The translations under genes were made by a program, and so were the position numbers. The notes below the pieces were generated by a model. The model searched no databases and was not told where the DNA came from. It was given only the letters and a program-made list of their open reading frames with translations. Positions 1-62,430 of a stretch of DNA of 62,430 nt are shown one piece after another. Origin of the DNA: an uncultured Bacteroidota bacterium (GTDB lineage Bacteria; Bacteroidota; Bacteroidia; Chitinophagales; Saprospiraceae); assembly GCA_903836265.1 (NCBI GenBank), contig CAILQK010000258.1:1-62430 (forward strand), read 5' to 3'. The first letter of the stretch is position 1; every line of letters begins with the position of its first letter.

Positions 1-160
1 ATAACCCACAAAAACCTGAACCGGGTTGTTAAATAGATACTGCTCAGGCAACCATCTGCCCGGTTCAAGCGCCATTTTTGCCGCTGAAATGATAAAGCGA
101 AAGTCTGTTTTCGGCAGACTATCAATACTTTTGCTAAAAATTCTGCTCTCGTATTCTGGC

Positions 161-3079
161 ATGAAAAATATCTGGAGATTATCTCTCGTCGCTGGCATGT
201 TCATTTTGCCCCTCCTCGGTTGCGTCACAACGAAGCGCAAGGGTGAGGAAACCAGCAATTTCAAACGAACCTACCACAGTTTTACCAACAGGTATAATTA
301 CTGGTTCAATGCAGATGAACTGTACCGACTCTCTGTCATCAAACTGGAATCGGAATACAAGGACAATTATAACCAGATTCTTGAGATATACCCCTACGCG
401 GCCGCCGATTACAAATCTGTGAAAACGGATATGGACAATGTGATTATCAAGGCAGCAAAAGGTATAGTAAAGCACCGGCCCGGTCGCTGGGTTGATGACA
501 ATTACCTGCTGATCGGACAGGCACAATTCATCAAACGCGACTTCGAAACAGCCGAAGAGACTTTCAGCTACATACAGGAGGAACAGGACCCAAAGAACAA
601 ACGGGCGGTCAAGAAAAGCAGCGCGCAGAAGAAGAAAGAGAATCTGAAGAAAGCTGCTCAGAAAAAGAAGGAGGCAAAGAAAAAGGCTGCTGCAAAGAAA
701 AAGGCCGCCAAAAAGAAGGCTGCCGCCAAAAAGAAAGCCGCTGCCAAAAAGAAAAAAGAGGCCGCAAAAAGAAAAAAACAGGGCACAAAAGGCAAAGCAG
801 CTTCAACAACTTCTCCCTCAAAAACTGCCCAGCCAGTACTGTCCGACCCCCAAAAGCCGGCAAAAAATGACCCGGAAGCATCCAGGAAGGCCGAAGTGAA
901 TCCTTATGATGAACCCTGGGGACGGAAAAATGCCTTTCCCAGTGCCATGATCTGGTACGGCCGTACCATGACCGAACGCGAAAATTACGACGAAGCCGAA
1001 TTCCTCTTCAGAAATCTGTGGGAAGACGGATACCTGCCCAAAAGCCTTTACGATGATCTGGCAATGGCTGAAGCTCATCTTTACATCAGGCAAAAAAGAT
1101 ATGACAAGGCCATTGAACCACTCAAAAATGCCATATTATTCACCGAAAACAAACGCAAGCGGGCACGCCTTGCCTTCATTCTGGCACAACTCTACGACCG
1201 GTCGGGGCAGTATGAGCAGTCTTATGAAACCTACAATGAGGTACTCGCCAACCTGCCTGTATATGAGATGGACTTCAATGCCCGCCTCCAGCAGACCTAT
1301 GCCGGATGGGCACATGGAAAAATAACCGGAGAAGATGCTGTCAAAACCCTCGACCGCATGCTCAGAGACGATAAAAATCTCGAATACCGGGATCAGATTT
1401 ACTACACCCTTGCCATGATTTCCTTGAAAGATGGCAAAAAACAGGATGGTATCGCCAATCTCCGCAAATCACTCTCGTTCTCGGAAGGCAATAATGCCCA
1501 AAGAGCCGAAACCTATCTGATGCTGGCAGATCTGTACTTCGAGGAGGAAGATTTCGTATCGGCAAAACTTTACTACGACAGCACAATCACTGTATTGCCT
1601 ACAACCGATGAACGCTTCAAACGCGCACAGGACTACGCCTCCAACCTCAAGGATATCGCCCGCCTTATACAGACGATAGCAGCCAACGACAGTATCGTTC
1701 GCGTGTTCAAAATGGGGCCGGAGGAACGAAAGGAACTGGCAAAAGTACTCAGGAAACAGAAAGAGGCCGAGGCCGCCGCAAAAGCCGCAAAAGCGAAACC
1801 TGTGTCGGCTGCCGACGCAGCAAAGGCAGCCGCTCCCGCACCACAGGCAGGCCAGAAACCATCCTCCTTCTACTTCTATAACGATGCATTTGTGAAAAAA
1901 GGGAAGAAGGATTTCACCCGTATATGGGGTGAACGAAAACTGGAGGACAACTGGCGACGAAGCAATAAAATTTCAGCAGGAACTGATACAGCTGCAGCCG
2001 CCGACTCAACCGGCACCGATGCTGCCGCTGAAGCTGACCTGAAGGATCTTTTTGCCAGTATCCCCAAAACGGAAGAAGAATTGTCGGTTGTACACATGGC
2101 CACCTACGAAGCCATGTACCAGCTCGGCACTCTTTTCCGCGACAAACTTCAGAATAACATCCGGTGCGTCGGCACGCTGGAGGAAATGCAGGTGAGATAC
2201 CCCGATACCGCGCGATATGAAAAAGAAACATGGTACTATTGTTTCCTCGCTCACAATGACCTCACCAACACCGAACGCGCCAACTACTACCTCGAAAAAC
2301 TCAGGGGGAAATATCCGAACAGCGCATTCGCACGTGTACTCACAGATCCCAACTTCCAGAATGCTGCCAGGGAACGGGAGCGGGAGCTGAACAAGTATTA
2401 CGAGGAAACATTCCGCATGTTTCAGTCAGGGTCATACAAAGATGCCTACACACGCTGTCAGGATGCACCCAAAAGATTTGGTTCGCAAAATCAGCTGATG
2501 CCAAAATTCTTCCTGCTCAGCGCTCTTTGCGTGGGGAACCTGAGCGGCAGCGAAGCTTACTGCTCATCGCTTGGCGAAGTGGTCAGCCGCTACCCCGACA
2601 GCCCGGAAGCTACACGCGCCAAGGAAATTGCCCGACTGCTGAGCTGCAAAGGCTTTGAAACAGATGACAAAAAGAAAAATGATGGCCCTGTTGACGACGC
2701 ATTCACCGTGGAAGACGACAAACTTCACTACTTTATTATAGCACTCAGGGGCGACAACGTAAGGCTCGACGATATCAAAGCGGCTGTTACCGACTACAAC
2801 AGGGAAAACCACAAACTTGAACAACTCCGGATTTCCAATATTTTCCTGGGTACCGATACCAACCTGCCTATCGTGGTCATCAGAAAATTCGACAACAAGG
2901 ATCAGGCCATGAAATACTATGACGAAGTGAAAGGCAGAAAGGATTTTCTCGGCGAATCAGGCAAAAAAACCTACGACAAGGAATATTTTGCCGTGACGCA
3001 GGAGAATTACAGACGTATCCTGAAAAACAAGACGCTCGATGGCTATCGCGATTTCTATGAGGAAAATTATCTCAGGTGA
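161..3079 (+). CDS. TPR-repeat outer-membrane lipoprotein, PorW/SprE-like (type IX secretion / gliding associated)
   Basis: ORF 26..3079. The internal ATG at 161 gives MKNIWRLSLVAGMFILPLLGC, a signal peptide with an LLGC lipobox. The N-terminal pattern KRTYHSFTNRYNYWFN and many TPR-like helical repeats resemble SprE/PorW as I remember that family. A Lys/Ala-rich linker is present. Confidence 0.55.
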   Translation: MKNIWRLSLVAGMFILPLLGCVTTKRKGEETSNFKRTYHSFTNRYNYWFNADELYRLSVIKLESEYKDNYNQILEIYPYAAADYKSVKTDMDNVIIKAAKGIVKHRPGRWVDDNYLLIGQAQFIKRDFETAEETFSYIQEEQDPKNKRAVKKSSAQKKKENLKKAAQKKKEAKKKAAAKKKAAKKKAAAKKKAAAKKKKEAAKRKKQGTKGKAASTTSPSKTAQPVLSDPQKPAKNDPEASRKAEVNPYDEPWGRKNAFPSAMIWYGRTMTERENYDEAEFLFRNLWEDGYLPKSLYDDLAMAEAHLYIRQKRYDKAIEPLKNAILFTENKRKRARLAFILAQLYDRSGQYEQSYETYNEVLANLPVYEMDFNARLQQTYAGWAHGKITGEDAVKTLDRMLRDDKNLEYRDQIYYTLAMISLKDGKKQDGIANLRKSLSFSEGNNAQRAETYLMLADLYFEEEDFVSAKLYYDSTITVLPTTDERFKRAQDYASNLKDIARLIQTIAANDSIVRVFKMGPEERKELAKVLRKQKEAEAAAKAAKAKPVSAADAAKAAAPAPQAGQKPSSFYFYNDAFVKKGKKDFTRIWGERKLEDNWRRSNKISAGTDTAAAADSTGTDAAAEADLKDLFASIPKTEEELSVVHMATYEAMYQLGTLFRDKLQNNIRCVGTLEEMQVRYPDTARYEKETWYYCFLAHNDLTNTERANYYLEKLRGKYPNSAFARVLTDPNFQNAARERERELNKYYEETFRMFQSGSYKDAYTRCQDAPKRFGSQNQLMPKFFLLSALCVGNLSGSEAYCSSLGEVVSRYPDSPEATRAKEIARLLSCKGFETDDKKKNDGPVDDAFTVEDDKLHYFIIALRGDNVRLDDIKAAVTDYNRENHKLEQLRISNIFLGTDTNLPIVVIRKFDNKDQAMKYYDEVKGRKDFLGESGKKTYDKEYFAVTQENYRRILKNKTLDGYRDFYEENYLR
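611..800 (+). repeat. Lys/Ala-rich low-complexity tandem repeat (KKKAAA units) inside the PorW/SprE-like CDS
   Basis: The translation reads KKSSAQKKKENLKKAAQKKKEAKKKAAAKKKAAKKKAAAKKKAAAKKKKEAAKRKKQGTKGK. The DNA shows reiterated aaaaagaaggc(t/c)gc(c/t)gcc units. Confidence 0.7.
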
Positions 3080-3115
3080 TACTGATCTTAACGCTCATCT
3101 TCAATACAGGATGTC

Positions 3116-3307
3116 ATGAAAAAATTTCTCTTTTTCGCAGTTATTTTCGCTGGTGTGGCGGTTACTGCTCCGGCCTGTGCACCCAAAACCGGCTGTCCGG
3201 CCAATGAAAGCCTGAAAGCCGACATGTCTAAAACCAAAAAGAAAAAGGGCAGCAATTCCGACCTTTTCCCCAAAAATATGAAAAAGAAGATGGGACACAG
3301 CAGATAA
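3116..3307 (+). CDS. small secreted or lipoprotein (63 aa), Lys-rich C-terminus, unknown function
   Basis: MKKFLFFAVIFAGVAVTAPAC looks like a signal peptide ending in a Cys. The ATG lies 37 nt after the PorW-like stop, on the same strand. Confidence 0.4.
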   Translation: MKKFLFFAVIFAGVAVTAPACAPKTGCPANESLKADMSKTKKKKGSNSDLFPKNMKKKMGHSR

Positions 3308-3406
3308 CCCCTCTCCCGGGAATACAAAACGTTCAACCAAACATATTCACCACCATGAAATGGATTAAATGTACGCTTTTGCCGGCGCTAGTGGTCTTTG
3401 TGTATA

Positions 3407-3475
3407 TTCCGGAAGCTTTGCCCCCCTGTTCCGATTGGGTCTGACCCCCTCATTCCGGAGGTTTGCCCCCTGTAT
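3407..3475. repeat. imperfect ~23-nt direct repeat (ATTCCGGARG(C)TTTGCCCCC(C)TGT), two copies about 45 nt apart
   Basis: Copy 1 is attccggaagctttgcccccctgt (about 3407-3430). Copy 2 is attccggaggtttgccccctgt (about 3452-3473). Both lie in the gap between convergent genes. Confidence 0.5.
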
Positions 3476-3529
3476 ATTAGGGTGTGTCTGAAAGATACAC
3501 CATACTCAAAGTTGAAACTAACTTTGGAT

Positions 3530-3586
3530 ATAAAAACAAAAAAGGCTGTCTCGTATCTTTACTTGTGAGATGGTCTCATCAGCCTC
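3530..3586 (-). terminator. candidate intrinsic terminator of the metzincin/lipoprotein operon
   Basis: The minus-strand RNA reads GGCTG..TCTC-loop-GAGA-CAGCC followed by TTTTTTGTTTTT. It starts right at the stop codon of the 172-aa gene. Confidence 0.45.
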
Positions 3587-4103
3587 AATCATCAACCCTT
3601 GTGTGAAACTCGCCATCTGAGAAAACGATGCTGTCCGGAGCATTCCAACTTCCTTTAATATCGGGCCAGACAATGAGGTTGAACCGACCTTTTATTTCCT
3701 TCTTTTTGCTATCGTATTCTGTAATCTCAAGGTAACTTGTTGAATCCTGTTGGGATAGCAAGTAACTATCATACAACTGATCCTGGTACCCATTGGCATA
3801 GAGGCACCCAATCAAGGAATCATCTGGCGGTTGGTTGAAGGTATACGACAAGGGGTAGTGGCCAACGGTTGCGGGAACCTTGAAGAAATTTAGTTTTTCC
3901 AATATTTCACCGCTCTGATTGAGTGTATTAATCCTGATATTTATCTTGGAGTTTGATATAGTACTCCGGGTTGCCCGTATTTCAGTTACCCATGGGCTAC
4001 CGTTTTTTTGCACGGTAACCGTTCCCCAATAATAATCATCCTTCTCACAAGAAAACAGGGTAATGACTACCAGTGCCGGCAGCACTATTTTGGCGTAACG
4101 CAT
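3585..4103 (-). CDS. hypothetical lipoprotein (172 aa), co-transcribed with the upstream metalloprotease
   Basis: MRYAKIVLPALVVITLFSC is a signal peptide with a lipobox Cys. There is an 11-nt gap (4104..4114) to the preceding gene on the same strand. No recognisable family motif. Confidence 0.6.
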   Translation of the reverse strand: MRYAKIVLPALVVITLFSCEKDDYYWGTVTVQKNGSPWVTEIRATRSTISNSKINIRINTLNQSGEILEKLNFFKVPATVGHYPLSYTFNQPPDDSLIGCLYANGYQDQLYDSYLLSQQDSTSYLEITEYDSKKKEIKGRFNLIVWPDIKGSWNAPDSIVFSDGEFHTRVDD

Positions 4104-4114
4104 GATTTTTTGTT

Positions 4115-5992
4115 TTAATGAACAATGACAAGTTTGCGGGTTGCATACAAACCTCTGGATTTGATTCGGACAAGGTAGGCTCCATTCGGCAAAAGATGGG
4201 TGTCGAGTTCAACCCCTGAACGACCTTCCGGGTTTAAGGTAAAAGTATGTAGCCCGTAAAAATTCCCTAATACCGAAACTAACTCGATGGAAAATTCATC
4301 CTGTAACCACAGGTCTGGAGTAAGGATGCTGGTGCGGCTATGAGCAGGGTTTGGGTTGATCGAAATTATAGGATTGACCACCACGTCTGGACTAACAAGA
4401 AGCGCTGGGCGCTCTCCGTCACAATCAGAGCTTTCCAGCGGCAATACGCGAATATCCCAGTAGGTGACATACATCTGGCCTGTTCCGGAAGTGACAACCA
4501 GTTTTATAAACACCACGTCTCCTGCCTCAAGTGTGGTAGGCATTGGAATGGATGCATTATCGGTTACGCTAAGTGGAGTGGGATCGTAATTAATGCCATC
4601 ACTACTGATTTGCCACAAATAGGTGTAGGGGCCAGGTCCGCCGCCACTTGCCTGAGCTACGAGGGGGACAGGTATGCCAAGCGCTGAAATGCACCGGTGG
4701 TCATCACCATAAATAATTGCACGTAGATCGTTAGAGCTTTGATATTCTCCAACGATACATGCTTGTTCTCGAAGCTGTCTGGCGTTGTTTCTTTCTGCAA
4801 TTCCTGAGGGGGTGCTATACAAACCTGTTGCTTTACCATGGTATTGTACATCTGGGTTCGAGAAATGTGGAATCCTTTTTTTCTTTTTTACGCCAGCTTC
4901 CATGATGGTGTTTAAGTTCCGTCTCCAAGTCAAATCGAACTCATGTGGCCGCTGAAAGTCAGGCTCGCAACCTCCGTTATTGTTCCCAACGCTATGTCTG
5001 CAGCCGAACAGATGGCCCAGCTCATGGGTGAACGACATCCTTGATGCTGCGGCATCCGCTTCCACAATGGCAAAAGCCAGATTTTCTGCCGGTTCACAGG
5101 AAGGCGCAAGACCGAAAACAGGGCCGTCGCCAGCACTATAATCTCCGTCTGTAAGCAATATCACGCAATCGGCAAATAGACTGTTACGAAGCGAGAGTGC
5201 AGTTGAGTTGGTACGCAAAGCAGTCAAATCTTCCGAAATATCATCGCCCTCATTAAAGTCCGAAAGTAACGCTTTGCCCGCTAATTTAAAAGTTAGCTCG
5301 GAAGGGGTAACGGCGCTGTTACGGAGCGCCTGATTTGATTGGGCGATTAACCCGGAAATAAACGTGGAAACATTATCAATATCTTCGGCTGCGTTATTGG
5401 TATAGAGTACCAAAACCTTTACATCACAATTTTCCTCACGATCCGAGGCGATTTGCGTTGTCTCTTCCGGGATAGCCTCAGTTGGGCTATCTGGTGCGTT
5501 ATAGCCACAAACTGCGGCATCCTCTTCTTCCAATTCGACCAATATATAGACGTCATCCCCCAAGGGCCGGATGAAAAAATCTCTTTCTTCAAGAGCAAAA
5601 TATCCGAACACTTCGCCGTCCTTAAGCTGAAATGAAGCATATCCGAGTGAATCCATGAGATCACCGTACCAAGTAATATCGTCCGTGGAAGGAGACCAAA
5701 CATACCTGGCATGATAGGAATAAATAGTAGCATCGCCGGGCACCTGAAGTTCCAGCACCTGGTCTGCAACTTGTTGGGCGAAATCGTTTATTTGGATAAA
5801 AGTGATTATTCCTGTTACATCCGAAAATTCGGATTTCTCGTACCTGGAAACCTGGGTTGAGTTCAAATCGTTTTTTGTCTGGGTTGTAGTTTGAAAAAAA
5901 TCTGCCTGGGCAAAAACATCCCCAGCGCAGAATAAAGTAAAAAACAGTGATAAAAAACGAAAGAAGTTGGTGAATAATAGCTTTTTAGACAT
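4115..5992 (-). CDS. secreted metzincin zinc metalloprotease (reprolysin/M12B-like) with a T9SS C-terminal sorting domain
   Basis: The HELGHLFGCRH motif (HExxHxxGxxH) is encoded at 4994..5026. There is an N-terminal signal peptide ending ..GDVFAQ. The C-terminus LPNGAYLVRIKSRGLYATRKLVIVH is typical of a Por/T9SS CTD. Confidence 0.8.
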   Translation of the reverse strand: MSKKLLFTNFFRFLSLFFTLFCAGDVFAQADFFQTTTQTKNDLNSTQVSRYEKSEFSDVTGIITFIQINDFAQQVADQVLELQVPGDATIYSYHARYVWSPSTDDITWYGDLMDSLGYASFQLKDGEVFGYFALEERDFFIRPLGDDVYILVELEEEDAAVCGYNAPDSPTEAIPEETTQIASDREENCDVKVLVLYTNNAAEDIDNVSTFISGLIAQSNQALRNSAVTPSELTFKLAGKALLSDFNEGDDISEDLTALRTNSTALSLRNSLFADCVILLTDGDYSAGDGPVFGLAPSCEPAENLAFAIVEADAAASRMSFTHELGHLFGCRHSVGNNNGGCEPDFQRPHEFDLTWRRNLNTIMEAGVKKKKRIPHFSNPDVQYHGKATGLYSTPSGIAERNNARQLREQACIVGEYQSSNDLRAIIYGDDHRCISALGIPVPLVAQASGGGPGPYTYLWQISSDGINYDPTPLSVTDNASIPMPTTLEAGDVVFIKLVVTSGTGQMYVTYWDIRVLPLESSDCDGERPALLVSPDVVVNPIISINPNPAHSRTSILTPDLWLQDEFSIELVSVLGNFYGLHTFTLNPEGRSGVELDTHLLPNGAYLVRIKSRGLYATRKLVIVH

Positions 5993-6176
5993 ATTATCAA
6001 GCGTTGAAGGTTTGTAAAAAGTAGTTGTAGTTCGATTAAAGATAGAGCCGAGATGTCAAACAGAAAAAATTACAAATGAAATTTAACGAGTTAATTTTCT
6101 GTAAGGTACTCAAGCGTGAATGAAACCCGTATCTGGTTTGACGAGCGAGTTTTACAAAAGGGAACGGGTAAGCAGA

Positions 6177-6212
6177 GAGGCTGTCTCATAAGTAACGACA
6201 TGAGACAGCCTC
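6177..6212 (-). terminator. perfect 13-bp hairpin between two co-oriented genes (terminator or stability element, no U-tail)
   Basis: GAGGCTGTCTCAT, a 10-nt loop, then ATGAGACAGCCTC. It lies 56 nt downstream of the stop of the 6268..9156 gene. Confidence 0.4.
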
Positions 6213-6267
6213 GTTTGAGTTAGTTGCTTGCGGATTAAACAATCGGATTGGAATGGCCTCTTTTCAG

Positions 6268-9156
6268 TCACCTGACGATTATAGTTCCCGTGGCTACCGG
6301 TAACCCGTCGGCGGAAATCCGGTAGTGAAAGGCGCCGGTTGGAAGCTGACGCCTGAACAATTGGAATGTGGGAACAGAGAAAGATTGAGAATGTACATTT
6401 TTACCAAGCGCATCGAACAACTGCAGTTCATATTTGCCTGCATCTGTTCCGGATACTTCGAAGGTAACACTTGCCACCATCGGATTCGGGAAGGTTCTCA
6501 CTTCCACACCTGGCCTGAATGTTTCCCTGATACTGGTTACAACCACAAAACTGTCGAATTCACAAACGGTATGCAGTGTCGTGTCGGTGAAACCGGGCTG
6601 GTTGAAATCAAAATAAACGGCGGCACTGTTCAGTATCTTTGTCTCACACGGCAGATTGCTCTGCTGTGCAACACGGAACTTTACAAATCCTTCACTTTCA
6701 GCACCGCCGCCAGGGGGGAGATTGATGTTTTGGAGGGTGAACTGGACGATGCCGCCACCATACACAACGAAGTCGAATGGATGACTGCATACGCCGGGAT
6801 GAACCGTGGCAGGATCCAGTGCAGCAGACAGTGTATCACGAATGATAACCTGCCGCACTGTGTCTGCTCCGGTATTTCTGAACTGGATTAAGTAGTCCAA
6901 ATCGGTTTTTGGACTGATGTAATTATGGGCCACATCATAGCCCTTGGGATGGCCTCTTTTGAGGTATAATGGATTGTAATCGGCATCGTAACTCTCCTGG
7001 CAATCGGTTTCCCTGAATACGTCGCCGTCATCTTCGGGAAACATCGTGTAAAAACCAAGCGAAATGTCGGCATTGCTGGTATCACTGATACAACCCTCCA
7101 CGGCAGCTGTCGGGTAGCTGTATCCCGGATAGCCGGGGCTCTGCTCGGCAATGATGCGAAAGGTACTTCCGTTGGCGGGCCGCGACCACACGATCGAATC
7201 ACTGCCCGCATCAAGCTGGAAGCGGAAATCAGGATCGTTCGGCTGTGTCAGCATGATGACATCCTCGGCAATGACATATCCGAGTGGTCCGTTCATATCT
7301 GCACCCACATTGGTAAGCATCATTTTGACAGAATCATTCTCGCAAAGTGCCTGCGCAGAGATGATTGATCCGTCCCACGCCGGATTTATATCGCAAAAAT
7401 TATTGGGTGCAATAAAGGCTGTTACACAGTGTGTTTGTCCGGTTATGGTGTTGCAATCGAGGAACGCCACAAGCGACAACTCTCCGCAATCGGCATTGTT
7501 GAGTGTACCAATATTGAAGAACACGGTATCACCGGAAATACTCTGGGGAGCTACAGAACTGCTCACATACTGTAATCCGGGGTCGAGGATAACAGATATG
7601 AGTGTATTGAACGACGGAACCGTACCCGAGTTGCAGTAGCGAACCCTGTAGGTATTTTCTGTACAGCGGCGTAAAATGGAGGCTGCAATGTCCACCTCGT
7701 TTCTGGCACAGTCGAACTGTGTACGAACGGGAATACTGGCAAATACCGTATCAAAATAATCCTGGACATCCACAGTAATTGTCTGATCGCAGGGCTTCCA
7801 GTAGGTATTGGGTGGAAACAGTACCAGATTGTATGAGCCGGTGTCAACGGGCACGCGAATGTCGCCGTTTGCGTTGGCTACAGTATAAATAGTGTCATTG
7901 GCGCCTTCAAAACGCACTACCCAGTTTCTGAGCCCTGTCTCGTCTGCTTCCTTCTGGCAGTTTCCGTTGAAATCGCGGAAAATATTGGCCTCAATGTAGC
8001 TTGTCAGAACCTTCCCGTTTGCATCGGCCTTTATGACGCAGGCATAAGACTGGCCAATAGCACCGATAGTCAGTTCGCTGTAGCCGGCTGCGACAGCTCC
8101 GCCACGCTGTGCAATGATGGCATTGCCACCTGAAAAGCCACCGTGTGAATTGCGCGCTTCCCAGATTATATTGCCCTGAGCATCTGTTTTTATAATATTG
8201 AGATCCTCCAGCACCCCTGTAACACGGTGACCGGTGAGCAAAAGATTGCCTCCCGGCTCAACTGCCAGATCATTGATATCAGTTCCGTTGATGAATCGCT
8301 CCCAGACCGGGCTGGCATTGAGCCCCGGGGTAATTTTGACAAGATAACCGGCTCCTCCCGCTATCGTGTTGGAAAAACCGCCAACAATCAGGTTCCCGTC
8401 GGGAGTGAACTCGATTGCACTGGCAATTTCATCCTCCGGAGTTCCGTAAGTCTGTTCTCCGACCAGGGCGCCATCTTCCTTGAGGTGCAGCACATACGCC
8501 TGGCGATCGGCAATAGCGGTTACCTGCGACTCGCCGGCAACCAGAATATCTCCCACAGGCGAGACAGTGATACCATTGCCCTGTTTTCGATATTCGTCGT
8601 TACCATAATTGTTCAGCCACTGCAGATTACCATCGGCATCAGTTTTCATGACGAAAACATTCTGCCTGTTGCCCGGCATGTGCTGAATTCCTGTGAGAAT
8701 CAGGTTCCCGTCATCGAGTCTTTTGATCGCCATTGCCTCCTCGATCAGGTCGTCGCCGTATGTCTTTTCCCAGAGTTTGATGCCAAACGCGTCGGTTTTC
8801 ATCAGATAAATATCGCGCTGAAGCGGGCCCGAAGTGCCGTCGGCATCTACATAACCTGCCACGAAAATCTGACCGTCTGTATCTACAGCTACACCGGCGC
8901 CCTCAATACGTGCAGAAGGGGCACCGCCTGTATAGGTGCGGCTCCACTGAAGATTGCCGTCGGCATCAATCTTGAACAGGAACAGCCGGGAGTTGGCGTT
9001 GTAATAGCCGGTAACAACATAGCCACCATCAGCAGTACGCGCAATACCCCTGGCCACATCCTGGCCACTGCCACCATAGATGGCCTCCCATCCCTGAGCC
9101 TGCAGGCGAGTCAGAGAGAGAACCAGTGCGAACAGTGTGAATAAGCGTATTGCCAT
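6268..9156 (-). CDS. large secreted repeat protein (beta-propeller-type repeats, SdrD-B/DUF11-like beta-sandwich modules) with a T9SS C-terminal sorting domain
   Basis: ORF 6268..9270 trimmed to the ATG at 9156, giving MAIRLFTLFALVLSLTRLQAQG (signal peptide). There are reiterated D(A/E)xGNhxW..xYG units. The C-terminal FPNP..VTFEV...YELQLFDALGK...TGTIIVR is CTD-like. Confidence 0.75.
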   Translation of the reverse strand: MAIRLFTLFALVLSLTRLQAQGWEAIYGGSGQDVARGIARTADGGYVVTGYYNANSRLFLFKIDADGNLQWSRTYTGGAPSARIEGAGVAVDTDGQIFVAGYVDADGTSGPLQRDIYLMKTDAFGIKLWEKTYGDDLIEEAMAIKRLDDGNLILTGIQHMPGNRQNVFVMKTDADGNLQWLNNYGNDEYRKQGNGITVSPVGDILVAGESQVTAIADRQAYVLHLKEDGALVGEQTYGTPEDEIASAIEFTPDGNLIVGGFSNTIAGGAGYLVKITPGLNASPVWERFINGTDINDLAVEPGGNLLLTGHRVTGVLEDLNIIKTDAQGNIIWEARNSHGGFSGGNAIIAQRGGAVAAGYSELTIGAIGQSYACVIKADANGKVLTSYIEANIFRDFNGNCQKEADETGLRNWVVRFEGANDTIYTVANANGDIRVPVDTGSYNLVLFPPNTYWKPCDQTITVDVQDYFDTVFASIPVRTQFDCARNEVDIAASILRRCTENTYRVRYCNSGTVPSFNTLISVILDPGLQYVSSSVAPQSISGDTVFFNIGTLNNADCGELSLVAFLDCNTITGQTHCVTAFIAPNNFCDINPAWDGSIISAQALCENDSVKMMLTNVGADMNGPLGYVIAEDVIMLTQPNDPDFRFQLDAGSDSIVWSRPANGSTFRIIAEQSPGYPGYSYPTAAVEGCISDTSNADISLGFYTMFPEDDGDVFRETDCQESYDADYNPLYLKRGHPKGYDVAHNYISPKTDLDYLIQFRNTGADTVRQVIIRDTLSAALDPATVHPGVCSHPFDFVVYGGGIVQFTLQNINLPPGGGAESEGFVKFRVAQQSNLPCETKILNSAAVYFDFNQPGFTDTTLHTVCEFDSFVVVTSIRETFRPGVEVRTFPNPMVASVTFEVSGTDAGKYELQLFDALGKNVHSQSFSVPTFQLFRRQLPTGAFHYRISADGLPVATGTIIVR

Positions 9157-9391
9157 CTGTATGAAAGTTTTGCCGGGGCGTTTAAACCTTTTGATGATAC
9201 AAAAGTGCAGGCAATGAGTTTTCAGGAGAAAGACAAAATTTCCGATTTGTTGAACAGTTTTTTCGGCCATGATGAAAAAATTTCAGGTTAATTCTTGGAT
9301 TATTAGCGATTAAAACAATTTTATTCAAAAAAAAGCGTTATTTTGCAGATTGTATTTTTTTATTTTGTTGAAATAAAACAATTCAAACTGT

Positions 9392-10798
9392 ATGCAAAAA
9401 AGCGTTTTGGTGGAAATTGTGACTTCCCTTCAGAAAAAAGAAATCAGGGAAGTATCCAGGTGGCTCAAGTCTCCTTCACACAATCAACGCAAAGATGTGA
9501 TTGATCTGTTCGATTACATGATTAAATATGCGACTGATTTTTCAGAAGCGTATCAAAAGGAGCGTGCATGGGAAGCGATTTACCCGAATCAGGCCTATGA
9601 CGATGCGTATATGCGTCAGGTCATGTATTTTCTGCTCAAAGCTATTGAAGAATATCTGGTTTTTACAGATTTTATGAACGACAGGGTAAAATTTCAGCTT
9701 TCCCTGGCGAGAACGTACCGAAAAAAAAAGCTGGAAAAGGCATACAAACAGGCTCACCGACTTGGCAGGGATACGCTGGAAGCACAGCCGCTGCGAAACG
9801 ACTGGTACCTGCTCAACCGCTTCTTTCTGGCTCAGGAGGAGTACGAGTACCTGATGAGTATTACCCAGAACGCACCTGTGAACCTGCAGGAGGCCGCCGA
9901 TGCACTGGAAAAATGGTTTCTGGAGGAAAGACTGCGCATCAGCAAGGATATGCTTGCGCACCACCACATCTTTCAGAAATTAAAATACGACCACGGGCTG
10001 ATAGATCAGGCCCTTGCCTATGTGGAAGAAAAGCAATTACTCTCGGAACCCTCCATTGCTGTTTATTACTTCACATATCGCGCCCTGACAGATCCGGCAG
10101 AAGAATCGCACTTCGACAAGCTCGAACACCTGATTCAGCACGAAAGCAACCGGTTCCTGCCTTCCGAAATAAGAACGCTGTACCTCGCTGCTCTCAACTA
10201 TTGTGTCTCCAAAATAAACCAGGGCCGGCAGGATTTTGCACGACGAGCCTTTATGCTGTATCGCCAGGGCCTGGAAGAACAAATTCTGCTTGAAAACAAC
10301 ACGGTGTCCAGATATACATTCGGCAACGCCGTGGGAGCAGCCCTCCGGAACCGCGAATATGAATGGGCAGAAAAATTTATCACCGACTTTCAGCACCACC
10401 TCGACGAGAAGGAACGTACGAGTATCGTCAATTTCAATCTTTCAAGGATTTACTTTGAAAAAAATGATTACGACAGGGCACAGGATCTGCTCATGAAGTT
10501 TGAGTACGATGACATGCTGTTCAATATCATCGCCAAAACAATGCTCCTGAAAATTTACTACGAAAAAGATGAATCTGACGCCTTCGAATCGCTGCTGGAA
10601 AGTATGAGAACGTATCTTCAACGAAAGGAAGCCCTGGATCCGGCGCGAAAAACAGCCTTCAAAAATATGATCAGTCTGATGAAAAAGCTGCTGAACCTGA
10701 ATATCTACTCAAAGGCACAACGGGAAAAATTCCGCGAAACAGTCGAAAAAACGAGCCCACTGGCCGAAAGGGAGTGGCTACTGAAACAGATTGAGTAG
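9392..10798 (+). CDS. hypothetical all-helical (TPR-like) cytoplasmic protein, 468 aa
   Basis: Clean ORF starting at an ATG with no signal peptide. The composition looks helical-repeat-like. No catalytic motif recognised. Confidence 0.6.
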   Translation: MQKSVLVEIVTSLQKKEIREVSRWLKSPSHNQRKDVIDLFDYMIKYATDFSEAYQKERAWEAIYPNQAYDDAYMRQVMYFLLKAIEEYLVFTDFMNDRVKFQLSLARTYRKKKLEKAYKQAHRLGRDTLEAQPLRNDWYLLNRFFLAQEEYEYLMSITQNAPVNLQEAADALEKWFLEERLRISKDMLAHHHIFQKLKYDHGLIDQALAYVEEKQLLSEPSIAVYYFTYRALTDPAEESHFDKLEHLIQHESNRFLPSEIRTLYLAALNYCVSKINQGRQDFARRAFMLYRQGLEEQILLENNTVSRYTFGNAVGAALRNREYEWAEKFITDFQHHLDEKERTSIVNFNLSRIYFEKNDYDRAQDLLMKFEYDDMLFNIIAKTMLLKIYYEKDESDAFESLLESMRTYLQRKEALDPARKTAFKNMISLMKKLLNLNIYSKAQREKFRETVEKTSPLAEREWLLKQIE

Positions 10799-10880
10799 TT
10801 TTGCGTTTCTTTGCGGTATATCCCTGACAATCCGGGATGCAAATTTCAGTATCATCAGGTAATAAAAACGTACAAAAACC

Positions 10881-11600
10881 TTGAAAAAAGGATACCAGGT
10901 AGCGCTTCTCGTGCTGGTAGTACTGCTCATTGACCAGGCTACCAAGTTCTACATAAAAACAACCTTCGAGTACAACAGCGAAGTGCTCATTTTCGGACAG
11001 GAGTGGGCACGCCTGCACTTTGTTGAAAATGAAGGTATGGCTTTCGGAATGACCCTCGACTGGGAATATGGCAAACTCACCCTGAGCCTGTTCCGTATTC
11101 TCATGGTGGCCGGACTCATTTTCTGGATCAAAACTCTGATTGAGGAAAAAATGCCTGCGGGTTTTATCATGAGCGTGGGGCTCATCACCGCAGGAGCACT
11201 CGGAAATATCATTGACAGCGTTGTTTATGGTATGATTTTCAGCGCATCACCCTACCACGGCGGTCTGGCAGAGGTAGTGCCCTGGGGTACCGGATATGCC
11301 TCTCTCCTCCATGGGAAAGTTGTGGACATGTTCTATTTCCCCATACACACCTGGGAACTGCCCGACGGAGACACTTTTACTTTTTTCAGCCCGATATTCA
11401 ACGTGGCAGATGCTGCAATTACAACGGGGGTACTCAGCATCCTGATATTCCAGCGGCGCTTTTTCCGCGACAGCACGGAATCAAAAACGGCTCAAACGCC
11501 TGCATCAACGGAGGCATTCTCCAACAGTGATACACCGGCCGCCGAAAGTGACATTGCTGAAAGTCAGGAATCTGATCAGTCAGATGCCGGCAAATTCTGA
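10881..11600 (+). CDS. lspA: lipoprotein signal peptidase II
   Basis: Motifs DQATK, FVENEGMAFGM, GNIIDS, VVDMFYF and FNVADAAITTG are present. The start codon is TTG. There is an acidic C-terminal extension of about 50 aa. Confidence 0.85.
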   Translation: MKKGYQVALLVLVVLLIDQATKFYIKTTFEYNSEVLIFGQEWARLHFVENEGMAFGMTLDWEYGKLTLSLFRILMVAGLIFWIKTLIEEKMPAGFIMSVGLITAGALGNIIDSVVYGMIFSASPYHGGLAEVVPWGTGYASLLHGKVVDMFYFPIHTWELPDGDTFTFFSPIFNVADAAITTGVLSILIFQRRFFRDSTESKTAQTPASTEAFSNSDTPAAESDIAESQESDQSDAGKF

Positions 11601-12136
11601 TATTTGAAATCTGCCGACAGGAGGCTGTACACAGCTGTATCGAGAAATTTGTCCCTGAATTTGTAATTCTCCCTGAAAAAGGCTTCTCTGATGAAGCCAC
11701 ACCGCTCCAGAACCCGGACAGAGCGGGAATTACCGGGATTCACATGGGCTTCAACGGAATGCAGCCCCGCTTCGGTGAAGGCAAAACGCAGAACGGACAT
11801 GAGCGCCTCTGTCATCAGCCCGTTACCCTGACGCCTCTTGTCAAGCAAATAACCGATCTCTCCGCGACTGTTCTTCTGGTCTATTCTCCAGATTCCTGCA
11901 TAACCAATCATGCCGGAATCCGGTTTCTCTTCCAGAACCCAGTTGTAGCCGGCTCCCTGTTGCCCGTCGCGCTGCATTCCGGCAATCATATCAGCGGCTT
12001 CTCCGACCGTTTGCATGGGCTCCCTGTCGAGGTAGTGCATCCGGTCGGGGTCTGACCGAAGCCGGAAAAGGGCCCCGGCATCGTCCATCCTGAACGGGCG
12101 GAGAAGCAGTCGTGCCGAATGAAGCTCTTCAAACAT
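11576..12136 (-). CDS. GNAT family N-acetyltransferase (RimJ/RimL-like)
   Basis: LLRPFRMDDAGALFRL..., a GEIGYLLDKRRQGNGLMTEA acetyl-CoA-binding-like segment, and HSVEAHVNPGNSRSVRVLERCGF. Confidence 0.8.
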   Translation of the reverse strand: MFEELHSARLLLRPFRMDDAGALFRLRSDPDRMHYLDREPMQTVGEAADMIAGMQRDGQQGAGYNWVLEEKPDSGMIGYAGIWRIDQKNSRGEIGYLLDKRRQGNGLMTEALMSVLRFAFTEAGLHSVEAHVNPGNSRSVRVLERCGFIREAFFRENYKFRDKFLDTAVYSLLSADFKYQNLPASD

Positions 12137-14448
12137 TATTCCACGATGATTTCATCGAAGAACAACCATGCTCCGTTGCCTCCGCCGGGAGCATCTGCCG
12201 GAATCTTTCCAAAATTGGTTCCGACGAATTTTATGTAGCGCCCCCGGGCTCCGGGCGTCTCCAGTTCGACTGTCTCTACCGAAATCCCCTGCATCTCGTC
12301 GGAATTGAATTTGCGGCGGGCCACTTCTCTGAAGTCGGTTCCGTTATCAGAGACGGACACCACTATTTCGCGTGGCGGATATATCCAGGCCACTTTTGCA
12401 TTGGCGAAATGCGTGGTGATACGGGAAAAATCGGTTTCAGCACCAAGATCAATTACAGGATCCATGTCATACCCCTCCTGGGCCACCCAGTTGTTCCAGG
12501 CTTTGGGAGCTCCGACTACTCCGTTCGTCAGTCCGTACTGCTCCCCGCCGGTATATTTTTCTGGCTGATGACTCATGGTATAAGGCTTTCCGCTGGCCTT
12601 GTGAACCATGTACTGCACTGTACGGGTAGCGCCAGCCTGTTTTGTGCGCTGAAAGGCAGCCGCCCTGATGGTGGCTGACTTCGTCAGTTCGAAGGGACCT
12701 CTGTAACGCGCAGAGCTTCCACCGGGCTCGGTACCGTCAGTGGTATAGCGAATCTCGAAATCGGGCAACCCTACACTCAGGCTCACCTTGCCATCAGTGT
12801 AGGATGCATTTACATCAAAGATAGCCCTGGAGTAGTTCACTTTCAGCGCATCCAGCCGTCTGAAGTGAGTGATCATCCTTCTGCTGAAGTCAGAAAAATC
12901 CTTTCTGGCTACCGGCGACCAGGCGATTTCAGCCAGCGCACAGGTGCGCGGGAAAGCCATGTACTCCAGTTTGCTTTCCGTTTTGATGTACTCTGTCCAG
13001 ATATTGCCCTGTACTCCGAGAATTCTTTTGGCCTCATCAGCAGTGAAACCGGCAGGTACCGGATCATAGGCATACACCTTGTCAACAGGCAGATAGCCGC
13101 CGATGGCCAGCGGCTCTGTGGCAGGATCACCCTGATAATAGTCAAAGTAAACAGCCGAGGTGGGCGTCATGATGGCATCGTGACCCGCGCGAGCAGCCGC
13201 AATTCCGCCTTCTGTACCGCGCCAGCTCATTACTGTGGCAGTAGGGGCCAGCCCTCCCTCCAGAATTTCGTCCCAGCCTATCAGTTTTTTCCCGTGTCTG
13301 GCCAGAATGGCCTCTGCACGCCTGATGAAATAGCTTTGCAGTTCATGCGTGTCCCTGAGTCCGTTGTCCTTCATTCGCTGCTGGCATTTCTGACATACTT
13401 CCCAGCGTGTTTTGGGACATTCATCGCCACCAATATGCACGTACGGACCGGGGAAAAGAGAACAAACCTCTTCGAGTACTCCTTCTATGAACTGGAATGT
13501 TTCATCATTCCCTGCACAAAATACATCGTCAAATACACCCCACTTCTGCTGGGCCTTGTACGGTCCGCCTGTACATCCGAGATTCGGATAGGCACTGAGG
13601 GCAGCCAGGGCGTGTCCCGGCATTTCAATTTCGGGAATTACCGTGACAAAACGCTTTTGGGCGTACTCGACCACCTCGCGAACTTCGTCCTGCGTATAGA
13701 TGCCACAGTACCTGATACTGTCGAAACGCTGTGGTGAATCCGAGTAGTGGCCAACGAGCGTACCCTCCCGGCATGCTGCGACAGTCTGCAGACGCGGATA
13801 TTTTTTTATCTCGATTCGCCAGCCCTGATCCTCGGTAAGGTGCCAGTGGAATGTATTGATCTTCTGTGAAGCTATAACATCAATAAACTTCTTCACGAAA
13901 CTGACCGGGAAGAAATGGCGACCCACATCAAGGTGCATTCCCCTGTAGGAAAAACGGGGCTCATCCTGGATATAGCAGGCCGGAACCACCCAGCCACCAG
14001 ACATGGACACCTTTTCCTGACTGAATATCTCGACCGGGAGAATCTGCCGCAAAGTCTGTACCGCGTAAAAGGCACCCGCAGCCGTACGCGCGCGTATGAC
14101 AATATTCACCGGACTGACTTCCAGCCTGTATCCCTCGGGATGCTGGATTTCCTCATCCCTGATCAGATATATACCGTTCTCGTCCGGACTTTTCGGGGCC
14201 TTGTTGTATGCCTGGGCAGGAAGTTTGTACCCGGTAGCAGGAGCAAGAGACAAGGTCAGGTATTCTGCAGCAACAGCCCACCCGGGATCATTTTTGGGTG
14301 AAAACACCTTTGTTTTGGCAGTCAGTGTGAATGTCCCCTCTTTGGGTAAAACAGCCACGGGCTTCGGAATAATCTGGAAAACATGCGCAGTCTGGCTGAA
14401 GGCCGCCATTGGAAAGAGCACCAGAAATATCAGGTTTCGGATTTTCAT
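12136..14448 (-). CDS. beta-N-acetylhexosaminidase (GH20) with a C-terminal F5/8 type C (discoidin)-like domain
   Basis: GMHLDVGRHFFPV...INTFHWHLTEDQGWRIEIKKYP is the GH20 catalytic core. The ORF was trimmed to the ATG at 14448, giving MKIRNLIFLVLFPMAAFSQ (signal peptide). Confidence 0.85.
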   Translation of the reverse strand: MKIRNLIFLVLFPMAAFSQTAHVFQIIPKPVAVLPKEGTFTLTAKTKVFSPKNDPGWAVAAEYLTLSLAPATGYKLPAQAYNKAPKSPDENGIYLIRDEEIQHPEGYRLEVSPVNIVIRARTAAGAFYAVQTLRQILPVEIFSQEKVSMSGGWVVPACYIQDEPRFSYRGMHLDVGRHFFPVSFVKKFIDVIASQKINTFHWHLTEDQGWRIEIKKYPRLQTVAACREGTLVGHYSDSPQRFDSIRYCGIYTQDEVREVVEYAQKRFVTVIPEIEMPGHALAALSAYPNLGCTGGPYKAQQKWGVFDDVFCAGNDETFQFIEGVLEEVCSLFPGPYVHIGGDECPKTRWEVCQKCQQRMKDNGLRDTHELQSYFIRRAEAILARHGKKLIGWDEILEGGLAPTATVMSWRGTEGGIAAARAGHDAIMTPTSAVYFDYYQGDPATEPLAIGGYLPVDKVYAYDPVPAGFTADEAKRILGVQGNIWTEYIKTESKLEYMAFPRTCALAEIAWSPVARKDFSDFSRRMITHFRRLDALKVNYSRAIFDVNASYTDGKVSLSVGLPDFEIRYTTDGTEPGGSSARYRGPFELTKSATIRAAAFQRTKQAGATRTVQYMVHKASGKPYTMSHQPEKYTGGEQYGLTNGVVGAPKAWNNWVAQEGYDMDPVIDLGAETDFSRITTHFANAKVAWIYPPREIVVSVSDNGTDFREVARRKFNSDEMQGISVETVELETPGARGRYIKFVGTNFGKIPADAPGGGNGAWLFFDEIIVE

Positions 14449-14522
14449 GCAAAAAACGGATTTTGAGTGCAAGGTAAATTTACATTGTCCAATATTCCAA
14501 ATATCGCGCCACAACATGCAAT

Positions 14523-14915
14523 TCAGTGTTTTTCCGATACATATAATATAGTGTCAAGAACGGCACGACCCGGCAGAGAAATATCGGCAAACAGACTCCC
14601 GTACACCACATGCGGATAGTGCAGACTGTCGTAACCGAACGCTATGAGCCAGTGTTTACCTTCCGGAACAGGTGCAATACAGCCTTTTGCATCATCACCC
14701 GTAAGGAATACTGCATCGAAATACGAGGGTGGATTTTCATAACCCGGAAAGGAATCCGCGTCAAATTTCACATAGACTGCAGCCGCAGGAATGGGCTGTC
14801 CATGATGGGATGTTTTGACGCAGATTTTCGTCGGGAGCGGAATCTCTTCGGGAGCCGCAGGGCGACAGCCGGCGAAAAGGCAGACACACAAAAGCATCGG
14901 GAAAACTGAATGCAT
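14523..14915 (-). CDS. hypothetical small lipoprotein (130 aa)
   Basis: MLLCVCLFAGC lipobox. It lies upstream of and co-oriented with the GH20 gene. Confidence 0.5.
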   Translation of the reverse strand: MHSVFPMLLCVCLFAGCRPAAPEEIPLPTKICVKTSHHGQPIPAAAVYVKFDADSFPGYENPPSYFDAVFLTGDDAKGCIAPVPEGKHWLIAFGYDSLHYPHVVYGSLFADISLPGRAVLDTILYVSEKH

Positions 14916-14990
14916 GCGGGGAAAGAGTTAATTTTTTTCAGAGAACAAAGCTAACTCTAAATTGATCCCGGTGTACTCGTAAATTTTCGC

Positions 14991-14998
14991 TATTTTTG
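14991..14998 (+). promoter_or_regulatory. candidate Bacteroidota -7 box (TATTTTTG) upstream of fbp
   Basis: Matches TAnnTTTG and lies about 89 nt upstream of the fbp ATG. Confidence 0.3.
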
Positions 14999-15086
14999 TA
15001 ACGCTCTAACCAAAACACCCGAACTGGCAGGTTCTTCTGACCCCGACCGGTTCGGGAAAGGTGGTTGTTAACCAAAACGAACAGTC

Positions 15087-16154
15087 ATGCCAAAGAATCT
15101 GACCAGGCCCGATGTGCCACATGCCATCGCTCCACCACCCATTCCCGACAACAGGATTGTCACCCTCGACGAGTTTATCATTCGCTCTGAAAAAGATTTT
15201 GAATATGCGACGGGAGAGCTCACCGGACTGCTCCGCGATATTGGCGTTGCAGCCAAGATCATCAACCGGGAGGTAAACAAGGCCGGACTGGTGAATATTC
15301 TGGGAGTTTCCAGCGGCAACGAGAATCAGAGCGGCGACGTTCAGCAGAAGCTGGATGTTTATGCCAACGAGCGGCTTGTTGAATGCCTGCAGAACTCCGG
15401 TGAATGTTGCGCAGTAGCCTCCGAGGAAAACGACGATATCATTCCAGTGCCGGGAGTTGGCTACAAGCCCAACCATTATGTCGTACTGTTTGATCCGCTC
15501 GATGGCTCTTCCAACATTGACGTAAATGTATCGGTAGGTACTATTTTTGCCATTTACAGGAGAATCAGCGACCCGTCGGGCCCACCCTCCCGGGAAGATT
15601 TTCTTCAGCCCGGCAAGCGGCAGGTCGCAGCAGGATATGTTTTGTATGGTACCTCCACGATACTCGTTTACACCACCGGACGCGGAGTGAACGGCTTCAC
15701 GCTCGACCCGAGTATCGGGGAGTTCTGTCTGAGCCACCGGAATATGCGCATCCCCGACAACGGGCAGAATTATTCGGTCAATCAGGGCTATTACTCCAAG
15801 TTTGACCTGGAAATGCGCCGATATATAGATCACTGCTCCGACCAGAATTATGGTCTCCGGTATATCGGAAGTATGGTCAGTGATATTCACCGGATTCTGA
15901 TACACGGAGGAATTTTTCTGTATCCAAGTACCAGGAAATACCCCGGAGGCAAACTCCGGTTGCTGTACGAGTGCAACCCGCTGGCCATGATTGTTGAACA
16001 GGCCGGAGGCAAGGCCATCAATACCGGTCTGAAACGAATTCTCGATATTGCGCCCGGGGAGCTGCACCAGCGGTCAACGGTAGCACTGGGCTCGCCAGCC
16101 ATGGTGGACGAGCTGAAAGCATTCATCGAGCGGTACTCGGCACTTCCGATATAG
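15087..16154 (+). CDS. fbp: fructose-1,6-bisphosphatase class 1
   Basis: Motifs ASEENDD, DPLDGSSNIDVNVSVGTIF and GKLRLLYECNPLAMIVEQAGG are present. Confidence 0.9.
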   Translation: MPKNLTRPDVPHAIAPPPIPDNRIVTLDEFIIRSEKDFEYATGELTGLLRDIGVAAKIINREVNKAGLVNILGVSSGNENQSGDVQQKLDVYANERLVECLQNSGECCAVASEENDDIIPVPGVGYKPNHYVVLFDPLDGSSNIDVNVSVGTIFAIYRRISDPSGPPSREDFLQPGKRQVAAGYVLYGTSTILVYTTGRGVNGFTLDPSIGEFCLSHRNMRIPDNGQNYSVNQGYYSKFDLEMRRYIDHCSDQNYGLRYIGSMVSDIHRILIHGGIFLYPSTRKYPGGKLRLLYECNPLAMIVEQAGGKAINTGLKRILDIAPGELHQRSTVALGSPAMVDELKAFIERYSALPI

Positions 16155-16197
16155 CGCACAGTTTGAACAAAGACGCCCTTGCAGCGTTCATTCGGGT

Positions 16198-16614
16198 ATG
16201 TCTTTAACTGCACTGTTGTTCCCGCTCATAATGATGCAAACTGCTTCTGCTGAACTGAAAATCTCTTTTTCCAACCTGAAAGAGGCCAAAGGCCAGCTCT
16301 ATGTGGCTGTCTATGCCACAGAGTCCGATTTTCTGAATACCGACAAAGTATATGCACAGCAAATTGTTCCGGTAAAGCAGTCCGGCGACCTTGAAATGAC
16401 CTTTGCTCTGCCACCGGGAAAGTACGCAATAAGTTGCTTTCACGATGTAAACAGCAATGGCAAACTGGACACCAATCTGGTGGGTATTCCATCGGAGCCG
16501 TACGGTTTTTCCAATAACGCAAGGCCCCGCTTCCGTCCGCCCTACTGGTCAGAGGCCTGTTTCAGTCTTCCGGCCGGCACAACAAGGCACCCTGTCAGGC
16601 TTGATACATGGTAA
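16198..16614 (+). CDS. DUF2141 family protein
   Basis: HDVNSNGKLDTNLVGIPSEPYGFSNN is the characteristic DUF2141 motif. An N-terminal signal peptide is present. Confidence 0.7.
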   Translation: MSLTALLFPLIMMQTASAELKISFSNLKEAKGQLYVAVYATESDFLNTDKVYAQQIVPVKQSGDLEMTFALPPGKYAISCFHDVNSNGKLDTNLVGIPSEPYGFSNNARPRFRPPYWSEACFSLPAGTTRHPVRLDTW

Positions 16615-16615
16615 T

Positions 16616-17065
16616 TTATTTTCGCCTTGTATCAATGATATACTGAATCTTCCAGCCTTCGCCGGTACGAACCAGCTGAAGCGAGTTGGTGCCTGTGTGC
16701 GAAACTTCGCCGTTCAGATAAAAAGTGTAGGGCGCCCACACACTCGCGAGCGACTCTTCAGTCAGTACCTTTCCGAAAGTAATCCGCTCCTCGAATTCAT
16801 TTTTTCTGGGAGCGCCAATGAGTGATACGAATTCGGCGAAACTGTCGGTTTTCACTGCAGTCACTGCACCTGTGCTGTCTGTCCTGCACGTTTGCAGAAT
16901 CATACTGCCCGTACAGGCGCTCCTGAGCAATACGGTGTCGCCCCTGTTCATTCCATCGAAAAAGCGATTGACAACCTCCCTTACCTCATACTCCCGGGTC
17001 TGGGCTGCCGTATGTTGTGCGCCCCAGAAGAGGCATAGTGCGAGAATAGTGCGCGATATTTTCAT
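16616..17065 (-). CDS. NTF2-like (SnoaL/DUF4440-like) secreted protein
   Basis: ORF 16616..17302 trimmed to the ATG at 17065, giving MKISRTILALCLFWGAQHTAAQ (signal peptide). Size and sequence pattern fit an NTF2-like fold. Confidence 0.5.
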   Translation of the reverse strand: MKISRTILALCLFWGAQHTAAQTREYEVREVVNRFFDGMNRGDTVLLRSACTGSMILQTCRTDSTGAVTAVKTDSFAEFVSLIGAPRKNEFEERITFGKVLTEESLASVWAPYTFYLNGEVSHTGTNSLQLVRTGEGWKIQYIIDTRRK

Positions 17066-17215
17066 TGATAAAGTAATTTTGCCGCATCCGGGAAGCGGGC
17101 CTTTTTTGAACTGGCATGAGAACGCGGAACGAGCTTCCGCTGCAAAAGTGCCCGAATTGGCCGGACTGGTGCAATAATCTGGCAGATTTGACATAATTTT
17201 AACCGGAATACCTTC

Positions 17216-17520
17216 ATGGAAGAAACATTTGAGGAGATAATACAGTCGTCCAGACCAGTACTGATTGATTTTTTGCCACCTGGTGTGGCCCCTGCAGGGC
17301 AATGGCGCCGGTGCTCTCGGAACTCGGGACCAGACTGGGCGACCGGATCTCCATTGTTGAAATAGATGTTGACCAGCATACTGACCTGGCAGTCAAAATG
17401 AAAGTTATGGGAGTACCTACTTTTATGATTTATAAAAATGGTCGTCAACTTTGGTCGGAAGCTGGAACCTTCACCTTCGAAACCCTGAAAAAAAAGCTTG
17501 AAGATGCTGAAAACCAGTAA
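17216..17520 (+). pseudogene. trxA: thioredoxin interrupted by a -1 frameshift in a T-homopolymer just 5' of the WCGPC codons (or an assembly error)
   Basis: The frame from ATG 17216 gives MEETFEEIIQSSRPVLIDF. After the T6 run (17269-17274) the reading ATWCGPCRAMAPVLSEL...GVPTFMIYKNG continues in another frame, the one holding the listed ORF 17302..17520. In that second frame a TGA at 17266-17268 lies immediately upstream of the Phe codons preceding ATWCGPC. Seven Ts would restore DFFATWCGPC. Confidence 0.7.
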
Positions 17521-18325
17521 AATATCATTAATTTTATCTTCATTGATCTTTTTGTACTCATGCTCGGAAGAGAAGCCTGCTCCCGGCACCGGAACGCCCC
17601 GCGCGAAGAAACAGGATACCAGAGAGATATCCGGGAAAGCTCCTGAACCGGCTGCCGGCAGAGAAAAGCCTGTGAGCCCGGTAAAGCCGGCACTTGACAG
17701 AGATTACCTGATGGGCAAATTTGAGCCTTCGAAACATCCTGATTTTGTGTCTGTGAAGGCCCCCTACACCGACAGACAGGGAATGATGCTGCGCCGTGAA
17801 ACTTTTGAAGCCTTCCGGGAGATGTGGAAAGCTGCCAAAAAGGAAGGTGTTGAGCTGAATATCAAGTCTTCAACCAGAAATTTTCAGCAACAGAAGGCTA
17901 TTTGGGACAGCAAATGGAAAAAATATGCGAAGGAAAAGCCCGGAGCCAGAGAGCGCGCGCTGAAAATACTGGAGTACTCCGCCATGCCCGGAGCTTCGCG
18001 CCATCACTGGGGTACCGATGTGGATCTGAACGACCTGAACAATACTTCCATGGAATCGGGCGGGAAATACAGGAAAGTGTATGACTGGCTGGCTGCACAC
18101 GCTCATGAGTACGGGTTTTGTCAGCCCTACACGGCAGGCCGTACGGCAGGCTACAAGGAAGAGAAGTGGCACTGGAGCTATACTCCGCTCAGTCAGGGCT
18201 ATACCGACCGGTTTCGGGAACTGATCACAGACGAAGATTTCAGCGGATTCTCGGGCTCTTCATCGGCCACGGAGATAAAAGTAGTAAAAAACTACGTACT
18301 GGGTATCAACGAAAAATGCAGATAA
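17504..18325 (+). CDS. peptidase M15 family D-alanyl-D-alanine carboxypeptidase-like lipoprotein (VanY-like)
   Basis: LIFLYSC lipobox, with the motifs SRHHWGTDVDL and EKWHWSY. The ATG at 17504 is preferred over the TTG at 17498. It overlaps the trx 3' end. Confidence 0.75.
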   Translation: MLKTSKISLILSSLIFLYSCSEEKPAPGTGTPRAKKQDTREISGKAPEPAAGREKPVSPVKPALDRDYLMGKFEPSKHPDFVSVKAPYTDRQGMMLRRETFEAFREMWKAAKKEGVELNIKSSTRNFQQQKAIWDSKWKKYAKEKPGARERALKILEYSAMPGASRHHWGTDVDLNDLNNTSMESGGKYRKVYDWLAAHAHEYGFCQPYTAGRTAGYKEEKWHWSYTPLSQGYTDRFRELITDEDFSGFSGSSSATEIKVVKNYVLGINEKCR

Positions 18326-18327
18326 CA

Positions 18328-20193
18328 TCAGCTTTTCTCTGCCAGTTCGAGCCAGCGCAGCTCTTTCATTTCGAGTGTTTCCTGTAACTCACCCAGTTCC
18401 TTCGACAATTTTGAGATGGTATCAGGGGAAAGCGATGTGTCATTGAAAGACTCCATGATTTCCCGTTTTCGCTCCTCTCCGGCTGCGATTTCCCGTTCCA
18501 GCTTGCGCATTTCGTTCTTCTCCGTGTTGGTGAGTCCGGCTTTGGGTGTGGCAGGCGCTGCAGCCGTGGCCTTCTCGGCGGCGGACTTGTCGGCAGAGAC
18601 CTGTTCAGCCCTCTTGAGGGCCCTGTATTCGGCATAGGTTCCGTTGAAGTCGCGAATTTTCCCTCCGCCCTCAAATACAAAAAGGTGATCTACCAGACGA
18701 TCCATAAAATAACGATCGTGCGTCACCACCAGCAGTACTCCCGGATAATCTTCCAGAAAGTCTTCAAGTACCTGAAGCGTAAGTACATCCAGGTCATTGG
18801 TGGGCTCGTCGAGAATGAGAAAATTGGGATTCTTCATCAGGACTGTCAGCAGATAAAGCCGTCGGCGTTCACCACCGCTGAGCTGGCTCACATACACCTG
18901 CTGCTGCGCGCGAGAGAAGAGGAATCGCTCGAGCAACTGGGCAGCGGAGAGTTCCTTCCCTTTTTCCAGCGGAATATAGTCGGCAATATCGCGAACCACA
19001 TCAATTACCCGTTTGTCTTCCGACATCCGGATACCCTCCTGTTTGTAATGGCCGAATGTTACGGTATCCCCCACAACCACCTTGCCGGTATCGGGGTCGA
19101 GCATTCCGGTTAGAATTTCAAGAAAAGTTGATTTGCCGGCGCCATTTTGTCCGACAATCCCCAGCCTTTCCTTTCTTTTGAATTTGTAAGAGAAATTGTC
19201 GAGAATACGCTTGTTTCCGAATGACTTGCTGATATTGTGCAGTTCGACGATTTTGCCACCCAGCCAGGTTTCCTTGATGGCAAGGCTCATTTCCTCCGGT
19301 TTTTTCTTCAGGGAGTCGAGTACGTCCTTCTTCTCGTAATAGGCATCCACGCGGGCCTTGGCCTTGGTGGTACGGGCCTGCGGCGATCTTCGCACCCAGT
19401 CGAGTTCCCGTTTCAGGAGTTTGTTCTGGCGGTCGTACGTAACCGCCTCCACCTCCTCCCTGGTCGCTTTTTTTTCCAGATAATCGGCATAAGATCCTGA
19501 ATACCGGCGAATTACTCCACCTTCGAGTTCTATGATGCTGTCGCAAACATTTTCGAGGAAGTAACGGTCGTGCGTCACCATGAAAAGTGTCAGATTGGGC
19601 GACTGCAGGTATTCCTCCAGCCATTCAATCATTTCAATATCGAGGTGGTTGGTAGGCTCGTCGAGGATTAGGAAGTCCGGTTCGTCGAGCAGAATTTTTA
19701 CCAGGGCAAGCCTTTTCTGCTGCCCCCCCGAGAGCGTATTCACCTTCTGTTCGAAATCATCGAGCCGGAAACGGAAGAGCAGTTCCTTGACCCTGGCCTC
19801 GAAAGACCACGCGTTCTGCATGTCCATTTCTGCCATTGCCTCCTGCAGTTCCTCCGCCATTTCGGGGTGTGCCAGTGCCTTTTCGTAGCGTTTTACTATC
19901 CTGACCAGCGGATTGGCCGGATCAAGAACAGCAGAGAGTACATCCAGTTCGGGATGAAACCGGGGCTCCTGATCGAGCCAGCCGATACGAATATCTTTCC
20001 TGAGTGTGATTTTGGCACGCTCTCCCTCAGACCCCTCCAGCCCGGCGATCACCCGCATGAGTGTTGTTTTACCGGTGCCGTTTTTGGCTATGAGGCCAAT
20101 CTTCTGCCCCTTGTCTATATAGAGGCTGAGATTCTGGAACAGCACTTTTTCACCATAACTTTTGGTGATATTTTCGAGCGTAAGGAAATTCAT
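18328..20193 (-). CDS. ABC-F family ATPase (two ABC cassettes, no TMD)
   Basis: Two Walker A sites (GKNGTGKTT, GQNGAGKST), two LSGG signatures (LSGGQQKR, LSGGERRR) and a C-terminal coiled-coil tail. Confidence 0.9.
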   Translation of the reverse strand: MNFLTLENITKSYGEKVLFQNLSLYIDKGQKIGLIAKNGTGKTTLMRVIAGLEGSEGERAKITLRKDIRIGWLDQEPRFHPELDVLSAVLDPANPLVRIVKRYEKALAHPEMAEELQEAMAEMDMQNAWSFEARVKELLFRFRLDDFEQKVNTLSGGQQKRLALVKILLDEPDFLILDEPTNHLDIEMIEWLEEYLQSPNLTLFMVTHDRYFLENVCDSIIELEGGVIRRYSGSYADYLEKKATREEVEAVTYDRQNKLLKRELDWVRRSPQARTTKAKARVDAYYEKKDVLDSLKKKPEEMSLAIKETWLGGKIVELHNISKSFGNKRILDNFSYKFKRKERLGIVGQNGAGKSTFLEILTGMLDPDTGKVVVGDTVTFGHYKQEGIRMSEDKRVIDVVRDIADYIPLEKGKELSAAQLLERFLFSRAQQQVYVSQLSGGERRRLYLLTVLMKNPNFLILDEPTNDLDVLTLQVLEDFLEDYPGVLLVVTHDRYFMDRLVDHLFVFEGGGKIRDFNGTYAEYRALKRAEQVSADKSAAEKATAAAPATPKAGLTNTEKNEMRKLEREIAAGEERKREIMESFNDTSLSPDTISKLSKELGELQETLEMKELRWLELAEKS

Positions 20194-20385
20194 GATCAGC
20201 GATTAGGGTGCGAAGGTAGGGGTTTTCCGGCAAGCGGGTATTTCAAACATGCCCTGCCGGGTCCGGCGTCAAAAGAGCAGGGGTGAACAGCTGGAGAACG
20301 CAGGTATAAGAACCAATGCAAAAATGGAATGACAAATTTTGACAGATGGCATAAAATATCATTAAAAGTTGCAAAAAAAACTCTA

Positions 20386-20393
20386 TAATTTTG
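20386..20393 (+). promoter_or_regulatory. candidate -7 box (TAATTTTG) upstream of susC
   Basis: Matches TAnnTTTG and lies about 108 nt upstream of the SusC ATG at 20501. Confidence 0.3.
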
Positions 20394-20500
20394 ATATACT
20401 ATATTTTTTCTTGACTTTTGTAGCGAAAACGACATAAATGTTATTCATCCGGCATGCCGGATTTTCACCGACAGAAAACACTCATTCAAATTTTATTCGT

Positions 20501-23434
20501 ATGTTTCAAAAACAACTTAAATCGTGCCTAATGCTGGCAGTTGCCCTGCTCTTCTGGAGCAGTGCTGTCATAGCGCAGCGGCAAATCAGCGGCCGGGTAA
20601 CCGATGCCGAGACAGGCGAACCCCTCATTGGCGCCAGTATCGTTGTAACCGGTACTACAGCTGGCTCAATCGCCGATGTACAGGGCAATTTTCGCCTTTC
20701 GCTCCCTTCGGATGCCAAATCCATCCTTGTTACTTACACCGGTTATACTGAGCAGACCGTTGATCTCGGGGCCAGCACTACCTACGAAGTCAGGCTGATT
20801 CCGGGAGTTGCACTCACAGAAACTGTAATTATCGGCTACGGTCGTGTAAAAAGAGAGGATCTGACAGGTTCTGTGGTAGCAGTAACACCGAAAGAGTTCA
20901 ACAAGGGTGCTATCACAGGGCCTCAGGAACTGCTGGCCGGCAAGGTTGCCGGCGTACAGGTAACTACAGGCGCCGACCCGGGCGGTGGCGCCACTATCCG
21001 GATTCGCGGTGGATCATCTCTGAGTGCCACCAATGACCCGCTGATTGTTATTGACGGTGTTCCGGTGGCAAACGACGATATCGCCGGCGCACGCAACGTG
21101 CTCAATGTGGTCAATCCGAACGATGTAGAAAGTATTACAGTGCTAAAAGATGCCTCTGCAACGGCAATTTACGGATCGCGTGCCTCCAATGGTGTCATAA
21201 TGATTACGACGAAAAAGGGTAACTCAAAGAAAGAGCTTCGTACAGAATACAACGGCAGTGTCGCATTCAGCAACATTGTACAGACTGCTGATGTCCTGTC
21301 GGCCGATGAATACCGCGATCTGATTTTTGCCCGCTTTGGAGAAAATCACCCTGCACGCGCACTGCTTGGAAATGCAAACACCGACTGGCAGAGTGAAATT
21401 TACCAGACAGGGGTCATGCAGGATCACAACCTGTCCCTTTCCGGTGGTATCGGCAAACTTCCATTCCGCGTATCCTGGGGTTTGACCGACCGCGATGGTA
21501 TTCTCAAGACAGACAATTTCAATCGTCTGACAACCGCTGTCAACATGAACCCGACATTCCTGAAGGATATGTTGCAGGTGAATGTCAACTTCAAGGCGAT
21601 GTCTGACAGAAACCACTTCGCTGACCGCGGCGCTATAGGCTCTGCCTTCCAGTTCGATCCGACCCAGCCCACCACAGTAGCCGATGGCCCTTACGGAGGA
21701 TACTATACCTGGCTGAACAACGACGGCAATCCGAATACACTGGCTACGGCCAATCCGCTGGCTCTGCTGTACATGAAGAACGACGAGTCGCACGTAAGCC
21801 GCTACCTGCTCAATGCTTCGGCTGACTACCGTTTCTGGTTCCTGCCAGCTCTTCACGCCAACCTGAACGTAGGCTACGACCGCTCCTACGGCTCCGGCTC
21901 TGTGTTTATACCGGCCGATGCAGCATTTGCATTCTCTACCGGTGGCCGCGACGAGGTGTACAACCAGACCAAGCGCAACAAGCTGGTCGAGTTTTACCTG
22001 AACTACGCCAAACAGTTCGGCAAAAACAACCTTGACCTGATGGGTGGCTACTCCTGGCAGCATTTCTATCGCAACAACTATGCGTTCGCAACCAATGTGG
22101 ACAAGTCACAGGTACTTCGCCCGGCCGACAGCACACCCAAAGAGTACTATCTGCTCTCGCTGTTCGGACGTATGAACTACTCCTTCAATGATCGGATTTT
22201 CCTGACAGGTTCTGTCCGCCGCGACGGCACTTCCCGTTTCTCTGAAGATAACCGCTGGGGCCTGTTCCCGGCCGCTGCACTTGCAGTAAAGGCTGTTGAC
22301 CGCCCGAATGCCAATTTCTCCAGCATGAAACTCCGCGTGGGCTATGGTGTAACCGGCCAGCAGGACATCAACAGCGATTACTACCCGTATCTGGCAAGGT
22401 ACCTGGCCAGTACGCCAACAGCCCAGTACCAGCTTGGCAACCAGTTTATCCAGACACTGCGTCCGGAAGGTTATGATGCAAACATCAAATGGGAGGAAAC
22501 AACCACATATAACGCCGCCATTGACTACGGTTTCTGGGGAAATCGTGTAACCGGTGCCGTTGAGGTATATCTGCGCAAAACAAAGGATCTGATCAACTAC
22601 ATACCCGTTGCCGCCGGCACCAACCTCACCAACTTCATCAATACCAACGTTGGCGACCTGGAAAACCGCGGTATCGAGTTCTCTCTGAACACCACTCCGT
22701 GGCAGAGCGACAAGGGCAGCTGGACATTCGGATTCAACGTGGCCTACAACGAAAACAAAATCACCCGCCTGACCAAAACTGAAGACCCCAACTACCAGGG
22801 TGTCAACGTAGGAGGTATCGCCGGTGGCGTGGGCAACACCATCCAGATTCACAGCGTGGGCTTCCCGGCAAACTCGTTTTTTGTTTATGAACAGGTGTAT
22901 GATGCGCAGGGAACTCCCATCGAGGGCCTGTACGTTGATCGCAACGGCGATGGAAAACTTACACCAGACGATCGCTACCGATACGAAAAGCCGGCTCCAA
23001 ACTACCTGATAGGTTTCACTACCGGACTGAATATAGGAAAGTTCGACTTTTCAGCAGCGGGCCGTGCCAATCTGGGCAACTACATCTACAACAACAATCT
23101 GTCGAACAACGCGTACTACAACCAGCTCTACGGAAGTACGAATGTGCTGCGCAATGTGCTTTCTCCGACTGCATCCATTGACTTCACAGTTCCCCAGTAC
23201 TTCTCCGATTACTTCATCAGCGATGCATCCTTCCTGCGCGTAGATCACGTAACTGCCGGTTACACCTTCAATATCGGCCGCCGAATCCAGTCGCTGCGCC
23301 TGTCTGCTACGGTACAAAACCCGCTGCTGATCACCAACTACGACGGACTTGATCCGGAAGTGTTCGGTGGTATTGATAACAACGTTTACCCACGCGCTCG
23401 CACGTTCCTCCTCGGGCTGCGCGCCAACTTCTAA
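20501..23434 (+). CDS. susC: SusC/RagA family TonB-linked outer membrane protein
   Basis: Signal peptide ending AVIAQ, a carboxypeptidase-regulatory-like N-domain (ISGRVTDAETGEPLIGASIVV), a plug (IIGYGRVKREDLTGSV) and a C-terminal aromatic residue (..LRANF). The ORF was trimmed to the ATG at 20501. Confidence 0.9.
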   Translation: MFQKQLKSCLMLAVALLFWSSAVIAQRQISGRVTDAETGEPLIGASIVVTGTTAGSIADVQGNFRLSLPSDAKSILVTYTGYTEQTVDLGASTTYEVRLIPGVALTETVIIGYGRVKREDLTGSVVAVTPKEFNKGAITGPQELLAGKVAGVQVTTGADPGGGATIRIRGGSSLSATNDPLIVIDGVPVANDDIAGARNVLNVVNPNDVESITVLKDASATAIYGSRASNGVIMITTKKGNSKKELRTEYNGSVAFSNIVQTADVLSADEYRDLIFARFGENHPARALLGNANTDWQSEIYQTGVMQDHNLSLSGGIGKLPFRVSWGLTDRDGILKTDNFNRLTTAVNMNPTFLKDMLQVNVNFKAMSDRNHFADRGAIGSAFQFDPTQPTTVADGPYGGYYTWLNNDGNPNTLATANPLALLYMKNDESHVSRYLLNASADYRFWFLPALHANLNVGYDRSYGSGSVFIPADAAFAFSTGGRDEVYNQTKRNKLVEFYLNYAKQFGKNNLDLMGGYSWQHFYRNNYAFATNVDKSQVLRPADSTPKEYYLLSLFGRMNYSFNDRIFLTGSVRRDGTSRFSEDNRWGLFPAAALAVKAVDRPNANFSSMKLRVGYGVTGQQDINSDYYPYLARYLASTPTAQYQLGNQFIQTLRPEGYDANIKWEETTTYNAAIDYGFWGNRVTGAVEVYLRKTKDLINYIPVAAGTNLTNFINTNVGDLENRGIEFSLNTTPWQSDKGSWTFGFNVAYNENKITRLTKTEDPNYQGVNVGGIAGGVGNTIQIHSVGFPANSFFVYEQVYDAQGTPIEGLYVDRNGDGKLTPDDRYRYEKPAPNYLIGFTTGLNIGKFDFSAAGRANLGNYIYNNNLSNNAYYNQLYGSTNVLRNVLSPTASIDFTVPQYFSDYFISDASFLRVDHVTAGYTFNIGRRIQSLRLSATVQNPLLITNYDGLDPEVFGGIDNNVYPRARTFLLGLRANF

Positions 23435-23452
23435 TTCTAAACGACGAAATAT

Positions 23453-25651
23453 ATGAAACTGCTCACATTCAAAAACATGCTCTTCGTGGCCGCACTTTCC
23501 CTGACGGCCGTGTCGTGCTTCAAAGATCTGAACACTGTTCCGATTGATCCGGACGAGATCACTTCAGCGGCAGTGTATGAAAATCCGGCCGCCTACAAGC
23601 AGGTGTTGTCCAAACTGTACGCAGGCCTGGCTGTCAGCGGACAGGAAGGCCCGGCGGGCCGCCCGGACATCGCAGGTATTGACGAGGGCTTCTCTACCTA
23701 TCTGCGCCAGTACTGGAAAGCCCAGGAACTGCCCACCGACGAAGCGGTGATTGCATGGAACGATGGCAATATCCAGGACTATCACCAGCAGGACTGGGAT
23801 GCCAACAATGAGTTCATCACTGCCATGTACAACAGGATTTATTACCAGATTTCTCTGTGTAATGAGTATCTGCGTGAAACAACTGTGGAAAAACTCGACA
23901 GCCGCGGCGCCGATGCTGCCCTGAAGGCCGAGGTGGCCCAATACCGCGCCGAAGCCCGCTTCCTGCGCGCACTCAGCTACTGGCATGCACTCGACCTGTT
24001 CCGCAACGTGCCTTTTGTCACAGAAAATGACAAAGTGGGCTCCTTCTTTCCGGTTCAGTACAATGCAGAGCAACTTTCCGACTTTATCGAGTCTGAACTA
24101 AAGGACGTCGAAGGCGGTCTGGCTGCACCGCGCCAGAACGAGTACGGTCGCGCCGACAAGGCGGCAGCCTGGACGCTGCTCGCAAAACTTTACCTGAATT
24201 CAGAGGTTTACACCGGCCGCAACCGCTACAATGATTGCAACACATACTGCCAGAAGGTAATTGATGCCGGCTATACCCTGCACTCCGAGTACACTCAGCT
24301 GTTCATGGCCGATAACCAGAATGCATCGGGTATTATTTTCCCTGTACTCTTCGACGGCCTTAAAACACAGACATGGGGCGGTATGACATTCCTCGTACAC
24401 GCAGGTGTGGGAGGCAGCATGAAGGCTTCCGACTTCGGTATTGACGGTGGCTGGGGTGGTATCCGCACAACGAGTGCCCTTGTCAACAAATTCACAGCCG
24501 CCGGCGTTGAATCTGTGGTGGTGGCACCAACAGAAGGAAATACTGCCAGCTATCAGAAAATATATGTCCCCGGAAACTACCAGGGCTGGAATCCCGCAGG
24601 AGCTGCCAACCTGACATCTCCGGCTGGCAATAACACCTACGAAGGGTATATTTATTTCCCGGAAGACAACTCACCCTTCAAGTTCACACTCGGCCCCGAC
24701 TGGAATAACAACTTCGGCGACAACGGCGCCGACGGCACACTCGACCAGAACGGAGCCAATATTTCTGCACCAACCGCCGGCTTCTACAAGATCAATGTGG
24801 ACCTGACCAACCAGACTTACACCCTGCAAAAAACAGAGTGGGGTCTGATCGGCGATGCCACCGCAGGAGGCTGGGGCGAAGACCAGAACATGACGTACAA
24901 CTCCACTTCCGGCGCGTGGGAGATCACCGCCAAACTGGAAGGCGGGAAGGACGTAAAGTTCCGTGCAAACGACGACTGGGCCCTGAATTATGGCGACGAC
25001 AGCGCCAATGCAACACTCGAGCAAAACGGCGCAAATATCAAAATTCCGTCCGGCGGCACCTACCAGATCAAACTGTATCTGGACAAACCCGATTACACCT
25101 ACTCCATCGAGAAACTCTCTCTGGATGGCCGGGCTCTGTTCTACACAGACGGACAGTCGCTCGAAATTGCTGATATCTCGCAGTTCACAGAGGGCTATGC
25201 ACTTTCCAAGTACAAAAACGTCACCTCCGGAGGTGCTGCAGGCTCCCACCCGACTTTTGTTGACAATGACTTCCCGCTCTTCCGTATCGAAGATGTGCTG
25301 CTGATGAAAGCAGAAGCACTCCTTCGCAACGGTGGTTCATCTTCAGAAGCAGCCCAGCTGGTGAATACAGTACGTCAGCGCGCATACGGTGGCGGTACAG
25401 CAGCAAATGTCAACGCTGCTGATCTGACACTGGATTTCATCCTCGACGAGCGCGCACGCGAACTGTACTGGGAAGGACATCGCCGGACAGACCTGGTCCG
25501 TTTCGGCAAATTCAGCGAAACAAGCTATCTGTGGCCGTGGAAAGGCGGTGTAAAAGAAGGTGTTTCCACTTCGAAGCACCTTGATATTTTCCCGATTCCG
25601 GCTTCTGACCGCGGTGCCAACCCGAACCTGCAACAAAATCCGGGTTATTAA
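23453..25651 (+). CDS. susD: SusD/RagB family nutrient-binding lipoprotein with a ~200-aa internal SusE/F-like insertion
   Basis: SLTAVSC lipobox. It sits immediately after SusC. The typical SusD C-terminal segment is present (FPLFRIEDVLLMKAEALL...ERARELYWEGHRRTDLVRF). The insert at about 24490..25120 is paralogous to the next gene. Confidence 0.85.
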   Translation: MKLLTFKNMLFVAALSLTAVSCFKDLNTVPIDPDEITSAAVYENPAAYKQVLSKLYAGLAVSGQEGPAGRPDIAGIDEGFSTYLRQYWKAQELPTDEAVIAWNDGNIQDYHQQDWDANNEFITAMYNRIYYQISLCNEYLRETTVEKLDSRGADAALKAEVAQYRAEARFLRALSYWHALDLFRNVPFVTENDKVGSFFPVQYNAEQLSDFIESELKDVEGGLAAPRQNEYGRADKAAAWTLLAKLYLNSEVYTGRNRYNDCNTYCQKVIDAGYTLHSEYTQLFMADNQNASGIIFPVLFDGLKTQTWGGMTFLVHAGVGGSMKASDFGIDGGWGGIRTTSALVNKFTAAGVESVVVAPTEGNTASYQKIYVPGNYQGWNPAGAANLTSPAGNNTYEGYIYFPEDNSPFKFTLGPDWNNNFGDNGADGTLDQNGANISAPTAGFYKINVDLTNQTYTLQKTEWGLIGDATAGGWGEDQNMTYNSTSGAWEITAKLEGGKDVKFRANDDWALNYGDDSANATLEQNGANIKIPSGGTYQIKLYLDKPDYTYSIEKLSLDGRALFYTDGQSLEIADISQFTEGYALSKYKNVTSGGAAGSHPTFVDNDFPLFRIEDVLLMKAEALLRNGGSSSEAAQLVNTVRQRAYGGGTAANVNAADLTLDFILDERARELYWEGHRRTDLVRFGKFSETSYLWPWKGGVKEGVSTSKHLDIFPIPASDRGANPNLQQNPGY

Positions 25652-25732
25652 TTTTTCACACTATCCCGCGTATTCCGGGAATGATGCCAGTCTGTGTCAT
25701 TTCCGGAATACACGGAATCAATATCAAAAAAT

Positions 25733-26764
25733 ATGAAAAAACTTCCTGGTTTCATTTTGGGTACTGCCCTGCTGCTTTCCGCCTGCTCGGAGCAGACAAA
25801 GGATCCTGTACTGCAACTCGGTGCTGCACCTGCCATCACAGCACCGGCAGCAAGTGCTGCATTTACCCTCACAGAAAATACGGCAAATGATATTTTTTCG
25901 CCTTTTACCTGGACAGCCGGATCTTATGGCTTCGACGCAGCTGTAAGCTACACGCTCGAACTGGACAAAGCGGGCAACAACTTTGCCGATCCGGTCGTGG
26001 TGGGCACTGTGAATGCGCTCTCGCTGGATGGCGTGACAAACGGCAAAATAAACAATATCCTCCTCTCCAAAGGTCTGCCGGCCGACGAAGCCTCCAATAT
26101 TGAGTTTCGTCTGGCCGCCCGCGTAAACCCGGATGTCGAGGTGGTTTATTCTGCACCGGTTTCTGTTCGTATTACTCCCTACCCGGTAATTATCGTTTAC
26201 CCGCAATTGCAGGTACCCGGCAGCTATCAGGGCTGGAACCCGGGCGATAACAATACCATCATCTTCTCCGCGCGCAGCGACGAGAAATATGAGGGCTATA
26301 TCTACTTCGCAAATCCGGGAGAGAAGTACAAGTTCACCAAAGGCCCAAGCTGGGCAAACAACTGGGGCGATAATGGTCTGGATGGCACACTTGAAAAAGA
26401 CGGTGCCGACATTCCGCTCGCCGATGCCGGTCTGTACAAACTGAATGTTGATCTCAATGCACTTACGCACAGTAACCTGAAAACCAGCTGGAGTATCATC
26501 GGCAGCGCCGTCGGCGGATGGGATGTGGACAAAAACATGACATACGATCCGGGCACCCGCAAACTGGTGGCAACGCTCGATCTGGTACAGGGCGAAATGA
26601 AGTTCCGCGCCAACAACGACTGGGCTGTAAACCTCGGAGATAACGATGCCAACCGCTCACTTGAATATGGTGGCGCCAACATCGCGGTAACTGAAAACGG
26701 CAACTACACCGTTGAACTGAACCTCGGCAATGCAGTTTATAACTACAAGCTGACCAAGAACTGA
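25733..26764 (+). CDS. SusE/SusF-like outer membrane lipoprotein (glycan-binding beta-sandwich domains)
   Basis: MKKLPGFILGTALLLSAC lipobox. It is third in the SusC/D cluster. Motifs YQGWNP, YEGYIYF, WSIIGSAVGGW and KFRANNDWAVNLG are present. Confidence 0.7.
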   Translation: MKKLPGFILGTALLLSACSEQTKDPVLQLGAAPAITAPAASAAFTLTENTANDIFSPFTWTAGSYGFDAAVSYTLELDKAGNNFADPVVVGTVNALSLDGVTNGKINNILLSKGLPADEASNIEFRLAARVNPDVEVVYSAPVSVRITPYPVIIVYPQLQVPGSYQGWNPGDNNTIIFSARSDEKYEGYIYFANPGEKYKFTKGPSWANNWGDNGLDGTLEKDGADIPLADAGLYKLNVDLNALTHSNLKTSWSIIGSAVGGWDVDKNMTYDPGTRKLVATLDLVQGEMKFRANNDWAVNLGDNDANRSLEYGGANIAVTENGNYTVELNLGNAVYNYKLTKN

Positions 26765-26794
26765 TTGGCTTTTTCAGCTGATAAAATATTTCCA

Positions 26795-26830
26795 GGGGGA
26801 AGCACCAGCCGGTACTTCCCCCTGTTATTT
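26795..26830 (+). terminator. intrinsic terminator after the SusC/D/E cluster
   Basis: GGGGGAAG, a 12-nt loop, then CTTCCCCC (perfect 8-bp stem) followed by TGTTATTT. Confidence 0.5.
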
Positions 26831-26863
26831 ATGGTAATCAGGGAAATACAATAATCAGTAACA

Positions 26864-26900
26864 ATAAAAAAATCCCTCTTCAGAACACCGAAGAAGGATT
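26864..26900 (-). terminator. intrinsic terminator of the M23 peptidase gene
   Basis: The minus-strand RNA has a TCCTTCTTC / GAAGAGGGA stem (one G-U pair) followed by TTTTTTTATT. Confidence 0.45.
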
Positions 26901-26931
26901 AATTATATTACTTGATCTGGATGATTTTTTA

Positions 26932-27915
26932 TTAATCCAGAGACTGGTTAGCCACTTTGGCAGCCTCTACCATCTCCTGATATTCCCTGGGCGTCAGGTT
27001 GTCCATGCAGAAATTGATAGGATTGATTGGAGCGCCTCGATAATGCACCTCATAGTGAAGGTGGGGAGCAGTTGACAGGCCTGTATCGCCTACCTCCCCG
27101 ATTTTTTGTCCCTTGGTAACCTTTTGACCGGGGCGCACAGTTATACGGCTCATGTGACCGTAAAGCGTGACATACCCGAACCCGTGACTGATTTTCACAC
27201 AGTTTCCGTAACCATGATGCCAGCCGGTTTCAGTAACCACGCCATCACCGGGAGCCTGGATCGCAGTACCAACACGCGCCGGGAAATCAAGACCTGCGTG
27301 GAACTTTCTGATCTTGTATACCGGATGGATCCTGTAGCCAAAACCGGAAAGAGTACCGATCGTTTTCTGCAACTTGTCTTCCCTGACCGGTTTTACGCTG
27401 GGAATGGAGGCAAGCATATCAGTCTTGCTTTTGGCCAGAGACTGTATGGTGTCCAGAGACTTGCTCTGAAGTACAAGCTGTCTGCTCAGAAGATCTATTT
27501 TGGTGAGTGCCTCGCCAACGGCAGCTCCTCCGAATTTGAAGGCATCAACCTCGGGGTGAGCGGTGTGCCCACCTGTACCGGCCTCCCATATATCCTTGTC
27601 AACAGGATCCATACCAAAAACCATACGGTGTACATTGGCATCGCGCTCCTGTATATTGTCGAGAACCTTTGACATTACCTCTACCTGACCACTCATCTGT
27701 TTGTACTTGGATTCCATCTGTGCTATCTCGCGCATCAGATCGGCCTCACGGGGTGAGGGAAAGAGTGTGTAGAACACCGCAAGCATAGCCAGTGATGTCA
27801 CGATGACAACAGAGAACAGACCAAAGGCCTGCCAGATCCTGGTCTTCACCGGTACTACCACCTTCTCGTAGGTGAGTGTGTGAATGTTGTAAACAAACTT
27901 TTCTTTCCTGCCCAT
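26932..27915 (-). CDS. M23 family metallopeptidase (LytM domain) with an N-terminal membrane anchor
   Basis: HAGLDF..., GYGNCVKISHGFGYVTLYGHM and GDTGLSTAPHLHYEV motifs are present. Confidence 0.85.
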   Translation of the reverse strand: MGRKEKFVYNIHTLTYEKVVVPVKTRIWQAFGLFSVVIVTSLAMLAVFYTLFPSPREADLMREIAQMESKYKQMSGQVEVMSKVLDNIQERDANVHRMVFGMDPVDKDIWEAGTGGHTAHPEVDAFKFGGAAVGEALTKIDLLSRQLVLQSKSLDTIQSLAKSKTDMLASIPSVKPVREDKLQKTIGTLSGFGYRIHPVYKIRKFHAGLDFPARVGTAIQAPGDGVVTETGWHHGYGNCVKISHGFGYVTLYGHMSRITVRPGQKVTKGQKIGEVGDTGLSTAPHLHYEVHYRGAPINPINFCMDNLTPREYQEMVEAAKVANQSLD

Positions 27916-28132
27916 AAAGCTCAGTGTTTGCCAGGCAAATACATGACTGCCCTGTCATAAATCTTGTCAATCTCAGGCGGACGAAAAGCACTTGGTGAGG
28001 GTTATGACAGTGTTCGCCTGGATTTCCTGGTCAGTTAAAGAAGCACAGTGATAAAGGCGCTTCTTCAGGATTATTCAGAAAATGAAAACACCAGCGAACC
28101 TTGTCCTCGCACTCAGTGCCGAAGATTAGGTA

Positions 28133-28167
28133 GGACCCGGAATTTTGACATCCGGGGCCGGTTTTTT
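28133..28167 (+). terminator. orphan plus-strand hairpin with a T6 run in the largest intergenic gap
   Basis: CCCGGA, a 9-nt loop, TCCGGG, then GCCGG and TTTTTT. No plus-strand CDS lies upstream of it. Confidence 0.35.
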
Positions 28168-28425
28168 CAGAGTTGACTCCATCAGATCTTTAAAAAAGAA
28201 GAAGGGCCGGAGCCCTTTTGTTTCTCGCAGATTTGTTGGAAAGGCAAAAAAACGACTTTTTTCAGAAAAAAACAAATTGCCGCTTTTTTTTAACAAACCG
28301 CCGCCAGCCTTTTGCATAACGCCGCTGCCTCTGAATTATTACTCAAAGGCAATGCCGGGCGGGAAGGCCAGCCACAACCGAGCTGAAAATATTCGCGGAA
28401 GATAACTGGTCAGTAAGGCATCATA

Positions 28426-28737
28426 TCAGTTGACAGAGAAAGCCGGCAGATTGACCCGGGAACTGCTGTACAGGGACAAGGCGCTGATTCTGACGCTCAT
28501 GTAACGAGTGAGCGGAAGCTGATACACCATATCCAGCAGTTCTGCCTCCGTATCGGCGCAGAAAACGACCCACAGTTTTGAGTCCTGCAGCGACAGGGAA
28601 TAATTCAGCACTTTCCCTTCACCGATGAGGCGATTGACCAGGTTGCGCTGTGACGGAATTTTCTGGATAAAATCTTCTGACAATTCTGATGGGAGGGTAA
28701 AGTCCACCATATATTGCAAAGGGCCGTTGTTCTCCAT
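28426..28737 (-). CDS. small muconolactone-isomerase-like (dimeric alpha/beta barrel) family protein, 103 aa
   Basis: The pattern YMVDFTLP...EGKVL......LWVVF.A.TEAELLDMVYQLPLTRYMSV parallels the MIase-family layout (..QLPL.PYM..) as I remember it. Confidence 0.45.
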   Translation of the reverse strand: MENNGPLQYMVDFTLPSELSEDFIQKIPSQRNLVNRLIGEGKVLNYSLSLQDSKLWVVFCADTEAELLDMVYQLPLTRYMSVRISALSLYSSSRVNLPAFSVN

Positions 28738-28878
28738 TCAGTTACAAGATTGTTTTGAGCCCCCGGCAAGGGGCAGTTTTTCAAAAGTTTCAGGACAGTT
28801 ACTGCAAATATTATTCCAAAAACGCCCTGGCAGGGTTAATTTATTATGCCTTGGTGAGAAGAATGAAACCGGGCCTGA

Positions 28879-30105
28879 TCAATGAGCCGTGATACCCAGG
28901 GCTTTCAGTGTTTCGAGATCAAGGTTACCGACAGGCAATCCCTTGTCTTTCTGAAACTTTGCCAGTGCTGCTTTGGTGCGTTCTCCCATGACGTTGTCCG
29001 GGGTTCCCTGAAAATACCCTGCCTTGAGCAGGGCAGTCTGCACCTGTTTTATGGTATAGGCTGGCATTCTGTCAGGACAAAGCACCTCTCGCCATGCCGT
29101 GAAACCGCCGGGCCTGACAAGTTTTCGTCTGGTAACCGTGATATATTCGGCCGGAACCTCTTCCGATTTCAGAGATGCTTCCTTTTTGACAGATTTGACA
29201 GTGAACGGCGCTGTTTCAGCCGGCACGGTTTCTTCCCTGACAGTGGGGGGCGAGACCATAACCTGTTTTTTCACGGTCACATACTCGGGTGCTACTGTTG
29301 CATCGGCTGCAGCCACTTCTGTTTTGGCGCGCCGGATTGTCATGGGTCTGTACTCCGCAGGGATTCTTTCTTCCCTGACATAGGTATCCTTCACGAGTTT
29401 TTTTACGGTTCTGGTGGCCGTTTTTGCGGGGACATCAACCGTTTTGATACAGCCGGCATCTGCGACACCCGATCCGTCGCATCCCTTGTTGACGCGTTTG
29501 GTGATGGTGGCATACTCTGCGGGGGTTTCAACCATACACCATACGTAACAGTCATCGGGATTGGCTCCGAGGCAGGTAGCGTCGGCGAGTTTTTTTACCC
29601 ACTTTACGCCGGCAGGCTTCACCTCCACCCGTTCTGTAACTGATTCATAGGCAGGTTGCAGCACCTCCAGTCGGGTATGTGCTGCCTCCGTAACATAAGA
29701 AACAATGGTATCCCTGTAAGTGGCCGGCACTACTACAAACCGGATTTCCTCCGGCTTCACCAGGATATTTTCAGTCACGGTTTCGTAAACAGAATTGCTT
29801 TTGCCCGGCGACTTCACCATTACCCTGTCCTCCACCACTTCATATCTGGCAGGCTCGGCAACCAATCGCCGACCTGCGGGTTTTACCTCCAGCTGTTCAA
29901 CGCCGGATACCAGTTCGGCGGGAACAGCCGCAAGACGCCTGTATCCGGCTCTGACAAGTACCTGATCCGTTACGTTCTCAAACTGGTCGGGCATCAGGCA
30001 CATGGCATAACATTTTCCGGGCGTGGCATTCGGAGGCGAGTCCTGGGCCATCAGTGAAGTGCCAGACAGGGCCAGGGTGGCGATAAAGAGAAGTAAAGAC
30101 TTCAT
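28879..30105 (-). CDS. secreted repeat protein with a C-terminal peptidoglycan-binding (PG_binding_1-like) domain
   Basis: ORF trimmed to the ATG at 30105, giving MKSLLLFIATLALSGTSLMAQ (signal peptide). There are about 9 PAxY-x-TVT-x-(R/K)-V units. The C-terminus is IKQVQTALLKAGYFQGTPDNVMGERTKAALAKFQKDKGLPVG. Confidence 0.65.
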   Translation of the reverse strand: MKSLLLFIATLALSGTSLMAQDSPPNATPGKCYAMCLMPDQFENVTDQVLVRAGYRRLAAVPAELVSGVEQLEVKPAGRRLVAEPARYEVVEDRVMVKSPGKSNSVYETVTENILVKPEEIRFVVVPATYRDTIVSYVTEAAHTRLEVLQPAYESVTERVEVKPAGVKWVKKLADATCLGANPDDCYVWCMVETPAEYATITKRVNKGCDGSGVADAGCIKTVDVPAKTATRTVKKLVKDTYVREERIPAEYRPMTIRRAKTEVAAADATVAPEYVTVKKQVMVSPPTVREETVPAETAPFTVKSVKKEASLKSEEVPAEYITVTRRKLVRPGGFTAWREVLCPDRMPAYTIKQVQTALLKAGYFQGTPDNVMGERTKAALAKFQKDKGLPVGNLDLETLKALGITAH

Positions 30106-30202
30106 AATCAATTTTTTGCGTGGGATGCAGAGATGCAGTATGCGATTACATGAATTACAAAAGTAGGTGTGTCGCCGACAAATTTTTATTATTTTTTCAA
30201 TA

Positions 30203-31411
30203 TCACCTTCCTGTTTTGGGATAACAAATAAAAAACTTCGTAACCAGTTGAGTATAAAGGGGTACATCAGAACATTTATCAACAGGCAATACAGTGCCAT
30301 TTTTAAACAGAATTCTTATCTGATCCCTGCTGTCGTCGTAGGCCCTGTTGCTCTCGGAGCCGGTAATAATCAGGTACCTGGAATCGGCCTTGTCTCCGAA
30401 TTCCCGCGCTGCCATTTCGCGAATTTGCTGTTCATACTCGGGCGGTACAGGTTCGCTGAACCACTCCAGCCTGAACAGCCTTCTGTCAAGAATACCTCCT
30501 GAAAGAAAGGACAGTATGAAATCGTCTGATTCCGACCAGTATTTGACAGCCGCGGTGATGTCATTGTCGTCGAGCCGGAGAAAATGACTCAGAAGCTCAT
30601 CATTTCTGACCTGTTCGCCGGGCTTCCTGTACAGAAACCAGTTAAGGTGCCTCGGCGCTTCGAGTACTTTTCCCTCCAGCGCAAGCGTGCGGGCGCGCCT
30701 GAGGGTATTGATCAGCATGTGTTCGGCGGCAACGCCTGTTTTGTGCAGATAGACCTGCCAGTACATCAGACGGCGGGCTATCAGGAATTTTTCCACACTG
30801 TATATACCCTTCTCCTCCACAACGAGCTGTCCGTCGTGAACATCCAGCATTTTGATAATCCGGTCGTACCCGATAACCCCCTCGCTGACACCCGTGAAAA
30901 AGCTGTCGCGGTTCAGATAGTCCATCCGGTCCATATCCAGTTGCCCTGATACAAGCTGGTGCAGGAACTTTTTCGGGTATTGATCGTTGAATATGGAGAT
31001 AGCCAGTTCAAGTTTGCCGTCAAACTGCTTGTTCAGTTCCTCCATTATCCACAGAGAGATTTGTTCGTGGTGCATTTCCACCAGTGTGTGCTCCAGCGCA
31101 TGTGAAAAGGGACCATGGCCGATATCGTGCAGCAGGATAGCCGCACAGGCTGCTTCGGCCTCCCCGTCTGTAATCGGCACCCCCTTCTGTCGCAGGGTTT
31201 CTATAGACTCCTGCATCAGATGAAGCGCGCCCAGTGCATGATGAAAGCGCGTATGCAGCGCCCCCGGATACACAAACGGAGCCAGTCCGAGTTGTCTGAT
31301 TCTTCTGAGGCGCTGAAACCACGGATGATCAATCAGTGCCAGCAGCAAACCGACCGGAACTGATACAAATCCGTATACAGGATCGTTGAATATCTTCTTT
31401 CTGCCGTTCAT
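30203..31411 (-). CDS. HD-domain phosphohydrolase (dGTPase/SAMHD1-like, COG1078-type)
   Basis: FNDPVYGFV..., FQRLRRIRQLG, RFHHALGA and LLHDIGHGPFSHALE motifs are present. Confidence 0.8.
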   Translation of the reverse strand: MNGRKKIFNDPVYGFVSVPVGLLLALIDHPWFQRLRRIRQLGLAPFVYPGALHTRFHHALGALHLMQESIETLRQKGVPITDGEAEAACAAILLHDIGHGPFSHALEHTLVEMHHEQISLWIMEELNKQFDGKLELAISIFNDQYPKKFLHQLVSGQLDMDRMDYLNRDSFFTGVSEGVIGYDRIIKMLDVHDGQLVVEEKGIYSVEKFLIARRLMYWQVYLHKTGVAAEHMLINTLRRARTLALEGKVLEAPRHLNWFLYRKPGEQVRNDELLSHFLRLDDNDITAAVKYWSESDDFILSFLSGGILDRRLFRLEWFSEPVPPEYEQQIREMAAREFGDKADSRYLIITGSESNRAYDDSRDQIRILFKNGTVLPVDKCSDVPLYTQLVTKFFICYPKTGR

Positions 31412-31521
31412 CTTTTATGCAAAGTTCGGGTTTTTTGTGTGATGTTCAACATAAATGTACCTTGCCATCCGTTCTTGTCGTTTCAACAGGAATAAACAAA
31501 TCATCGCAATACCAAATCAGG

Positions 31522-33084
31522 ATGGAAAAGATCAAAATTCTTTGGGCCGACGACGAGATAGATCTCCTCAAGCCACATATTATTTTCCTGCAGTCGAAGG
31601 GATACGACGTTGTTACTGCTTCTAACGGACACGATGCCGTCGAAATTTACGGGGAACAATCCGGCGATATTGATGTGGTATTTCTGGACGAAAGTATGCC
31701 AGGACTCACAGGGCTTGAAGTACTGCCCCGCATCAAGGAGAAAAACCCCTCTGTACCGGTGGTTCTCATCACAAAAAACGAGGCTGAACATGTCATGGAA
31801 GACGCCATAGGATCGCAGATTTCCGACTACCTCATCAAACCGGTCAACCCGAACCAGATTCTGCTGACGCTCAAAAAGCTGATTGACAACAAACGGCTTG
31901 TGAGCGAGCGAACTGCCATGGATTACCAGCAGGAGTTCAGGCAGATCTTCATGCAGATTACATCCGGCCTCGACCACAACGAATGGGTGGATGCCTACCG
32001 GAAAATTGTAAACTGGGAACTGCGCGTGGATGCCAATCAGGCCAGCGGAGTAAGCGAAATTCTCTCCCAGCAGAAGGAACAGGCCAATACAGAGTTTGCA
32101 AAATACGTCAACACCAACTATTTCGACTGGGTTGACCGGAACAAGGAGGTGGGGCCAGTTATGTCGCACTCCATGATGCGCAAACATATTTTCCCTTACG
32201 TGAGCAACGGGACACCCACGATTGTACTGCTGCTCGACAACCTGCGTTACGACCAGTGGAAAACTATTGAGCCGATTCTCAACGAACTTTTCAGGACCGA
32301 AAATGAAGGGTACTTCTTCAGTATTCTTCCAACAGCCACTCAATACAGCCGGAACGCAATTTTCGCCGGTATGATGCCGGCAGATATTGAAAAAAACTTC
32401 CCCGACAAATGGAAAAATGACTCTGAAGACGGCGGCAAAAATCTTTTTGAAGATTTCTTCCTCGGGAAACAAATTGAGCGCGATTTCCGGAAACCTGTCA
32501 AATGGGACTACGCCAAAGTCACCAATGTGAGCCACGGCAAAGACCTGAACGACAATATTCTGCACTATCTGAACAACGATCTGACGGTTATCGTCTATAA
32601 TTTCATTGATATGCTCTCGCACGCCCGCACCGAGATGGAGGTACTCAAGGAACTGGCGGGTGACGAACGCGCATACAGGTCGCTGACCCGTTCCTGGTTC
32701 CTTCACAGTCCGCTCTGGACAGCCCTGCAGCGCCTCGAAGGCCGTGATGTTCAATTGTTTGTGACAACCGACCACGGAACCATTCGTGTTCAGAGGCCCT
32801 CCAAAGTGGTTGGTGACCGCGAAACGACCACCAACCTCCGGTACAAGGTGGGACGCAATCTTCAGTATGAAAACCGTGATGTACTGGTTATCAAAGATCC
32901 GCACAAGGCAGGATTACCAAGGCCGAATATCAGCAGCTCCTTTATCTTTGCGAAGGAAGATTACTTCTTCCTGTACCCGAACAACTACAATCACTTTTAC
33001 AACTATTACCGCAACACCTTCCAGCACGGGGGTATTTCTCTGGAAGAAATGATTTGCCCTGTCGTGCGCCTAAGAAGCAAGTAA
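31522..33084 (+). CDS. porX: PorX-like response regulator (CheY receiver plus PglZ/alkaline-phosphatase-superfamily domain)
   Basis: ORF trimmed to MEKIKILWADDEIDLLKPHIIFLQSKGY. The receiver Asp context is VVFLDESMPGLTG. The C-terminal region is PglZ-like (LLLDNLRYDQW..., TDHGT). Confidence 0.8.
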   Translation: MEKIKILWADDEIDLLKPHIIFLQSKGYDVVTASNGHDAVEIYGEQSGDIDVVFLDESMPGLTGLEVLPRIKEKNPSVPVVLITKNEAEHVMEDAIGSQISDYLIKPVNPNQILLTLKKLIDNKRLVSERTAMDYQQEFRQIFMQITSGLDHNEWVDAYRKIVNWELRVDANQASGVSEILSQQKEQANTEFAKYVNTNYFDWVDRNKEVGPVMSHSMMRKHIFPYVSNGTPTIVLLLDNLRYDQWKTIEPILNELFRTENEGYFFSILPTATQYSRNAIFAGMMPADIEKNFPDKWKNDSEDGGKNLFEDFFLGKQIERDFRKPVKWDYAKVTNVSHGKDLNDNILHYLNNDLTVIVYNFIDMLSHARTEMEVLKELAGDERAYRSLTRSWFLHSPLWTALQRLEGRDVQLFVTTDHGTIRVQRPSKVVGDRETTTNLRYKVGRNLQYENRDVLVIKDPHKAGLPRPNISSSFIFAKEDYFFLYPNNYNHFYNYYRNTFQHGGISLEEMICPVVRLRSK

Positions 33085-33090
33085 CACGCC

Positions 33091-35586
33091 ATGCTCAGAA
33101 TTGCTGTACTGTTTTTCCTTGTCCCTTTCTTCGCCCGGGCGCAGAAACCGGCAAAACCCAACTCCGCCGACCTGCATATCGCTGTCAAAAAGCTCAATGT
33201 CCTCGGATCTGTCCTGTATGTGGCAGCCCACCCCGACGATGAAAACACCCGAATGATCAGTTATCTTCGGAACGAGAAACTGTATGATGTGACCTACCTC
33301 TCTCTGACCCGCGGCGATGGCGGTCAGAACCTGATCGGAACCGAAATCAGGGAGCTGCTGGGAGTTCTGCGTACGCAGGAACTCCTTATGGCCCGCTCCG
33401 TTGACGGCGGCAGTCAGTTGTTCAGCCGCGCCAATGATTTCGGCTACTCGAAGAGCCCGGAAGAAACACTCAGGTTCTGGAACAGGGATGAGGTACTGGC
33501 AGATGTGGTATGGGCCTACCGAAAGACGCAGCCCGACGTGGTTATCAACCGGTTCAACCACGACAAAAAATATGACACGCACGGGCACCACACGGCATCT
33601 GCCATGCTCTCAGTGGAAGCATTTGATCTGGCCGGAAAAGCAGATGCCTATCCGGAACAGCTGAAATTTGTTTCACCCTGGCAGGCCCGCCGTCAGTTCT
33701 TCAACACTTCCTGGTGGTTCTATGGCAGTCAGGAGGCATTCCAGAAGGCCGACAAAAGCAGCCTGTGGCCCGTTGATATGGGCGTGTGGCTCCCACTTAA
33801 AGGAAAAAGCAACGGCGAAATTGCAGCTGAAAGCCGCTCCATGCACCGCTGTCAGGGATTCGGCATGCTCAGTAACCGCGGCTCGGCTATCGAGTACCTC
33901 GACTTCGTAAAAGGTGACAGACCCGGCAATACGGATATTTTCGATGGCGTCAATACCACCTGGTCGAGGGTAAAAGGCGGAGAACCGATTGGAGCCCTGC
34001 TCGCCGAAATTGACAAAAAATACCGGCCCGAAAATCCGGCGGCATCCGTACCCGACTTGCTCAGGGCAATGGAAATGATCAGCGCACTGCCAGAAGGCAT
34101 CTGGCGCACCAGGAAACTGGAAGAAATCAGGTCGGTTATTCAGGGCTGCCTTGGGCTCTACCTGGAAGCAACTGCCTCTGAACCGGTTGTAGCGCCCGGC
34201 GACAAAGTCAAAATCCGTTTTGAATGTATAGCACGTGCCAGCGGCGCCGAAGTGGTGCTCACACGCGTGAATCTCGGCCCCGGACTCCTCGATACGCTCC
34301 CGACGGCAAGCCTCCAGACCAATGTCGGCTGGATTCTCGAAAAATCGGTGAGAATTCCGGACAATGCGGCTATCACTGCTCCTTACTGGCTGCTTCGCCC
34401 CTCTACCACCGGCATGTACGATGTGCCGGAACAGTCGCTGCGCGGGATCCCCGAAACACCCCGCTATGCTTCTGTTGAGTGGACGGTAAGTATTAATGGC
34501 GTGCCGATGAAATTCAAAACAGATGTGGCATGGAAAACCGGAGAGCCGTCTGTCGGCGAGGTTTGGCGCCCGTTTGAAGTACTCCCGCCCGTATTTGTTG
34601 AATTTACAGAACCATCCTACATACTTTATCAGAAGGAACGCGAAGTCAGCGTGCGCGTGCGCGCGGGCAGGGATGGTTTAAAAGGCACCATTAATATAGC
34701 AGCTCCCGGGAAAGGCTGGAGCGTACGCCCGGCTGGTTCAGCGGGCAACAGCTTTGAATTCGGTAAACGCGGTCAGGAGAAAACTTTCACTTTCATTGTA
34801 TCGGCAGGAGAGGGCGATGCAATCCTAACCGCCCGGGCAGAGGTGGATGGGAGTATTCTCTCCAACAAACTTGTAACTATCAAATACGACCATATACCGC
34901 AGCAAAGTGTGCTGTTGCCGGCAACTGCACATGCTTCCCGGCTGAATCTGAAGGTTACCGCCAAAAACGTGGGATACTACATGGGCGCCGGTGATGACGT
35001 GCCCGCATCGCTCCGCCAGATGGGCTGCAGTGTAACTCTGCTCAACGATACCGATCTGGAACCCGAAACTCTGAAAAAATTCGATGCTATCGTCATGGGG
35101 GTGCGTGCTTACAACACAAAAGACGGACTGGCTTTTCACCAGCAGGCGCTGTTCGATTATGTAAAAGAGGGCGGCACCCTGATTGTTCAGTACAATACCA
35201 ATTTTGAATTCGTGGTGGATGCAGCAAATCTCGCACCCTATCCGATCAAGATTTCACGCGGACGCGTGACCGACGAGACCAGCGAAGTTCGCATGATTGC
35301 ACCGGAACATCCCGCGCTTAATACCCCCAATAAAATTACCGCAGAAGACTTCAGCGGCTGGGTACAGGAGCGCGGCCTTTATTTCCCTTCGGAATGGGAT
35401 GCCAGTTTCACGGCGCCACTCTCCATGAACGATCCCGGAGAAAAACCGGCTGACGGGTCGCTGCTGGTGGCATCCTGGGGCAAAGGGCACTACGTATATA
35501 CCGGGCTGTCGTTCTTTCGCGAATTGCCGGCCGGTGTACCCGGAGCATACAGATTGTTCGCAAATCTGTTGTCACTGAGCAAATAA
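33091..35586 (+). CDS. PIG-L/LmbE family deacetylase fused to a ThuA/GATase1-like C-terminal domain (831 aa, secreted)
   Basis: AAHPDDENTRMISYL and LTRGDGGQN are PIG-L motifs. A signal peptide is present. The C-terminal KFDAIVMGVRAYN...EGGTLIVQYN is also consistent. It starts 6 nt after the PorX-like stop. Confidence 0.8.
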   Translation: MLRIAVLFFLVPFFARAQKPAKPNSADLHIAVKKLNVLGSVLYVAAHPDDENTRMISYLRNEKLYDVTYLSLTRGDGGQNLIGTEIRELLGVLRTQELLMARSVDGGSQLFSRANDFGYSKSPEETLRFWNRDEVLADVVWAYRKTQPDVVINRFNHDKKYDTHGHHTASAMLSVEAFDLAGKADAYPEQLKFVSPWQARRQFFNTSWWFYGSQEAFQKADKSSLWPVDMGVWLPLKGKSNGEIAAESRSMHRCQGFGMLSNRGSAIEYLDFVKGDRPGNTDIFDGVNTTWSRVKGGEPIGALLAEIDKKYRPENPAASVPDLLRAMEMISALPEGIWRTRKLEEIRSVIQGCLGLYLEATASEPVVAPGDKVKIRFECIARASGAEVVLTRVNLGPGLLDTLPTASLQTNVGWILEKSVRIPDNAAITAPYWLLRPSTTGMYDVPEQSLRGIPETPRYASVEWTVSINGVPMKFKTDVAWKTGEPSVGEVWRPFEVLPPVFVEFTEPSYILYQKEREVSVRVRAGRDGLKGTINIAAPGKGWSVRPAGSAGNSFEFGKRGQEKTFTFIVSAGEGDAILTARAEVDGSILSNKLVTIKYDHIPQQSVLLPATAHASRLNLKVTAKNVGYYMGAGDDVPASLRQMGCSVTLLNDTDLEPETLKKFDAIVMGVRAYNTKDGLAFHQQALFDYVKEGGTLIVQYNTNFEFVVDAANLAPYPIKISRGRVTDETSEVRMIAPEHPALNTPNKITAEDFSGWVQERGLYFPSEWDASFTAPLSMNDPGEKPADGSLLVASWGKGHYVYTGLSFFRELPAGVPGAYRLFANLLSLSK

Positions 35587-35661
35587 CCGGACAGTAGCCG
35601 CAAAAACCTGTTCCTTTGCGTTTCCATTTCGCAAGACAAGGAAACTGAAGACCGTCAGAGT

Positions 35662-37476
35662 ATGCCCAAACGTGCGATAACAATATTTGTCATGCTGCTC
35701 GCAACAGCCTGCACCCTGCGTGCCCAGTCGCCCGCGCCTGCCGCGCAGGATACGCAGAAACTGAAAATTGAAACAGCACTGCTGATTGAAAACTTCAGGA
35801 AGGGCGATCGGGAAATGCAAAAACTGAGCGGCAATGTGCGGCTTCGCCAGGAAGACATACTGATCCACTGCGATTCGGCTATTATGAACGGCGACCACGC
35901 CATCCTGAAGGGCGGAGTGGTTATAGAACAGGGCGATACCGTCAAAATATTCTCGGACTCCACCCATTACAGGGCCGATACAAAGCAGGCTGACCTGTTG
36001 GGAAATGTAGTGCTCGAGAATGGTGTACAGCAACTGTTTACCAGTAAAATGCACTATGATGCCGCCCGGAAAATTGCAGATTATCAGAACGGCGCCACCA
36101 TGTCGAACGGCCAGAGCCGGCTGAAAAGCAGGCGCGGATACTACCACGTTAACGAAAAAGAGATTTTCCTACAGGGAGATGTGCTGGCAACAGACCCCGA
36201 CTTCACCATGCGCACCGACACGATGACTTTCAATACGGAAGCGCAGATGGTGCGGTTTGTTGCTCCAACCCTGGTGAGCCAGCGCAACAGCAAGGTATAT
36301 ACCGAAGGCGGATTCTACGATATCCAGAATGATTTTGCCTCTTTTGACAAAAGTCCTCAGTTTATCAGGGACGGTGAGCGGGGGTATGCCCGAAAAATGC
36401 GCTATAACGGTACCCGGAAAGAATATACGCTGGAGGGCAGCGCACATGTGGAAAATGATAAAAAAGGCGAGATAACCGACGCCGAAGTCATCATCTACTT
36501 CGAGGAATCGGAAACCATGCGTCTCAAGGGTGATGCGCATTTCCGCGACAGTACCCGCGACATCCGGGGCGAGGACATCAGTTATGACAGTCGCAACAGG
36601 AATTACCAGATCTCGGGCAGGGGCCGCGTGATTGACGGAGACAATATTATTAATGCAGATTCTATCTATTACAATGATGCACTCGGAAACGGACTGGCCA
36701 CAGGAAGGGTGGAATGGGTGGATACGGCAGGCCAGTTCTCCGTGCTGACGCACCGGATGGTTTACAACAAAAAATCTGACTACCTGTATGCACAGGGCAG
36801 CTACGACGGCGGAGAGTCGGGACGCCCCCTGATGAAATCTGTGATAGACGGCGACACCCTGTACATGAGTGCCGAACGGCTCACCTCATTCAAACCGGAC
36901 TCTGTTGGTGAAGAACGCCGGCTGCTCGCCTACCGGGATGTTCGCGTATATAAAAGTGACCTGCAGGCCTCATCCGACTCTCTTTCCTTCAGCACCCGCG
37001 ACTCCATTTTCTGGTTCTATAAAATTGACCAGACACCGGTCATCTGGTCAGATACTTCACAATTTTCCGGAGATACTATCGGAATGCTGTTGAAAAATAA
37101 AAAAATGGACCGGATATGGCTGCGTCAGAATTCGCTGGTGATCAATTCCGAAGATGAAATTCTGTTTAACCAGATCAAGGGGAAACACACCACCGCCTAT
37201 TTCAGGGAGAATGAGGTACGCGACATGTACGTGGAAGGGAACGGGCAAGCCGTGTATTATGCGCTCGACGACAAGGGGGCCTATATCGGGCTTTATGAAA
37301 CTACCTGTTCCGAGATGCGTCTGTCTTTCGGCAACAACAAGGTGGAACATGTCAGATTTTATGTGGAACCCACCGGAAAATTCATTCCCATGCGCAAGGC
37401 TGGAAAAGAGACCAAAAAACTGGAGGGCTTCTTCTGGGAAACCGGAAGAAGACCCCGCAGTTTGTCTGACTTGTAG
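35662..37476 (+). CDS. OstA/LptA-like repeat protein (periplasmic beta-jellyroll repeats), 604 aa
   Basis: Signal peptide ..CTLRAQ. There are repeated LptA-type segments (L.GNV.L.Q.D..I.CDSA......A.L.G.V.I...). Confidence 0.6.
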   Translation: MPKRAITIFVMLLATACTLRAQSPAPAAQDTQKLKIETALLIENFRKGDREMQKLSGNVRLRQEDILIHCDSAIMNGDHAILKGGVVIEQGDTVKIFSDSTHYRADTKQADLLGNVVLENGVQQLFTSKMHYDAARKIADYQNGATMSNGQSRLKSRRGYYHVNEKEIFLQGDVLATDPDFTMRTDTMTFNTEAQMVRFVAPTLVSQRNSKVYTEGGFYDIQNDFASFDKSPQFIRDGERGYARKMRYNGTRKEYTLEGSAHVENDKKGEITDAEVIIYFEESETMRLKGDAHFRDSTRDIRGEDISYDSRNRNYQISGRGRVIDGDNIINADSIYYNDALGNGLATGRVEWVDTAGQFSVLTHRMVYNKKSDYLYAQGSYDGGESGRPLMKSVIDGDTLYMSAERLTSFKPDSVGEERRLLAYRDVRVYKSDLQASSDSLSFSTRDSIFWFYKIDQTPVIWSDTSQFSGDTIGMLLKNKKMDRIWLRQNSLVINSEDEILFNQIKGKHTTAYFRENEVRDMYVEGNGQAVYYALDDKGAYIGLYETTCSEMRLSFGNNKVEHVRFYVEPTGKFIPMRKAGKETKKLEGFFWETGRRPRSLSDL

Positions 37477-37479
37477 CTT

Positions 37480-40400
37480 TTACTGTACCTCCACCCATTT
37501 CCCCGGCACACTGGCCCGAATCCTGTTGTCGTACATGGCAGCACAGGAAACCGGGGCCAGGTAGTATCTGCCGGAATAGGCAGCATTGAGCAATACCCTG
37601 TACACCTTCGGACGCTGATTGTCCGAATCGCCACCGCGGAATGGCAGATCAAAATAGGTCATCACGCGGTCATCACGTATATCCTGATACTCGGGGGTTG
37701 AGGTGCCCGGGGTCGAATCACCCGCTGGATTCATCCGGGTATTCACAATTTCCCATCCGGAAGGGAACACCTGCACAAGCGCCATCTCGTTGAAATCAAA
37801 GAGCAGGTCGGCAGAGCGCCTCACCGTAACTTCGGCTACAAAATCTGTTCCCTGTGCAATCTTTGACGGATCAATTTCCGCACCTGCCATATTGGTATAT
37901 CGCACGTTGAGTGCTACATTTGATGCCTCCGTCTGGCTGCTGCCCGTTGCTGTACGACCGCTGTACACTGTACGCACGTAAAGTTTTTTCCCGGAAGTAT
38001 TTCTGACAGTTACAGCACCCGACTCGCCGGTGATATTGTATATATAATATGGTGTACCGGAGGCCACCGGAATATCCCGGGCGCCTGCCTTCAGGGTAAA
38101 TGCCGGTTTTTCATTGAGGGCTCCACCCTGAATAAACCTGGCCAGTGCCCTCAGGCTGGTAGCAACTTCCTGTGTTGAATACCAGGCTGACACATTTCCG
38201 ATCATGGAAGCCACCTGTACTGCCACCTCTGCACCCCGCTGATTATCGCCTGCCACAGTCAGTGTTTCCAGCCTGAGTGCCAGATCGCGAAGACTGGAAC
38301 CATAGGTTTCGCCCCACCAGTCGTAATTGAAAACTTTGGTGGATCTGTCGTTCAGCAGATCCCTGGCCGCCTCTTTTCTCCCGGTAAACGCATAGGCAGC
38401 AGCGAGCAGGTTGGAGGAAGTCTGATATTTGTTCCGTGTTTCCTTCAACCTGTTCATACCCGGCACATCGGGTTTTTGAGCAAGCGCCAGCGTGTATAAT
38501 CTGTATGCCTGAGCCAGTTCCACATCATGCAGACTGCTCTCATCCCGGTTATCGTTGAAAACAGGTTCCCAAAGCCGGGAAGTTTTAGTCTGATAATCAA
38601 GCCATCTGGAGAGGAGCTGATCGGGAACAGAATAGCCTTTGGAACGCGCCTCCAGCAGAAAATGCCCTGCATAGGTACCGGCCCAGTCTGCAGCCTGTGT
38701 TCCTCCGGGCCAGTATGAAAATGCGCCGGAAGGAAGCTGGAACGACTGCAAACGTGTTATTGCAGCTCTGATATTCCGCTCGGTTTCCTGCTTCTGCTGC
38801 ACAGTAAGTGGAGCAATTATATCAACATACAGCTGTGGGAACGCTGCGGAAGTTACCTGCTCGACACATCCGTGCGGGTAAGTAACAAGATAGTCCAGCT
38901 GTTTCGACAGATTCACCGGGGGAACACTGCTGATCTCCAGATTCACACTGGTGATATCCGTCAGATCATCCGGCCTGGCGGGCATAGTCCAGGTCTTGCC
39001 CGGCTCCACCACCTCCTCTGCAATGCGGGTAACAGCAGGATTGGGATTTCTGATTTCCACTTCAATATCGGTGGTAGCCGACTCTCCGCCCCCTTCGGCC
39101 GAGACATTGAAACGGGCCCTGCCGGTTTTCTGGCCCACTTTCAGATTAAAAAAGGCCATTTTATTTCCGGGTTCACTGAACGTCAGGCTGGTGAATCCGG
39201 CTCCTTCCACACTCACCAGTCCGGATTTCTCCCTCACCGAAACAGTGGCATTCTGCACATTTTTTTCCATGGCGAATACATCCACCGGCAGCCTCAGTGT
39301 TTCACCGGGGCCGAGTATACGCGGGAGTGTGGGCAAAATCATGAGTGGCTTCCTGACTGCAACTGTTTTTTCGGCACTGCCATGAGCACCGGCAACTCCG
39401 GCCCTTGCGGGGTCGCACAAAACGGCCATCACCCGCACCGAACCAACATAATTGTCAATTTTAACCCTGTGCCGTGCAACCTGCCCCTTGCCGAGACGGA
39501 ATGGTCCCAGATGTATTACGGCAGGTTTAAACCGGTTCACCGAGGCCGGTTTGGCCTTCACATTGATACCATCGCCCCCGACAGCAAGAATTCTGTCGAG
39601 TTCAATGGCATAGGCGCCGAGCACAAAATCATACACATCCCAGGTTTTCACACCAAGAGCCTCACGGGCGTTGAATGCCTCCCAGGGATCGGGCGTCCTG
39701 AACCGGGTAAGATCGAGCAGCCCTTCATCCACAATATCAATGGTATAAGTACAGTCCTTGCTCCCAAGCTCCCGGAGCGAGACATTAAAGTATTCACCCG
39801 GCCTGACCGTTTCCGGCATATCAATCAGAGCCTGAAGTCGTGAAGACTGATTTTCCACCTGTACAGGTATTACGCCGTACATACGTATCGGCAGATCATT
39901 GACTGTCTGGGCATGTGGTTGCAGCAGGCTCACGTGTGCATACACCGTGGGTGCCATGGAGGCGTCGGCCCTGAAACTGATGAGGTTATCTCCTGCTTTG
40001 GCATCGAACCAGAAGTGCTTCGCTACCCTGCTGCCCGTTTCAAGTGTAAGCAGAATACGGCCCTGTTCGCTGGCCGGCACTTTCAGCGTCACCATTTCAC
40101 CGGAGTTGTATTTTTCCCTGTCTGCAGTGAGCGGGAGCATGGCTGCCGCATTTCTGCTCGCCATGTCGTACTGGTCTTCGGGGTATCCGGTCCAGAAGAA
40201 ATCGCCTCCGGCATGTTCACCCCTGGCATCAGTAACCCGTACCAGATATCTGCCCCAGCCGGCCGGCCGCACCTTCCATGTTGCCTGCCCGCGACTGTTT
40301 GTCACAAGCTGAGCCTGTGCGATGGCGTTATTCATCTCGCCATAATTAAAATTACCCACCCCGCTATTGTCATTTTCGTCCCACCACCAGCGCCAGTCCA

Positions 40401-43146
40401 CCCGGTAAAGCGCCACATTCAGCGACTGGCCGGCCAGCGGGTTGCCATTTTTGTCAACCATGGCAAAAGTGACATCTCCGCCTTTTTCGTCGAATATTTT
40501 TGATCCCCAGCGGTTCGCAGGAATAAACACACCCACATAGCGATCGTAGGGAGAAATCTCAATATTGAAATTGTCTGTGCTGAAATCACCACCCTGTTCG
40601 AAGGCACGCACCTTGAAGTTGGCCGTGAGCTTGCCCGGCGATTCCTTCATCTGGCCAATTTTAAGCGGAACTTTGGCCGTTCCATTCTGATCAACCATTC
40701 CGTCAAAAAGCACCTCAGGTTCCGAGGAAAAATATCGTGACGGGTCGTCGAAACAAAAATCCCGGTAGCGGACAAACCCGGTTTTTTTGACATTGACCGA
40801 CATTTCAACTTTGGCCTTGAGCCCCCTGGCCACGGCGCCATGCAGCCAGTTGACACGCAGTGAACCCTGCAATCCGCTGTCATCATCACCGGTAGCGAAA
40901 TCACCCGATTCCAACACATTTTTACCGAAATTGAGATCGAGTTTGAGACGATTGGGCTTTACCGTTTCAATTTTAACCGTTCTGGAGAAAGTTGCTCCGC
41001 CAACCATTACCTTGCACATCCAGTTTCCGGTGGGCGCATCGGCCCCTGTAGCGAAATAAAACGGGAATACTCCGTTGACGCCCTCTGTCAGCGTGCGGCG
41101 GAACTGCATGGCTCCGCGACTGTCAGACACTTCCATGGTTACGGGGTGCCCGACAGGCAGGCGGCCCGATTTGTCCTCCAGAACAAAATTCAGGAACAGC
41201 GAGTCTCCGGGGCGCCATACTCCCCGCTCTCCATAGATGTAGCCCCTGAGTCCACGCTGAGGTTCCACCCCTGCCACGTCGAAACGGCTCAGCGACAGTG
41301 CACCGCCATCAGCCATGCGCAGGTATCCCCTGCTGGCGCCATCACTGGCAACCGCCAGGAAAGGCCGGGTGACAAGCCCTTCAAGCATCACCGTTCCGTC
41401 CTCGCCAGTTCTGGATTTCAGGATAGTCTGTAACTGATAATCAAGCAATTCTATTTCAAGGTTGCTGATCGGACGGGTGGTATGAAGGTCATTCACAGCC
41501 AGAAAGAGTGATCCGTCGCGACCAAGCTTGCCCGTGAGACCGAGATTGCTCACAAACACATTGCGCCGCGCAAAGTGTTCCGCGTTGTAATACTCCAGGG
41601 CACAAGGTTCACTTTGTCTCCCCCAGTCATACGCAGCCGGGTTGTCATTGTCATCGTCGGCCCACCACCACGGATCATCATCAGCCCAGTAAATACCGCG
41701 ATCACCTCCCATAATACTCCTCTTCACACCATAATCGTCGGTTTGTTCCCGTTCAAAGGCCGGTACCGACTGACCGCTGCTCCCACAGGAAGTATAGTCG
41801 CGGCGGAAAGCAACCCTGACCTGATAGATAGCCCCCGGGTCTTTCCGGATCATCTCACCCAGATCGAAGGCATATCGCTGCCACACACTTTTAATGGCAT
41901 TTGGATTCAGGGCTGTCAGATCAATTTTCTTCTGAAGAACAATTTTTCCAACCCGTTCGAGTTCCTGACTGCCTTCCAGCTCGTTGACCTGCAGGAATTG
42001 CAAAATGTTTGAATTGTAAATTTTGAAAATCTCCACATCCACGGCATTCAGTCCGACAGCCTCAAAAGGGAAGAGTACCGAACCATTCTCCTGTGAAGGG
42101 ATAATGGAACCCCTGCCCACCAGCCTCACCTCAGGGCCGAGATCCTGAAAGTTCAGTGCAGCCGTATAACCTGCAGTCAGATTTTTACCCGCAATATTGC
42201 GCACCGCCACATCTATGGTCAGGGTCTGCTCTCCAACAATTCGCTGGGCCGGATAAATGCGGACAAAATTGCCGTTTACAACAAATTTGAGATCTCCCTG
42301 GTATTCACTCAGGCGGATGAGACCGCTCAAATCCTGACCGGGGGTAACGGGGTCACTGAAATTGACAAGAATATACTGCTCCTCCAGCTGTACGACTGCT
42401 GCCGAAAGTACCGAGAACTCGTCCCGGGGAGCCACAATCTGGATATCCTCGCCCGTCTGACCGGAACCCAGCGATTCTCCGTTCCAGGAAAGTTTCACTT
42501 CCGACCGGTCGGCCGAGCGCCTCACGCCCTCTACCGTCCAGGCGTATGTCCTGTTACCTTCGCCCGGCGTCCAGCTCACCTGCAGTGCCCTTCCGGCCTG
42601 GCGGGCCAGCAGCATCTTTTCCACTTTGACAGCATCACAGGGCTCATTGATGTGCACAACTCCTGTCACCTTTTGAACAGACAAATCGTCGGGTTCACTG
42701 TTGATTCCATCGCGCTGAACACGAAAAGAGAGTTCCCTGACTCTGAAATCATATTCAAATATGTCTGCATATCCGGGCACATCAGGATAAATTTCATCTA
42801 GTGCCAGCCTGGCGGAGTATTTTACCCCGACAGGAAGCGGTTGTTCGGGCCTGAACAAAATAGTATGATCATCCTCCCATACTGCACTGCCCCTGATTGC
42901 AGGCGAGATACTGAATATCCGGGCCGGTACCGGCTGGCCGGTCTGAGCCTTGCTCACAGCAGGATTGACAAACCTGACCCGAAGCGGTTCTGAACTGTTG
43001 ACAGCACCACCCGTATAGGCATATACATAACGGGCCACCGTCTCATAATAGCGTTCGTCTTTCACAATGCGGCTGACCTGGTACCAGTAAACAAGGGCAG
43101 AAAGGGCGAGAAGGGATACAACAAGGGAAGAAAGGTGTTTTTTCAT
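37480..43146 (-). CDS. bacterial alpha-2-macroglobulin family protein with an intact thioester motif
   Basis: 1888 aa. YPHGCVEQ (CxEQ thioester) is encoded with CVEQ at 38857..38868. It has an MG-domain-rich beta architecture and an N-terminal signal-anchor helix without a lipobox Cys. Confidence 0.9.
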   Translation of the reverse strand: MKKHLSSLVVSLLALSALVYWYQVSRIVKDERYYETVARYVYAYTGGAVNSSEPLRVRFVNPAVSKAQTGQPVPARIFSISPAIRGSAVWEDDHTILFRPEQPLPVGVKYSARLALDEIYPDVPGYADIFEYDFRVRELSFRVQRDGINSEPDDLSVQKVTGVVHINEPCDAVKVEKMLLARQAGRALQVSWTPGEGNRTYAWTVEGVRRSADRSEVKLSWNGESLGSGQTGEDIQIVAPRDEFSVLSAAVVQLEEQYILVNFSDPVTPGQDLSGLIRLSEYQGDLKFVVNGNFVRIYPAQRIVGEQTLTIDVAVRNIAGKNLTAGYTAALNFQDLGPEVRLVGRGSIIPSQENGSVLFPFEAVGLNAVDVEIFKIYNSNILQFLQVNELEGSQELERVGKIVLQKKIDLTALNPNAIKSVWQRYAFDLGEMIRKDPGAIYQVRVAFRRDYTSCGSSGQSVPAFEREQTDDYGVKRSIMGGDRGIYWADDDPWWWADDDNDNPAAYDWGRQSEPCALEYYNAEHFARRNVFVSNLGLTGKLGRDGSLFLAVNDLHTTRPISNLEIELLDYQLQTILKSRTGEDGTVMLEGLVTRPFLAVASDGASRGYLRMADGGALSLSRFDVAGVEPQRGLRGYIYGERGVWRPGDSLFLNFVLEDKSGRLPVGHPVTMEVSDSRGAMQFRRTLTEGVNGVFPFYFATGADAPTGNWMCKVMVGGATFSRTVKIETVKPNRLKLDLNFGKNVLESGDFATGDDDSGLQGSLRVNWLHGAVARGLKAKVEMSVNVKKTGFVRYRDFCFDDPSRYFSSEPEVLFDGMVDQNGTAKVPLKIGQMKESPGKLTANFKVRAFEQGGDFSTDNFNIEISPYDRYVGVFIPANRWGSKIFDEKGGDVTFAMVDKNGNPLAGQSLNVALYRVDWRWWWDENDNSGVGNFNYGEMNNAIAQAQLVTNSRGQATWKVRPAGWGRYLVRVTDARGEHAGGDFFWTGYPEDQYDMASRNAAAMLPLTADREKYNSGEMVTLKVPASEQGRILLTLETGSRVAKHFWFDAKAGDNLISFRADASMAPTVYAHVSLLQPHAQTVNDLPIRMYGVIPVQVENQSSRLQALIDMPETVRPGEYFNVSLRELGSKDCTYTIDIVDEGLLDLTRFRTPDPWEAFNAREALGVKTWDVYDFVLGAYAIELDRILAVGGDGINVKAKPASVNRFKPAVIHLGPFRLGKGQVARHRVKIDNYVGSVRVMAVLCDPARAGVAGAHGSAEKTVAVRKPLMILPTLPRILGPGETLRLPVDVFAMEKNVQNATVSVREKSGLVSVEGAGFTSLTFSEPGNKMAFFNLKVGQKTGRARFNVSAEGGGESATTDIEVEIRNPNPAVTRIAEEVVEPGKTWTMPARPDDLTDITSVNLEISSVPPVNLSKQLDYLVTYPHGCVEQVTSAAFPQLYVDIIAPLTVQQKQETERNIRAAITRLQSFQLPSGAFSYWPGGTQAADWAGTYAGHFLLEARSKGYSVPDQLLSRWLDYQTKTSRLWEPVFNDNRDESSLHDVELAQAYRLYTLALAQKPDVPGMNRLKETRNKYQTSSNLLAAAYAFTGRKEAARDLLNDRSTKVFNYDWWGETYGSSLRDLALRLETLTVAGDNQRGAEVAVQVASMIGNVSAWYSTQEVATSLRALARFIQGGALNEKPAFTLKAGARDIPVASGTPYYIYNITGESGAVTVRNTSGKKLYVRTVYSGRTATGSSQTEASNVALNVRYTNMAGAEIDPSKIAQGTDFVAEVTVRRSADLLFDFNEMALVQVFPSGWEIVNTRMNPAGDSTPGTSTPEYQDIRDDRVMTYFDLPFRGGDSDNQRPKVYRVLLNAAYSGRYYLAPVSCAAMYDNRIRASVPGKWVEVQ

Positions 43147-43360
43147 TTCAGTGGTTTTTAATATGTGAATATTCCAGCAGACATGGCCGTTTTATCAGCA
43201 ATAAATGTACTGGTAATCAACGAAAAAAATTGTTAAATATTAAAGTGCAACAATGAGCGGCAAATTCGCGTTTTAATATAGTTCATTGTTGAATTCGCAT
43301 CCTGTGTCGTTTCAGATTGACCCGGTTGTAGAATTCAGCAAATTTTCGCCTGTTGTTCAG

Positions 43361-43368
43361 TATCTTTG
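43361..43368 (+). promoter_or_regulatory. candidate -7 box (TATCTTTG) upstream of lpxD
   Basis: Matches TAnnTTTG and lies about 49 nt upstream of the ATG at 43417. Confidence 0.3.
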
Positions 43369-43416
43369 CGACAGCCAATCGTTCATTCATCAACCAGCCC
43401 TACCTCCATATCCGGC

Positions 43417-44487
43417 ATGAGCTACACTGCCGCTGAAATAGCAAAAATCATTGACGGCTTGATTGAAGGCGATCCGGATGCAAGGGTCAGTCGTCCCGCC
43501 CGCATCGAGGAAGCCCTGGATGGCGACTTCGCTTTTCTGGATAATCCCCGCTATGAGTCGCACGCATACAGCACTCAGGCGAGCATTCTGCTGGTACACC
43601 ACTCATTCTCCCCTCCTCATCCGGTAAAATCCACCCTGATACGTGTTGACAATGTACGCGGATCACTGGTGAAACTCCTGCCGCTGTTCGACTCGGCAAC
43701 AAGCAGGCGTCATCCGGATGAAGCATCCCGTTCGCACATACACCCGAGTGCGCGCGTGGGAGCGGGCACGTCTGTAGGCGCTTTCGCAGTGATTGAGGAA
43801 GGCGCTGTTATCGGAAGCAACTGCACCATTTATCCCCAGGTATTTATTGGCAGAAACGCCCGAATCGGCGACGGGGTCCGGCTGTACCCCGGGGTCAAGA
43901 TTCACTTCGACTGTGTTGTAGGCGACAACTGCGTACTGCATGCGAATGCCGTTATTGGCGCCGACGGCTTCGGGTTTGCTCCCCAGCGCGACGGCTCCTG
44001 GTCAAAAGTGCCACAACTGGGGAATGTTGTCATAGAAAACGATGTAGAAATAGGCGCCTGTACCTGTATTGACCGTGCATCCATGGGAAGTACAGTTATA
44101 CGTCAGGGCGTCAAGTTCGACAACCTGATTCACATCGCCCACAATGTCGAAGTAGGCAGCAATTCGGTACTCGCTGCACAGGTTGGGGTAGCGGGAAGCA
44201 CCCGTTTGGGCCAAAACCTGCAGGTTGGCGGACAGGCCGGCTTCTCCGGTCATATTACTGTGGCCAATGGTACAAAAATTCAGGCACAGAGCGGTCTGGC
44301 ATCCAGTATTGAAGAGCCTGATACAGCCGTATTCGGAAGTCCCGCCATAGGATACAAGGATTTTATCAGATCACATGTAATCTTCAAACACCTTCCCGAT
44401 TTGCAGCGCCGGCTGGCCGAACTGGAAAAAAGATTGCGTGAACTGGAGAACACCGCACCTTCGGAATCGTACAGAAAGTCATCCTGA
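43417..44487 (+). CDS. lpxD: UDP-3-O-(3-hydroxyacyl)glucosamine N-acyltransferase
   Basis: [14 protein letters not shown]..., left-handed beta-helix hexapeptide repeats, a GFGFAP segment and a C-terminal helical tail. The ORF was trimmed to the ATG at 43417. Confidence 0.85.
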
Positions 44488-44546
44488 CATTCGGCTGACA
44501 ACACTGGTTTCGTTTTTTTCGCGTACATTCGCGTCAGATCTTCCTT

Positions 44547-45860
44547 ATGTATCTGACCAATCGCTTCTTCTGGTTTGCCGGTGCTGTCATAGCGCTTTTC
44601 GGAGTGTCCTATCCGCTGGGCTGGCTGTTCCCGCTGGCACAAACCGGGCTCGCAGCGCTCATTTTTCTGACTTCAGGTGATCTTTTCGTATTGTTCTACA
44701 GGCGACCGCAAGTAGGCGCGCGCCGAAATACAGCATCCATATTTTCCCTGGGCGATCCCAACACGGTAATTATCAGCGTTGAGAATATGTCGTCGCTGAA
44801 CCTTCATGCCAGCATCACAGACGAACTGCCGGTACAGTTCCAGATCCGTAACTTCAGCATCTCGCAATGGCTGGCACCTGGAGAGAAATACTTTCTGGAG
44901 CACAAATTGACTCCTCTTTCGCGCGGCACTTACAGATTCGGCCATATCAATATATTTGTTACCACGCGGCTGGGGCTCGCCGAACGGCGCCTGAAAGAAT
45001 GGAAAGAAGAAGAGGTCAGGGTATATCCCTCCATTATTCAGATGAAACGCTTCGAGTTGCGCGCCACCAAACAGATTGCGCACGAAACCGGCGTCAAAAA
45101 AATGCGCCGCCTCGGGCACTCCTACGAATTCGAGCAAATCAAAAACTACGTACCCGGCGACGATTACAGGAGTGTCAACTGGAAGGCATCGGGCCGGAGA
45201 GGTACCATCATGGTTAACCAGTACGAGGATGAAAGGAGCCAGCAGATTTACTGTCTTATTGACAAAAGCAGGGTCATGCGCATGCCTTTCGAGGGACTGA
45301 GTCTGATGGACTACGCTATCAATACCTCGCTGGCAATCAGCAATATTGTACTGAAAAAGCAGGACAAAGCCGGCCTGATTACCTTTTCGGACGTAATCGG
45401 GGCCACGATCAAGGCGGAGCGGAAGGCAGGGCAGCTAAACAAGATTCTTGAGGCCCTCTACAAGGAGAAAGAACGGAAGGGCGAGGCGAACTATGAACTG
45501 ATGTACGAGGCGATGAGCCGCCTGATCAATGTCAGGTCGCTGCTGCTGCTGTTCACCAATTTTGAGAGTCATTATGCGCTTGAACGCGCACTTCCCACCC
45601 TCAGGCGACTCAACAGGCAGCATCTGCTGGTGGTTGTATTTTTTGAAAACACGGAAATCCGCAAACTGGCGGGAGAGCCCGTGGAAAAAACGACTGATAT
45701 TTTCCGACAAACAATAGCCCGCCAGTTTTTGCTGGATAAAAGGGAAATGGTGTACAAATTGCGGCAGTACGGCATACAGGCAGTTCTGACAAGGCCACAG
45801 GATCTTACGCTTGACACCATTAACAAGTACCTGGAACTAAAATCCAGGGGGCTCATTTAG
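44547..45860 (+). CDS. DUF58 domain protein (vWA-like, MoxR-associated family) with N-terminal TM helices
   Basis: The hallmark segment EFEQIKNYVPGDDYRSVNWKASGRRGTIMVNQYEDERSQ is present. Confidence 0.8.
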   Translation: MYLTNRFFWFAGAVIALFGVSYPLGWLFPLAQTGLAALIFLTSGDLFVLFYRRPQVGARRNTASIFSLGDPNTVIISVENMSSLNLHASITDELPVQFQIRNFSISQWLAPGEKYFLEHKLTPLSRGTYRFGHINIFVTTRLGLAERRLKEWKEEEVRVYPSIIQMKRFELRATKQIAHETGVKKMRRLGHSYEFEQIKNYVPGDDYRSVNWKASGRRGTIMVNQYEDERSQQIYCLIDKSRVMRMPFEGLSLMDYAINTSLAISNIVLKKQDKAGLITFSDVIGATIKAERKAGQLNKILEALYKEKERKGEANYELMYEAMSRLINVRSLLLLFTNFESHYALERALPTLRRLNRQHLLVVVFFENTEIRKLAGEPVEKTTDIFRQTIARQFLLDKREMVYKLRQYGIQAVLTRPQDLTLDTINKYLELKSRGLI

Positions 45861-45867
45861 AGCACCG

Positions 45868-46920
45868 CTAAAGTCCGATTATTTTTTTGATCAGTTCCTC
45901 ATCAATGGCCCCGCCGGCGAAGTCGTCAAATGCCCTTTCGGTAACTTTGATGATGTGATCCCCGATGAACGGAGCACCCTCTGCAGCACCCTGTTCGGCA
46001 TCCTTGATGCAACATTCCCACTCCAGTACAGCCCATCCGTCGTAGTTGTACTGGGCCAGCTTGGAGAAAATGGAAGAGAAATCCACCTGTCCGTCGCCCA
46101 GCGAACGGAAGCGGCCGGGCCTGTCAATCCAGTCCTGATATCCTCCGTAAACACCGCTGCGACCTGTTGCGTTGAACTCTGCGTCCTTCACATGGAACAT
46201 TTTGATGCGTTCGTGGTAGAAATCAATATACTGCAGATAATCGAGTTGCTGCAGGACGAAGTGGGAGGGGTCGTACAGAATATTGCAGCGCGTGTGGTTG
46301 TCAACAGCAGCGAGGAAACGCTCGAAGGTGGCGCCATCGTGGAGATCCTCACCCGGGTGAATCTCGTAACAAAGATCAACACCGGCCTCATCGAAGACAT
46401 CCAGGATAGGCCTCCAGCGGTTTGCCAGTTCCCTGAAGCCGGCTTCCACCAGTCCTTTCGGGCGTTGTGGCCACGGGTAAACAGTATGCCATATCAGCGC
46501 ACCGGAAAAAGTTGCATGGGCATCAAGCCCGAGGTTCCGGCTGGCTTTTGCCGCATTTTTCAGCGTCTGAACAGCCCATTCCGTGCGCGCAGGAGGGTTC
46601 CCGCGCAGATGTTCGGGGGCAAATGCATCGAACATAAGATCATAGGCCGGGTGTACAGCAACAAGCTGGCCTTGCAGATGCGTTGACAGCTCAGTGATCT
46701 CTACTCCGCAGGCTTCCACACGACCGCGCAGATCATCGCAATAATCCTTACTTTGCGCCGCCTTTTCGAGGTCAATCAGCCGGCTGTCCCAGGTGGGAAT
46801 CTGAACACCGACATAGCCGAGCGAGGCTGCCCAGCGACAAACACTTTCCAGAGAATTGAAAGGCGCCCGGTCGCCCATGAACTGTGCAAGAAAAATAGCT
46901 GGTCCCTTTATTGTTGTCAT
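45868..46920 (-). CDS. sugar phosphate isomerase/epimerase (xylose-isomerase-like TIM barrel) family protein
   Basis: Pattern typical of AP_endonuc_2 TIM barrels (..CYEIHPGEDL.., ..FHVKDAEF.., ..VLEWE..). The ATG at 46920 is preferred over the TTG at 46941. Confidence 0.65.
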   Translation of the reverse strand: MTTIKGPAIFLAQFMGDRAPFNSLESVCRWAASLGYVGVQIPTWDSRLIDLEKAAQSKDYCDDLRGRVEACGVEITELSTHLQGQLVAVHPAYDLMFDAFAPEHLRGNPPARTEWAVQTLKNAAKASRNLGLDAHATFSGALIWHTVYPWPQRPKGLVEAGFRELANRWRPILDVFDEAGVDLCYEIHPGEDLHDGATFERFLAAVDNHTRCNILYDPSHFVLQQLDYLQYIDFYHERIKMFHVKDAEFNATGRSGVYGGYQDWIDRPGRFRSLGDGQVDFSSIFSKLAQYNYDGWAVLEWECCIKDAEQGAAEGAPFIGDHIIKVTERAFDDFAGGAIDEELIKKIIGL

Positions 46921-47124
46921 AGCAATCAAAGTTAATGGCAAGTGAACGGCAAACTTCCATTATTTTTTTGAAAACTGTTAGCAGAAATTGAAAACTCATT
47001 GGGAATTTTAACAAAATTTGTCTTTCCTGTAACATCATTTAATAGAATATACACTTCCAACACCCTCATCTTTCAGCCAGAAATACCCTCAAAAGCCGAA
47101 AAACATCAGAAAAAACGAAATTCA

Positions 47125-48321
47125 ATGAGAGCATCATCCCTTTTCCTGTCAATCCTGATTTTACTTTCGGGTGCATTTTTTTCATGTCATTCTGCCATCA
47201 AACTTACAGAGAGCGGCGACTATGATGGCGCTATTGATCTCTGCATACGCAATCTGCGGGGCAAGAGTTCCAAGAAACTGAAGTATGTTCAGGGACTTGA
47301 GCTGGCATTTTCAAAGGCGCAGGAGCGTGACACGGATGCGATAGCGTCGCTCAAATCGGGTGGCCGTGGTGAAAGCTGGATACGCATCAACGAGATTCAC
47401 CAGGATATCAGGCGCCGGCAGGAGAAAATAAAGCCGTTGCTCCCGCTGAAGGCAGAAACCGGCTATCAGGCTCAGTTCTATATGCTGGATATCGGTTCCA
47501 TGGAAAATGACAGTCGCGTCAGGGCAGCTGATTACCTGTATTCAAGGGCGGAAGCGCTTGTTGAGAAAGGGGAAAAGGGCAACAAACTGGCTGCACGCGA
47601 GGCCTGTGATGTACTGAATGATCTGTCGGTGCGCTACTACCGCGGCGAGTACAGAGAAAAAGACGCACTGCTGAAAAGGGCCAGGGAACTGGGCACCTCC
47701 TATGTACTTGTCGAACTGAAAAATCAGTCGGGCCATCCGCTGGGTGATTTGTTCAGAGACAGGCTCCTGTCGGTACCCCCGAGGGATCTGGATACCGAGT
47801 GGCGGGAGTTTTACTTTGATGCCAAAGAGGGCGAATACTTTGACTACAAGGTCAGTGTTGCCATCAGAACCGTTGAAATAAGTCCGGAGCGCCTGAACGA
47901 ACGCAACTACGACGACGAGAAGCGCGTGGAAGACGGATGGGAATACGTGCTCGACCAGCGGGGTAACGTGCTGAAGGATTCGCTTGGAAACGATGTAAAG
48001 CGAACAAAATACTCCGTTATAAAGGCTCAGGTCAAGGAGGTACAGCAAACCAAGGCAACCCGCCTGACGGCACGTGCCACCGTCATGGACGAGCGCACCG
48101 GAAGTACGCTTGACAGCCACGACATGGGTACCGAGATTCTTTTCGAGCACTACGCGGCCACTTTCAGGGGCGATGAGCGGGCACTCAGCAAAGAATCCAG
48201 ATCTCGTATAGGAAATGCGCCCGCACCGTTCCCGCGCGATGCGGACATGCTGCTGCAGGCGGCCGACCGAATGAAGCCCGATCTGGTGAACTGGCTGCGG
48301 TGTTGCAGGGGAATACTGTAG
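47125..48321 (+). CDS. hypothetical lipoprotein (398 aa)
   Basis: ORF trimmed to MRASSLFLSILILLSGAFFSC (lipobox). No family motif recognised. Confidence 0.55.
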   Translation: MRASSLFLSILILLSGAFFSCHSAIKLTESGDYDGAIDLCIRNLRGKSSKKLKYVQGLELAFSKAQERDTDAIASLKSGGRGESWIRINEIHQDIRRRQEKIKPLLPLKAETGYQAQFYMLDIGSMENDSRVRAADYLYSRAEALVEKGEKGNKLAAREACDVLNDLSVRYYRGEYREKDALLKRARELGTSYVLVELKNQSGHPLGDLFRDRLLSVPPRDLDTEWREFYFDAKEGEYFDYKVSVAIRTVEISPERLNERNYDDEKRVEDGWEYVLDQRGNVLKDSLGNDVKRTKYSVIKAQVKEVQQTKATRLTARATVMDERTGSTLDSHDMGTEILFEHYAATFRGDERALSKESRSRIGNAPAPFPRDADMLLQAADRMKPDLVNWLRCCRGIL

Positions 48322-48322
48322 C

Positions 48323-49375
48323 TCAGAAACTCAGGGAGGAAAATACCGGGTAGTGATCGGAGAAGGATCCGGCCCTCACCACCTTGCAGGAATGTGTGGA
48401 AATACTTCTTTCAGTCAGGATATAGTCAATCCGGAGAAGCGGCAATGCGCCAGCGAAAGTGGTACCGATGCCGAACCCCTTTTCCCGCCAGGTGTCGGTA
48501 AATCCGTCTGACAGCAGAGAATAGACGTATGAGCTCGGGGTATCATTGAAATCTCCGCAGAGAATAACAGGTATTTTGCAGGCATTGATGTGTTCCCGCA
48601 GCCTGCGCGCCTGTTGCGCCCGCCTTGCGGTAGCCAACCCCACCCTGTCGAGTACAAATCCTATGTCATGCCAGGTTTCTTCTTCATCGAGTTCTCCGCT
48701 CTGAATGACCCTGGTTGTTGTACCCGTTACGCGGTTTGACTGCAGATGTGCATTGTAAACACGTACCAGCCTCTTTCTGGATACACGGATATCTGCCCAG
48801 ATGACAGAGTTGTATGCCTTTTCGAAAGCCACCTCTCCGGAGGCTTCTATGGGGAACCGGCTCAGTATAACAGTACCTTTTTTCAGGTTGAATGAATACG
48901 GGTAACCCATTTTTTCAGCCAGCTGGCGATAAAATTTCACGCCGGTTTCCTGGGTACAGAGCACATCGGGGAAGCCATTCTCCTGAAGCATCTTTGCGTA
49001 TGCCGATATACGTTCCTCGCGCCACTGTGCACCCGTGTTTTTTCCGGGGTAAACACCACCCAGATTGTGGGTGGCAACTGTGATGGCTCTCTCCGGCACG
49101 TGATTGCTTTCGTAGTCAATACCGATAAATCCGGTGATATGCTGAATTCCGAAGACGAGAATACCGACGTGATACAGGGCAAACCTGTTGAAATCCCATA
49201 CCCAGAAGAGCAGAAGCAGGATATTGAAAATCAGAAGCCAGGGAAATGCCGTACCAAAAAACGCCAGCCACTGGAAAGCAGAGGGATCCACCAGCGGACA
49301 TATATACGAGAATAGCGTGAGCAACATCGTCACGGCACTCGCAATTTTTATGACATATCTTAGCAGGGTCTGCAT
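48323..49375 (-). CDS. endonuclease/exonuclease/phosphatase (EEP) family protein with an N-terminal multi-TM anchor
   Basis: Three hydrophobic helices at the N-terminus. EEP motifs present: VATHNLGG, VLCTQE, ILCGDFNDTP, RIDYIL and SDHYPV. Confidence 0.75.
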   Translation of the reverse strand: MQTLLRYVIKIASAVTMLLTLFSYICPLVDPSAFQWLAFFGTAFPWLLIFNILLLLFWVWDFNRFALYHVGILVFGIQHITGFIGIDYESNHVPERAITVATHNLGGVYPGKNTGAQWREERISAYAKMLQENGFPDVLCTQETGVKFYRQLAEKMGYPYSFNLKKGTVILSRFPIEASGEVAFEKAYNSVIWADIRVSRKRLVRVYNAHLQSNRVTGTTTRVIQSGELDEEETWHDIGFVLDRVGLATARRAQQARRLREHINACKIPVILCGDFNDTPSSYVYSLLSDGFTDTWREKGFGIGTTFAGALPLLRIDYILTERSISTHSCKVVRAGSFSDHYPVFSSLSF

Positions 49376-49383
49376 TTACAGGG

Positions 49384-50298
49384 TTATTTCTGACTTGCCT
49401 GATACAGGAACTCCTTCTCTTCGGGTGTCAGGCTTTCGTAACCGCTCTGTTTAATCTTGTCCAGAATAGCATCCAGGCGTTCCTGATAGCCCTGTTCCCT
49501 TGTCGGCGGCGGGGCTTTTGGAGTCTCACGCACGTAAGTGGCCTTCATGGGCCCCGGCTTTCTGCTTTTCTTCTGATACCGGCTTCGGCCTGAAAACAGG
49601 CCTTCAATCCAGGCAATTGCGCGGTCAACAGGTTCTGTCCAGTCTTTGCCATCGCGCAACTGATATACAAAGGCGCAGCCCAGCAGAAAACCTGCGATGT
49701 GAGCAATAGGCCCCCCGGAACTGTAGCTGCCTGCCACGGCAGTCAGATCGAGCAGCAGTTGCACCAGAACGATATACTTCACCTTCACATTACCCAGCAG
49801 GAGGAGACTCACGCGGTAATCGGGCGCAAGTATGAGCGTGGCGCCACCCAGAGCCATCACCGCACCGGAGGCACCGAGTGCATAACCGGCAGGAATGATA
49901 CCGAGCATGGCAGATACGATGAAGAAGAGCGCGCCGGTGAGTCCGCCAAGAATATACAGCGGGAGAATCCGGCGGTCGCCGATCAGATCACTGACAATAC
50001 GGGCAAACAGATGCAGAAAGAGGAGGTTACTGATCAGATGCCACAGATTGTCGTGCAGGAAAATATGTGTAAAAAGCGACCAGGGCTGTATCAGCAGCCG
50101 CATGGGATCTCCGGGCACACAAAAATAGTGCAGTACCGTGGAGTAGGCCGAGTCCGGATTTCCCATCGTAAATCCGCCAAGAACGAGGAAAAGCAGTTTT
50201 GTGAGAACAAATACAGCAAAATTGACCACAATCAGTTTTGTGGCCATATCGCCTGTTCGCATGGAATATTTCAGGTCGTCCCAGATGGAGTTAAGCAT
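49384..50298 (-). CDS. rhomboid family intramembrane serine protease (long form, C-terminal cytoplasmic tail)
   Basis: HIFLHDNLWHLISNL (HxxxN), GASGAVMAL (GxSG) and AHIAGFLLG (catalytic His) are present. Confidence 0.8.
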   Translation of the reverse strand: MLNSIWDDLKYSMRTGDMATKLIVVNFAVFVLTKLLFLVLGGFTMGNPDSAYSTVLHYFCVPGDPMRLLIQPWSLFTHIFLHDNLWHLISNLLFLHLFARIVSDLIGDRRILPLYILGGLTGALFFIVSAMLGIIPAGYALGASGAVMALGGATLILAPDYRVSLLLLGNVKVKYIVLVQLLLDLTAVAGSYSSGGPIAHIAGFLLGCAFVYQLRDGKDWTEPVDRAIAWIEGLFSGRSRYQKKSRKPGPMKATYVRETPKAPPPTREQGYQERLDAILDKIKQSGYESLTPEEKEFLYQASQK

Positions 50299-50336
50299 GG
50301 CGTGAATACGTTGACTTTAGTAATCATTTTCTGGAT

Positions 50337-51005
50337 TCAGAAGTAATTTCGGCGGTTTCTGTGCCAGTAAAGAATCAGAAACAGTCCGAAAACAGCACCG
50401 CCGAGGTGTGCGAAGTGCGCAATACCGGTTTGGTACCCGCTCACGCCATACACCAGTTCGAGTACAGCAATGACAGGCACAAAAAACTTGGCGCGCATGG
50501 CAACCGGAGGAAAGAGCAGGCGGATTTCCTGTTCGGGGAAGGTCATGGCGAATGCAACGAGAATGCCGAATACTGCTCCGGAAGCGCCCAGGGAGGATCC
50601 GTTCCAGGTTGTCGGATCAATTCCTGCCGACGAGAGCTCCCACCATTGCACGGCATTCTGGGTTATATAGGCGCCAATACCACAGAAAAGGTAGAAGAAA
50701 AGAAAGCGTTTGGGCCCCCAGACCATTTCCATCATGGTGCCGAACCAGTAGATGGACAGCATATTGAACAGCAGGTGGGGAAGACTGCCGTGCATGAACA
50801 TGTGCGTGAAAATCTGGTAGGGCTGAAAGTGCGGCGACCCCGGAAGAAAGGCTGCGAGATGCAGACGGCCCAGCGTTGAATAATCCATGGATGCACTGTT
50901 GAACACCTCTTCGCCCAAAATGACATACGAGCCGGCGAACATCAGCACATTGATGATGACGAGATGTTTGACTACACCCTGAAAAGGAATTCCCGAGAAG
51001 AACAT
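50337..51005 (-). CDS. rhomboid family intramembrane serine protease (GlpG-like, short form)
   Basis: HMFMHGSLPHLLFNM, GASGAVFGIL and AHLGGAVFG are present. Confidence 0.85.
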   Translation of the reverse strand: MFFSGIPFQGVVKHLVIINVLMFAGSYVILGEEVFNSASMDYSTLGRLHLAAFLPGSPHFQPYQIFTHMFMHGSLPHLLFNMLSIYWFGTMMEMVWGPKRFLFFYLFCGIGAYITQNAVQWWELSSAGIDPTTWNGSSLGASGAVFGILVAFAMTFPEQEIRLLFPPVAMRAKFFVPVIAVLELVYGVSGYQTGIAHFAHLGGAVFGLFLILYWHRNRRNYF

Positions 51006-51023
51006 AAATTGATTTGATGTTGG

Positions 51024-52886
51024 TTATCCGAATTGTTTTCGCACCTCTTCCAGATCATGCTGAATGAATATTTTTTTCCCCGACGGACAGGCGAACGGTA
51101 CAGAACAGGCAAAAAGCTGGTCTATCAGTTCGCGCATTTCACTGACGGCAAGCAGTCGTCCCCTTTTGACGGAGGTGTTCCTGGCCATGGCTGCTGCAAG
51201 TCTTTTTCGTTCGTTCAGTTCCATCTGCATGTTGTTGCGGTACAGATCGAGCAGATTGCCAATCAGTACCTCTTCCGGAATTTGCTGGTCGAGATCGGCG
51301 GGCACACCGTGAACAACGAAGGTATTTCCGCCGAAAAAAGCCAGTTCAAATCCCAGTGTATTCACGTCGTCGAGGATATCACGCAGGAGCGCGGCATCGG
51401 CCGGCGACAGTTCAATTGTCTTCGGAAAGAGCAGCTTCTGAATGGCAACAGGCTGATTTTCAAGTGCATCAAGATATCTTTCGTATAAAATACGCTCGCT
51501 GGCAGCCTGCTGGTCAATCAGCAGGAAACCCGATTTGATATGGCTGACGATAAACTGTCCGTGAATCTGGTACGGCTCCTTCTGCACCCCGGAGAAGTGT
51601 TCATTGGCGTCGTCCATTTCGAGCACCTCCACTGAGGAAAAATTGCCGGAGCCCTCGGGGGGGGCGGAACTGATGTCCGACCCGTCGTCGGGTACCAGTT
51701 CCGTGACAGGAATACCCATACCTTCATAGAGGCGCTGCCAGTTGCGAAGATTGTCATCGTGTCGCCGGCTGTCTGGCGCAAACGACTCAGGCGGCCTGTA
51801 GGCGGAGCTGCCGGTTGATACGGGTGGCTGATAGGAAGATGCCGAAGGGAACGCCTGAAAGGCCGGCTCCTGCTCGAAATCAAGCGTGGGGGTAACATTA
51901 TTGGCACCCAGCGCGTGTTTTACTGCTACTTTAAGGTAATTGTAAACCAGGCGTTCATCGTCAAACTTGATTTCCTGTTTGGTAGGGTGAACATTGATAT
52001 CAATACTTCCGGGATCAATTTCCAGCGAAAGCACATAAAGCGGATGATGATCGTCGGGAATCAGACTTTCATAGGCCGCCACTACGGCGTGGTGCAGGTA
52101 ACTGCTCTTTATGTAGCGTTTGTTGACAAAAAAGAACTGTTCGCCTCTGTTTTTTTTGTGATAGTCGGGTTTCCCGACAAATCCCGCAATTTTGAGGATA
52201 TCAGTTTCCTCCTGTACCGGAACCAGTTTTTTATTCACCGCGTCACCGAAAATCTTGACGATCCGCTGTCTCAGATTTCCGGAGGGCAGGTGAAATATCT
52301 CGGTATCATTCTGGTGCATGGTGAAGTGAATGTCAGGGTTGGCCATCGCAACACGCTGAAATTCATCAATGATATGGCGCATTTCCACAGCATCCGCCTT
52401 CAGGAAGTTTCTCCGCGCCGGCACATTATAAAAGAGATTTTTAACAGCGATACTGGTACCCTGAGGGGCCTGACACGCCTCCTGTACGCGAACTGTCGAA
52501 TCTTCCACAACCAGTCGCACACCCAGCTCGTCGGTATAGCGACGGGTGCGCATCTCCACCTGGGCCACTGCAGCGATAGAAGCAAGCGCCTCGCCCCGGA
52601 ACCCCATCGTGCGAATGGCAAACAGGTCGCGCGCATCCCGTATTTTGGAGGTAGCATGCCTTTCGAAACTCATGCGGGCATCCGTTTCAGACATGCCGCA
52701 GCCATTGTCCATGACCTGAACCAGCGTCTTGCCGGCGTCTCTGACAATCAGTCTGATCTGGGTGGCTCCGGCATCAATCGCATTCTCCATGAGCTCTTTG
52801 ACCACAGATGCCGGACGCTGCACGACCTCGCCCGCAGCGATCTGGTTTGCTACATTTTCAGGTAAAAGTTGGATGACATCAGCCAT
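51024..52886 (-). CDS. mutL: DNA mismatch repair protein MutL
   Basis: The N-terminus IQLLPENVANQIAAGEVVQRPASVVKELMENAIDAG marks the GHKL ATPase. The C-terminal dimerisation domain has a variant endonuclease motif, DQQAASERILYE. Confidence 0.9.
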   Translation of the reverse strand: MADVIQLLPENVANQIAAGEVVQRPASVVKELMENAIDAGATQIRLIVRDAGKTLVQVMDNGCGMSETDARMSFERHATSKIRDARDLFAIRTMGFRGEALASIAAVAQVEMRTRRYTDELGVRLVVEDSTVRVQEACQAPQGTSIAVKNLFYNVPARRNFLKADAVEMRHIIDEFQRVAMANPDIHFTMHQNDTEIFHLPSGNLRQRIVKIFGDAVNKKLVPVQEETDILKIAGFVGKPDYHKKNRGEQFFFVNKRYIKSSYLHHAVVAAYESLIPDDHHPLYVLSLEIDPGSIDINVHPTKQEIKFDDERLVYNYLKVAVKHALGANNVTPTLDFEQEPAFQAFPSASSYQPPVSTGSSAYRPPESFAPDSRRHDDNLRNWQRLYEGMGIPVTELVPDDGSDISSAPPEGSGNFSSVEVLEMDDANEHFSGVQKEPYQIHGQFIVSHIKSGFLLIDQQAASERILYERYLDALENQPVAIQKLLFPKTIELSPADAALLRDILDDVNTLGFELAFFGGNTFVVHGVPADLDQQIPEEVLIGNLLDLYRNNMQMELNERKRLAAAMARNTSVKRGRLLAVSEMRELIDQLFACSVPFACPSGKKIFIQHDLEEVRKQFG

Positions 52887-53042
52887 AGAAGAGCCTGTGA
52901 AAGTCTTGATGAACAGGCAAAGATACGGGATGATTTCAGTGAATCAGCCCCTGCGACAGGCTATTTGCAGCACCAATCTTTATATTTATTATGTATTGTG
53001 TAAAAAAAGAGGAAAAGAGCCACATTCTTCTGCCCTCTTTTA

Positions 53043-53050
53043 TACTTTTG
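53043..53050 (+). promoter_or_regulatory. candidate -7 box (TACTTTTG)
   Basis: Matches TAnnTTTG and lies about 36 nt upstream of the ATG at 53086. Confidence 0.3.
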
Positions 53051-53085
53051 CGGCTCAATTGCATCAAACAATTCAGCACAGAAAA

Positions 53086-53217
53086 ATGGAAAATATTCAG
53101 AATACGCGTGGTAAGGGCTACTGCATCCTGTATATTATCATGGGGTTGTTCTTCCTGATCTCCCTCATACTCATGCTTTACAACCGCAGCGGCGTACTCG
53201 AGTTCCCGAAGCTTTGA
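53086..53217 (+). CDS. possible 43-aa single-TM small protein
   Basis: MENIQNTRGKGYCILYIIMGLFFLISLILMLYNRSGVLEFPKL has one hydrophobic helix. Its stop overlaps the TTG start of the downstream HAD gene. There is no independent support. Confidence 0.25.
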   Translation: MENIQNTRGKGYCILYIIMGLFFLISLILMLYNRSGVLEFPKL

Positions 53218-53885
53218 GCCAGATAAAACACATTCTGTTCGATAACGACGGGACGATTGTCGACTCCGAGGTCATTGCCCAGCGCACCATGCTCCGCCTG
53301 ATGGCAGAACACAACTTCGTCATGAGTGAGCAGGAGTACAGTCATCGGTTTCCCGGACTGTTGGGCAGGGATATACTCCGGATTCTCAAAGATGATCACG
53401 GCTTCAATGCTCCCGCCGATTTCATGCAACGGATGCACGGTGAGTACTCCATCAGTTTCACCAACAAACTGAAAATCATTCCCGGCATGTGGGGGCTGTT
53501 CAGAAATCTGAAGGTACCCAAGAGTATTGTCTCCAACGGCAGTGTCAGGCATGTCGAATTCTGTCTTCGCCAGGTCCGCCTGTTGTCGGCCCTGGATGGC
53601 CGTATATTTTCTGCCGAACAGGTACGCAACCCGAAACCGCATCCTGACGTATATACATACGCACTGGAGCAACTTGGCCTGAAGTCTCAGGAGGCCCTGG
53701 CCGTTGAGGACAGTCCGACGGGTGTCAAGGCTGCCAAAGATGCCGGATTGTTCACGGTTGGTTTCCTGGGAGCGGCCCATGTCCACGATGGGCACGAGCG
53801 CAAGCTGAAGGCGGCCGGCGCTGATATTATTGCGGCTGACTCGAAGCAGTTGGCCCGATTTTTGAAGGACAAATATCTGATTTGA
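53214..53885 (+). CDS. HAD-IA family hydrolase (beta-phosphoglucomutase/phosphatase-like)
   Basis: Motif I is LFDNDGTIVDSE. VSNGS and EDSPTGVKAAKDAG are also present. The start codon is TTG. Confidence 0.8.
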   Translation: MSQIKHILFDNDGTIVDSEVIAQRTMLRLMAEHNFVMSEQEYSHRFPGLLGRDILRILKDDHGFNAPADFMQRMHGEYSISFTNKLKIIPGMWGLFRNLKVPKSIVSNGSVRHVEFCLRQVRLLSALDGRIFSAEQVRNPKPHPDVYTYALEQLGLKSQEALAVEDSPTGVKAAKDAGLFTVGFLGAAHVHDGHERKLKAAGADIIAADSKQLARFLKDKYLI

Positions 53886-53961
53886 CAGATGTTGCCACTG
53901 ATTTGAAACATTCTGAGCCCAGCTCTGTTAATAAAGAAGTTTTCATTTGGTTTTTTGGGGT

Positions 53962-54990
53962 TTATTGGTCGCCAGGACGTGTAATTACGCTTCTGGCGGC
54001 TTTTTTTTCGGCCAAATGGGCTACTGCAAACGACGTGACAGCTGCTGCAACTGCCCAAAACCAGAGCGGGGCATCAATCAGGCGCGACCCGACAGCCTTC
54101 ACTCCCCGGTAAACCAGCGGATGAAGTAGATACAGAGCGTAGGAAACATCACCCAGCCATGCCAGTATCCGGCCTGAAATCCCCGGAAGTTTTCCGGTGC
54201 CGAATATCCATCCTGTAACGGCCACTACTGTACTGGCGGAGAGCACGACCATACTCGTCCCGGTGACAAGCAACCGTGGATCATTTCCTGTGGGCATTAA
54301 AAAAAATACTGTTATGCCCGCCAGCAGCAATAATCTCCAGTACTTTCGGGGAATCACCTTAAGGTTCCCGGAGAACACCGAAAGCCCTGCCCCGGTAATA
54401 AAAAACCATGCATGACCAGGCGCCTGCACGTAAAAGGGCCACCATACCGCCTGTGAAGTGCCGGCTGCCGAAAACGGCGGGAAGAAGGCGCGGGCCAGAC
54501 CAAAGGCAACAGCGGCCATCCAGAGAAGCAGAAAAATCCACTTCTTCCGCTCTCCTGTCCAGAGAAGCAGCGGAAAGAAGCAATAATAAACCAGTTCGCA
54601 CCCGATTGACCAGGCGCCGGTGGCAATATCGGCCGATGCATCGGCAAACCCGAACAGGCCAGTGAGGTTGAGCAAAATTGTTTGCCAGCTTCTGGAGTGT
54701 TCATCAATGGCCAGCGTTGCAATGGTGGCCAGCCAGAGCATCGGAAAAATGCGTCTTGTTCTCCGAAGTGCGAATGATTTCCACGCGTGCGGGAGCGTAC
54801 CTGCATATCTGTGAGCGAGCGCCATTCCACTGATAACAAAAAATGACGATACGGCATAGACCCCGAGTTTACCCTGGGGAGTATCGGCATTCCAGGTTCC
54901 GGTTGTCCACTTGTCGTAATGGAATACCAGTACCGCCAGTGCCATCAGCCCGCGGAGATAATCGAGCTGAATCAGTCGGTCACGTTCCAC
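53962..54990 (-). CDS. acyltransferase family 3 integral membrane O-acyltransferase
   Basis: The N-terminus LDYLRGLMALAVLVFHY is typical, and about 10 hydrophobic helices follow. The GTG start overlaps the upstream HAD gene by 19 nt. Confidence 0.8.
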   Translation of the reverse strand: MERDRLIQLDYLRGLMALAVLVFHYDKWTTGTWNADTPQGKLGVYAVSSFFVISGMALAHRYAGTLPHAWKSFALRRTRRIFPMLWLATIATLAIDEHSRSWQTILLNLTGLFGFADASADIATGAWSIGCELVYYCFFPLLLWTGERKKWIFLLLWMAAVAFGLARAFFPPFSAAGTSQAVWWPFYVQAPGHAWFFITGAGLSVFSGNLKVIPRKYWRLLLLAGITVFFLMPTGNDPRLLVTGTSMVVLSASTVVAVTGWIFGTGKLPGISGRILAWLGDVSYALYLLHPLVYRGVKAVGSRLIDAPLWFWAVAAAVTSFAVAHLAEKKAARSVITRPGDQ

Positions 54991-55586
54991 TGACGGAGCG
55001 TTTCGAGCAACTGGGCGGGACTTTGAAAATGAATTCCGTGAATCCCGTGATCTTCGGCGGCACTGACGTTGTGCAGGTTGTCATCAATAAAAACTGCATG
55101 TTGCGGTGTTACTCCGTACCTGTCGAGGAGGAGTTGATAGATATCCGGGAATGGCTTTCGGGTACCTTCATCGCCTGAAACGACAATACCCTCAAACCAG
55201 TGGAGAAAGTCATACCGGCCGAGCGCCACCGGGAAAGTTTCACCGCTCCAGTTGGTGAGTGCCAGCAGCCGTTGTTTTTTCTGATCCCGGAGGCTGCGCA
55301 GAATATCAACCGTGTCGTGAATTGGTCCGCCGAGCATATCTTCCCACCTGTCATAATAAGTGCGAATTTCCATTTCCCAGTCGGGGAACTCGCGTACCAG
55401 CAGGTCTGTTGCCACGGCCAGCGGGCGTCCGGCATCCTGTTCAATGTTCCAGTCGTGAGTGCAGATATTCCGGAAGAAATAGTCTCTGCGATCACTGTCA
55501 GGGATAACCTCCCGGAAAACATACTCGGGGTTCCAGTCAATGAGCACGCCGCCGAGGTCGAAGATAATGGTGTTGATCTGTTTCAT
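54972..55586 (-). CDS. HAD family phosphatase, YihX-like (DxG variant of motif I)
   Basis: IIFDLGGVLIDW, LTNWS and FIDDNLHNVSAAEDHG are present. Its ATG overlaps the stop of the upstream 1013-aa gene (ATGA). Confidence 0.75.
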   Translation of the reverse strand: MKQINTIIFDLGGVLIDWNPEYVFREVIPDSDRRDYFFRNICTHDWNIEQDAGRPLAVATDLLVREFPDWEMEIRTYYDRWEDMLGGPIHDTVDILRSLRDQKKQRLLALTNWSGETFPVALGRYDFLHWFEGIVVSGDEGTRKPFPDIYQLLLDRYGVTPQHAVFIDDNLHNVSAAEDHGIHGIHFQSPAQLLETLRQWNVTD

Positions 55587-58500
55587 ATTATTTTGCCTGT
55601 TTCCCTGAGTACACGCTGCATTTCGCTGTACTGATTGTCGAGCAGCCGCTTCAGGTCGTACCGTTCAAATTTAAGGTTGAAGTGATACTTGTGATTTTCG
55701 TGATGGTCTGTGTTGGTTGGGATAAAGCCCAGGAAAGGAGCGTTCCAGCGGATCCTGCGTTTGCCGGCCTTGTCGTACAGTTCATCCCAGGGAATCTCGA
55801 GGTATTCGGCCTTGGGGTAATAAAGATAAATACCCTTTAAATTCCGGATGATATCAATAGCGATTTTCCGCTCCGGCTCGAGATTCTCGTCGGCAAATTC
55901 GCTGATTTCCCGGTGATACAGCCTTACCTGATCGGAGTACCTTCTGTCAGCAATTCGCTCCCTGGCCCCGGCGAGATCGTAAAGAGCAGGTTGCGCGGCA
56001 TGCAGCGCCCTCAGAACGGCGATGGCATCGAAACCTGACGGACTTGTATTGTAATCTTTACCGTTTTCGGATATATCTATCCAGTCGAACTTGACTTCTT
56101 CTGTCAGTTCACGCCATACGAGGTCCAGATAACGAGTATCAGGATACAGTTTATAATTACTGACAGCTTCGTACAGGAGCAGTTCCACATCGGTTCGACG
56201 CCCGTTTTCTCCTCTTTTGATTTTTTCATATTCAGGAAGAATCCGTTTGTGAAAAAGATTGATGGCAATCTGTGCTCTGATATCTTCCTCGGTGACGGGC
56301 ACTCCGGCCGCCTGCATGGTATCGAGAATATACTTCAGTGCCCCGTGAGCATCAAACCCCAGAGCCAGGCTGTCGGGATCCGCTGCAAGTGTGTGCGGAT
56401 TATGAGCCAGCCATGTAAGCAGTCCGTCGCCCGTAAGTTCCCTGAGAGCCTCTTCCAGAAAAACCATTCCTCTTTCCGGGCGTGCCTTTTGTGCGATAAC
56501 ACGCCTTTTCAGACAATCAATCAGGATTCTGCGCGCATCGAGCCGGTTCATTTGCCTGAAATCAGTGAAAGAAAGGCCTTTGACTGCCTTTTCATAGTTC
56601 TTTTCAGTATCGCGGATGAACTCAAGATAAACAGTTTCATGCAGATTTGGCTGAATTTTCAGCCAGGCATGTTCTCCTGCGGCATCACTGACAATCTTGT
56701 GTACAATTCCGTACGCGTCGAAGTCACAGGCAGCACATTCGGGACAAGGAATCAGGTTGCCGTTGTCATCGAGGGTAAACCACCTGACTGTTGCCACTTC
56801 CGACTCCGGCGGAACGTTGAGAAGACCGGGGAGCAGATACTCGAGCGCCAGACGATAAAACGAGTTCCCGTGACCGAGCGGATCCGTATCTCCGAATACA
56901 TGGGCTCCCAGCAGGCAGGCATAAGTAAACCTCACCACCGATTCCCGCACATCCGTGAAAGGCCTGCTTCTTCTTTCATCTTCTGCCAGCTGATTCCTGA
57001 GCGCCTGTCTTTTGGCAAGCAGGCTGTAGAACAGGTCTTCCCGAAGCATTGCCCTGCTTTTGACCACCTTGCCGGCTGTTTCCTGCTCCATACTCTCGAG
57101 CATATAGAGAAGTTCCTGAATTTCCCCCAGCAGATCGTGGCGTCCGAGCGGAGTAAACTGAAAGTGGCCATCCACTACCGACACCTTCTGAAGCCAGCTG
57201 TATTTGCCACCGCCACACGATTCAATAACTGCGACCTCAATGAGTTCTTCTGAAGGATGGACAATACGGCAGACCTTCAGTGTATTTTCGAGGATAACAC
57301 GCAGTTTCATTCGATTGTCGGGCACCTGCTCAGCATGCTTTCCCGTATGACGGATTGAATCGTTGGGGAGATTGTAATAAAGCCGGAGTGCGGCATCAGA
57401 TATACTTTCGGAGGCGATAGCGAGGTTGTGTCCGGCTGTTGAGGAAGGGCATTTCCCTTTTGTCTGATAATCCCGAAGGCGGCTTGCGAAAAGCAGAATG
57501 TGCTGAAGAACCCGGTCGTTCCCTTCCAGTGCCGTTTCCATGGCTCTGGCCGGAGTTTCCTGCTGGATGCAGGTAATCAGCAGATATTCGTACAACTGGG
57601 CCGACTGGGCGTCTATCTGCCTTCTGACCTGATCGCAAAAAGAGAATGCCAGTACGGGATTTTTCACCGCAAGTGCATCCCTGGCGAGCAGGAGATACCT
57701 GCGAAAATCATTCTGCTGAGCCGGCGAAAGCAGTCCGGCAACTCCTCCGTCTTCGGACGCTGCCGACACCGGTACAATAATATCATCGCCGGGTATGAAG
57801 AATGGCGGCGCCTTGCTCTCGTCGCGGCTGCCGGGAGTGAAGTGGTAGTAGTCTCTGATGAAAATACTCCGCCAGTCGGGATCAAGCTGTTCTTCGGAAA
57901 GACTTTCAACAAGATATCTGAGGTCAGACTGCAGCGGAGCCGCCTCTTTTTCGAGTTCGGTGACCGACACAGCCGACAGGCGCATTTGTTCCCGCAGATG
58001 GCCGAAGGCGTCTTCAATATCGAGCGACAGTCTCCTTGCCGGAACATCCTGGATCAACTTTTTCAGGAGTGCCAGCAGCGGCGCGTGGTTGATACGGTCA
58101 GTCTGGGCCAGCAGGCGTTCTCGCAGATCGGCGACAGTGACCGGCAGTTCAATGTGTCCGGGCGGAACAGCACTGGAATCGGGGGCAGCGTGAATAACCC
58201 GGACAGCATTGACAGCGACGCGCTGAAGTTGCCTGTTGCGGTCAATATCCGGATTTTCAATTGACTCGGGAGCCGGGAGCAGTTCGGGAAACGGCCTCAG
58301 GCGTGCGGGTGTGTCGCATGCGCGGGCGCGGGCAGTGGCTATCTGCAGGGCAGGCCTGACCGGCTGACTTTTCACAGCCACATCATACTCGAACCTGGTT
58401 TCAGACTTGTCCTCATAATTCATGGAAAGCAGCGCGATAAACAGTCCGGCCGATTCGATAAAAGCGGCAGCGCTTGCTCTGTATTCTTCGGGTGGCACCT

Positions 58501-58624
58501 GACTGCCTTCCCAGAATTCGACGTCAGCCGGCTGCAGCGACAGCGCCAGCTGACGCTGCAAATCCAGGGCAGTCTGCTCGTCGGCAGCATCGCGGGACAG
58601 GAAAATACGCAGTACAGTACTCAT
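55583..58624 (-). CDS. 1013-aa protein with an N-terminal TIR_2-like domain and a large uncharacterised helical region
   Basis: Clean ATG-initiated ORF with no signal peptide. Residues 5-85 read RIFLSRDAADEQTALDLQRQL..VEFWEG..VPPEEY...FIESAGLFIALLSMNYEDKSETRFEYDVA, which follows the TIR_2 strand/helix pattern. I recognised no P-loop or other catalytic motif in the remainder. Confidence 0.7.
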   Translation of the reverse strand: MSTVLRIFLSRDAADEQTALDLQRQLALSLQPADVEFWEGSQVPPEEYRASAAAFIESAGLFIALLSMNYEDKSETRFEYDVAVKSQPVRPALQIATARARACDTPARLRPFPELLPAPESIENPDIDRNRQLQRVAVNAVRVIHAAPDSSAVPPGHIELPVTVADLRERLLAQTDRINHAPLLALLKKLIQDVPARRLSLDIEDAFGHLREQMRLSAVSVTELEKEAAPLQSDLRYLVESLSEEQLDPDWRSIFIRDYYHFTPGSRDESKAPPFFIPGDDIIVPVSAASEDGGVAGLLSPAQQNDFRRYLLLARDALAVKNPVLAFSFCDQVRRQIDAQSAQLYEYLLITCIQQETPARAMETALEGNDRVLQHILLFASRLRDYQTKGKCPSSTAGHNLAIASESISDAALRLYYNLPNDSIRHTGKHAEQVPDNRMKLRVILENTLKVCRIVHPSEELIEVAVIESCGGGKYSWLQKVSVVDGHFQFTPLGRHDLLGEIQELLYMLESMEQETAGKVVKSRAMLREDLFYSLLAKRQALRNQLAEDERRSRPFTDVRESVVRFTYACLLGAHVFGDTDPLGHGNSFYRLALEYLLPGLLNVPPESEVATVRWFTLDDNGNLIPCPECAACDFDAYGIVHKIVSDAAGEHAWLKIQPNLHETVYLEFIRDTEKNYEKAVKGLSFTDFRQMNRLDARRILIDCLKRRVIAQKARPERGMVFLEEALRELTGDGLLTWLAHNPHTLAADPDSLALGFDAHGALKYILDTMQAAGVPVTEEDIRAQIAINLFHKRILPEYEKIKRGENGRRTDVELLLYEAVSNYKLYPDTRYLDLVWRELTEEVKFDWIDISENGKDYNTSPSGFDAIAVLRALHAAQPALYDLAGARERIADRRYSDQVRLYHREISEFADENLEPERKIAIDIIRNLKGIYLYYPKAEYLEIPWDELYDKAGKRRIRWNAPFLGFIPTNTDHHENHKYHFNLKFERYDLKRLLDNQYSEMQRVLRETGKII

Positions 58625-58810
58625 AACAGGTTCGCAAATATACCGCGCAATGCGCTGAAAAGACTCAATGTATTACACATAAAATGAAGTAAAGAGGCTC
58701 AGGCGCCCTCCGGGCTTCAGGAAAAGACCTTACAGGGAGTCAAATTTGCCTGATTCTTACATTTATTTCAAGAATAGCTGATTAAATCCTGAAAGTTGGG
58801 GATAATGTTG

Positions 58811-58818
58811 TACATTTG
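58811..58818 (+). promoter_or_regulatory. candidate -7 box (TACATTTG) upstream of the cold-shock gene
   Basis: Matches TAnnTTTG and lies 39 nt upstream of the ATG at 58857. Confidence 0.35.
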
Positions 58819-58856
58819 TTGTTGGTATATACCACATCACTTTTTTCTTTTTTCTC

Positions 58857-59048
58857 ATGCGTACTGGCACAGTAAAATTTTTCAACACCACAAAAGGCTT
58901 TGGTTTCATCATTGACTCTTCCACCGGCGAAGAGATTTTTGTCCACGTAAGTGGCGTCGTAGGCGAAATTCGCCAGGGCGACACCGTTACATTCGAAACA
59001 CAGAAGGGCAAAAAAGGCGTGAATGCAGTTAATGTACAGCTTGCTTAA
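58857..59048 (+). CDS. cold-shock protein (CspA family)
   Basis: GTVKFFNTTKGFGFI (RNP1) and FVHVSG (RNP2). 63 aa. Confidence 0.9.
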   Translation: MRTGTVKFFNTTKGFGFIIDSSTGEEIFVHVSGVVGEIRQGDTVTFETQKGKKGVNAVNVQLA

Positions 59049-59079
59049 GCGCAGCTGACCTAATAAATATTCATTCCTG

Positions 59080-59113
59080 ACTCCGGGGGCTATCAGCCTC
59101 CGGAGTTTTTTTT
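59080..59113 (+). terminator. intrinsic terminator of the cold-shock gene
   Basis: A 10-bp stem (ACTCCGGGGG / CCTCCGGAGT, one G-U pair), a 7-nt loop, then TTTTTTTT. Confidence 0.7.
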
Positions 59114-59209
59114 GTACTGACCCGGCTTTATATTGGCGCCAAAAGTCTGTTTTAAGACATAAAACTCATACTTTTTTATTGAAAATACACAATTCACGAA
59201 GCAACTGAC

Positions 59210-59217
59210 TATATTTG
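59210..59217 (+). promoter_or_regulatory. candidate -7 box (TATATTTG) upstream of the lactonase gene
   Basis: Matches TAnnTTTG and lies 45 nt upstream of the GTG at 59262. Confidence 0.3.
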
Positions 59218-59261
59218 CCATTCATACGTATCTTCTGTTCACAAGCATATCGGCGATTTCT

Positions 59262-60371
59262 GTGAAAAATCAATTCTTGTTTTCAATTCTTTCCCTGGCA
59301 CTGCCTCTTTTTCTTTCTGCGCAGGATCGCCTCCTTTATGTGGGTACCTATACGACCCGCGGGAGCGAGGGTATATACGTTTATCGTTTCAATTCCAGAA
59401 CCGGCGCGATGACACGTACCGATGTAACCGGAGGCATTGAAAACCCCTCTTTTCTGGCATCTTCTCCCGATGGGAAGTACCTGTATGCAGTGGCAGAAAA
59501 TCCGGACGGAGCGGTAAATGCCTACAAATCGGATCCGGAAAGCGGCAAACTGACCTTTATGAACCGGCAGTCGTCTCGTGGTTCCTGGCCCTGCCATCTT
59601 GCTGTTGACAAAACCGGGAAAATATGTATTGCGGGCAACTACGGCTCGGGCAACTTTTCAGTATTTCCTGTTCAGGCAGACGGGTCGCTGGGCGAGAGCC
59701 GGCAAACCATTCAGCATGAAGGCAGCAGTGTCATAAAAGATCGCCAGGAGGGCCCGCATGTACATTGCACAGGTTACGTTCCAAATAACGACGGGTTGTT
59801 TGTCGCCGACCTGGGTACCGACCGGATATATGGCTACAACATGGATCCCGCAACCGGTCGCCTGTGGTCGGCCGAGCCACTTTACTTCGAGGCTGCGCCC
59901 GGAGCCGGGCCAAGGCATTTTGTATTCCACCCCAATGGTCGTTACGTTTATGCAGTCATGGAGCTGAACTGTACCGTAAACGTGCTCAAATTTGAAAACG
60001 GCGGACTGGAGAAACTGCAGAGCATCGGTACTTTGCCGGAAGGATACAATGAAAAAAATTCGTGCGCCGACATACACGTTTCGCCCGATGGAAAATTTCT
60101 TTATGCATCAAACCGCGGTCACAACAGCATCGTGGCATACAGTATTGATCCGAAAACCGGCGGACTGACTCTGCTTGATTTTTATCCGACGCTGGGCAGT
60201 GCACCCCGGAATTTCACACTGGATCCATCGGGAAAATTTCTGCTGGTTGCCAATCAGGACAGCGACTCGGTACAAATTTACAAACGCGACGGGCGAAGTG
60301 GCAGACTGAAGTATCACTCGAAAGGTGCCGACATATCCATGCCAGTATGTTTGCTGTTCAGACCTGAATAA
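59262..60371 (+). CDS. 7-bladed beta-propeller lactonase (6-phosphogluconolactonase YbhE-like), secreted
   Basis: LYVGTYT..GSEGIYVY, PSFLASSPDGKYLYAV, GPRHFVFHPNGRYVYAVMEL, VSPDGKFLYASNRG and PRNFTLDPSGKFLLVANQDSD are present. The start is GTG and a signal peptide follows. Confidence 0.8.
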   Translation: MKNQFLFSILSLALPLFLSAQDRLLYVGTYTTRGSEGIYVYRFNSRTGAMTRTDVTGGIENPSFLASSPDGKYLYAVAENPDGAVNAYKSDPESGKLTFMNRQSSRGSWPCHLAVDKTGKICIAGNYGSGNFSVFPVQADGSLGESRQTIQHEGSSVIKDRQEGPHVHCTGYVPNNDGLFVADLGTDRIYGYNMDPATGRLWSAEPLYFEAAPGAGPRHFVFHPNGRYVYAVMELNCTVNVLKFENGGLEKLQSIGTLPEGYNEKNSCADIHVSPDGKFLYASNRGHNSIVAYSIDPKTGGLTLLDFYPTLGSAPRNFTLDPSGKFLLVANQDSDSVQIYKRDGRSGRLKYHSKGADISMPVCLLFRPE

Positions 60372-60422
60372 GTTATCATACTTTTTTTAATCCTTTTTTA
60401 CAAGATTAAGGAAACAGCATCC

Positions 60423-60430
60423 TACCTTTG
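60423..60430 (+). promoter_or_regulatory. candidate -7 box (TACCTTTG) at the head of the carB leader
   Basis: Matches TAnnTTTG and lies 10 nt upstream of the uORF ATG at 60440. Confidence 0.3.
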
Positions 60431-60472
60431 TGCTCCGAAATGAAAAAACGAAACAACGTCTTTCAATTCGGC

Positions 60473-60518
60473 AAATGCCGGAAACTGGGTTCCTGACGCC
60501 AGTTTCCGGCATTTTTTG
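60473..60518 (+). terminator. strong intrinsic terminator or attenuator hairpin immediately upstream of carB
   Basis: GCCGGAAACTGG (60477-60488), a 10-nt loop, then CCAGTTTCCGGC (60499-60510). This is a perfect 12-bp stem followed by ATTTTTTGTTT. Confidence 0.6.
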
Positions 60519-60541
60519 TTTCTAAAAGGAAATTCTTGCAC

Positions 60542-62430
60542 GTGCGCGACCAGTCTATCAATACCGTTCTGATTATCGGATCCGGCCCGATTATTATCGG
60601 CCAGGCATGCGAATTTGATTACTCGGGCTCTCAGGCCAGCCGCTCTCTGAGAGAAGAGGGCATCAAAGTAGGCCTGATCAATTCCAATCCGGCCACTATC
60701 ATGACCGATCCTGTCACGGCTGATTATATCTACCTGCGCCCGCTGACACCCGAGAGCATCGAAAAAATTCTGCAGGAGCATCAGGACAATCCGGATTTGC
60801 CGGCTTTCGATGTGGTACTCCCCACCATGGGCGGACAGACTGCACTCAACCTGGCCATTGAATGTGAGAAACTGGGTATCTGGGAACAGTACAACTGCCG
60901 GATGATTGGCGTTGATACAGCCGCAATTGAACGCACCGAAAATCGGGAAGAGTTCAAAAAACTGGTCAACGAGCTCGGACTGAAAGTAGCTCCCTCTTTT
61001 ATTGCCAACTCCTTCCTCGAGGGCAAAGAGGCCGCACAAAAAATCGGTTTCCCGCTTGTGATACGCCCCTCCTACACTCTTGGTGGAACCGGAGGCGGTT
61101 TCGTCATGAAGGAAGAAGAGTTTGATGAAGCCCTGAAGCGTGGACTGAATGCCTCCCCGACGCACGAGGTACTCGTTGAAAAGGCAGTACTGGGCTGGAA
61201 AGAATTCGAGCTGGAACTGCTCCGCGACCAGCACGACAATGTAGTAGTTATATGTACTGTGGAGAACCTCGACCCCATGGGAATACACACCGGCGACTCC
61301 ATCACCGTAGCTCCGGCCATGACACTTTCCGACACTTCCTATCAGGATATGCGCAATCAGGCAATCAAAATCATGCGCGCACTGGGCAATTTTGCGGGAG
61401 GCTGCAATGTGCAGTTCGCACAAAATCCTGAAAATGAGGAGCTTATTGCCATAGAAGTAAACCCGAGGGTATCGCGATCTTCTGCACTGGCATCCAAAGC
61501 AACCGGCTATCCTATTGCCAAGATAGCAGCGAAGCTGGCCATCGGATATACCCTCGACGAACTGAAAAACCAGATTACCAAAACCACATCGGCCCTGTTC
61601 GAGCCCACACTCGACTATGTAATTGTAAAGATGCCGCGCTGGAATTTTGAAAAATTCCACGGTGCCGATACACGTCTTGGTCTGCAGATGAAATCGGTGG
61701 GAGAAGTCATGGCAATTGGCCGCAGCTTTAACGAGGCCATGCAGAAGGCCTGCCAGAGCCAGGAGAACAACCGCGCCGGACTCGGTGCAGACCGGAAGGA
61801 ATGGATGAGCACGGAAGATATTCTCACCCGTCTCGAGCTGGTCAGCGACGACCGGATTTACCGGGTCAGAGATGCCCTCCGCCTGGGAATTGCCTCCAAA
61901 ACGGTCCAAAAGCTCACCCATATTGATCCCTGGTTCATCAATCAGATCAAGGAGCTGGTGAAGCTGGAAGACCGTCTGCTGAAGTTCAACGTGGCCGACG
62001 ACCTGACGCCCGAGTTCCTCATGGAGCTCAAGAAAAATGGCTACTCGGATGCACAGATTGCCTGGGTAATGCGTATCAATGAAGAGGATGTAACCCGCCG
62101 ACGCAAACAGCTGGGTATTCGCAGGGTTTACAAGATGGTGGATACATGCGCTGCAGAATTTGAGTCGAAAACCAATTATTTCTATTCCACGTTCGACAGC
62201 AAAAACGAGAGCCGCCGCTCCGACAAAAAGAAAATAGTGGTGCTTGGCTCGGGCCCCAACCGTATCGGTCAGGGCATCGAATTCGATTACTGCTGCGTAC
62301 ACGGAGTATTGGCCATCAAAGAGGTGGGTTATGAGGCAATTATGGTCAACTGCAATCCGGAAACAGTTTCCACGGATTATGATCTTGCCGACAAACTGTA
62401 TTTCGAGCCGGTTTACTGGGAGCACCTCGA
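60542..62430 (+). CDS. carB: carbamoyl-phosphate synthase large subunit (5' partial, runs off the window)
   Basis: The plus-strand translation gives (M)RDQSINTVLIIGSGPIIIGQACEFDYSGSQASRSLREEGIKVGLINSNPATIMTDP... and stays open to 62430 (...NCNPETVSTDYDLADKLYFEP). It is absent from the ORF track because it has no stop in the window. The start is GTG 60542 or TTG 60536. Confidence 0.9.
   Translation, partial: MRDQSINTVLIIGSGPIIIGQACEFDYSGSQASRSLREEGIKVGLINSNPATIMTDPVTADYIYLRPLTPESIEKILQEHQDNPDLPAFDVVLPTMGGQTALNLAIECEKLGIWEQYNCRMIGVDTAAIERTENREEFKKLVNELGLKVAPSFIANSFLEGKEAAQKIGFPLVIRPSYTLGGTGGGFVMKEEEFDEALKRGLNASPTHEVLVEKAVLGWKEFELELLRDQHDNVVVICTVENLDPMGIHTGDSITVAPAMTLSDTSYQDMRNQAIKIMRALGNFAGGCNVQFAQNPENEELIAIEVNPRVSRSSALASKATGYPIAKIAAKLAIGYTLDELKNQITKTTSALFEPTLDYVIVKMPRWNFEKFHGADTRLGLQMKSVGEVMAIGRSFNEAMQKACQSQENNRAGLGADRKEWMSTEDILTRLELVSDDRIYRVRDALRLGIASKTVQKLTHIDPWFINQIKELVKLEDRLLKFNVADDLTPEFLMELKKNGYSDAQIAWVMRINEEDVTRRRKQLGIRRVYKMVDTCAAEFESKTNYFYSTFDSKNESRRSDKKKIVVLGSGPNRIGQGIEFDYCCVHGVLAIKEVGYEAIMVNCNPETVSTDYDLADKLYFEPVYWEHL

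Follow-up and report, generated by a model that had tools for sequence, protein, structure and literature searches.

A conserved Saprospiraceae gene joins a TIR-type head to a helical-repeat body without a public family model

A single gene in the window (the whole analysed stretch of 62,430 nucleotides from an uncultured Saprospiraceae bacterium) was found to encode a TIR domain followed by a body of about 860 residues that belongs to a family without an existing public model. In distant Bacteroidota relatives of this body, the TIR domain at the head is replaced by EAD11. Our preferred reading, to which we give about an even chance, is that the product is a cytoplasmic single-chain signalling protein of the conflict or programmed-death type, with the TIR as its output and the body as its constant regulatory part.

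The ORF is complete, with an ATG start and a stop codon that overlaps the start of a downstream HAD gene by 4 nt; its coordinates had been given exactly in the original prediction, which also quoted the N-terminal sequence correctly. Comparison of the whole gene with the orthologues L001-L003 gave dN/dS values of 0.045-0.075 (about 0.06), which establish it as a real and functional gene under strong purifying selection. The following features were assigned.

55583..58624, minus strand: complete ORF, 1013 amino acids plus stop; single-copy and in relatives mostly monocistronic
58175..58624, minus strand: TIR domain, residues 1 to about 150 (TIR_2 in relatives, Foldseek, head profile against the PDB, TIR-only relatives)
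58388..58390, minus strand: codon of Glu79, the putative catalytic glutamate (conserved; aligned with the Cat1 Glu)
57728..58174, minus strand: helical linker, residues 151-299 (low-confidence loop at 288-296)
57437..57727, minus strand: R0, residues 300-396, TPR-like, with the highest conservation in the protein
57134..57436, minus strand: R1, residues 397-497 (hhalign against R3, R4 and R5, 69-94% probability)
56717..57133, minus strand: R2, residues 498-636 (hhalign against R3 90.6%, against R4 76.6%)
56351..56716, minus strand: R3, residues 637-758 (hhalign against R2, R4 and R5, 86-92% probability)
56027..56350, minus strand: R4, residues 759-866 (hhalign against R1, R2, R3 and R5, 77-94% probability)
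55670..56026, minus strand: R5, residues 867-985 (hhalign against R1, R3 and R4, 75-91% probability)
55583..55669, minus strand: C-terminal helical tail, residues 986-1013, plus stop (ORF and AlphaFold2 model)

The presence of an N-terminal TIR_2-like domain, proposed earlier from the sequence, was borne out by profile and structure searches. Pfam TIR_2 (PF13676) matched residues 7-101 of the window protein, scoring 17.9 bits (E = 0.0046) when the full chain was searched and 22.5 bits (E = 1.7e-4) with the first 120 residues alone, both under the curated gathering score of 28 bits. The same model matched 40 of 41 family members at E <= 0.01 (best E 2e-10), and a precomputed PF13676 match was present on many homologues. 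The AlphaFold2 model had a pLDDT of 86 overall and of 86-92 across the head, where betaA (5-10, IFLS), alphaA (13-29), betaB (35-37), alphaB (45-58), betaC (61-66), alphaC (74-86), betaD (94-99), a loop and a helix (129-145) were predicted. Using Foldseek, this model superposed at the head on solved TIR domains, including those of MyD88, the SPARTA TIR, ThsB, TLR10 and TRR-2 (probability 1.00, TM-to-target 0.45-0.68), as a flavodoxin-like beta/alpha fold, and a family profile of the head searched against the PDB recovered Cat1, MyD88 and TLR TIRs with E-values of 3e-4 to 1e-2. Relatives consisting of the TIR only, the closest of which belong to multi-TIR, EAD2, STAND and SEFIR proteins, aligned to query residues 3-153; the domain therefore extends to about residue 150 and not, as first proposed, over some 95 residues.

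The glutamate that had been pointed out at the catalytic position (RFEYD, Glu79) is kept in 40 of the 41 sequences of alignment A1 and is invariant in A3. In an HMM alignment this alphaC residue is matched to the glutamate in the WCWDE motif of Cat1, a TIR NADase. The remaining near-invariant head residues are Ser10 (39/41 in A1) and Ser67 (41/41), and in A3 no head residue other than these two, Glu79 and Met1 is invariant. We take all three to be positions which line the NAD+ site in TIR NADases. Judged by its sequence, the head appears to be a catalytic, NAD-cleaving type of TIR, and the protein would be expected to act as an NADase. That the head is instead catalytically inactive, serving as a structural or oligomerisation domain of a purely structural helical-repeat scaffold, is in our estimate very unlikely. 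Such a loss would be consistent with the subthreshold TIR_2 score of the window protein, with the head being the least conserved part of the 1013-residue chain, with the missing tryptophan at -4 from the Glu (the canonical WxxxE is replaced by R-[WF]-E in the family), and with an Ala at the catalytic position in one member, P0087. However, the residues invariant in A3 are active-site positions and not hydrophobic core, Glu79 aligns with a catalytic Glu, and the head dN/dS of 0.10-0.15 indicates that the TIR is still constrained.

The TIR fold and the Glu at the catalytic alphaC position are shared with Cat1, ThsB, SPARTA TIR-APAZ and TIR-STING, all of which are activated by induced oligomerisation. 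In these solved bacterial TIR NADases the fusion partner of the TIR is a CARF, APAZ or STING domain, or the TIR is a separate protein beside ThsA; none of them carries the solenoid body found here. Identity with Thoeris was rejected, no ThsA (SIR2/Macro-SLOG) neighbour being found in the window or in 75 loci carrying the family. The TIRs of MyD88 and the TLR adaptors were among the best profile and structure matches of the head, and homotypic assembly of the TIRs is a plausible mechanism; the animal adaptor TIRs lack the catalytic Glu, whereas the present family conserves it.

With regard to residues from about 150 to 1013, no Pfam, NCBIfam, PADLOC or PDB sequence match was obtained for the window protein and 60 relatives. 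The original prediction that the rest of the protein holds no assignable motif thus stands as far as these databases are concerned, but the body is not featureless. It is a TPR-like solenoid made up of the linker, R0 and five internal helical repeats of about 110-135 residues, each of which closes with an E...G...W beta-hairpin. Repeats R1 to R5 matched one another by hhalign with E-values of 1e-7 to 4e-5, and R0 was unrelated to them by the same method. The closing elements comprise an invariant E468-x2-G-G-G-K474-x2-W477 loop followed by the beta-hairpin 478-492 in R1, the invariant W615 with hairpin 616-626 in R2, the motif E729-L-T-G732-D-G-x3-W738 with hairpin 739-748 in R3, E839...W848 with hairpin 849-859 in R4, and E948...W960 with hairpin 961-973 in R5. 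The R0 motif, FRRxLLLAxDA...IDPQSAQLYEYLL, was seen in P0141-P0168, and R0 is kept even in the EAD11-headed relatives, to which the linker (mean pairwise identity 0.44) is partly common. Conservation of R0 amounts to a column identity of 0.79 (residues 301-350), a pairwise identity of 0.62 and a dN/dS of 0.015-0.05.

Foldseek searches with the whole model and with residues 300-640 returned generic TPR, Sel1 and PPR solenoids (E at least 0.003, TM at most 0.45), the best such matches of residues 300-640 being weak (E = 0.009-0.2, TM 0.15-0.45), and Pfam TPR models gave no match in the 61 proteins scanned. Based on the model, the fold class is TPR-like; the resemblance is generic and does not place the body in a well-known family. 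An NTPase domain or P-loop fold was absent from the window protein by Pfam and in the AlphaFold2 model. In general layout the protein resembles DSR2, a single-gene antiphage protein in which a SIR2 NADase head is joined to a HEAT-like sensor body of about 700 residues. Common to both are an N-terminal NAD+-consuming domain (putatively so here) and an all-helical repeat body in one chain of about 1000 residues without an NTPase; the head here is a TIR and not a SIR2, and DSR2 occurs in defence islands. A DSR2-like identity was rejected, as the DSR2 structures 8wy8 and 8wy9 were matched at noise level (Foldseek probability 0.11-0.15, TM 0.09-0.13) and the head is a TIR.

The exchange of heads was observed in full-length relatives of the body recovered by an exhaustive profile search. 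Among the module-bearing proteins recovered, 134 had a TIR head, 20 an EAD11 head and 20 an unassigned one; the EAD11 heads had Pfam E-values of 7e-13 to 7.5e-6, all scoring above the gathering score of 26. A constant C-terminal region on which an N-terminal EAD is displaced by TIR, SIR2 or nuclease effectors has been described as a counter-invader signature (Kaur et al., PMC7159879, PMC8195603), and the body fits this pattern, being a constant module with a terminal EAD in some relatives and an effector domain in others. The swap points to a role in conflict or cell-death signalling rather than housekeeping. The systems of Kaur, Burroughs, Iyer and Aravind (eLife 2020, 2021; for example EAD10-TPR-GreA/B-C-PIN and the VMAP, iSTAND and TERNS3 third components) likewise combine a constant C-terminal region with an N-terminal EAD or an effector such as TIR, occur in filamentous-lineage Bacteroidota and have a helical-repeat body. 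In contrast, the body described here (R0 and five hairpin-terminated repeats) is a different, unmodelled family, and it comes without an NTPase (MoxR-vWA, STAND, GAP1 or AP-GTPase), a PIN or GreA/B-C domain, a MoxR/vWA operon or an adjacent second EAD copy. Those systems are also rich in paralogues and vary rapidly, whereas the present protein is single-copy, slow-evolving and vertical.

TIR NADases require a composite active site formed by TIRs arranged head-to-tail. If the product is indeed a signalling protein of the conflict or programmed-death type, a conserved ligand or partner protein would bind the solenoid, and binding would drive or release self-association of the protein. The TIR heads would thereby be aligned head-to-tail and form the composite site, and cleavage of NAD+ would lead, through NAD+ depletion or an ADPR-derived signal, to growth arrest or downstream signalling. 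In the EAD11-headed relatives the body would instead recruit a separately encoded EAD11-tagged effector.

An alternative, unlikely in our judgement, is that the protein is a downstream component which is recruited through TIR-TIR or EAD11-EAD11 contacts to separately encoded sensors, such as ROCO-like LRR + AP-GTPase + COR proteins, with the solenoid acting as a MyD88-like assembly platform or amplifier, with or without TIR catalysis. In Haliscomenobacter hydrossis, a member of the same bacterial order, which consists of filamentous Bacteroidota, proteins of this LRR + AP-GTPase + COR type end in TIR or EAD11, the two alternative domains that also serve here as heads (Kaur et al. 2021, fig. 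6 source data), and the EAD principle predicts pairing of proteins with the same EAD even if their genes lie apart in the genome (PMC7159879, PMC8195603). The ROCO-like proteins are thus possible interaction partners via homotypic contacts. An adjoining partner gene would be unnecessary, the MyD88 adaptor TIR is among the head-profile matches, and the body is strongly conserved, as expected when an endogenous partner is bound. On the other hand, the TIR or EAD11 of the H. hydrossis proteins is C-terminal and accompanied by LRR, GTPase and COR domains, none of which occurs here, where the head is N-terminal. The TIR and EAD11 heads had no tblastn match in a plasmid collection expected to contain the Haliscomenobacter plasmids with two such proteins, so that no pairwise sequence similarity was detectable between the ROCO-like and the present heads. 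Furthermore, none of the 75 family-carrying loci was from Haliscomenobacter or other cultured Saprospiria, and the near-invariant putative catalytic Glu suggests more than an adaptor role.

The genomic setting was examined in the window and in the 75 loci. The gene lies among housekeeping genes (PurL, RidA, a GT2 glycosyltransferase, a TonB-dependent receptor, MutL, HAD and others), and no recurring partner gene was found, no neighbour family being present in more than 16 of 76 loci. The absence of flanking mobile elements from an ordinary-looking chromosome, noted previously, was confirmed by the gene content of the window; the 637-bp stretch upstream of the gene, previously called intergenic, holds a cold-shock gene of 63 amino acids. 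NTPase genes were not found among the neighbours in the window and the examined loci, including L076-L079, nor was an EAD11-tagged gene adjoining the EAD11-headed relatives at L076-L079. ThsA, Argonaute, CD-NTase and CRISPR genes were absent nearby, no homologues were found on phages, plasmids or viral contigs, and none of the PADLOC-DB v2 defence HMM families matched at E <= 10. Counted against the preferred reading were the lack of a defence island, the housekeeping neighbours, single-copy vertical inheritance, the empty PADLOC and mobile-element searches, the missing NTPase and adjoining EAD11 partner, and the Ala in P0087; a typical defence gene in particular is disfavoured by the neighbours, the mode of inheritance, the absence from phages and plasmids and the lack of a conserved partner gene.

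Within a Saprospiraceae clade the gene is present as one copy and passed on vertically, and its divergence follows that of the syntenic neighbours (r = 0.41-0.96). Conservation is higher in the body than in the TIR head, and the body showed no diversifying selection, which sets this slow-evolving region apart from typical fast-evolving phage sensors. These properties, together with very strong purifying selection along the full length, the stable housekeeping loci and the absence from mobile elements and defence models, would also suit a lineage-specific regulator or scaffold without a conflict role (in stress, development, filament biology or NAD+/nucleotide signalling), its TIR being a housekeeping enzyme that hydrolyses NAD(P)+ or nucleotides under regulation. 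In the genus of the window and in L009/L010, a HAD phosphatase gene and then an Acyl_transf_3 gene lie downstream on the same strand, as a physiological role might predict; however, this linkage is limited to a few close lineages. The body is also common to EAD11-headed proteins, which favours a signalling or immune reading since EAD11 is to date known solely in conflict-system architectures, the closest TIR relatives lie in STAND, EAD2, SEFIR and multi-TIR proteins, and the absence of cultured Saprospiria among the 75 loci shows that the family is not universal in the lineage. We consider a purely physiological role to have a minor share of the probability, equal to that of recruitment to separate sensors. 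The original prediction had left the choice between an immune or signalling protein and a lineage-conserved housekeeping one; each part holds to some extent, the vertical single-copy inheritance agreeing with the latter and the body shared with EAD11-headed proteins with the former.

TIR domains are an immune-signalling currency common to bacteria, plants and animals, and it is mainly through their fusion partners that new biology has emerged. To our knowledge, an NTPase switch is used by almost every EAD or TIR conflict core described so far. Here a TIR is fused to a large, well-folded and conserved repeat module which has no Pfam, NCBIfam, PADLOC or PDB entry, accepts either TIR or EAD11 and lacks such a switch. 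A bolder proposal, which we hold to be improbable though worth stating, is that the body is an unrecognised NTPase-free core module of bacterial innate-immunity or programmed-death networks. By way of interchangeable TIR or EAD11 heads it would connect, as a MyD88-like hub with its own NADase, to ROCO-like (LRR-AP-GTPase-COR-TIR/EAD11) sensors, and in one Saprospiraceae clade it would have been fixed by vertical inheritance as a standing component of cellular signalling. Should the protein prove to be a sensor or hub, it would represent control of a TIR by a pure solenoid, and the EAD network would gain a new constant component. If it is of the conflict type, its vertical single-copy inheritance would exemplify a domesticated module rather than one shuttled between islands, and if it is a physiological regulator, it would be a rare catalytic-type TIR outside bacterial immunity.

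The open reading frame predicted at 55583..58624 on the minus strand (1013 amino acids) is present as described, with an ATG start, in a window whose G+C content and skew are unremarkable along its whole length. The sole feature found in the protein by a Pfam scan was TIR_2 (residues 7-101), which scored 17.9 bits (E = 0.0046) over the full length and 22.5 bits (E = 1.7e-4) when the first 120 residues were taken alone, both below the curated cut-off of 28 bits. The same domain was matched at E <= 0.01 in 40 of the 41 aligned family members (best 2e-10). NCBIfam, PADLOC and, by sequence search, all PDB chains gave no match to the target. An AlphaFold2 model was built from the 41-sequence alignment (mean pLDDT 86, pTM 0.71); its head consists of a beta-alpha alternation over residues 5-99 plus a helix at 129-145. 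Foldseek comparison of this model with the PDB returned TIR domains at a probability of 1.00 (TM-to-target 0.45-0.68), including those of MyD88, SPARTA TIR-APAZ, ThsB, TLR10, TRR-2 and TIR-STING, and in a viral structure library TIR and nucleoside 2-deoxyribosyltransferase-like folds were matched. Profiles and structure thus bear out the original prediction of an N-terminal TIR domain. The proposed length of about 95 residues does not stand, since TIR-only relatives from an exhaustive search align to query residues 3-153, giving a domain of about 150 residues.

With a head-only profile of 25 sequences, the best solved relative was Cat1, a CRISPR-associated TIR NADase (E = 2.9e-4), followed by MyD88, IL-1RAcP and TLR TIRs. 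In this alignment the family glutamate pairs with the Glu of the Cat1 WCWDE motif, which is the canonical catalytic position. Besides Met1, the only invariant residues of the head alignment were Ser10 (FLSxD motif of betaA), Ser67 (end of betaC) and Glu79, which in the 41-sequence set are kept in 39, 41 and 40 members, respectively. In one full-length member, P0087, Ala replaces the Glu (VFWAAKQA), which may reflect natural inactivation or else an error in sequencing or assembly. The invariance of the Ser/Ser/Glu set makes a catalytically dead scaffold less likely, and we regard such a protein as very improbable.

The remainder of the protein had been described as lacking any assignable motif, and indeed no Pfam family was found over residues 150-1013 in the target, 40 relatives or 20 distant relatives. 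Past the head the AlphaFold2 model is all-helical except for five beta-hairpins, and profile-profile self-comparison identified five body segments as homologous repeats (hhalign probability 69-94%, E 1e-7 to 4e-5). Each repeat has an invariant Glu...Trp pair at its terminus, W615 being the residue named in R2.

Residues 397-497: repeat R1, invariant E468/W477 and an invariant GGGK loop
Residues 498-636: repeat R2, invariant W615
Residues 637-758: repeat R3, invariant E729/W738
Residues 759-866: repeat R4, invariant E839/W848
Residues 867-985: repeat R5, invariant E948/W960
Residues 478-492, 616-626, 739-748, 849-859 and 961-973: beta-hairpins of the AlphaFold2 model

Neither the linker (125-299) nor R0 (300-396) matched any of R1-R5 by hhalign. 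R0 is the best-conserved stretch of the protein, with a column identity of 0.79 over residues 301-350 and the motif FRRxLLLAxDA...IDPQSAQLYEYLL. Residues 300-640 were also modelled on their own (pLDDT 88.9, pTM 0.84), and the PDB matches to this second model were all generic solenoids of the TPR, Sel1 and PPR kinds (best E 0.009, TM <=0.45). SAMD9 (probability 0.66, TM 0.10), Ski3, DSR2 and OGT-TPR were rejected as specific structural relatives of the body and treated as generic solenoid noise; for DSR2 the full-length Foldseek probability was just 0.11-0.15. Judging from the predicted fold, we take this so far unmodelled body for a TPR-like solenoid built of internal repeats. R1 is closed by an E-x2-G-G-G-K-x2-W loop (residues 468-477, about 57194-57223 on the minus strand), which is kept in all 41 relatives barring two Ala substitutions at G472. 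This loop is not a Walker A motif, as a P-loop NTPase fold is absent from the model, the Lys is not followed by Ser/Thr, and R2-R5 have counterpart loops that are an ordinary part of the repeat. That the loop is conserved suggests a specific contact with a ligand or phosphate. The anatomy is well supported: the TIR head bears a catalytic signature and is followed by the linker, R0 and the five repeats.

A search of 5.8 billion proteins yielded 122 relatives with identities of 36-91%, of which nearly all are full-length, at about 1000-1040 aa, and many carry a precomputed PF13676 match; where the source was named, it was a Saprospiraceae or Haliscomenobacteraceae MAG. On GTDB contigs, with one genome per species, 105 stretches encode a relative. 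The 75 loci kept all come from MAGs labelled Saprospiraceae, Lewinellaceae, Chitinophagales or Bacteroidota, with no cultured isolate among them. No homologue was found in the phage, plasmid and IMG/VR collections.

When 1.84 billion cluster representatives were searched exhaustively with an HMM, 1199 matched at E <= 1e-3, and 72 of them reached E <= 1e-30. Outside the Saprospiraceae group, full-length proteins of about 920-1000 aa from A+T-rich lineages match the body, beginning near query residue 140-200 and continuing to its end. Of the first ten distant relatives scanned, six have an N-terminal match to Pfam EAD11 (Effector-associated domain 11) that exceeds the gathering score (E 7e-13 to 7.5e-6). 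TIR-like heads were seen in further relatives (P0137, P0138 and P0157). The module-bearing proteins recovered have a TIR head in 134 cases, EAD11 in 20 and an unassigned head in 20, several of the last looking by eye like divergent EAD11. The R1 loop reads NELAGGGK in the EAD11-headed branch. For this branch, word-indexed homologue searches gave four proteins each and a metagenome scan one partial locus.

EADs are small non-catalytic adaptors, of which the core component and the effector each bear a copy (Kaur et al., PMC7159879). A signature of counter-invader systems is a C-terminal region that stays constant while its N-terminal EAD gives way to a TIR, SIR2, nuclease or peptidase domain (Kaur et al., PMC8195603). 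In Haliscomenobacter hydrossis, EAD11 is C-terminal on LRR + AP-GTPase + COR (ROCO-like) proteins, whose paralogues are TIR-ended (Kaur et al. 2021, fig. 6 source data). Since the target body bears the same TIR/EAD11 alternatives, one pair decorates two cores in this order. As for the head, its nearest TIR-only relatives are found in arrays of several TIRs together with EAD2, STAND NTPases or SEFIR. Because of the head swap and this company, we give an even chance to the target being a conflict or programmed-death signalling protein of the kind described by Kaur et al., in which the body would serve as a constant regulatory module and the TIR head as an output cleaving NAD+, switched on by induced assembly. 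A tblastn search of plasmids with the TIR and EAD11 heads for Haliscomenobacter ROCO-like proteins gave no match. The EAD11-headed relatives in loci L076-L079 have no adjoining EAD11-effector gene and are also surrounded by housekeeping genes.

The genes around the target were as follows.

53962-54990, minus strand: Acyl_transf_3 gene, following the HAD gene downstream of the target
54972-55586, minus strand: HAD hydrolase, downstream, overlapping the target stop by 4 nt (ATGA)
Further downstream: a second HAD, MutL and two rhomboid genes
58857-59048, plus strand: cold-shock gene (63 aa), divergent from the target (Pfam CSD, E = 2.5e-18)
59079-59107: strong terminator-like hairpin (13 pairs and a T-run) after the cold-shock gene
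Upstream of the target: 6-phosphogluconolactonase-like gene

Because the cold-shock gene lies within the 637-bp "intergenic" stretch that precedes the target, the upstream region of the target itself is only about 230 bp. A candidate Bacteroidota -7 promoter box (TATATTTG, 58635-58642, 10 nt upstream of the ATG) was dismissed as a chance match, TAnnTTTG being found in 0/28 orthologues within 60 nt upstream. Sigma-70 and terminator scans stayed at background level, and Rfam and tRNA scans of the window gave no non-coding feature.

The gene arrangement of the window is shared within the same genus; elsewhere only L009/L010 retain it, and then in part. Downstream of the target, the HAD and Acyl_transf_3 pair is found again in the same genus and in these two loci (55% target identity), a limit which excludes the two as general partners; an Acyl_transf_3 gene also adjoins the distant relative in L080. 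Their association with the target may be accidental or may reflect a functional link specific to the lineage. When 895 flanking ORFs from 76 loci were clustered de novo, no conserved operon partner emerged: the top neighbour family occurs in at most 16 loci, and the target is usually followed by a convergent gene. Several clade-specific synteny blocks of housekeeping genes were present. A defence-island context was rejected, the neighbours being PurL, RidA, GT2 glycosyltransferase, PAP2-like protein, TonB-dependent receptor, M14 peptidase, MutL and rhomboid genes.

Separately, neighbour cluster 5 (a 411-aa protein, L012 6705-7940, plus strand), with equivalents in 12 loci and upstream in one synteny block, shows by eye an HD-like motif at the N-terminus and, at the C-terminus, a membrane region resembling Pycsar-type transmembrane effectors. 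Elsewhere in the window are two further ORFs.

37480-43146, minus strand: bacterial alpha-2-macroglobulin (1888 aa; bMG3, MG2, bMG5, bMG6, bait-region, A2M, TED and bMG10 domains), ordinary but large
60422-62425, minus strand: 667-aa ORF with an odd, low-complexity-looking translation, which may shadow a genuine gene on the plus strand that runs past the window end

The divergence of the target tracks that of its syntenic neighbours (r = 0.41-0.96). It evolves faster than PurL (42% vs 79% identity in the same pairs), at about the rate of TonB-dependent receptors. Against three close orthologues, dN/dS was 0.045-0.075 overall, 0.10-0.15 in the TIR, 0.015-0.05 in R0 and 0.036-0.069 in the repeats, all approximate as dS is about 1. 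Two loci from one MAG (F1F2.bin.152; L013 and L038), with targets 79% identical, are not paralogues, as their flanks are syntenic (about 75% identical at the DNA level) and the bin mixes two related organisms; the target is therefore single-copy. Both the genomic setting and the evolutionary pattern speak against a typical mobile defence gene. A strongly conserved body, no NTPase and no linked partner would be accommodated almost as well by a hub recruited to ROCO-like sensors through homotypic TIR or EAD11 contacts, which we consider unlikely, or by a domesticated physiological regulator, to which we attach the same low probability.

In the target, the TIR head as a domain and the design of a TIR or EAD on a constant module are already known. 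New are a body that neither Pfam nor NCBIfam nor PADLOC models and that lacks a solved relative, its five-fold repeat architecture, a design without an NTPase, and vertical, single-copy inheritance.
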